DNA from: Candidatus Dadabacteria bacterium
Lineage (GTDB): Bacteria > Desulfobacterota_D > UBA1144 > Nemesobacterales > CSP1-2
Assembly (NCBI GenBank): GCA_040289575.1
Contig: PSLL01000019.1
Coordinates: 17,354 to 41,126, forward strand
Length of the DNA stretch: 23,773 nucleotides
Direction: 5' to 3'
Shown here: piece by piece, positions 1 through 23,773 of the stretch
Position numbering within the stretch: the stretch's first letter is position 1
Layout of the letters: the number at the start of each line of letters is the position of its first letter
Position numbers and translations under genes: made by a program
Notes under the pieces: model-generated
Seen by the model: only the letters and a program-made list of their open reading frames with translations
Database searches by the model: none
Told to the model about the DNA's origin: nothing

Positions 1-644
1 TGAATCGGGGTCGGATAAAGCCCTGCAACCACTAAACCCGCGGGGTGGGCAATATCCGCCATTATCATCGCCCCACATTCATCCGCTATCTCACGAAACC
101 TTTTAAAGTCAATCTTTCTCGGATATGCACTCCACCCGACAACTATCAGTTTCGGATGGTGATTAAGGGCAAGCTCCCTTACCTGGTCATAATCTATGAG
201 GTTATTATCCTCCCTTACACCATAGGGAATCACATTGTAGAGCGTTCCAGAGAAGTTTACGGGACTTCCATGTGTAAGATGCCCGCCGTGTGAAAGATTC
301 ATTCCAAGGATTGTATCTCCGGGCTTTAATGCCGCAAAATAGACTGCCATATTCGCCTGAGCCCCCGAATGGGGCTGAACGTTTGCTGCATCCGCCCCAA
401 ATAGCCTCTTTGCCCTCTCAATCGCAAGGGATTCGGCAATATCCACAAACTCGCACCCACCATAATACCTCTTTCCCGGAAGACCCTCGGCATATTTGTT
501 TGTAAGCACAGAACCCATTGCCTCAAGCACCGCTTCGCTTACATAATTCTCAGAAGCGATAAGCTCAAGCTTCCATTCCTGACGCTCTATCTCAGACTTT
601 ATTACCCTTGCTATCTCCGGATCAACCTTTTCAAGGCTCGACAT
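1..644 (-). CDS. glyA: Serine hydroxymethyltransferase, 5' part (runs off the left edge of the window)
   Basis: Not in the ORF track; translated by hand from ATG at 644 with GGAGG SD at 654-658: [65 protein letters not shown]...[11 protein letters not shown]...HGGHLTHGS...ADIAH. These are SHMT signature motifs. Confidence 0.97.
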
Positions 645-779
645 AGATTATGACCTCCATAAGTTCACAAAAGGGTATCTAATATTCGTAGGGTTGGCAA
701 GCTGAAAAGTACGTAACATAATTCTTAGAAGGAACCGTAGAAGCTCGCTTGAAAATTCGTCTCTCCTTGGGTTTATTAT

Positions 780-1538
780 ATGAAAGACAAAATGTCAACA
801 AACATGAAAAGGGCGATATTTTTTGACTTTGGCGATACACTCGCTTCAACAACGCCTTCATACCTCATCCGAATCTCTACGGCAATGAGGGCGGCGGGAT
901 ACTCCGTTTCGGACAGAGAATTCGAGATAGCCTATCTGAAGACCGACTATGAAATCTATAAGGTGTATAAAGCCAAGGGTGAAATCACCCCGAATGAATA
1001 CCGTGAGTGGTTCTTTCCAATCCTCTGTAAGCATCTTTCTCTTGACGGAGACCCATATGCCATACGCGCAAAAATGAGGGAAGCACTAAAAGAGATAAAA
1101 TTTGTTAGAGTCGCAATTTCAGGGGCGGTTGAACTCCTTGAGTTTTTAAAAGGAGAGGGATTTATCCTGGGAATAATATCAAATAATGATGGAAAAACAG
1201 AAGAGAAGTGTAACGAAGTAAAAATCAGAGGATACTTTGATATAATTGCAGATTCAACAACCCTAGGACTCACAAAACCGGACTCACGGATATTCCATTT
1301 TGTGTTAGATAAGCTCGAACTGACTTCTTCTGAAGCAATACATGTCGGAGACCTGTACGGCTCCGATGTGATGGGCGGGTTAAACGCCGGCTTAGACGTC
1401 GTCTGGCTCAATAAGAGGCAGGTCAGATTTGCTGAGATGCCCAGCTGCTTCTCCCAATTCGAGAAATTCAATGACGGCCGCGTTGCCAGTATTCAGAACT
1501 TGACAGAGATAAAAAGGCTATTGGGATTGGGAATTTGA
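780..1538 (+). CDS. HAD-superfamily hydrolase (subfamily IA)
   Basis: Motif I FDFGDTL, motif II ISN, motif III KPD, motif IV HVGDLYGSDVMG. The true start may be ATG 792 or 804. Confidence 0.9.
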   Translation: MKDKMSTNMKRAIFFDFGDTLASTTPSYLIRISTAMRAAGYSVSDREFEIAYLKTDYEIYKVYKAKGEITPNEYREWFFPILCKHLSLDGDPYAIRAKMREALKEIKFVRVAISGAVELLEFLKGEGFILGIISNNDGKTEEKCNEVKIRGYFDIIADSTTLGLTKPDSRIFHFVLDKLELTSSEAIHVGDLYGSDVMGGLNAGLDVVWLNKRQVRFAEMPSCFSQFEKFNDGRVASIQNLTEIKRLLGLGI

Positions 1539-1540
1539 CA

Positions 1541-1566
1541 GCAGGGGCGGCGCACTGTGCCTCTAA
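1541..1566. repeat. Degenerate GTAG-type REP-like palindrome
   Basis: Intergenic GCAGGGGCGGCGCACTGTGCCTCTAA forms an imperfect AGGGGC/GCCTCT hairpin resembling GTAGGGGC...GCCCCTAC REP elements. Only one copy was seen. Confidence 0.35.
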
Positions 1567-1578
1567 GGTCTCCGAAAC

Positions 1579-2694
1579 ATGACAATCTCATTTGAAATAG
1601 ACAGAGAGCTAGAGGCTATAAGAGAGGAAGTTCACAGATTTGCAGAGAAGGGGATCCGTCCAAGTCTGAGGGATTTTGAAAAAGAGGGAGATGTTACCGA
1701 AGAATTGAGAAAAAGATTCTCAGAAATGGGCCTTAGCCTCATCGATTATTCTGAAGAATACGGCGGAATCGGTCTGACAGGCGCCATCGTTATATTTGAA
1801 GAACTTGCGTGGGGAGACATCGGAGCGGCGCTCTCTCTTATGAATGGACCCGGGCTTGCGGGATACGCCGTGATTGAGATTGGAGATGAGAGCCAAAAGG
1901 AGAAATATCTCTCCCCATTTTTAAATCCATCTAATTACCGCTTGAGATACGCCTTTTGCCTTATTGAAGATAGAGCCGATTTTACAGCGGAGGATATACA
2001 AACAACGGCAACCCCCATAGAAGAAGGCTTCTTAATATCTGGGAGGAAGTTCTGCGCGATAAATGGGGACAGGGCAGACCTTTACGTTGTATTCGCCAAG
2101 TTAAAACCAAGGAATGAGTCAAGGGCTTTTATTATAGATAAAGACACAGTCGGACTAAAATCTGGAAAGGTACATGAAAAACTCGGACTCATCTGCGTCC
2201 CGACATCAGATATAATCCTGGATGAATGCAAAGTCCCAAGGGAAAATATTCTAGACGGGGCTTCCGATTTTCAAAAAGCCCTCGAACGCATATTTATAAG
2301 GGAGAAAATCATATCGGCCGCGCTAGCAGTCGGATGCGCAAGAGCGGCCAGCGAATACGCATTCAAGTACGCATCTGAAAGGGTTGCTTTCGGCACTCCT
2401 ATATACCAACACCAGGGGCTTTCATTCATGATGGCCGAGATGGCAACAGAACTAGATGCGGCAAGATGGACTCTCTGGCAGGCGGCCTGGGCTTTTGACA
2501 GCGGAAAAGAAGAGGCCTCTGCCCTCGCAGAAAAAGCGATTCTCCAGGCAAATAAAATGGGCTCAAGGGTTACATCAGACGCTGTCCAAATCCTAGGGGG
2601 ACACGGATTCATCCAAGACCATCCTGTAGAGAAATGGATGAGGGATATTAAAACGCTCTCCGTTCTAATGGGGAAACCGACTCTAAAGAGATAG
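1579..2694 (+). CDS. Acyl-CoA dehydrogenase family protein (divergent)
   Basis: EEYGG, EELAWGD, ERVAFGTPIYQHQGLSFMMAEM and AVQILGGHGFIQDHPVEKWMRD motifs. Confidence 0.93.
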   Translation: MTISFEIDRELEAIREEVHRFAEKGIRPSLRDFEKEGDVTEELRKRFSEMGLSLIDYSEEYGGIGLTGAIVIFEELAWGDIGAALSLMNGPGLAGYAVIEIGDESQKEKYLSPFLNPSNYRLRYAFCLIEDRADFTAEDIQTTATPIEEGFLISGRKFCAINGDRADLYVVFAKLKPRNESRAFIIDKDTVGLKSGKVHEKLGLICVPTSDIILDECKVPRENILDGASDFQKALERIFIREKIISAALAVGCARAASEYAFKYASERVAFGTPIYQHQGLSFMMAEMATELDAARWTLWQAAWAFDSGKEEASALAEKAILQANKMGSRVTSDAVQILGGHGFIQDHPVEKWMRDIKTLSVLMGKPTLKR

Positions 2695-3105
2695 TAAAAG
2701 ACCGCCCGCTAAAACAAGCGCTATTCCCAAAATCTCATGCGGACGTACACCCTCCCTTAGAAAAATAATGGCCCAAAATAGGGTTATAACGGGATAGAGC
2801 GAGGTCAGCGGGGTTATAATAGATGCTCGTTCCTTTTCCATAGCCAGTATGAACATAACGGTTGCCAGGGTCCATGATACACCCATCAGTACACCTGATA
2901 TTATCAAACGCCAATCGGGAAATAAGAATGCGTCTTTTAAAACCCTTCTATAAAATAAGGCAAATAGAGAAGCGGTTATGGACGTTCCTATGAATTCAAA
3001 TATATAGACCTGGTAAGGCGAACCGTATCTGTTGGCTAACTTTGCCAAGAATGACCCGACTCCCCACCCCAGAATGACTAAAACGCTTAGAATTCTCCAG
3101 TCCAT
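2683..3105 (-). CDS. EamA/DMT family small multi-pass transporter
   Basis: About 5 hydrophobic segments with the EamA-type ASIITPLTSLYPVITLFWAIIFLREG motif. Start placed at ATG 3105 (MDWRIL); the ORF track extends to TTG 3150. Overlaps the convergent ACAD gene by 12 nt. Confidence 0.85.
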   Translation of the reverse strand: MDWRILSVLVILGWGVGSFLAKLANRYGSPYQVYIFEFIGTSITASLFALFYRRVLKDAFLFPDWRLIISGVLMGVSWTLATVMFILAMEKERASIITPLTSLYPVITLFWAIIFLREGVRPHEILGIALVLAGGLLLSL

Positions 3106-3173
3106 ATAGAGCGCTCCCAAGCAGAGTAAAAGGGACAGGTTAAGAATCAAGAGGCCATTGCAACAGATGATGA

Positions 3174-4259
3174 TTACTTTCTCATTCTCCTATAAGAAGA
3201 ACCCTTGATAATCTCTTCAATCCTTGATTCGAGTCTATCGTATCTCTCCCTTAGTTCATCTATTGCATTTTTAATCTCTTCATATTCGTCCAAAGAACTT
3301 GCGGTGTGCTGAGTCGAACTAATCCTCTTGGTTTTTACGGAGGAGTATCTACTCCTATTTATATTTAAGCTCAGTATGTCCGGTCTTGAAAAATGTCCCA
3401 CGGCGTCTATTACAGCCTTAGCTCTTATAATCATATCCATATCAATCTCGCCGTAGAGTATTGCCTCTTTATCGTATATGGGCCCGGCAATGTATTCTCC
3501 CCTCGGATTTATTATGCCGCTCCCGCCCGGAAAGTCCCATTTTGTGTATTTCTTCAGAGGGAAATTATCAGGAATCATGCTCTCATTAATATAACCGGAG
3601 GATACAATTACAAATACCTGCCCTTCAAATGCGTACTGCCTGCTTGCAAAATCCATTGTAGATTTAACAAATCCATGCCCCGCCCAGAGTCCCGCGTGTA
3701 TCTGCTCCCCCTCCATAAACATCGCATACTTAGCCAGAGTCATGTGATGCTCGTAGCAGAAAAACCCCCCTACCCTTCCGAGTGGGGTATCAAACACCCT
3801 CAGGTCTTCTCCGCCACCCATTCCCCATATGCACTTTTCGCTGTCAATTGACATGAGCTTCCTGTGCCTTCCCAAGATCTCGCCGTCTCTATCTATAAAA
3901 AGTATTGTATTGTATAGGGTGCCCCCGTCCCTTTCATTTACGCCAATGATTACAAAGGCTCCTGCTTTTCTTGCGGCTTCTCGGAGCTTATCCGTGTCTT
4001 CACTCGGAATCTCTATTGAGTTTTTATAAAGCTCTGTAAAGGCATCCAGAACGAGTCTCCTTTCAGGCCCAGCTCCCAGGTCTTTAGGCCAGTATGGGTA
4101 AGCAGGGATAAAAGCCTCCGGAAAGACTATTAAATCAGCCCTGTTTTCCCTAGCCTCTTCAATCAAACTACAGACCTTTCCTATAGTCTCATCTTTATTT
4201 AAGAAAACCGGAGCGGCCTGCACCGCAGCGGCTATAAACCTTTGGTATTCTCCTCCCAT
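3174..4259 (-). CDS. Nitrilase (carbon-nitrogen hydrolase family)
   Basis: Glu-Lys-Cys triad in FPEAFIPAYP, HRKL and CYEH; C-terminal DAVGHFSRPD. SD GGAGG upstream. Confidence 0.92.
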   Translation of the reverse strand: MGGEYQRFIAAAVQAAPVFLNKDETIGKVCSLIEEARENRADLIVFPEAFIPAYPYWPKDLGAGPERRLVLDAFTELYKNSIEIPSEDTDKLREAARKAGAFVIIGVNERDGGTLYNTILFIDRDGEILGRHRKLMSIDSEKCIWGMGGGEDLRVFDTPLGRVGGFFCYEHHMTLAKYAMFMEGEQIHAGLWAGHGFVKSTMDFASRQYAFEGQVFVIVSSGYINESMIPDNFPLKKYTKWDFPGGSGIINPRGEYIAGPIYDKEAILYGEIDMDMIIRAKAVIDAVGHFSRPDILSLNINRSRYSSVKTKRISSTQHTASSLDEYEEIKNAIDELRERYDRLESRIEEIIKGSSYRRMRK

Positions 4260-4378
4260 ATCTTTGACCCTCCCTCTATTTGATTATGATTCTATTTTAC
4301 TTATAGAAGCCCAAAGATGCTAGAGTAATTACATCGAAGCACATGACTAACCAATCACATGGTGCTCACTAATGGTTA

Positions 4379-4915
4379 CTATTTATCCTGAACCTCTTTC
4401 TTAAGAACACCAATAAACGGGAGGCTCCTATACCTCTGATTGTAGTCCATCCCATATCCAACCACAAACTCATCGGGTATTTCAAATCCCAGATAATCAA
4501 TTCGGATATCCACAATCCGGCGCGCCTTTTTATCCAAAAGGGCGCATACGCGAATGTCAGAAGGTCTTCTCGCCTTTAGTGTCTTGAGTATGTAGTTAAG
4601 GGTCAATCCCGTATCAATAATATCCTCCACTAAGATTACATGCTTACCTTCTATGCTCTCATCTAAATCCTTCAGTATCCTTACCACCCCGGTCTGAGAC
4701 TGCCCCGAGTAGCTGGATATAGAGAGGAAATCAAGCGTAATCGGAATAGAGATATTCCTTATTAGGTCGCATAGAAACACAATAGCCCCTCTAAGGACGG
4801 CAACGATCACAAGGTCTTTTCCATTGTAATCACGTGATATCTCTTCTCCCAATTCTCTAATCCGCCTCTTTATTTGATCTTCTGTGATTAGAACCCTCTC
4901 TATACCCTCTTGCAT
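4379..4915 (-). CDS. hpt: Hypoxanthine phosphoribosyltransferase
   Basis: VLRGA, SY loop, PRPP-binding VEDIIDTGLTL, LLDK and FVVGYGMDYNQRYRSLP. SD GGAGAGAGG. Confidence 0.97.
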   Translation of the reverse strand: MQEGIERVLITEDQIKRRIRELGEEISRDYNGKDLVIVAVLRGAIVFLCDLIRNISIPITLDFLSISSYSGQSQTGVVRILKDLDESIEGKHVILVEDIIDTGLTLNYILKTLKARRPSDIRVCALLDKKARRIVDIRIDYLGFEIPDEFVVGYGMDYNQRYRSLPFIGVLKKEVQDK

Positions 4916-5039
4916 CTGCCTCTCTCCAAATAAGCCCAGGATTATTTTAATCTGCCTTATTGTATATGGCTATATAATTGATATGATCGATTAAAATTCA
5001 CTGAAAACAAACGACTTTTTCTCATCAATAAATCCCCCC

Positions 5040-5068
5040 TTGACATAAACTAGAGTTTGTGATATCAA
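5040..5068 (+). promoter_or_regulatory. Sigma70-type promoter for the putative ncRNA
   Basis: Perfect TTGACA (5040-5045), 17-nt spacer, then TG-n-TATCAA (-10 at 5063-5068). Predicted start about 5075-5076, coinciding with the 5' end of the long stem. No + strand gene follows. Confidence 0.65.
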
Positions 5069-5075
5069 TATTAAT

Positions 5076-5207
5076 GGGTCCCAAGAGGTTAAAGGCGGAT
5101 TTGAAAACCAAAACTTAGAGTACGGAAAGAAGAGACCGAAAGGTCAAATCAAGTAGGGAAGAAGGCAGGGGTTTTCAGAAAAGCCAAGTCACTTGGGGCC
5201 TTTTTTT
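5076..5207 (+). ncRNA. Putative rod-shaped non-coding RNA (~130 nt), family not recognised
   Basis: Nested helices: GGUCCCAAG 5077-5085/CUUGGGGCC 5192-5200; GGUU 5087-5090/AGUC 5187-5190; GGC 5094-5096/GCC 5183-5185; UUGAAAACC 5101-5109/GGUUUUCAG 5170-5178; CUU/AAG; UAC/GUA; apical GACC-GAAA-GGUC 5134-5145 (GNRA loop). U7 tract at 5201-5207 and an upstream promoter. Confidence 0.7.
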
Positions 5208-6097
5208 ATACCAAATCTCTCTAATAACCTCTTATAATCCTTTCCATAGAATATCCTTATGTTCACATCCGGATAAAGCTCTTTTAACATTCTAACCTTA
5301 CGATTCTTCTTTGTTACGAGGTTTTGCTTGAGCGTAGTAAGTTCAATATAAATGTCCAACTCAGGGAGATAAAAATCCGGTGTGAACTTTTCTATTGCAT
5401 TACCCTCATTATCCCACTTAATAGGAAAGCTCCTGGGCTCATACTCCCACTTAATTCGGTAAAAGTCCAAGACACTCGCAAAATCCCTTTCACTCGAATG
5501 GGCAAAAGAGGGTATTGATAAGTGCCTGCATTCCTCACCCGAATTAGGGGAGAAATCCGACTTGTCTAAACCGGCTTTCAATTTTTCAAGCGCCCTCCAT
5601 GTCAATCCGGCCTTTGCGGAAATGCCCTTTGTTTCAGCCGCTTTTAAAACTAAATCTACGGCGAAATCCGTATCCATATTGTCCACTTTGATCTGCAGGT
5701 CATATAAGTCGTTGCTCAACCTTTGCTCTCCATAAAGCCCCTTAATGAACCTTACGTAATTCCCCTCCTTTTTTAATTTACGGTATCCTTTTTGAGAGGC
5801 ACGGATTTTTATATGGAGAGTCCCAGGGAAATCACGAAAGAGAATCTCTCCTCCGAGATTAAAAATTATCACATTATCTTTGAGAGCTTGTTCAACTATT
5901 AGCCTTTTAATAAGTTCAGGTGGAAATTCTCCACGACCTATTCGATCGGCAATCTCCTCATTCAACGCCTGCGGGCCGTTTAACTTATCGATGATGAGAG
6001 TACTATCTACTAAAACAAAGCCCAATCTTTGGCAAATCTTTATAGCTACTTCGAGACCCAGACCGTCCAATTGTTCAGAGATAGTAATAATAGCCAT
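5189..6097 (-). CDS. Fusion of a degenerate cytidylate-kinase-like domain and a C-terminal PD-(D/E)xK-like domain
   Basis: N-terminal IITISEQLDGLG...LGFVLVD...LHIKI...LYDLQIKVD follows the cytidylate kinase-like family pattern. From aa 198, FAHSSE...WEYEP...FTPDFYLPELDIYIELTT resembles restriction-endonuclease-fold (T7 endonuclease I/TnsA-like) motifs. Confidence 0.8.
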   Translation of the reverse strand: MAIITISEQLDGLGLEVAIKICQRLGFVLVDSTLIIDKLNGPQALNEEIADRIGRGEFPPELIKRLIVEQALKDNVIIFNLGGEILFRDFPGTLHIKIRASQKGYRKLKKEGNYVRFIKGLYGEQRLSNDLYDLQIKVDNMDTDFAVDLVLKAAETKGISAKAGLTWRALEKLKAGLDKSDFSPNSGEECRHLSIPSFAHSSERDFASVLDFYRIKWEYEPRSFPIKWDNEGNAIEKFTPDFYLPELDIYIELTTLKQNLVTKKNRKVRMLKELYPDVNIRIFYGKDYKRLLERFGIKKGPK

Positions 6098-6130
6098 TTA
6101 ATTGAACTCTATATAGAAAAAAATGCTCTA

Positions 6131-7000
6131 TCACCTGAAATGAACACCATACAGCCAATAGTAAATAATAACAAAATAGTAGAAGGCAGGAAATGCAAAA
6201 ATCAGGCTGTCGAATCTGTCGAGTATGCCGCCGTGGCCCGGCAGAATTCCTCCCGAATCCTTTACCCTGGCGCTTCTTTTAATCATAGACTCAACGAGGT
6301 CTCCGAGAACCCCAACAACACCAATTACAAACCCAAATATAAAAGCCCAGTAGTATTCAAGGGGAGATTTAAAAATAAGATTCGCCACCTCCGCCGTGAT
6401 AATTGAGGATATTATTCCGCCGATTGTTCCCTCAATAGTTTTGCCGGGGCTGATTCTAGGAATCAGTTTTCTCTTCCCCATCCATCTTCCCGCAAAATAT
6501 GCTCCGGTATCATTCAAAAAGACACATGAGACGACAAAGAAAATATAGAAAAATCCCGCGTCCTTTAGTCCCTGAGCGGCTTCGGCGTATGCCTTCACGT
6601 TTGAGTTATAACCTATGTTTCGGAGTAAAACCGCATGGCTCAGAAACCACCCCAGATAAACAATCTCAAAAAGCGTTGTACCCACCTCCATAAGAGAGCC
6701 TGATAGCTCCTGATTTCTTAGATGCAATATAAAAACAGCGATCATAGAAATTGTAAAAAAAACACCCAGATAGAAATATCCAAAGTAAGCGGCTACTGCC
6801 AGAATCAGACTCAGTATAAGTCCCAATCCTCCTGCCGAAGATACTCCTTTTGCCCACAAAAGCCTAGAAAACTCAATCCCTCCAATAAAAATAACCGCGA
6901 GAATAAAAACGAGAAATGGAACTCCACCTAGGTAAAAAATGAAATAGAGCGCCGGAATCCCAACAACTGCCGTAAGTACCCTCTGAGTCAAGTTGCTCAT
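6131..7000 (-). CDS. cdsA: Phosphatidate cytidylyltransferase
   Basis: Multi-pass membrane protein with NDTGAYFAG, ISPGKTIEG and GDLVESMIKRSARVKDSGGILPGHGGILDRFDS. Confidence 0.97.
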   Translation of the reverse strand: MSNLTQRVLTAVVGIPALYFIFYLGGVPFLVFILAVIFIGGIEFSRLLWAKGVSSAGGLGLILSLILAVAAYFGYFYLGVFFTISMIAVFILHLRNQELSGSLMEVGTTLFEIVYLGWFLSHAVLLRNIGYNSNVKAYAEAAQGLKDAGFFYIFFVVSCVFLNDTGAYFAGRWMGKRKLIPRISPGKTIEGTIGGIISSIITAEVANLIFKSPLEYYWAFIFGFVIGVVGVLGDLVESMIKRSARVKDSGGILPGHGGILDRFDSLIFAFPAFYYFVIIYYWLYGVHFR

Positions 7001-7054
7001 GTTTATTAGGCAGATATAATTTCTTAAAAAACGAAAGGATGCAAATTACTTAAT

Positions 7055-7837
7055 ATGAAAGAAATAAAACTCATATATAAACCGGATAATAACCCAATGA
7101 GTGTAGCTGTTTTTGTCTCCGGCTCAGGCACGAACCTCAGAGCACTCTATGAGGAACAAAAGAGACTGGAAGAATCGGGGAATAAAAGCTACGGAAAAAT
7201 CAGGTTGGTTTTTACAAACGCCCCAAACTGTATTGGGGCGGAGGTTGCCAAAGGGTTTAGAATCCCCGTGATTAGCCTAAGCTCAAAATCCTATTTCGAG
7301 ATTCTGCAAAAGGGTGCCGATGACAATGAAGCCAGGGATTACTATGACTCAGCCGCAATTGCCCTCATTGAGGAGATTTGTGTTCCGGACCTGATAGTTC
7401 TAGCGGGTTACAGGAGAAGGCTGGGCGGTCTGTTTATAAATAGATACAGAGACAGGATCATAAATCTCTATCCAGGGGACACCACAAAGGCGTATCTCGT
7501 TCGGGGCATTGATGCCTCTGTTCAAGCCATTAGAGCCGGAGAAAAGGAGATTAAATGCACTGTCTTTCTCGCGAGGGATGGGGAGCGCTTCGGTCCAGCG
7601 ATTATACAATCTCAGCCAATCTCTCTTGAAGGATTCAATGAGGAAAACGCAAAGGTCATGCAGGAGAAAATAAGGGAAAAAGGGGAATGGCAGATACTTC
7701 CCTTTGCAGTCCATCATCTTATATCAAAAGGACTAGTAGGAATAGACAGTGAAGACAATATATACATTGATGGCATAAAAATGCCCAAAGAGGGGTATCA
7801 GTTTAGTCCGGGTCTATATTACTCGAAAGCCAAATAG
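7055..7837 (+). CDS. Formyltransferase-fold protein, PurN-like, with altered catalytic residues
   Basis: VAVFVSGSGTNLRAL phosphate loop and PDLIVLAGY match GAR transformylase, but the NIHP and D-x-G motifs are replaced. Confidence 0.8.
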   Translation: MKEIKLIYKPDNNPMSVAVFVSGSGTNLRALYEEQKRLEESGNKSYGKIRLVFTNAPNCIGAEVAKGFRIPVISLSSKSYFEILQKGADDNEARDYYDSAAIALIEEICVPDLIVLAGYRRRLGGLFINRYRDRIINLYPGDTTKAYLVRGIDASVQAIRAGEKEIKCTVFLARDGERFGPAIIQSQPISLEGFNEENAKVMQEKIREKGEWQILPFAVHHLISKGLVGIDSEDNIYIDGIKMPKEGYQFSPGLYYSKAK

Positions 7838-7876
7838 TCAGTAGTTGGGTTCTCGACCGAGGGTTAAAAAGGCCCC

Positions 7877-7905
7877 TTGACTTATTTTCCAAAAACGCAT
7901 ATAAA
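7877..7905 (+). promoter_or_regulatory. Sigma70-type promoter upstream of the Rieske ferredoxin
   Basis: TTGACT-17 nt-TATAAA; SD GAGGGAG before ATG 7939. Confidence 0.5.
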
Positions 7906-7938
7906 TTTTGTCAACAGTGAGATAAGAGGGAGAGTAAA

Positions 7939-8247
7939 ATGGGAAATCTAATTGAGGTTGCAAAAACGGGGGATATCGAGTTGGGGCAGAGTATATGTGT
8001 AGAGATTGAAGACAAGAGAATAGCCATTTTTAATATTGGAGGAAACTACTATGCAATTGATGATGCATGCACACACGTTGGCGGCCCTCTTTCAGAAGGG
8101 GAATGTGAAGAATACGTGGTTACATGCCCCTGGCATGGAGCACGGTTCAATATAAAAACAGGAGATGTCCTAAGCCCTCCTGCCAAAAGGCCTATAAAGA
8201 GCTACAGAGTACAGGTGGAGAGAGACTCAATAAAGGTAGAGATTTAA
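7939..8247 (+). CDS. Rieske [2Fe-2S] ferredoxin (dioxygenase ferredoxin/NirD-like)
   Basis: CTH...CPWHG Rieske ligands; 102 aa. Confidence 0.95.
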   Translation: MGNLIEVAKTGDIELGQSICVEIEDKRIAIFNIGGNYYAIDDACTHVGGPLSEGECEEYVVTCPWHGARFNIKTGDVLSPPAKRPIKSYRVQVERDSIKVEI

Positions 8248-8261
8248 GACATTATCCGCCT

Positions 8262-8624
8262 CTACTTCCTAAATGAGAGCCATTGATAAGGGATATTTCC
8301 TATAACAAGCCTATATCCGTGTTCTATTCTGGGAAGAAATCTCTTGTGATAAAAATGGGCAACGGCATCATCAAGCATATGGAAATCCCAGTTTTTCATC
8401 CCGTAAGATTGCCCATAGCACTTTATCTCAAGGTTTGGCTTAACCACTCCCAATTTATCGTAATTGGAATGAGCGTGGAATCGGTGTCCGCGCTCTGTTT
8501 TTGGATATATCTCTGTCATCTAAACCATGTACCAGCTTCCGTTCGGATGTTCGAAATAGGCATAGTAAGGAGGCTCTCCATGCCTGATCATATATGGTTT
8601 ATTTAGTCGCTCTTTATTTCCCAT
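8262..8624 (-). pseudogene. Hypothetical ~120-codon gene (possibly WGR-like) interrupted by an in-frame TAG at 8520-8522
   Basis: ATG 8624 gives MGNKERLNKPYMIRHGEPPYYAYFEHPNGSWYMV, then TAG, then the in-frame 85-aa ORF 8262-8519. It starts 27 nt after the FAD oxidoreductase stop on the same strand. Confidence 0.6.
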
Positions 8625-8651
8625 AGTCTCAACTGCCCTTCTAGGTTCCCA

Positions 8652-9920
8652 CTATAGATGCAACTCCTCAAACAGTTCCCCCGACGGCCTCTCTCTCGAC
8701 ATGTCCTTTGCATGGCTGAGTTCTTCTCTAAATCTGCCATCCAGGATTAAATCCGAAAGCGCAGCCCCGGCTCCATAAGAAATCATAAGCCCTCTTCCTG
8801 TATGTGCCGCGCACTCATACACATTTTTAAATCCAGGAACCCTTCCCAAGTAACCTGAGCGGTCTGGGGTTTCAGCGTAAAGGCCCGCCCAGCCTCTTAA
8901 AAACCTTACCCTCTCAAACCTGCTAATTCTGTTGTAAAGGGGAAGCCAGATATATCTTACAAAAGGGCTCTCTTCCTTCGTCCCCCCAAAGTCGAACTCA
9001 AAATTGTATCCATAAGGCTCATCCATGTTTGAGTATCCGGCAAGGATATTCTCGGCGTCTTTATGAAAATATACATTCGACGTATCTATAACCATTCCAT
9101 AAGACGAAAGGTCTAATTCAGGGCAGCGTATGACAACCATCTGCCTCCTTCGAGGTTTAATCCGCTCATCATTAAACCCGTAGAGTCTGGAAATTCTAGG
9201 CGCCCACGCCCCGGCTGTGTTTATAAGGATGCCGCATTTAAATGAAATCTCTTCTCCGGGTGATTCAATTTTCCCATTTACGAGAAATGCCTTGACAGCC
9301 TCGGATTTATTCTCGGCGTTCTCACCAGGATTCCCTACCCTATCTGCAATTACCTCAATTGCCCTCCCATTTTCCACAAATATCCCCTTCACACCGCATC
9401 CGTCAAAAAATACGACCCCGTTTTTTCTCGCCTCCCTCCTGTAATACTCCCTAAGCGAATAATGGTCAATTAATCCCGCCCTTCTTGATATGGAAAGCCC
9501 GGCAATACCCTCTAGGTTATCAACAAATGGCAGAAACTGAGGAATAGTCTCTGAAGGGTGAAGCTCAACAGATAATCTATATTCCATATAGAGTGGATAA
9601 TTCCTCCTTATTTCCTCCCACGACTCCTCATCATGCATCCAGAAATAGCCCAATTCTCGAAACTGGATTTCATCTCGAATGGTCTCATAGAAATCAATTG
9701 AATACTTACAGAGTTCTATATTTGCACGGTTTCGCCATGTAGCCCGAACGCCCCCGGCATTTTTGAGCGTGGAGGAGTATTCCCCTTCCAAATCTACATC
9801 AACTACGGCTATCCTTGCGCTTTCCCCACGTTCGGCAAGCCTTTTAGAAATCGCCATCGCCCCAGACGAGCCTAAGATTCCTCCGCCAATAAATAAAAAA
9901 TCAAAATTGTAATCGGGCAT
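8652..9920 (-). CDS. FAD-dependent oxidoreductase, DAO/sarcosine oxidase beta family
   Basis: IGGGILG dinucleotide-binding motif, SSTLKNAGGVR, NTAGAWA, WAGLYAETPD and HTGRGLMIS. SD AGGAG. Confidence 0.92.
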   Translation of the reverse strand: MPDYNFDFLFIGGGILGSSGAMAISKRLAERGESARIAVVDVDLEGEYSSTLKNAGGVRATWRNRANIELCKYSIDFYETIRDEIQFRELGYFWMHDEESWEEIRRNYPLYMEYRLSVELHPSETIPQFLPFVDNLEGIAGLSISRRAGLIDHYSLREYYRREARKNGVVFFDGCGVKGIFVENGRAIEVIADRVGNPGENAENKSEAVKAFLVNGKIESPGEEISFKCGILINTAGAWAPRISRLYGFNDERIKPRRRQMVVIRCPELDLSSYGMVIDTSNVYFHKDAENILAGYSNMDEPYGYNFEFDFGGTKEESPFVRYIWLPLYNRISRFERVRFLRGWAGLYAETPDRSGYLGRVPGFKNVYECAAHTGRGLMISYGAGAALSDLILDGRFREELSHAKDMSRERPSGELFEELHL

Positions 9921-10008
9921 TATTTCTCCTGAATTTTAAATCGGATTTCTTATAAAAATACCCCAGAAATCTACACATAATAATTTTAACACATTAGAGG
10001 GTCTTTTG

Positions 10009-10038
10009 TTGACAGGGATTTATCCTTCGTGAGATAAT
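10009..10038 (+). promoter_or_regulatory. Sigma70-type promoter in an AT-rich intergenic stretch
   Basis: TTGACA (10009-10014), 18-nt spacer, TG-n-GATAAT (10033-10038). Confidence 0.45.
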
Positions 10039-10381
10039 GGCAATATGACACAAATAGTATCAAAATTTCAAACCTCCCTTTGCCTTTTGCTAAACCCGGA
10101 ACTCTTACCTATTTTCCGAAAAGTTATGTAAGATACTATAAATATAGATGTCTAGTATTGTGCCTTGAAGCCTGACTTTGATAGTTATAATTAACAAATT
10201 ATGTCTGATGGTTTTAATCCAACCTATTATAGAGCTACAGCTATGCTTAGCAGAAAGCTGAATTACAATGTGAAGCAAATCGCGTTAATTAGTTAACTGA
10301 TAAGTCTACGCTTGAGGCTTTGGGTGTATTGAAGGATGTCATTTCCACAGAGTTCTCGTATAGAGCTACCCATATTACAGG

Positions 10382-10858
10382 AGAGCCGTCACTGAGTTCA
10401 TACATAACCATCCTGGAATTCAAGCAAAGACCTTATTTGCTACCCACTATCATGAATTGACAGAACTCGCAGACTCCCTTCCGCGCGTGAGGAATTTTCA
10501 TATGACAGTAACTGAAGAACAAGGGAAGATGATATTCTTGCGGAAGTTGATCCCTGACAAGGTGGGGAAAAGTTATGGGGTTCAGGTAGCCAATCTCGCA
10601 GGGCTCCCTCGACCGGTAATACATCGCACTCAGGGGATATTGGCAGAGTACAAGGGAAAGAATTATTCTAAAGCCTTGGGGAGGCCGGAGATGACCTTAG
10701 AGATAAAGGAGAATTCTACTTGTGTATACGAAAGCACACCCCAGTACTCCTTATCGCAAGCAATAATAGATGAATTGTTAAAACTCGACATCAACTCTAT
10801 GACTCCGGTTGAAGCACTTACTAAGCTCTATGAGCTTCAGAAAAAGGCATCACAGTAG
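10382..10858 (+). pseudogene. mutS: C-terminal fragment of DNA mismatch repair protein MutS
   Basis: The frame extends upstream of the ORF-track start as RAVTEFIHNHPGIQAKTLFATHYHELTEL...FLRKL...KSYGVQVANLAGLP...LDINSMTPVEALTKLYELQ. In-frame TAG at 10361; Walker A/B and all N-terminal domains are absent. Confidence 0.9.
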
Positions 10859-10948
10859 CCGCTGCATTTTGTATGGCTTCGCTCTTATATCACTACGTCT
10901 CTATCCTTCATTGCGCTCGGCCCAACGCGCACGGTAGAAATGTTATTC
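10847..10948 (+). other. Degenerate integron attC-like site
   Basis: R''-like GCATCAC, 5-nt spacer, L''-like CCG(C)TGCA with an extra C at position 4; L'-like CGCACGG (10928-10934), 7-nt spacer, R'-like GTTATTC (10942-10948). Length 102 bp. Confidence 0.4.
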
Positions 10949-10956
10949 GCCATCGA

Positions 10957-11451
10957 CTATCTATCCATCCCAAGCCTTCTTATTATCTCTTCGCTCTGCT
11001 CAATCATCTTTCCAACGGGAAAGACGAAGAGGTATTGACCTGTGTCTTTAAGGACATCTAGCGCCTGTGCTGAAACCTTGTCGAAGAACCGGACCGATTC
11101 GCCGTCTGTAATTAAGACCCAGTTCTGAGGATTTCTAATGGCATCGGGCATTTTTCCCTTGAGGAATTCAACTACGCCTCGAAAACGCTGGACGGAAAGC
11201 CCCTGTTTATGAAGTGAGACGAGCCACCTGAGAATTATAAAATCCCCTACAGAGTAGAGTTTTGGAAACCCTCTTCCTTGAGAACTCCTGATACTCGGTA
11301 CTATAAGCCCAGTGTGCTCATAGTAATAGAGATGGCCAAAATTGAGCTTCAAGCCTTCAAGAGCTTCTATGAGCCCCAAAACGTCCCTGCTCTTTAGGCC
11401 ATTTAGAACCTTTGTTTTTTTCACTTTCTTCTTCGTCTCTTCTTTTTTCAT
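10957..11451 (-). CDS. MerR-type HTH transcriptional regulator (Rv1830/McdR-like)
   Basis: YYYEHTGLIVPSIRSSQGRGFPKLYSVGDFIILR winged-HTH pattern, followed by GLSVQRFR, LITDGESV and DVLKDTGQYLF. Confidence 0.8.
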   Translation of the reverse strand: MKKEETKKKVKKTKVLNGLKSRDVLGLIEALEGLKLNFGHLYYYEHTGLIVPSIRSSQGRGFPKLYSVGDFIILRWLVSLHKQGLSVQRFRGVVEFLKGKMPDAIRNPQNWVLITDGESVRFFDKVSAQALDVLKDTGQYLFVFPVGKMIEQSEEIIRRLGMDR

Positions 11452-11617
11452 GGCTCAGGAAGGCTTATACAGAAGCATCATTTCTCACAATCTTCTAAAG
11501 CAATAGCTCTTAAATCTACCGCTACTAATCCCCGCTTCCAAAATATCACAAACACCGAATTGAATCAATCCGCTCTGAAAAAACATCCAATCATGTATAC
11601 TTATTGCGGGTATAAAG

Positions 11618-11857
11618 ATGAGGGTCAAACTGAGGCTTTTTGCGTATCTAAGGGAAAATCTAGGACTTGAAGAGGAAGAAATTGACATTCGAGATGGAGA
11701 GAGGGTCGGCGATCTGTGGAGCAGATTCAAACATAAGATTCCAGGCAATAGAAACTTCCGCGTGCTCTTTGCAGTAAATGGAGAATATGTAGAAGAAGAC
11801 AGGGAATTAAAAGAAGGTGATGAGGTAGTATTTATCCCTCCAGTAAGTGGAGGATAA
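11618..11857 (+). CDS. moaD: Molybdopterin synthase sulfur carrier subunit (MoaD/ThiS)
   Basis: 79 aa; LFAYLRE, FAVNGEY and C-terminal GDEVVFIPPVSGG. Confidence 0.93.
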   Translation: MRVKLRLFAYLRENLGLEEEEIDIRDGERVGDLWSRFKHKIPGNRNFRVLFAVNGEYVEEDRELKEGDEVVFIPPVSGG

Positions 11858-11861
11858 ATAA

Positions 11862-12677
11862 ATGAATATGGCGAAGAAAACGATGGTTATGGTAAGAACC
11901 ATTCTGTGGTTTTTCGTTTTAATTTTCGCTGGATTACTAATTACACTCAGTTCCATATCATCTACTTATGCCCAGAGGGCATCAGATGGAATCACTGTTG
12001 CAGCAGCAATCAGCCTTAAAGATGCCTTCAGTGACATTGGTCGTATTTTTGAATCCCGTACAGGAACAAGAGTAGTTTTTAATTTTGGGGCCTCGGGGAT
12101 CTTGCAAAAACAGATTGAAGGTGGAGCGCCCGTGGATGTTTTTGCCAGTGCAGGAGAAAAACAGATCAATGAACTTGAGTCAAAGGGACTGATCATTCAA
12201 GAGACCCGTCGTGACTTTGCGCGCAACACCCTAGTACTCATTGTCCCGATTGATTCAAAGCTCAATATACACTCTTTTGATGATCTTGTTAATCCAAATT
12301 TAAGGAGGCTCGCCATAGGCAATCCGAAAACCGTCCCCGCAGGTGAGTATTCACGGCAGCTGCTCATCAATATGAAACTTTGGGAAGGGCTCCAATCTAA
12401 GCTCATACTAGCAGAGGATGTGCGCCAGGTACTCATTTACGTGACGCGTGGAGACGTGGATGCAGGTATGGTATACGCTTCCGATGTCTTCATCGCCCAA
12501 GGTAAAGTGGCTATGAGGGCAAGAGCACCCGAAGCGTTGCATGATCCGATTCTATATCCAATTGCAGTAATTAAAGGCAGTAGCAAGGGTCAATTGGCCA
12601 GGGATTTTGTGGATCTTATACTAAGCCCGGATGGACAGAATATATTAAGAAAATATGGATTCTTAAGTATCAAGTAA
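11862..12677 (+). CDS. modA: Molybdate ABC transporter substrate-binding protein
   Basis: Signal peptide; AAAISL, FGASGILQKQIEGGAPVDVFASA, PKTVPAGEY and VYASD. Confidence 0.95.
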   Translation: MNMAKKTMVMVRTILWFFVLIFAGLLITLSSISSTYAQRASDGITVAAAISLKDAFSDIGRIFESRTGTRVVFNFGASGILQKQIEGGAPVDVFASAGEKQINELESKGLIIQETRRDFARNTLVLIVPIDSKLNIHSFDDLVNPNLRRLAIGNPKTVPAGEYSRQLLINMKLWEGLQSKLILAEDVRQVLIYVTRGDVDAGMVYASDVFIAQGKVAMRARAPEALHDPILYPIAVIKGSSKGQLARDFVDLILSPDGQNILRKYGFLSIK

Positions 12678-12680
12678 ACG

Positions 12681-13343
12681 ATGATCTGGCCAGCACTCAA
12701 GCTTTCACTCCTAGTAGCAAGCATAGCGACATTAATCGTTAGCGTCATAGGCATTGCCCTAGGATTCATTCTTGCTAAACGTGATTTTCACACCAAAGAG
12801 TTGATTGATTCCATTTTCACCCTGCCTCTGATTTTGCCGCCTACAGTCACGGGATATTACCTTATTTTGCTCTTAGGCAGGCGCGGTCTTATTGGACAAT
12901 ACATATACGAACTAACGGGCTGGACTGTGACCTTTACATGCCAGGCGGCCGTGATTGCAGCCTCTGTAGTTGCACTACCTTTGATGGTTAAATCCGCTCG
13001 CGCCGCTATTGAGAGCGTAGATCCAAAGTATGAAATCGTCTCCTACACGCTGGGCAAAAGCGAACTCCAGACATTCTTGCGTATAACTCTACCTCTAGCA
13101 AGGCGAGGCATCTTAGCCGGTATCATACTCAGTTTTGCCCGTGCCCTAGGGGAGTTTGGTGCTACACTTGTACTTGCCGGGAATATTCCGGGAAAGACAC
13201 AGACAATGCCTCTAGCAATATATGAGGCGGTGATATCGGGTGAGGATGTGCGGGCGCAAATACTTGCCTTGATTTTAACTGGGGTCTCAGTCGCTGTGAT
13301 TTATATCACAAACAAGTTAAGCCGTCCGAAAATCAATATCTGA
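12681..13343 (+). CDS. modB: Molybdate ABC transporter permease
   Basis: LPLILPPTVTGY and FARALGEFGATLVLAGNIPGKTQTMPLAIY. Confidence 0.96.
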   Translation: MIWPALKLSLLVASIATLIVSVIGIALGFILAKRDFHTKELIDSIFTLPLILPPTVTGYYLILLLGRRGLIGQYIYELTGWTVTFTCQAAVIAASVVALPLMVKSARAAIESVDPKYEIVSYTLGKSELQTFLRITLPLARRGILAGIILSFARALGEFGATLVLAGNIPGKTQTMPLAIYEAVISGEDVRAQILALILTGVSVAVIYITNKLSRPKINI

Positions 13344-13346
13344 GGG

Positions 13347-14432
13347 ATGCTATCTGTAAAGACTAAAAAGGGGATTAAATCTAACGGACGTATTGCCATT
13401 GTCCTTGATATTGAATTTAATGCACACAAGGAGATTACGGTGCTTTTTGGTCCATCCGGATCAGGCAAGACCACAATACTATATATGATAGCTGGTATTG
13501 TAACCCCAGATGAAGGTAAGATCTCTCTAGGAAAACAAATCTATTTCGATTCGACAAACCGCATAAACCTGCCCCTACAGAATCGCAGAGTTGGCTTTGT
13601 ATTCCAGGATTACTCTTTATTTCCACATCTAACTGTGGAACAGAACATCTCCTATGGCGTAAATGTCAACACAGATAGAGCTAAGTGCAGGAAGGCTCGC
13701 GAGATACTTTCTCTCTTTCGAATCGAACACTTGGCTGGACAATATCCACGAGAGCTTTCAGGCGGTGAGCAGCAGAGAGTCGCTTTGGCGCGTGCTCTGG
13801 CATCTGATCCGGCGATCTTGCTTCTCGATGAGCCGCTCTCAGCAGTAGATATTGCGACGCGCTCTTATTTACTCGAGGAAATTATCTCCATTCAAAGAAG
13901 ATCCGGTGTTCCTCTGATTTATGTAACACACAATTCTGCCGAAGCTGTACGAATTGGGGATTATATACTCATATTGAGCAATGGACGAATTGCTCAAGAG
14001 GGAAAACCGCTCGAGGTTTTTAATACACCGCAGAGCCTAGAGGTAGCACGTGTAGTAGGCACCGAGAATATCCTTATGGGGCGTGTCCTAGAACACAGAG
14101 CTAGCGAAGGGATTACAACTATTGACCTCAAAGGGTGTCAACTTATGGTACCCTATAAAGCGCTGCCTCTTGGTACTCAGGTAACAGTTGGTATCAACTC
14201 AGAGGATATAATTGTCTCGCGCGAGCACCTCACTCAGACAAGTGCGAGAAATGTCCTAGAGGGCAGGGTCAAATCTATAATTCGTGATACAGAAAAAACA
14301 GAGCTTGTAGTCGGATGCGGTGTGGATTTCAAGGTGAGCCTAACCGCAGGGGCTATCGAAACCCTAGGTCTTCAGCCGGGGATTCAAGTTTATCTTCTGA
14401 TTAAAGCCCGTGCCTGTTATCTTTTGTCTTAA
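13347..14432 (+). CDS. modC: Molybdate ABC transporter ATP-binding protein with C-terminal TOBE domains
   Basis: GPSGSGKT, LSGGEQQRVALARAL, LLLDEP, YVTH; TSARNVLEG and LIKA of the Mop/TOBE domain. Confidence 0.95.
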   Translation: MLSVKTKKGIKSNGRIAIVLDIEFNAHKEITVLFGPSGSGKTTILYMIAGIVTPDEGKISLGKQIYFDSTNRINLPLQNRRVGFVFQDYSLFPHLTVEQNISYGVNVNTDRAKCRKAREILSLFRIEHLAGQYPRELSGGEQQRVALARALASDPAILLLDEPLSAVDIATRSYLLEEIISIQRRSGVPLIYVTHNSAEAVRIGDYILILSNGRIAQEGKPLEVFNTPQSLEVARVVGTENILMGRVLEHRASEGITTIDLKGCQLMVPYKALPLGTQVTVGINSEDIIVSREHLTQTSARNVLEGRVKSIIRDTEKTELVVGCGVDFKVSLTAGAIETLGLQPGIQVYLLIKARACYLLS

Positions 14433-14508
14433 CCGAGCACTATATTCGCAGTCAAGACTGTTTCTTCTATGGTATAATCTGTGGGAACTAAGAATTGAAC
14501 AGAAGCCC

Positions 14509-15693
14509 ATGATAAAGGCCGGGGTTGGATATTCCGTTAATGAAAACAGTGAAGAGGCAACAAGAGAAGCGGCTTTTCAGGCGATGGAGCACGGAGGTTT
14601 AGAAAAAGCCGATTGGGCTCTTGTTTTCTGCACGTTTCCGCATAGAAGCAGTTATAAGGATATATTAAAATCGGTATGCAAAATAACTCAAACCACAAAT
14701 GTTGTAGGGTGCAGCGCCATCGGAATGCTCACGAATTTTGGAGAGGTAGAAGCGAGTCCGGGTATAGCCGTTCTGGCAGTCTCTTCGGACAGTATGCGCG
14801 CCGACTCTTTTCTCGTTCACTACACGGAAGATGGAGGAATGAAAGCCGGGATTGAGATTGGAGAGCGTATGGGCACAATCAGTAGAGAAGAAAACAGGCT
14901 CCTTACACTCCTTCCCGACCCCTTCTACATCCACCCGGAACTTCTCTCCAGAGGAATCGAATCCAAGCTGGGAAATATACCAATAGTCGGCGCATCAGCT
15001 TCCGAGCACCCGGCAATGAGTGAAACCTATGAATTCTGTGGCGACACAGTTGTAACAAGAGCCGTCTCAGGGCTTATGATTCACGGCTCTTTTACATACA
15101 AGATCGGAATCACACAAGGATGTCAGCCAGTCGGAGTACCGTGCATCATTACAAAAGCCGCGAATAACATAATATTTGAACTCGACGGACAGCCCGCCTT
15201 TGAGGTTTTAAAGAAGCAGGTTCCTTTGAGAATCCTAGAGAGTGGAAGGGAACTGACACGACTTCTATTTATAGGACTCCCACCCGATCCATCGCAGACA
15301 GAGATATCAGACGGCGAGTATCTGGTCAGGAACATTATGGGAATTATCCCCGAAACCGGATTAATATCGGTGGCCGCAAACATAAGGGAAGGACAGATTA
15401 TGACATTTGCCGTGCGCCATCCCATAATGGCACGCGAAGACCTAAAACAGATGGTTGGGCGTTTGGCATCCTCAGGTGAGCCAGAGAGGCCGTTTAAATT
15501 CGGCCTCTACTTTAATTGTTGTGCAAGGGGCTCATCCTTATACGGTTATCAGGGAATTGACACCGCCTATATCAATCACATTCTGGGGGATGTTCCAATT
15601 ATAGGTTTCTTCGGGAACTCAGAGCTTGCCCCACTTAAAGGAACAAACCGTCTCTTCACATATACAGGAGCACTCGCCCTGATTTCAGAATAA
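14509..15693 (+). CDS. FIST N/C domain protein (NosP-like)
   Basis: VVGCSAIG, PIVGASA, ITQGCQPVG, ELDGQPA, LVRNIMG, FNCCARG and IGFFGNSE. Start placed at ATG 14509 (MIKAGVG), downstream of TGGTATAAT at 14470-14478, rather than GTG 14410 inside modC. Confidence 0.88.
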   Translation: MIKAGVGYSVNENSEEATREAAFQAMEHGGLEKADWALVFCTFPHRSSYKDILKSVCKITQTTNVVGCSAIGMLTNFGEVEASPGIAVLAVSSDSMRADSFLVHYTEDGGMKAGIEIGERMGTISREENRLLTLLPDPFYIHPELLSRGIESKLGNIPIVGASASEHPAMSETYEFCGDTVVTRAVSGLMIHGSFTYKIGITQGCQPVGVPCIITKAANNIIFELDGQPAFEVLKKQVPLRILESGRELTRLLFIGLPPDPSQTEISDGEYLVRNIMGIIPETGLISVAANIREGQIMTFAVRHPIMAREDLKQMVGRLASSGEPERPFKFGLYFNCCARGSSLYGYQGIDTAYINHILGDVPIIGFFGNSELAPLKGTNRLFTYTGALALISE

Positions 15694-15790
15694 CGGCTTA
15701 ACTCAAGCTCTCATCCTATAATTTGTTTCATAAAAATCATTGGGTAGATTAATAGCCACGCTTTAAAACCTAAAAATTAAGGAGATACTT

Positions 15791-16570
15791 ATGACATACA
15801 GATTCTTTGAACTCTCTGAGGAGGACTCAGTTGGCATTGTTCGTTTAAACCGCCCCCCGGTCAATGCCTTTAATCTCGATATGGCTAAGGAGTTTGACAC
15901 ACTTTTAGATGAGATTGCAAAAAGAGAGAGTGTGAGAGTCGTAGTTGTTTTAGGAAACAAAAAAATATTCTCCGCCGGTGCCGATATAAGCCTGATCAGC
16001 AGTAGCGAGTGGACATATCTCAGAGAATTGGTCGAAGTGGGACAAAGAGCTTTTCATAAAATGGAAAATATGTCTAAAATAGTGATTGCTGTAATAGAGG
16101 GCCATTGCATGGGAGGAGCAATGGAGTTCGCGCTTGCGTGTGATAGAAGATTTATGGCAATAGGCGATGGGAAGATTGGGCTTCCTGAGGTAAAGCTTGG
16201 GCTCATGCCCGCATGGGAAACGACATACAGGCTTCCGCACCTTATCGGAAAATCTAGGGCCCTGGATTTAATGATCAGAGGAACACTTTTAGATGCCGAA
16301 GAAGCCAAAGCGATTGGGCTGGTTGATGAGATATTTCCTCAAGAAGAGATGGTGACAAAGGCGATGGAATACGCACGCTCTATTGCAAATGGGGCGACAT
16401 TTGCTATGGGAAGGATTAAGAAGTGCATCAACGAAGGCTTTGACTTATCTCTTTTAGAAGCCATGAGGCTTGAGTGCGATTCTCAAGGTGGGGTGTTTGC
16501 AACTCAGGATTGCAAGGAAGGAACACGGGCGTTTCTCGAAAAAAGGAGTCCGAAGTTTGTGGGTAGGTAG
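15791..16570 (+). CDS. Enoyl-CoA hydratase/isomerase (crotonase family)
   Basis: LNRPPVNAF, FSAGADI, GGAMEFALACD, GLPEVKLGLMP and AFLEKRSPKF. SD AAGGAG. Confidence 0.94.
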   Translation: MTYRFFELSEEDSVGIVRLNRPPVNAFNLDMAKEFDTLLDEIAKRESVRVVVVLGNKKIFSAGADISLISSSEWTYLRELVEVGQRAFHKMENMSKIVIAVIEGHCMGGAMEFALACDRRFMAIGDGKIGLPEVKLGLMPAWETTYRLPHLIGKSRALDLMIRGTLLDAEEAKAIGLVDEIFPQEEMVTKAMEYARSIANGATFAMGRIKKCINEGFDLSLLEAMRLECDSQGGVFATQDCKEGTRAFLEKRSPKFVGR

Positions 16571-16572
16571 AA

Positions 16573-17742
16573 TCAAATCGAATCGCGCGCCGTTTTAAAT
16601 GCTCGAAGTGCGAGTTCTATGTGCTCTTCTTTGTGCGTTGCCATGAGGGTTGCGCGTATTCGGCACTTTCCAGGAGGAACCGAGGGTGGACGGACGGCTG
16701 GGGTAAAAACCCCATTTCCCCAAAGCAATCGTGCAAAATCCAATGCCGGCTGAGCCTCGCCTATGAGAACTGGAATAACGGCGGAATGAGAAGGAAGGAT
16801 TTTAAGTCCAATATTTTGGAGTCCTGATTTAAATTTCCTTATGAGGCACCAAAGGTATTCTCTTCTATCAGGTTCAAACTCGATAATGTCAATTGCGGCC
16901 AGAGATGCGGCAAGGGAGGTTGCCGGAAGAGATGTATCAAATATGTATGTCCGCGCCCGGTTTCTGAGAAAATCAATGAGTTTTCTGCTTCCCGCAACAT
17001 ATCCTCCAAGGGACCCAGCGGCCTTTGAAAGCGTTCCCATGACTATAGGAACCCGGTCTTCTATGCAGAAGTGCTCTGTAGCCCCGCTTCCCCTTTTTCC
17101 TAAAACCCCGGTTGCGTGTGCCTCATCAATCATAAGCATACATCCGTATCTCTCGGAGATTTCAACTAAATCGGGTAGAGGTGCTAGGTCTCCATCCATA
17201 CTGAAAACGGTGTCTGTCAATACCAACTTTTTATTTCTCGACCTATCTTGAGCGAGGAGAGAATTTAAATGCTCCACATCGCAGTGTCTATATATCCTTA
17301 TTTCTGCATGAGAGAGTCGACACCCATCAATAATGGATGCATGATTAAGCTCGTCACTATAGATTACATCTCCCGGCCCAACAAGGGCGGAAATAATTCC
17401 TACGTTTGCCAAGTAGCCGGAGCTAAAGAGTATGGCAGCCTCGGTTTTCTTAAAGGCCGCGATTCTTTCTTCCAATTCCCTATGGAGATCAGTGCTTCCG
17501 CTTACAAGGCGAGACCCTCCCGAACCGGTTCCATATTTTTCCAGAGCCATTTGAGCCGCCTCTTTTACCTTTGGGTCGGTTGCTAAGCCAAGGTAGTTAT
17601 TTGAGGCAAGAAGAATATAACGCTTTCCTTCAATAACTATCTCCGGTGACTGCCCAGTTTGAATCTCCGTAAGAACCCGGAATAATTTCCTATCATGAAT
17701 TATCTTTAATTCTTCCTCAATCCAATCGAGGGGGTCTTTCAT
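16573..17742 (-). CDS. bioF: 8-amino-7-oxononanoate synthase
   Basis: SNNYLGL, GSGGSRLVSG, SDELNHASIIDG, VFSMDGD, DEAHATG, GTLSKA (PLP lysine) and VRPPSVPPG; downstream of bioB and bioA. Confidence 0.95.
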   Translation of the reverse strand: MKDPLDWIEEELKIIHDRKLFRVLTEIQTGQSPEIVIEGKRYILLASNNYLGLATDPKVKEAAQMALEKYGTGSGGSRLVSGSTDLHRELEERIAAFKKTEAAILFSSGYLANVGIISALVGPGDVIYSDELNHASIIDGCRLSHAEIRIYRHCDVEHLNSLLAQDRSRNKKLVLTDTVFSMDGDLAPLPDLVEISERYGCMLMIDEAHATGVLGKRGSGATEHFCIEDRVPIVMGTLSKAAGSLGGYVAGSRKLIDFLRNRARTYIFDTSLPATSLAASLAAIDIIEFEPDRREYLWCLIRKFKSGLQNIGLKILPSHSAVIPVLIGEAQPALDFARLLWGNGVFTPAVRPPSVPPGKCRIRATLMATHKEEHIELALRAFKTARDSI

Positions 17743-17794
17743 ATTTCGATTAGGAGTTTGCCCGCAGGTGCTTGATTAATTAATCAAATATATA

Positions 17795-19150
17795 TCACGA
17801 TTCCGTCGCCTTCTTGATTGCCCTATATGTTACGCCAATGAGCTTTTTTAAGTCCTCTATTGAAATTCCAATAGGCGGCATAAGGACCACTACATTACCA
17901 AGCGGACGGATAAGCACACCTTCTTTTGCCGCAAATTCGGCTACCTTCCATCCCATCTTCATACCGAGCGGATACGGTGTTTTTGTTTCTTTTTCCTCTA
18001 CGAGTTCTATTCCTACCATGAACCCTTTATTTCTCACATCCCCTACATGTTCAAGACCCTTAAATTCTTGTAGCTCACGCTCTAAGAATTCTATTTTTTC
18101 TTGTAACTTCCCAAGAGTATTGTTCTTTCTAAAGGCCTCAAGGTTTCCCAAAGCCGCAGCACAGGAGATGGGATTTCCCGAATAGCTGTGGCCGTGAAAG
18201 AATGTCTTAAATTCTTCATATTCGCCAAGGAAGGCGTCATATATCCTTTGGGTTACAATTGTAGCAGAAAGGGGAAGGTATCCGCCCGTCATGCCCTTTC
18301 CGAGAACCATGATGTCAGGCGTTACATCCTCATGTTCACAGGCAAACATCTTCCCCGTCCTTCCAAAACCCGTGGCGACTTCATCGAGAATCATAATCAC
18401 ATCGTATTTATCGCAGTACTCTCGCACCTGCCTAATGTAACCCGGCGGAGAAACAATCATTCCGCCAGCCGCCTGAACGTACGGTTCAAATATTACTGCA
18501 GCGATTTCATCGTTATGCTCATCGAGTATTTTCCCGACCTCTCTTGCACATGCAATTTCACATGAAGGATATGTCTTTCCAAGCGGACATCGGTAGCAAT
18601 AATATGATGGGGCCTTATATGTTTCAAAAAGAAGGGGTTTATATAAGGCATGAAATAAATCAATTCCACCAACGGACACTGCGCCAAGTGTGTCTCCGTG
18701 ATATCCGTTCTCAAGTGAAACGAATTTTCTCTTTTCCGGCTTCCCCTTATGCTGCCAGTACCCAAAGGCCATCTTAAGTGCAACCTCAACCGCGCTTGCG
18801 CCGTCGCCTGAGTAGAAGACCTTCGTTAGCCCTTTAGGACAAATCTCAATTAATTCCTTTGCGAGTTCTGCTGCCGTGGTGTTTGTAATACCAAGAAGCG
18901 TGCTATGACCGATTTTCTCTATCTGTTCTTTAATTGCCCTATCAATTTCAGGAACCCTATGTCCATGAATCGTAACCCAAAGCGACGACACACCGTCTAT
19001 ATATCTCCGTCCTTCCGTATCAATAAGGTAAACACCTTCGCCTTCTTCAATAATAATAGGCTCCTGATTCTCATACTCCTTCATCTGTGTGAATGGATGC
19101 CAGATGAAATTGCGGTCAAATTCTGTAAGCTTCCTTGTTCGGTCGTTCAT
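17795..19150 (-). CDS. bioA: Adenosylmethionine-8-amino-7-oxononanoate aminotransferase
   Basis: IWHPFTQM, DGVSSLWVTIHGH, YHGDTLGAVSVG, DEVATGFGRTG, GKGMTGGYLPLS, FFHGHSYSGNP and IRPLGN. Confidence 0.97.
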   Translation of the reverse strand: MNDRTRKLTEFDRNFIWHPFTQMKEYENQEPIIIEEGEGVYLIDTEGRRYIDGVSSLWVTIHGHRVPEIDRAIKEQIEKIGHSTLLGITNTTAAELAKELIEICPKGLTKVFYSGDGASAVEVALKMAFGYWQHKGKPEKRKFVSLENGYHGDTLGAVSVGGIDLFHALYKPLLFETYKAPSYYCYRCPLGKTYPSCEIACAREVGKILDEHNDEIAAVIFEPYVQAAGGMIVSPPGYIRQVREYCDKYDVIMILDEVATGFGRTGKMFACEHEDVTPDIMVLGKGMTGGYLPLSATIVTQRIYDAFLGEYEEFKTFFHGHSYSGNPISCAAALGNLEAFRKNNTLGKLQEKIEFLERELQEFKGLEHVGDVRNKGFMVGIELVEEKETKTPYPLGMKMGWKVAEFAAKEGVLIRPLGNVVVLMPPIGISIEDLKKLIGVTYRAIKKATES

Positions 19151-19194
19151 TTTTTTAGAAAAAAAATTAAAGTAGATGTTTAGCTATAAACTAA

Positions 19195-19293
19195 CACAGA
19201 TGAACACGAGGGAAAACCTCAAGTCCATGTATCCTGTACCCTGTCTACTGTTTTCTGTATTCTTCTATTCATGCAAATTCGTGTTCATTTATG
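19195..19293. repeat. Intergenic inverted repeat enclosing a heptamer tandem array
   Basis: CACAGATGAACACGA (19195-19209) and TCGTGTTCATTTATG (19279-19293) are 13/15 complementary. Internal 7-mers: CCATGTA TCCTGTA CCCTGTC TACTGTT TTCTGTA (19225-19259). Confidence 0.7.
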
Positions 19294-19303
19294 GCCAAAA
19301 ACA

Positions 19304-20287
19304 TTAAACATCCGTTCTCAATGGCATCTGGAGATCATCCAGCATCTGCAAATCCTCCTCTGGAGGACGGCCGGATGTTGTAAGATAATTGCCAAGAATC
19401 ATGGCGTTTGCCCCCGCTAAAAGCCCCATTGCCTGAAGGTCTCGAAGGGTAACCTCCCGCCCGCCGGCAGTCATAAGGATTTTATCGGGAAGTACCAATC
19501 TGAAAATTGATATTGTCTTTATCGCCTCAAACGGAGGCACTAAGGGTACATTCCCCAAAGGGGTTCCCGGTCTTGGATTGAGGAAGTTTATAGGCACCCA
19601 GCTTGGGTCAAGTTCTCTAATCTCGAAAGCAAGCTCAATTCTCTGCCTCACAGACTCGCCCATTCCCAAGATGCCGCCTGAGCAGAGATTCATGCCGGCC
19701 TTTTTAACAAGCCTTGCGGTTCTCACCCTATCGTCATAGGTATGTGTCGTACAAATGTTTGGGAAATAGCTGCGGCATGTCTCAAGGTTATGATTGTAGC
19801 GCCACACCCCGTGTTCCTTAAGCGCGAATGCCTGCTCTTCGGTAAGCTGCCCAAGAGAGCATCCGATCTTTAGATTAGTCTCCGCTCTGAGCAGGTCTAC
19901 AGCCTCAAGAACCCTTTTAAATATTCTCGGCGTCGGTCCCTTTGCACTTATAACTATACAAAAATCTATCGCACCCAACCTTTCAGCCTGCTTTGCGGCT
20001 TTAAGTATCATATCCGCCGCCATAAGTGGATGGGCATTTATTTGGGTATCAAAATGGACAGATTGAGAACAAAATGCGCAGTCTTCAGGACAATTTCCGG
20101 TCTGCGCACTTATAATGGAGCGCAGAAACACCCCATCTCCCTTGTACTTCAGTGTGACCTTTCTTGCAAGTGCGATAAGGTCGGGAACCTGCTCCTTAGG
20201 AGTCTGAGTAAGCTCAATGGCTTCATCAAAATCAATAGGCTCTTCTCTCTCTAAGAGTTTTTCTCTTACTACACCTAAGATATTAAT
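19304..20287 (-). CDS. bioB: Biotin synthase (radical SAM), probably starting at ATT 20287 (327 aa)
   Basis: CPEDCAFCSQS, YNHNLET, CSGGILGMGE, VPINFLNPRPGTP, AGGRE and GNYLTT. The frame is open for 52 codons upstream of the ORF-track GTG, up to an ATT preceded by GGAGG. Confidence 0.95.
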   Translation of the reverse strand: MNILGVVREKLLEREEPIDFDEAIELTQTPKEQVPDLIALARKVTLKYKGDGVFLRSIISAQTGNCPEDCAFCSQSVHFDTQINAHPLMAADMILKAAKQAERLGAIDFCIVISAKGPTPRIFKRVLEAVDLLRAETNLKIGCSLGQLTEEQAFALKEHGVWRYNHNLETCRSYFPNICTTHTYDDRVRTARLVKKAGMNLCSGGILGMGESVRQRIELAFEIRELDPSWVPINFLNPRPGTPLGNVPLVPPFEAIKTISIFRLVLPDKILMTAGGREVTLRDLQAMGLLAGANAMILGNYLTTSGRPPEEDLQMLDDLQMPLRTDV

Positions 20288-20319
20288 TTTAGCCCTCCGA
20301 ATATCATGTTGGATAAATT

Positions 20320-20348
20320 TCTTTAACTGAAACCTCAGTTTTTGTCAA
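20320..20348 (-). promoter_or_regulatory. bio operon promoter with a palindromic operator candidate in its spacer
   Basis: Minus-strand TTGACA (20348-20343), 17 nt, TAAAGA (weak -10). AACTGA-N4-TCAGTT palindrome at 20325-20340. Confidence 0.5.
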
Positions 20349-20512
20349 ATAAAAAGTAGAAGTCGAATTCTTTCCTACAGAGGCTCCTTTTCTCTGAAAT
20401 GCCCTCTTGAGTTACAAGTCTATGTAAATAGAGGTTCTTACTAGTTCTATTCAGGTATGATAGGCACTAATCAGATAGGCGGGGTTTAAAAGAGCCTTTA
20501 TCTCTGAATAGC

Positions 20513-21457
20513 TCACCTGTTTTCTTCAAGGAATTTTTCAGCGTCCATTGCGGCCATACACCCTGTTCCTGCCGCCGTTATAGCCTGGCGGTACCTGTGG
20601 TCTTGAACATCCCCTGCCGCAAACACCCCGGAAACACTCGTCTCAGTGGTGCCGTCCTTTGTGACTATATACCCGGCTCTATCCATCTCAATCTGCCCTT
20701 CAAAGAGCCTTGTATTTGGCGCATGCCCAATAGCGACAAAAACTCCCTGGCATTCCTTCTGCCAGATTTCTCCAGTCTTTAGGTTCTTAACCCTGACTCC
20801 CGTTACCCCTTTCTCTCTATCGCCCAATATCTCTTCAACCACAGAATCCCAGATGAAATTTATCTTCTCATTCTTAAATGCCTTTTCCTGCATAATCTTT
20901 GATGCCCTAAGTGTGTCTCTTCTGTGAATAACGTTTACCTTTGAAGCAAATTTTGTGAGAAATATTGCCTCTTCCATCGCCGTATCACCACCGCCCACAA
21001 CAACTAATTCTTTACCCTTGAAGAAAAAACCATCGCATGTGGCACATGTAGAAACCCCATGTCCCAGGAGTCTCCTTTCCGAATCAATTCCTAGGAGCTT
21101 TGCAGACGCTCCGGAGGCAATTATCAATGTCTCAGTCTCCAAAATCATCTCTCCCGCAATCACCTTGAAGGGTCTTCTCGATAGATCTACAGATGTCACC
21201 TCAGCTAATATACACTTTGCCCCAAATCTCTGAGCCTGCTTTCTCATTAAATCCATTAACTCAGGCCCCATGATTCCATCGGGGAAGCCCGGATAATTCT
21301 CAACAGTGGTTGTCAATGTAAGCTGTCCCCCGGCCTCTAGCCCCTCAAAAACAATCGGCTCCAAATTCGCTCTGGCAGCATAGATGGCAGCCGTAAGACC
21401 AGCGGGCCCAGAACCGATTACCACAACTTTGTGACTCTTACTCGAAGATTTACTCAT
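20513..21457 (-). CDS. trxB: Thioredoxin-disulfide reductase
   Basis: [51 protein letters not shown] and [18 protein letters not shown]. Confidence 0.98.
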
Positions 21458-21629
21458 CCCTGGCCTTTTTCAGTTAATTTTTAATTTATATTACATCTGA
21501 GCAGTCAATTTTCAAGCCGAAAATTATTTAACTATTAGATGAAACGTATGTTATCTGAGATTCAAGGAGATTTTGGTTTAAGCACCCTTCAGTCTTATAT
21601 GACAGGAACGACAATCCAGCACGGAGGCA

Positions 21630-22439
21630 TCACCGGCCCTCCCTGCTTCTGATTATTTCTTGTAGCGTTGTTCTTGTATAACTCTCCGGAACCTCAAACT
21701 CCCTATCAGGAATCCCAGTCTCTTTTACATCCGTCACTTCAATAACACCTCTATTTTGTCCGACGACATGAACTATTTTAAGGGGATACCCTTTTTCAAA
21801 TAGGCTCTGATATTCGGAACTCTCCTCAACATTGGCGCCTTTTGAATAAACGGAGCCTACGGTCCTATTAATCCTATTTTGAAAATCCTCTATCTTCTTC
21901 ATATCCATGTCCTTGGATATATCCAAATCCTCTGAGATCCAAATCTCCTGATAACTGTTTTCGCCCAAATAAACTATGTACTTGGTTGCTCTATAGCCCG
22001 CTATGGTTTGCCTATCAGATGTCTTTTCAATTCTTACGTGTCCTGATCCGATCGGCCCCCCGGACTCCCTCATCTCCTCTTCTATCGCCCTTCTCTGTTC
22101 AGACGGCATATCTTTCATAGATTCTTCCATCTGCCTCTTTGCCTGAGCCATATAGTCCCTAATTCCATTTATATACTCGTCAATCGTCCCGCTCCAGTAG
22201 AGCTTCCTATAGCGGTCGGATACGAATATCCGATCAGTGTTGTAGTTTATAATCAAAATTGAACCGTCTTGAACGGCTTTAAATCTGTTTCTCGAGAAAT
22301 AATTCGTGGAACTTACCCTCCGATTTGTCGGCTCTTGAGGGGACGCGCTGTGTATTGCCTGATCTATTATCCATCCCGCATGAGCGCTGCCTGAAAACAA
22401 TATAAACAAAGCAGTGAGAAAAACTATTCGAGAAATCAT
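21630..22439 (-). CDS. Secreted protein, DUF4412-like
   Basis: Signal peptide ending AHA; KTSDRQTIAGYRATKY...EIWIS...GYPLK...FEVPESY pattern. Start placed at ATG 22439 behind SD GGAGAGG. Confidence 0.7.
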   Translation of the reverse strand: MISRIVFLTALFILFSGSAHAGWIIDQAIHSASPQEPTNRRVSSTNYFSRNRFKAVQDGSILIINYNTDRIFVSDRYRKLYWSGTIDEYINGIRDYMAQAKRQMEESMKDMPSEQRRAIEEEMRESGGPIGSGHVRIEKTSDRQTIAGYRATKYIVYLGENSYQEIWISEDLDISKDMDMKKIEDFQNRINRTVGSVYSKGANVEESSEYQSLFEKGYPLKIVHVVGQNRGVIEVTDVKETGIPDREFEVPESYTRTTLQEIIRSREGR

Positions 22440-22536
22440 ATAACCTCTCCCAACACCCAAATATAATAACTGAAAATCTTATAATATCACACTGAATTTT
22501 TTCTCCATGACCTTTGTAATACTGAGGGCTTAATTT

Positions 22537-22565
22537 TTGTTTCTCAGAAAACCTTAAAGTATAAT
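22537..22565 (+). promoter_or_regulatory. Sigma70-type promoter upstream of the YgfZ/GcvT gene
   Basis: TTGTTT-17 nt-TATAAT. Confidence 0.45.
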
Positions 22566-22595
22566 ATCTATTTAGTCCGTCTGATAAAAATCAAA

Positions 22596-23720
22596 ATGAG
22601 AAAGACACCACTTTATGACATCCATTCTTCACAAGGAGCCGTCTTTGGCAACTTCTCCGGTTGGCTAATGCCTAAAAGCTACGGGGCTCCATTGGAAGAA
22701 TACGCATGTGTGAGAAATAGAGTGGGCATCGCCGATCTATCACATCGCGGGAAGTTGCGTCTGAGCGGAAAGGAGCACATAAAATTTCTTCAAGGAATGG
22801 TGACAAACGATGTAAACAGGCTGAAAGAAGGAGAGGGTCTATACGCCGCCCTTCTCACACCAAAAGGAAGGATGATCTCGGATATGAGGTTATACCGCCA
22901 GGGCGAATCCCTACTTCTTGATTTAGAGCCGGGTCTTAATGAAAAGGTAAGAAACCTCTTGGCTAGATACAAATTATCATATAAGGCAAATATAGAAGAT
23001 GTAACTGAGAGTCTCTGTCTAATTTCGATTCATGGCCCAAATTCCGGAAGTCTCATTGAGAAAGTCCTGAACAGAGAGATTCCAGGGCTAAAAGAATATG
23101 AATTTCTGATAAAAGAGATAGACGGATCTCAAGTGATGATAGTAAGGGCAAACCGTACAGGAGAAGACGGCTACGATATATTCATCTCAACCGATGGGGT
23201 CAAAACAGTATGGGAATCCTTAGTCGGAAATGGAAGGGAGTTCGGATTAAGACCGGTCGGTCTCGATGCCATGGAGATTCTGCGAATCGAGGCTGCGATT
23301 CCCAGATATGGCATAGATATGGACGACAATACAATCCCGCTTGAGGCGGGGCTTGAGAATGCCATAAGCTATGAGAAGGGATGCTACGTGGGTCAGGAAG
23401 TGATTGCAAGGATTAAATGGAGGGGACATGTAAATTGGTGCCTTGCTGGATTTGAAATTGAAGGCGAGGGACTACCCGCTAGAGACGATAAGATTAGACA
23501 TGGTGAAAGGGAAATTGGGTATATAACGAGCAGCACTTTTTCCCCCATACTGAGAAAGATAATAGCCCTTGGGTACATAAGAAGGGAATTTATAGAGCCG
23601 GGAACAAGGGTCATAGTAAATATAGGCGGCGAGGACAGATCCACAGAGGTTGTAAAAAGGCCCTTTTACCAAAAGATGGTGGGCGGTACTGGATTTGAAC
23701 CAGTGACTTCCACCGTGTGA
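22596..23720 (+). CDS. Folate-binding YgfZ/GcvT-family protein
   Basis: GcvT-like KTPLY, DLSHRG, FLQGMVTND and LRIEAAIP, plus the YgfZ/Iba57 signature KGCYVGQE. Confidence 0.9.
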   Translation: MRKTPLYDIHSSQGAVFGNFSGWLMPKSYGAPLEEYACVRNRVGIADLSHRGKLRLSGKEHIKFLQGMVTNDVNRLKEGEGLYAALLTPKGRMISDMRLYRQGESLLLDLEPGLNEKVRNLLARYKLSYKANIEDVTESLCLISIHGPNSGSLIEKVLNREIPGLKEYEFLIKEIDGSQVMIVRANRTGEDGYDIFISTDGVKTVWESLVGNGREFGLRPVGLDAMEILRIEAAIPRYGIDMDDNTIPLEAGLENAISYEKGCYVGQEVIARIKWRGHVNWCLAGFEIEGEGLPARDDKIRHGEREIGYITSSTFSPILRKIIALGYIRREFIEPGTRVIVNIGGEDRSTEVVKRPFYQKMVGGTGFEPVTSTV

Positions 23721-23750
23721 GGATGGCACTCTACCGCTGAGTTAACGCCC
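23677..23750 (-). tRNA. tRNA-Val(CAC), acceptor stem 1 nt short on the 5' side
   Basis: GGGCGTTAACTCAGCGGTAGAGTGCCATCCTCACACGGTGGAAGTCACTGGTTCAAATCCAGTACCGCCCACCA: D arm ACTC/GAGT, anticodon stem CCATC/GGTGG with loop CT-CAC-AC, T loop TTCAAAT, encoded CCA. Confidence 0.9.
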
Positions 23751-23773
23751 CGTGTGTTGCGCCGTCTTCTCTA

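Follow-up and report, generated by a model that had tools for sequence, protein, structure and literature searches.

A nuclease-like domain coupled to hypoxanthine phosphoribosyltransferase in several bacterial phyla, and a structured small RNA beside it in one clade

Related systems and layout of the locus

Hypoxanthine phosphoribosyltransferase (HPRT) is a central enzyme of purine salvage and a major target of (p)ppGpp. PyrR and PurR are proteins of the phosphoribosyltransferase (PRTase) fold that also serve as regulators by binding RNA or DNA, and phage T7 endonuclease I (PF05367) is a structure-specific PD-(D/E)xK nuclease acting on junctions and mismatches. The structure of PF13189 was solved in 2009 and, to our knowledge, its function has never been explained. 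In Bacillus subtilis, HprT and TilS, the product of the gene just upstream, form a DNA-binding complex that acts as a transcriptional activator of ftsH (PMC8152036).

The locus described here lies in a window of 23,773 nt (the whole stretch of DNA that was analysed) and comprises a fusion gene (fus), hpt and a small RNA (sRNA) element convergent with fus (Table 1). The protein encoded by fus joins an N-terminal domain related to PF13189 (N-domain) to a nuclease-like domain that we call X. In the TilS–HprT pair, the partner gene stands immediately upstream and overlaps or abuts the HPRT gene (PMC8152036); the order of partner and then hpt is the same for X (79/80 loci). The TilS–HprT pair binds nucleic acid (PMC8152036), whereas for X and Hpt the binding of one protein to the other is predicted, and weakly. 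Unlike TilS, fus has no PP-loop domain and carries the PF13189 and PD-(D/E)xK domains instead. Further differences from TilS–HprT are that X is often fused to HPRT, that an sRNA accompanies the pair in one clade, and that there was no ftsH beside the X–hpt pair in ten scanned loci.

The individual parts of the locus also have described relatives. X resembles T7 endonuclease I in its fold and in the order of its motifs (a Glu in the first helix, then TPDF, then a Glu in the strand that follows), but has an invariant Thr at the position of Lys67 and a Pfam score below the cut-off; it is cellular, joined to sensor domains and HPRT, and carries a KNRK helix. With PyrR and PurR, X–HPRT would share the tie between a PRTase fold, nucleic-acid binding and nucleotide sensing, both of the latter being predicted for X–HPRT; PyrR and PurR contact nucleic acid through the PRTase fold, whereas X–HPRT has a separate domain added to a bona fide HGPRTase. 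The N-domain belongs to the same fold and sequence family as the PF13189 proteins 3fdi and 3hdt. Unlike stand-alone PF13189 proteins, which have no X domain, fus has X and has lost the GSGG motif. Like 6S and Y RNAs, the sRNA is a closed rod with paired 5' and 3' ends, a strong promoter and sometimes paralogues; unlike them, it has no Rfam match and may be 119–124 nt long with a short terminal hairpin or none.

The first-pass annotation had placed fus directly upstream of hpt on the same strand, with a putative RNA antisense to the last 19 nt of fus. Both open reading frames (ORFs) were found as described, and the overlap was re-measured at the same length, including the TGA of fus (5189–5191), which falls within the 3' strand of the closing helix of the sRNA. 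The spacer between fus and hpt is 273 nt long and contains the + strand RNA element. In this window, fus and hpt do not form an operon, because an sRNA gene and its terminator stand between them. When the whole window was compared with Rfam at gathering thresholds, a tRNA at 23680–23751 was the sole match.

Table 1. Features of the locus, in coordinates of the window
Feature	Position	Strand	Basis
fus ORF, 302 aa, PF13189-like domain and X domain	5189–6097	−	ORF reading, Pfam profiles
N-terminal P-loop NMP-kinase-like domain of fus, aa 1–178, degenerate GSGG loop	5564–6097	−	Foldseek, profile, alignment
X domain of fus, aa 196–296, PD-(D/E)xK fold	5210–5512	−	Structure model, Foldseek, profile
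Structured sRNA, ~132 nt, convergent with fus	5076–5207	+	Fold, covariation
sRNA promoter: TTGACA (5040–5045), 17-nt spacer with TG, TATCAA (5063–5068)	5040–5068	+	Sequence reading
Base helix, 5' strand: P1, mismatch A at 5086, P1b	5076–5090	+	Fold, covariation
Base helix, 3' strand: antisense of fus stop codon, mismatch A at 5191	5187–5200	+	
Terminator of sRNA: base helix 3' strand, then U-run	U-run 5201–5207	+	
3'–3' overlap of fus and sRNA, 19 nt	5189–5207	both	
hpt, 178 aa	4379–4915	−	TIGR01203
Candidate hpt promoter (weak), pointing away from that of the sRNA	4944–4972	−	9/12 consensus positions, pattern match only

The X domain is fused to HPRT or encoded immediately upstream of hpt

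Across phyla, the X domain is either fused with HPRT in one polypeptide or encoded immediately upstream of hpt. Of 80 genome loci from several phyla, 79 carried hpt immediately downstream in the same orientation, and the sole exception ended at a contig edge. The gap between X and hpt was measured in 77 genome loci, 63 of which had values between −15 and +36 nt. A second, separate sample of 80 metagenome loci had HPRT fused or downstream in 74: X and HPRT formed a single-frame fusion in 56 loci, hpt followed 3–47 nt downstream in 13, and the gap was 234–296 nt in five. Where at least 400 nt of downstream room was available, HPRT was present in 71 of 73 metagenome loci. That the domain occurs fused to or beside HPRT in other bacteria had been stated in the first-pass annotation; this proved true in both samples, and linkage to hpt, whose enrichment had been set beforehand as a check, is near-universal.

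The lineages with X–HPRT include Chloroflexota, Acidobacteriota, Methylomirabilota, Dadabacteria/Desulfobacterota, Bacillota and Calditrichota. All ten scanned fused ORFs held the PRTase in the same ORF as X, and four of them had an N-terminal GAF domain; public records label GAF–X–PRTase proteins plainly as "hypoxanthine phosphoribosyltransferase". The flanks of the X–hpt pair were unrelated among ten diverse loci and represented varied housekeeping contexts rather than defence islands. In genomes without fus, the neighbours of hpt included no tilS and had no gene in common.

In the source genome, Hpt matched the TIGR01203 equivalog (HGPRTase) at 220.5 bits, above the curated cut-off of 150, and was the only match above that cut-off; two other proteins scored 52 and 28 bits. 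The PADLOC models of the PsyrT and ShosT PRTases matched Hpt weakly (E 3e-3 to 1e-2). An interaction between Hpt and X, which had been put forward for checking by structure prediction, received weak support from modelling: folding Hpt together with X gave a score of 0.59, against 0.00 for the best control, with contact agreement of at least 84% and a partner pLDDT of at least 74 in the runs. The naturally occurring fusions speak for closeness of the two domains.

At 50% identity, the family of the X domain falls into 1798 clusters, and Pfam, NCBIfam and PADLOC hold no model for it. Stand-alone forms of the domain were also seen in Actinomycetota. Its structure model (pLDDT 86) has the alpha–beta core of the restriction-endonuclease-like fold, and the best Foldseek matches were all PD-(D/E)xK nucleases, with T7 endonuclease I first and Bax1, R2 RLE, NucS and Vsr after it, at weak E-values (6e-3 to 4e-2). 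Comparison of the X domain profile with T7 endonuclease I (3cae_A) gave an E-value of 5.1e-6. The Phage_endo_I model (PF05367) matched aa 203–289 of fus at 21.0 bits (E 2.7e-4), below its gathering cut-off of 29.1, and the PADLOC model HEAT_CxxC_PD-DEXK matched fus weakly (E 1.3e-4). All four motifs singled out in the first-pass annotation (FAHxSE, WEYEP, FTPDFYLP and ELTT) are present and invariant or near-invariant among homologues.

Residues E203, D241 and E252 of X align with E20, D55 and E65 of the T7 enzyme, and all three are invariant among homologues. Three invariant acidic residues of a nuclease site are as compatible with catalysis as with binding. The position of T7 K67, the lysine of the E-x-K motif, is occupied by an invariant T254 (IELTT versus FVETK); an invariant K257 follows three residues later, and X also has a conserved basic KNRK helix of a kind typical of nucleic-acid binders. 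The earlier suggestion of a nuclease needs qualifying, in that the canonical catalytic lysine is replaced by threonine. Because of this invariant replacement, we favour a domain that would bind rather than cut nucleic acid.

At the N-terminus, the Cytidylate_kin2 model (PF13189) matched aa 3–101 of fus at 27.9 bits, the Pfam gathering cut-off being 28, and NCBIfam profiles gave no match to fus. The set of fus homologues comprised 5125 sequences at E ≤ 1e-3; homologues at about 40% identity carry PF13189, and distant ones score 109–125 bits. The P-loop NMP-kinase fold of PF13189 was recovered for the N-domain both with Foldseek (best matches 3fdi and 3hdt, E 8e-7 to ~1e-6) and by profile comparison (3fdi_A, E 4.5e-8). 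The GSGG(R)E phosphate-loop motif that follows strand 1 is absent from fus: its ISEQLDGLG aligns opposite the ISRxTGSGGRE of distant homologues, so that DGLGLE stands where these have GSGGRE. As the kinase-like domain lacks the GSGG loop, ligand sensing by the N-domain is doubtful in this window. In other members of the family the N-domain is swapped for a GAF or MerR domain, or is missing, and X and HPRT are kept.

A structured RNA convergent with fus

The sRNA is predicted to start near 5076 and to end in the T-run (Table 1). A TTGACA-17-TAnAAT layout was found upstream of every copy compared; an automated promoter scan missed the promoter of the sRNA because its last base is A instead of T. 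The segment 5060–5212 folds as one closed rod (−42.4 kcal/mol, z = −4.04), and 0 of 200 shuffled sequences folded as well. The base helix is 96.5% paired among 21 sequences, with compensatory changes in 8 of its 15 pairs and a covariation score reached by 0 of 500 shuffles. This conserved closing helix consists of about 11 pairs, a purine–A mismatch and then a 4-pair helix with a fixed G–U; owing to its many G–U pairs, the structure is + strand-specific. The centre of the sRNA is variable and the base helix conserved; the shortest copies (119–124 nt) have no long terminal arm and a short terminal hairpin or none. A 13-codon ORF starting from the ATG at 5074 was considered and rejected, as other copies of the sRNA have no ATG there. 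Searching Rfam with 4850–5300 at E ≤ 10 gave chance-level matches only, and no Rfam family fell on the sRNA in eight loci from other phyla. Relatives carry the element as well, complete with promoter and terminator, and its base helix covaries, so it goes beyond chance; judged from these comparisons, the structured sRNA appears to be a new family.

An sRNA with the same base motif was detected in the same position in Dadabacteria, Methylomirabilota, some Acidobacteriota and other loci. Judging by coordinates, fus and the sRNA overlap by 7–25 nt in six of seven loci from other phyla, and in several Dadabacteria the overlap is the U-run alone. The sRNA model R1, which scores 128.8 bits in the window, matched 13 of the 101 genomes of the order; X was present in the same 13, none of the 88 genomes without X had a match, and hpt was present in 93 of the 101. 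The synteny in relatives that had been named as a check on the RNA was therefore seen both within Dadabacteria and in other phyla. The co-occurrence of sRNA and X is partly trivial, as the two are adjacent and are found in only two families (f1 and f6). Genomes carried one to four copies of the sRNA, some of them unlinked to X–hpt and with unrelated neighbours (M16 peptidase, VanZ, luciferase-like, HDAC-like, cNMP-binding and PDDEXK_1 genes); the extra copies may have arisen by recent duplication of the linked one, a further reason why the co-occurrence is partly trivial.

Most loci of the family have no such element. It was absent from 63 of the 77 X–hpt genome loci and from all 54 rows of the Bryobacterales-type clade, with clades assigned from a quick IQ-TREE tree. 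The sRNA belongs to one clade of the X–hpt family, which includes the window, and its absence from most X–hpt operons indicates that it is dispensable for the core function. Predicted pairing of the sRNA with hpt 5' regions averaged −29.8 kcal/mol for cognate, −28.7 for non-cognate and −29.1 for shuffled combinations, and values for fus 5' regions were similar; there was no signal in either case, duplexfold being a weak test in that it allows huge loops. As cognate pairing was no better than non-cognate or shuffled pairing, it gave no clue to the target of the sRNA.

Proposed mechanism and rival explanations

We put the chance a little below even that sensor, X and HPRT form a complex that is a regulator of the trigger-enzyme type, with the sRNA as its ligand in one clade. 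X would dock on HPRT and so provide the enzyme with a nucleic-acid-binding face, and the N-terminal domain, which varies between kinase-like, GAF and MerR, would sense a small molecule that is probably a nucleotide. Through this complex, the binding, and possibly the cutting, of structured nucleic acid would depend on the status of purines, PRPP or nucleotides. In the RNA-bearing clade, the ligand would be the conserved base helix of the sRNA; the variable centre and extra copies of the sRNA suggest that it may work in trans, be it as scaffold, decoy or regulator. A more specific version, which we rate as unlikely, is that HPRT, X and the sRNA make up a single ribonucleoprotein particle, a "trigger enzyme" giving an RNA-mediated read-out of purine salvage. 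Whether X holds structured sRNAs or releases them (or nicks them at the conserved purine–A mismatch) would be set by the N-terminal sensor and by which of purine, PRPP or (p)ppGpp occupies the enzyme, and the variable sRNA centres would then act on other targets. If this were true, RNA would report directly on purine salvage, an arrangement for which no counterpart has been described.

In many lineages, HPRT carries, or is encoded with, a conserved nuclease-like domain of ~100 aa, and this arrangement together with the sRNA suggests that purine salvage is subject to a further level of control that has not been described. No description of the X–HPRT coupling, the module or the sRNA was found in family libraries or in the literature outside subscription journals. 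The X–HPRT coupling and the sRNA family are new, whether or not the mechanism is right. Should the trigger-enzyme mechanism hold, bacteria would have a new coupling of nucleotide salvage to nucleic-acid recognition, and PF13189 would gain a function.

It is also conceivable, if somewhat unlikely, that the link concerns the proteins alone, with fus/X as an allosteric or assembly subunit of HPRT and the sRNA as a separate cis-antisense regulator of fus, in which case the two genes would be transcribed towards each other and share one bidirectional terminator, and the fus 3'UTR would be complementary to the sRNA. Fusions and tight operons do couple X to HPRT without the sRNA, the catalytic Lys of X is missing, the 3'–3' overlap that places the fus stop codon in the helix recurs across phyla, and no compact − strand terminator hairpin for fus was found besides the sRNA element. 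However, antisense regulation needs neither a helix conserved in sequence in three phyla, with a fixed mismatch and G–U, nor unlinked extra copies; the reduction of the overlap to the U-run in several Dadabacteria also speaks against it, as do the acidic triad and conserved basic KNRK helix that X keeps. The intact triad would also suit a metabolic pair, in which the kinase-like domain phosphorylates the product or substrate of HPRT, X feeds salvage as a nuclease and the sRNA is incidental, and the NMP-kinase fold of the N-domain and the housekeeping nature of hpt are in line with this. We nevertheless give such a pair little probability: PF13189 has no Walker lysine, its loop is further degenerate in the window, and the exchange of the N-domain for GAF or MerR, or its absence, while X and HPRT stay, argues for a sensor rather than a pathway enzyme.

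Just as improbable is a general housekeeping role for the sRNA (6S-like, Y-RNA-like or as a protein sponge), its place beside fus being inherited synteny. This would account for the strong promoter, the one to four copies per genome and the unlinked copies in unrelated contexts, but not readily for the confinement of the sRNA to genomes of the order that have X (0 of the 88 lacking it) or for the same position in three phyla despite differing flanks; lengths down to 119–124 nt and the lack of a long terminal arm also weigh against it. The source genome has no Rfam 6S match, which is compatible with a 6S-like role, yet genome G043 has the linked sRNA and a true 6S RNA (58.9 bits) elsewhere. Identity with 6S RNA (RF00013) was rejected, there being no match in 4850–5300 at E ≤ 10 nor in the source genome. 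A bacterial Y RNA was likewise discarded, as the source genome (95% complete) has no Ro/TROVE match and the sRNA no Rfam match, and the SRP RNA of the source genome is located elsewhere, on C1.

A toxin–antitoxin or anti-phage module, with X as nuclease toxin, the sRNA as type I-like or type III-like antitoxin and the PRTase as effector, seems highly improbable. The convergent 3' overlap recalls type I pairs and is the only type I-like feature; fus, a soluble protein of 302 aa with two domains, does not resemble a small membrane toxin, and reading the sRNA sequence revealed no evident tandem repeat, so that type I and type III systems were rejected as identities. The weak PADLOC matches of fus and Hpt might be taken in favour of such a module, but they reflect generic domain similarity, and hpt is the sole match of its genome above the curated cut-off, at 220 bits. 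The X–hpt pair is stable, single-copy and outside defence islands, and is mostly one polypeptide or a tight operon without the RNA.

Linkage of the X domain to HPRT

The gene fus encodes a protein with a PF13189-like N-terminal domain and a C-terminal domain of about 100 aa, X. The first-pass annotation had placed fus directly upstream of the HPRT gene, hpt, on the same strand, with a putative antisense RNA (sRNA) over its end; the coordinates, including a fus–sRNA overlap of 19 nt, confirm this layout (see the table). The fus–hpt spacer of 273 nt contains the plus-strand element. The two genes are not arranged as an operon in the window: a convergent RNA gene and a terminator lie in between, and one weak candidate was found for a promoter of hpt's own. 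The hpt gene is the sole TIGR01203 match over the cut-off in its genome (95% complete). The other neighbors are ordinary housekeeping genes (cdsA-like CTP_transf_1, formyl transferase, CN hydrolase, EamA transporter, and Rieske protein), and the position of cdsA 5' of fus is conserved within the genus only. The tRNA gene was the window's sole Rfam match over the gathering score.

Features of the fus–hpt region and loci carrying an RNA in the same gap
Feature	Position	Strand	Remarks
fus	5189-6097	-	ORF, 302 aa
fus stop codon	5189-5191	-	within 3' strand of sRNA closing helix
hpt	4379-4915	-	TIGR01203, 220.5 bits vs cut-off 150
sRNA promoter, predicted, TTGACA	5040-5045	+	followed by 17-nt spacer with TG
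sRNA promoter, predicted, TATCAA	5063-5068	+	read from sequence
sRNA transcript, predicted	start near 5076, T-run 5201-5207	+	
Neighbors of fus and hpt	6131-7000(-), 7055-7837(+), 3174-4259(-), 2683-3150(-), 7939-8247(+)		
tRNA gene	23680-23751	-	Rfam 54.8 bits
Loci of other phyla with RNA in fus–hpt gap			L029-L033, L035, L042, L044
Metagenome loci with RNA in fus–hpt gap			L201, L213, L221

The full-length fus family comprised 5125 proteins at E ≤ 1e-3. Scanning one genome per species yielded at least 596 loci, of which the best 80 were analyzed; their records were labeled Acidobacteriota, Methylomirabilota, Desulfobacterota/Dadabacteria, Bacillota, and Calditrichales. Among these best 80, hpt lay directly 3' of fus on the same strand in 79, and the contig of the lone exception (L024) ended 164 bases past fus. 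The fus–hpt gap was -15 to +36 nt, i.e., an operon, in 63 of the 77 measurable loci and 219–374 nt in 12, with 98 and 159 nt in the remaining two. The genes around the pair had none in common across 10 diverse loci.

A search with X alone returned 1798 clusters at 50% identity. The 56 scanned with Pfam, out of 150 listed, displayed the architectures Cytidylate_kin2-X, GAF-X-PRTase, X-PRTase, MerR-X, and stand-alone X; the domains N-terminal to X are thus interchangeable, and a few odd architectures may be gene-calling artefacts. For a second, independent sample, the 80 loci closest to a stand-alone X were taken from at least 596 metagenome loci. X and HPRT shared a single stop-to-stop frame in 56 of these 80 loci, hpt followed X by 3–47 nt in 13, and the gap was 234–296 nt in five. 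Six lacked an hpt match; four of their contigs ended within 400 nt, leaving L205 and L214 as real misses. A PRTase was present in the same ORF in all 10 fused ORFs scanned, four of which had an N-terminal GAF domain. Such 484-aa proteins, from Chloroflexota/Dehalococcoidia MAGs, are named simply 'hypoxanthine phosphoribosyltransferase' at NCBI. The coupling of X to HPRT is near-obligate, fusions included, and the first-pass statement that the domain occurs fused to or beside HPRT in other bacteria was borne out.

Complex modeling, also proposed in the first-pass annotation, was run with Hpt and X (aa 190–302). The pair scored 0.59 against 0.00 for the best control, graded as weak support: of 157 solved complexes, 116 attained the mark, as did two of 215 mismatched pairs, but passes at ≤0.60 are mostly false when the pairing was not likely beforehand. 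Here the pairing is likely a priori because natural X–HPRT fusions exist. The runs agreed in at least 84% of contacts, with a partner pLDDT of at least 74.

Four genomes of the order (G003, G009, G012, and G014) have two HGPRTase genes that exceed the cut-off, the first next to fus and the second at another site. The fus copies of L024 ('Spirochaetia') and L025 ('Ignavibacteriales') are 84% and 78% identical to that of the window; cdsA–fus synteny is common to all three, and hpt is shared by L025, L024 ending earlier. Both look like mislabeled or misbinned MAGs. The nearest ESM Atlas clusters are unannotated families with representatives of 109–123 aa, mostly labeled Actinomycetota, which look like stand-alone X.

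Fold of the two fus domains

X is far more conserved than the N-terminal domain, with invariant or near-invariant motifs FAHxSE, WxYEP, FTPDFYL, IELTT, KQ, KNRK, and YP. Pfam gave a weak Phage_endo_I match to aa 203–289 (E 2.7e-4, 21 bits vs cut-off 29.1). When X was modeled alone (pLDDT 86), the top Foldseek matches were all PD-(D/E)xK nucleases, with weak E-values from 6e-3 upward: T7 endonuclease I ranked first, then Bax1, R2 RLE, NucS, and Vsr. In the profile alignment with T7 endonuclease I (E 5.1e-6), E203, D241, and E252 of X correspond to T7 E20, D55, and E65. The acidic triad is thus common to both, but IELTT falls over T7 FVETK, so that the catalytic K67 of T7 is replaced by an invariant Thr; an invariant Lys of X, K257, sits three residues past it. 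Together, the fold matches and this alignment assign X to the PD-(D/E)xK superfamily as a new family, with an intact acidic triad and without the canonical Lys. The proposed nuclease domain therefore stands as to fold and triad but not as to the canonical catalytic Lys; X may bind rather than cut, or use the relocated Lys.

The N-terminal domain matched Cytidylate_kin2 (PF13189) over aa 3–101 with 27.9 bits (cut-off 28); an NCBIfam scan of fus gave no match. In the whole-protein model (pLDDT 75.7), Foldseek placed this domain among P-loop NMP kinases, with the uncharacterized PF13189 structures 3fdi and 3hdt best (E ~1e-6), and a profile search agreed. The family motif ISRxTGSGGRE is retained in homologues of ~40% identity. 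Dadabacteria-type copies, including the window's, have ISEQLDGLG in its place, and the GSGG phosphate-loop motif is absent from the window's fus.

Structure and spread of the RNA

The sRNA stretch folds as a single closed rod (-42.4 kcal/mol, z -4.04, equaled by 0 of 200 shuffles) and matched no Rfam family, either in the window or at the loci from other phyla. Searches by BLAST and with a hand-built motif located the element in the fus–hpt gap of relatives, as well as at other sites, with lengths of 119–171 nt. Every relative copy compared had TTGACA-17-TAnAAT 5' and a U-run 3' of the closing helix. RNAalifold on 18 copies predicted P1 as the closing helix, P1b as a 4-pair extension, and P2 as an inner helix, with compensatory changes in nine of 22 pairs. 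In other phyla, long fus–hpt gaps hold an RNA of 182–260 nt with matching position and orientation, so the synteny anticipated earlier extends beyond Dadabacteria relatives. These RNAs have the same base motif as the relatives' copies (YCCRAG, purine, GGUC ... GGUC, A, CUYGGR, U-run), and an inner motif like AAGUACCGA is also repeated across phyla.

In an alignment of 21 sequences representing all groups, the 15-pair base helix was 96.5% paired, with two-sided changes in eight pairs and a covariation score attained by none of 500 shuffles; any slid register was far worse. The mismatch is A-A in 15 of 21 sequences, and 19 of 21 have G-U at one position. Because the numerous G-U pairs would become A-C if the opposite strand were transcribed, the functional strand is the plus strand. 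UCA in the base motif is, in the window and several other lineages, the antisense of the fus stop codon, and unrelated C-terminal tails therefore end in PK. The sRNA thus constrains the fus tail, not the tail the sRNA.

An ATG at the sRNA start opens a 13-codon ORF (5074–5115, plus strand), which is unlikely to be coding because the other copies lack the ATG. In one metagenome locus (L183:2806-3062), the same gap holds, in the same orientation, a promoter and a different stem-closed element with ends unlike the family motif, which may have diverged from the family or replaced its member. An acidobacterial locus (L035:5237-5338) has a long near-perfect palindrome directly 5' of the sRNA promoter, which gives the same spurious miRNA matches on either strand. 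Two Methylomirabilota-type loci (L042:5795-5878 and L044:2028-2111) carry a tRNA gene with a long variable arm 3' of hpt.

Relation of the RNA to fus and a possible mechanism

Known RNA identities were rejected. The genome's SRP RNA is located elsewhere. Rfam 6S had no match in this genome, and genome G043 has both a fus-linked RNA and a separate true 6S (58.9 bits). A Y RNA is disfavored as the Ro/TROVE gene is absent from the genome (95% complete). The shortest members lack any long terminal arm.

Matches to R1, the covariance model built for the sRNA, occurred in 13 of the 101 genomes of the order, and X in exactly those 13; no genome had only one of them, and hpt was found in 93. Carriers fell in two families, f1 (10 of 14) and f6 (two of two). 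In G013, one of four f1 genomes with neither, hpt starts at the contig edge, and the absence may be an assembly gap. The linked copy adjoins fus, so a single deletion would remove both. In a quick IQ-TREE tree of 79 fus proteins, a single clade of 25 rows (support 98) contained all 13 sRNA-bearing rows, which were interspersed with sRNA-less rows (at least four changes required), and the 54-row Bryobacterales-type clade had none. The sRNA is therefore an accessory of one clade, outside the core X–HPRT function. A functional tie to the X protein, most simply as its ligand, is favored by sequence conservation of the helix motif in three phyla, by a position that stays fixed between differing flanks, and by the restriction of the sRNA to X carriers. 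A test for pairing in trans with the 5' regions of hpt or fus showed no signal. Carriers have 1–4 copies, with two in five genomes and four in G002 (410 contigs, 3% contamination). Unlinked copies lie in unrelated contexts; one in G010 (L005:1875-2945) sits between genes for a cNMP-binding protein and a PDDEXK_1 nuclease-family protein, a placement probably due to chance because the remaining unlinked copies have unrelated neighbors.

Pfam, NCBIfam, and PADLOC contain no model that covers X, and database names for the family are 'hypothetical', 'cytidylate kinase', and 'hypoxanthine phosphoribosyltransferase'. Every component belongs to a known superfamily. In agreement with the first-pass annotation, no description of the X–HPRT module or the sRNA, nor any system of the same composition, was found in full-text searches of open literature.

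We tentatively propose a layered explanation, which we rate slightly below an even chance. X would dock on HPRT and the N-terminal domain would sense a small molecule, so that the complex could couple purine status to a structured nucleic acid that it would bind or, less likely, cut; for the window's clade, this would be the base helix of the sRNA. The nearest precedent is TilS-HprT of Bacillus subtilis, in which HprT and the product of the gene directly upstream form a DNA-binding complex that activates ftsH (PMC8152036); the likeness is a partner gene directly 5' of the HPRT gene.

Follow-up and report, generated by a model that had tools for sequence, protein, structure and literature searches.

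Structured bacterial RNAs and their protein partners

To our knowledge, only a handful of structured RNAs that are widespread in bacteria have a protein partner of their own, namely SRP RNA, tmRNA, 6S RNA, Y RNA and RNase P, each of which opened a field. 6S RNA is a housekeeping RNA. Y RNAs are stable RNAs of ~100-200 nt that have a conserved basal stem formed by the 5' and 3' ends, with a small irregularity in it, and a variable upper domain. The Y RNA gene adjoins the gene of its protein partner, and several paralogues may be present per genome.

The window analyzed here is a 23,773-nt stretch of contig PSLL01000019.1 of a Candidatus Dadabacteria bacterium. It contains hpt (positions 4379-4915, minus strand), which encodes a 178-aa protein assigned to Pribosyltran by Pfam, and the KN gene (5189-6097, minus strand), which encodes a 302-aa protein with a P-loop-kinase-like N-domain and a PD-(D/E)xK-fold C-domain (residues ~192-300). 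A predicted RNA of ~132 nt (5076-5207, plus strand) lies between them, antisense to both, as the initial annotation had described. The comparisons below support positions 5076-5207 as a standalone structured RNA gene of an uncatalogued family; hpt is the third member of a conserved cassette that also contains KN. Within this cassette the RNA may act as a protein-binding partner (regulator, decoy or scaffold) of KN, the reading we favour, with a probability of about 45%.

Predicted promoter, fold and terminator of the RNA

The predicted promoter (5040-5068, plus strand) consists of a -35 element TTGACA (5040-5045), a 17-nt spacer and a -10 element TATCAA (5063-5068), which reads as an extended -10 by virtue of a TG at 5060-5061. 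A consensus scanner did not list it because its rule demands a T at the last -10 position, which TATCAA lacks. The 5' end (A5073-G5076) is placed from the promoter and the 3' end is placed in the U tract.

The plus strand of 5076-5207 folds with -40.6 kcal/mol (z = -4.04), a stability reached by 0 of 200 shuffles; the minus strand folds with -30.8 kcal/mol (z = -3.20; 1 of 200 shuffles equally stable). The minimum free energy (MFE) structure of the plus strand is a rod with eight nested helices. Of the 48 unpaired bases before the U tail, 47 are purines (32 A and 15 G), one is C and none is U, and the internal loops are small, with 1-6 nt per side in the MFE and consensus structures. The 5' arm of helix P1, GGGUCCCAAG (5076-5085), pairs with 5192-5201. 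A conserved A (5086) stands opposite A5191 in a 1x1 A-A mismatch between P1 and P2, and the 5' arm of P2, GGUU (5087-5090), pairs with AGUC (5187-5190); the family consensus of this helix is GGUY/GGUC. The 5' arm of the middle helix, UUUGAAAACC (5100-5109), pairs with 5170-5179. The apical hairpin GACC-GAAA-GGUC (5134-5145), identified by the fold and by comparative pairing, carries a GNRA loop, which is the sole hairpin loop of the MFE structure. The 3' arm of P1, CUUGGGGCCU, and the U7 tract (5201-5207) together span 5192-5207; they end the RNA in the manner of an intrinsic terminator, within the region of the stop codon of the convergent KN gene. The consensus scanner listed a plus-strand terminator-like site at 5184-5196, followed by GGCCTTTTTT. 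The RNA is probably made and stable.

The initial annotation had described, from the window alone, a TTGACA-17-TATCAA promoter with a start at about G5076 where a hairpin begins, at least seven nested helices, almost purely purine internal loops, a GAAA cap and a following U7. All of these were recovered: P1 starts at 5076, and the promoter and U-run recur in related copies.

Conservation and covariation of the RNA family

The RNA was found by blastn at 11 places in 6 of 41 relatives. A covariance model (CM R1), which matches the window RNA with 134.4 bits, detected it in 11 of 15 genomes of the family and in 13 of 101 genomes of the order; one 4-bp helix was mis-indexed in CM R1, and the pair counts below were taken from a corrected computation. 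Both methods found a single copy in the window genome, and other genomes carry up to seven. All 21 related copies examined have a -35/-10-like promoter, with a -35-like hexamer at the same distance (16 TTGACA, 3 TTGACT and 2 TTGATA) that does not vary among the 11 copies aligned first. In all 21 the closing stem is retained and covaries, and a U-run comes after it.

The whole rod covaries in 11 Dadabacteria-type copies, in which 38 pairs are paired in 93.3% of cells and 8 pairs are doubly changed; 0 of 500 shuffles reached the covariation score. Together with promoter and terminator, the structure is kept, with covariation, in the 21 related copies and in further phyla. Comparative pairing gives strong support to P1 and P2, to the 10-bp middle helix and to the apical hairpin, in which 97.6%, 97.3% and 95.5% of the cells pair (97.3% for the middle helix in the 11 copies), whereas three short inner helices are weakly supported (70-86% paired). 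In short forms of another genus, the apical hairpin is replaced, as judged by eye, by GAG-GAGA-CUC. The single-stranded purine tracts are conserved. The length in Dadabacteria is 115-135 nt.

The basal stem extends across several phyla. Among 36 sequences (multi-phylum alignment A7), its 14 pairs are paired in 98.2% of cells and 9 of them show compensatory changes, a result reached by 0 of 500 shuffles. At the mismatch, the 5' base is A in 32 of these sequences and the 3' base is A in all 36, and the wobble pair of P2 is G-U in 31 and A-U in 5. The invariant basal module thus consists of P1, the A-A mismatch and a 4-bp helix with a G-U wobble.

On this comparative evidence the RNA is a real gene family rather than a chance structure. 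That the hairpin arose by chance, or is a mobile repeat of the REPIN or MITE type, is scarcely credible: the several copies in some genomes would fit a repeat, but the window genome has only one, the copies are ~75-90% alike with compensatory changes, each has a promoter and a terminator, and the position of the RNA is syntenic across phyla. A guide-RNA function was considered and rejected, since differences between the paralogues of one genome are spread uniformly over the RNA, with no hypervariable segment.

Comparison with known RNA families

No Rfam 15 family was found for the RNA when the whole window was searched with the gathering threshold and positions 4900-5300 with E<=10. Only tRNAs and chance-level matches were obtained in these searches, at 12 distant loci (gathering threshold) and at the loci of five relatives (E<=1). 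In the literature covered, which lay outside subscription journals, no description of the RNA or of the KN-hpt-RNA cassette was found. SRP RNA is excluded because the SRP RNA of this genome is located elsewhere (G000:C1:2362-2458, 62.1 bits); none was found in the window. The initial annotation had likewise set SRP aside and regarded the family as unrecognized.

In its paired ends the RNA is like Y, 6S and SRP RNAs. With 6S RNA the window RNA shares a rod shape, a strong sigma-70-type promoter, probable abundance and proposed protein binding. It differs from 6S RNA in being shorter, multi-copy and patchily distributed, in having no large central bubble in either the MFE or the consensus structures, and in coexisting with canonical 6S RNA, which was found above cut-off at a separate place in 3 of 5 further carriers. 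The 6S model (RF00013) matched nothing in the window region with either the gathering threshold or E<=10, and nothing at E<=1 in the five relatives. The same model finds nothing in the window genome, a blank that would leave room for an atypical 6S-like RNA binding RNA polymerase, though 9 of 14 control genomes likewise have a 6S RNA that it fails to detect. Such an identity, which the initial annotation had offered as an option, is very improbable despite the rod, paired ends and promoter, given up to seven copies per genome, a length of 115-135 nt and absence from most relatives of an RNA that should be housekeeping. Of the initial interpretation, the standalone uncatalogued RNA stands and the 6S-like option is unsupported, whereas a trans-acting role or one as decoy or scaffold is putative.

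The likeness to Y RNA with Ro60/Rsr (YrlA/Yrn1) lies in the basal stem of the ends with its irregularity, the position of the gene beside a protein gene and the existence of paralogues. The irregularity is an A-A mismatch next to a G-U-containing helix here and a bulged C in Y RNA; the neighbouring gene encodes a kinase-like/PD-(D/E)xK-fold protein, and no tRNA-like domain was seen. The Y_RNA and YrlA models of Rfam gave no match in the window or the five relatives. TROVE (PF05731) was not found in the window genome, which is 95.35% complete, whereas the Deinococcus and Bacteroides controls were matched.

CsrB and RsmX/Y/Z are also multi-copy, purine-rich structured sRNAs, which set the free level of one protein. 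Unlike them, the window RNA has no repeated GGA hairpin loops, and one paralogue of its family is physically linked to a candidate partner gene; CsrA (PF02599) was not found in the window genome. The locus shares with type III toxin-antitoxin systems (ToxI/ToxN) an RNA gene beside a gene for a nuclease-like protein and a proposed direct binding. However, the RNA is convergent with KN or lies beyond hpt, rather than upstream on the same strand; KN was not found in viral contigs, and its translation is coupled to that of a housekeeping gene. No tandem repeats were found in 5040-5207.

The KN protein

The N-domain of KN is PF13189-like with a degenerate P-loop, and the GSGGR motif is degenerate in Dadabacteria. 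PF13189 (Cytidylate_kin2) scores 27.9 bits on the window protein against a cut-off of 28, and relatives of KN carry PF13189. The structures 3hdt (Z 15.1) and 3fdi (Z 14.3) match the N-domain, and both were also among the PDB profile matches of KN.

The C-domain has a restriction-endonuclease-like fold according to its model (pLDDT 86.8), Foldseek and profile searches. The top Foldseek matches are T7 endonuclease I (E 1.5e-3, probability 0.99), Bax1, R2 RLE and Vsr, and the KN sequence profile matches T7 endonuclease I (3cae) with E 0.003. No family of its own was found for this domain in Pfam or NCBIfam. PADLOC gave only weak PD-(D/E)xK matches (best E 1.3e-4), and the ESM Atlas gave only unannotated clusters, the nearest named cluster being Phage_endo_I. 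The domain is basic (pI 9.4) and 60-78% identical across phyla, with an invariant helix KQxLVTKKNRK and invariant D of TPDF and E of IEL. KN therefore looks like a nucleic-acid binder. A role as a TilS replacement was rejected because TilS is present elsewhere in the genome.

PD-(D/E)xK-like folds bind RNA in RAP and FASTK-type domains, according to two papers (PMC5449608, PMC8190603). The C-domain of KN shares this fold and has structural neighbours among Toxoplasma gondii mitoribosomal proteins, the best with Z 8.3 and an rmsd of 2.6 A over 79 residues and further ones with Foldseek E 0.03-0.14. Its nearest fold is T7 endonuclease I, and Pfam RAP gave no match on KN at E<=0.01. The likeness to RAP is only a lead because the structural scores are borderline.

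Three acidic residues of the C-domain align to the metal ligands of T7 endonuclease I. The catalytic Lys of that enzyme aligns to an invariant Thr of KN (ELTT), with an invariant K three residues on, and the nuclease activity of KN is therefore uncertain. These residues bear on a reading in which the RNA is a substrate that KN processes or cleaves, so that the gene pair encodes an enzyme and its substrate. The acidic residues speak for it, and co-occurrence and linkage of RNA and KN would fit it equally well, but the Thr at the canonical Lys position, the lack of any processing site marked in the sequences and the fact that promoter and terminator already set the RNA ends make it improbable.

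No relatives of KN were found in 2.9 million viral contigs. A phage collection gave one weak T7-endonuclease-I-like match, and plasmid records contained KN only as a C-domain fused to Hpt, on the megaplasmid of Thermomicrobium roseum. On these searches the KN-hpt-RNA module is judged to be neither mobile nor viral.

Linkage of the RNA to KN and hpt

The genetic coupling of the RNA to KN and hpt across phyla had been missed in the initial annotation. The basal stem CCAAG-A-GGUY/GGUC-A-CUUGG occurs within 2 kb of KN in 62 of 80 loci. The stem-bearing KN-hpt loci are labelled Dadabacteria, Acidobacteria, Methylomirabilota, Latescibacterota, Nitrospirae, Syntrophobacteraceae and Halanaerobiales, and the carriers of the RNA-KN-hpt cassette bear at least six phylum labels. 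The RNA and KN are present in the identical 13 of 101 genomes of the order, and a second, unrelated order (n=96) contains 30 genomes with both, 1 with KN only, 4 with RNA only and 61 with neither; these counts are not phylogenetically independent. The four genomes with RNA and without full-length KN are all MAGs whose completeness is not stated. Three KN-less genera of the family have an orthologous hpt (64-72% identity) in other contexts, with neither KN nor RNA.

The arrangement varies. Among the 21 Dadabacteria-type copies, 13 lie between hpt and KN and 8 elsewhere. The RNA is convergent with KN in 26 loci; the distance between its 3' arm and the stop of KN is -6 to +48 nt in 22 of these and 69-316 nt in 4. 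In 16 loci of Syntrophobacteraceae it follows hpt on the same strand, and in 11 of Halanaerobiales/Bacillota it is convergent with hpt. Since position and strand are rearranged among lineages, simple inherited synteny fails to predict the linkage to KN-hpt.

The convergent loci suggest a cis-acting antisense or terminator element, in which the hairpin with its U/A tracts ends KN transcription and the antisense RNA controls read-through into hpt. In the window the last 19 nt of the RNA overlap the end of the KN gene, which would suit this, as would the closeness of the stem to the KN stop in those loci. Such an element is quite improbable all the same: the 8 Dadabacteria-type copies outside the cassette and the majority of those in other genomes lie a long way from KN, the RNA of Syntrophobacteraceae is co-directional and follows hpt, and a terminator requires neither a strong promoter nor a covarying rod of 130-300 nt.

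KN-hpt also occurs without the RNA. No RNA was detected in 15 KN-hpt loci of the Bryobacterales/Solibacter type, even with the filters of the R2 search off, or by a scan for promoter, stem and terminator, and R2 found no match genome-wide in 5 of 5 such genomes. The C-domain of these RNA-less KN proteins is conserved to the same degree (63.7% mean) as that of groups with the RNA, so the RNA is not the strongest constraint on KN, unless a diverged form was missed. Most RNA paralogues show no linkage to KN, and the genes around them are unrelated. These points speak against a partnership of RNA and KN, as do the four genomes with RNA and without full-length KN, the T. roseum fusion with no RNA match nearby, the non-independence of the co-occurrence counts and the uncertain nuclease activity.

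These observations bear on a family of trans-acting sRNAs whose purine loops would base-pair with pyrimidine-rich mRNA without binding KN, and which would stand beside KN-hpt only through inherited synteny or co-regulation. In its favour, the RNA gene has a promoter and a terminator of its own, a genome can contain several paralogues at unlinked places, single-stranded purine tracts are conserved, and some KN-hpt loci are RNA-less. We nevertheless hold it rather unlikely: the part most conserved across phyla is a paired basal module and no single-stranded seed, covariation extends over the entire rod (with compensatory changes at 20 of 36 pairs in Syntrophobacteraceae), and the KN-hpt linkage persists despite the rearrangements.

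The neighbour that stays the same throughout is hpt, of which the window genome holds no other close copy. KN is followed by a Pribosyltran gene in 18 of 18 RNA-less loci, and such a gene was found in 9 of 12 downstream open reading frames scanned from other phyla; the KN and hpt reading frames overlap or abut in several lineages, and in T. roseum the KN C-domain is fused to Hpt. These associations, together with the RNA of Halanaerobiales, which abuts hpt and not KN, could mean that the RNA acts on Hpt or purine salvage, either by sensing purines or nucleotides or by binding Hpt, with KN in the role of an adaptor. That is unlikely, however, as hpt is universal and vertically inherited whereas the RNA follows the presence of KN, as no RNA match was found near the T. 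roseum fusion, and as no aptamer-like conserved junction was identified in the RNA.

Proposed function of the cassette

If the RNA is a partner of KN, then KN would recognize its basal module, probably through the basic and extremely conserved PD-(D/E)xK-fold C-domain. Binding may inhibit, activate or localize KN, with Hpt possibly taking part. The unlinked paralogues, of which a genome may hold up to seven, would determine how much KN is free or would direct it, and titration of this kind would resemble that by multi-copy protein-titrating sRNAs. Binding of the RNA to KN via the 20-nt basal module is a directly testable hypothesis.

A broader and more tentative proposal is a new bacterial ribonucleoprotein, in which purine-looped rods dock via the basal module to a PD-(D/E)xK-fold protein that is operon-coupled to Hpt and, in one lineage, fused to it. 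If true, this would be an RNA-protein system in at least six phyla in which a structured RNA, a nuclease-fold protein and purine salvage are linked, with a standing comparable to that of Ro-Y RNA or 6S-RNA polymerase. The cassette also offers a handle on the function of ~4,000 uncharacterized proteins encoded upstream of hpt. The surroundings of hpt in many uncultured lineages contain an unannotated RNA gene, one that annotation pipelines overlook.

Structure of the RNA locus

A rod-shaped RNA is predicted on the + strand at 5076-5207, between hpt (4379-4915, - strand) and the gene of a 302-aa protein, KN (5189-6097, - strand). As initially noted, both neighbours are antisense to the RNA, the 3' arm of which covers the last 19 nt of KN. 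The initial annotation proposed an independently transcribed RNA at 5040-5207, and the sequence features that it described were borne out. A -35 hexamer (TTGACA, 5040-5045) is followed after a 17-nt spacer by a -10 hexamer (TATCAA, 5063-5068) preceded by TG at 5060-5061. The hairpin starts at G5076, has the tip GACC-GAAA-GGUC at 5134-5145 and ends in a T7 tract at 5201-5207. A terminator-like site was detected at the RNA 3' end on the + strand by a consensus scanner. The promoter is absent from the consensus-scanner list because TATCAA misses the final T demanded by the rule.

Folding of the + strand (5076-5207) gave -40.6 kcal/mol; shuffled sequences averaged -28.0 (z -4.04), and 0/200 were equally stable. 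The - strand reached only -30.8 kcal/mol. The 48 unpaired bases of the + strand minimum free energy structure comprise 32 A, 15 G, 1 C and 0 U. A transcript starting here would probably be stable. In the window copy, an AUG at 5074 opens a 14-codon frame (5074-5118, +); other copies read AAGCG there, so the frame is unconserved and probably meaningless.

The Dadabacteria-type RNA family

Blastn with the rod RNA found 11 places in 6/41 related genomes, and a covariance model of the Dadabacteria-type RNA (R1) matched 11/15 genomes of the family and 13/101 genomes of the order. With the window's genome excluded, the RNA is present in 10/14 genomes of that family, in 2/2 of a second family and in 0/84 of six others, at 1-5 copies per carrier. 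Each of the 21 copies is preceded by a -35-like hexamer (16 TTGACA, 3 TTGACT, 2 TTGATA) correctly spaced from a TATAAT-like box and by an A/T-rich tract upstream, and its closing stem is followed by a U-run. Their length ranges from ~115 nt (apical GAG-GAGA-CUC) to ~170 nt (branched tips).

The fold is also upheld by covariation among relatives. R1 includes one mis-indexed short helix, and pair counts were taken from a corrected structure, which in 11 sequences has 38 pairs, 93.3% of cells paired and double changes at 8 pairs. The covariation score was equalled by 0/500 shuffles, and slid controls dropped to 53-56% paired. Comparative support is strong for the basal helices P1 and P2, the 10-bp middle helix and the apical hairpin, and weak for three short inner helices.

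Thirteen of the 21 copies sit between hpt and KN, convergent with KN, and eight lie in unrelated contexts. A same-genus MAG (G002) contains 4-5 copies on contigs C13, C283, C378 and C123, two at contig ends; these could be genuine paralogues or reflect mixed strains in this 410-contig bin. In another genome (G010; L015/L007, 1822-2892), an unlinked copy and a PDDEXK_1 nuclease gene (357 aa) are divergently oriented, which may be a coincidence or a second nuclease association.

Linkage of the RNA to KN and hpt

The linkage of the RNA to KN and hpt was overlooked in the initial annotation and is established here. At E<=1e-3, 5,125 relatives of KN were found, and KN is encoded in 523 places in a set of one genome per species (185,579 species). 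The best 80 of these 523 loci carry the depositor labels Dadabacteria, Acidobacteria, Methylomirabilota, Latescibacterota, Nitrospirae, Syntrophobacteraceae/'delta proteobacterium' and Halanaerobiales/Bacillota; most compared genomes are MAGs, and a few labels look mis-binned. The RNA lies within 2 kb of KN in 62/80 loci. It was identified by a strict pattern with complementarity in 42 loci, by R1 only in 5, by a covariance model of the basal stem (R2, filters off) in 3 and by eye in 1 (L069), and 11 loci hold a ~300-nt Halanaerobiales/Bacillota version (GGCUCCAAG...CGUUGGAGCC-U7). It was not found within 2 kb in 15 Bryobacterales/Solibacter-type loci and in L100 and L102; L113 is cut by a contig end. 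Diverged members may escape R2, which covers the basal stem alone.

R1 matches beside KN in other lineages are weak and consistently placed. By eye and alignment, the distant RNAs have in common a promoter of the TTGACA type, the segment YCCCAAG-A-GGUY on the 5' side and, on the 3' side, RGGUC-A-CUUGGGR with a U-run behind it. Across 36 sequences, 98.2% of cells in the 14 basal pairs are paired, with compensatory changes at 9 pairs (68 cells); this covariation was reached by 0/500 shuffles, and slid controls were 56-57% paired. The 3' A of the basal mismatch is invariant (36/36), the 5' A near-invariant (32/36), and one G-U wobble is retained in 31/36 sequences. The Syntrophobacteraceae consensus (21 sequences) is a nested rod with purine-rich internal loops and one side hairpin; compensatory changes occur in 20 of its 36 pairs.

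Downstream of KN, a Pribosyltran (hpt-like) gene recurs in Acidobacteria, Syntrophobacteraceae, Halanaerobiales, Bacillota, Methylomirabilota and Nitrospirae, and the two frames often overlap or abut; 18/18 loci without detected RNA have this gene as well. In 26 loci the RNA lies between KN and hpt in antisense orientation, its stem being -6 to +48 nt from the stop codon of KN in 22 and 69-316 nt away in 4. In 16 Syntrophobacteraceae loci it is co-directional with hpt and past it, and in Halanaerobiales it converges on hpt. A cis antisense or terminator element would be consistent with the overlap with KN in the window; the co-directional loci and the copies in unrelated contexts point away from it. 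In a Latescibacterota-labelled MAG (L077, 3233-4081), an IS1595-family transposase gene occupies the expected hpt place downstream of KN and the RNA.

Co-occurrence of the RNA and KN

KN and the RNA are present in exactly the same 13/101 genomes of the order, and KN in 13/120 genomes of the phylum. Within the family, hpt is present in 15/15 genomes and is inherited vertically, and the window's hpt is the sole close one in its genome. Three genera of this family have neither KN nor the RNA and keep an orthologous hpt (64-72% identity) with other neighbours; in a fourth such genome hpt lies at a contig start, and the absence may be an assembly artefact. The RNA might alternatively be Hpt- or purine-linked, as the recurrent Pribosyltran gene would suggest; the genera that keep hpt without the RNA speak for a tie to KN. 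In one relative without KN or RNA (G007; L153, 764-2458), hpt adjoins a gene with a GmrSD-type restriction endonuclease N-domain.

The second set comprised 96 genomes of the order around a complete, Syntrophobacter-like MAG. Full-length KN occurs in 31/96 genomes (two as partial matches) and the RNA (R2, E<=1e-4) in 34/96. Both are present in 30 genomes, KN only in 1 (partial KN), RNA only in 4 and neither in 61; these counts are not independent events, kinship within the set not being given, and the computed Fisher values overstate the association. Genomes carry up to 7 copies, and the extra ones have unrelated neighbours, as might be the case in a base-pairing sRNA family, a less likely reading. 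The paralogues diverge evenly along their length, and a guide-like variable segment is therefore ruled out. PF13189-only paralogues, which lack the nuclease-fold domain, are expanded in this order (G178-G208; up to 12 profile matches per genome).

Comparison with known RNAs

The sole match of Rfam 15 in the whole window is a tRNA gene (23680-23751, - strand, 54.8 bits). A search over 4900-5300 at E<=10 gave no meaningful match, and no Rfam family matches the distant forms beside KN, in keeping with the unrecognised family first proposed. The SRP RNA of the window's genome sits on another contig, which rules out that identity. A 6S-like RNA, one of the roles initially suggested besides a decoy or scaffold, would be compatible with this genome (95% complete), where the Rfam 6S model finds nothing; the same model fails in 9/14 control genomes. 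This option lost ground, as canonical 6S over the Rfam cut-off is found elsewhere in 3/5 other carrier genomes and the rod RNA is multi-copy, patchy and without a central bubble.

A Y RNA (no model match; TROVE protein not found in the window's genome), a Csr/Rsm-type RNA (CsrA not found there; GGA hairpin loops absent) and a type III antitoxin array (tandem repeat absent) were rejected. So was a mobile hairpin repeat, given the single copy in this genome and the diverged, covarying copies with their own promoters. Searches of phage, viral and plasmid collections argue against a phage- or plasmid-borne module. Stable structured RNAs linked to an adjacent protein gene are known as a general kind; no published description of this family or of the KN-hpt-RNA cassette was found in the literature searched, and the RNA family, basal module and KN-hpt association appear undescribed so far.

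Domains of KN and proposed role of the RNA

The N-domain of KN is P-loop-kinase-like (PF13189, 27.9 bits against a cut-off of 28; structural matches 3hdt, Z 15.1, and 3fdi, Z 14.3). The C-domain (~192-300) is 60-78% identical to the window's in all groups, the N-domain 23-58%, and alignment thus marks the C-domain as the constrained part. It has 3,991 relatives, is basic (pI 9.4) and is covered by no Pfam or NCBIfam family. Modelling predicts a PD-(D/E)xK fold. The C-domain modelled alone (pLDDT 86.8) is nearest to T7 endonuclease I (E 1.5e-3), Bax1, R2 RLE, Vsr and T. gondii mitoribosomal proteins, none at E<=0.001; the full-length model gave a single C-domain match (9g6k_Li, Z 8.3, rmsd 2.6 A over 79 residues). 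RNA-binding endonuclease-like folds are known, as in RAP/FASTK (PMC5449608, PMC8190603); the resemblance is a lead and not a claim of membership.

A second architecture, a PC4-like N-domain (PF02229; 5a4n-like) with the C-domain (~200 aa), occurs in Nitrospiraceae-labelled records (P0127, P0133, P0165 and others), and one such gene (L122, 1650-2321) is likewise adjoined by antisense RNA and hpt. In Thermomicrobium roseum (L144, NC_011961.1, 2950-3951), the annotated 333-aa hpt CDS is the C-domain fused to the Hpt N-terminus; the first ~115 aa share 65% identity with the KN C-domain, and the RNA family was not detected within 3 kb.

The reading we favour, at slightly under even odds (about 0.45), is that the RNA is a partner of KN. 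KN would bind it through the basal module (P1, the A-A mismatch and a 4-bp helix with the G-U wobble), and RNA paralogues would tune or direct KN. The RNA could also be a KN substrate: the acidic residues aligned to the T7 endonuclease I metal ligands are invariant, as a nuclease would require. Against this, an invariant Thr takes the place of the catalytic Lys; an invariant Lys follows three residues later, in the KQxLVTKKNRK helix. The strongest facts against the favoured reading are that Bryobacterales KN-hpt loci lack detectable RNA, that four genomes of the second order hold the RNA without full-length KN, and that the T. roseum fusion has no RNA detected nearby. Taken together, they mean that KN may be constrained mainly by Hpt or some other universal ligand, the RNA being accessory. 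Genome-wide, 0/5 Bryobacterales genomes match the RNA, and their C-domain is equally conserved.
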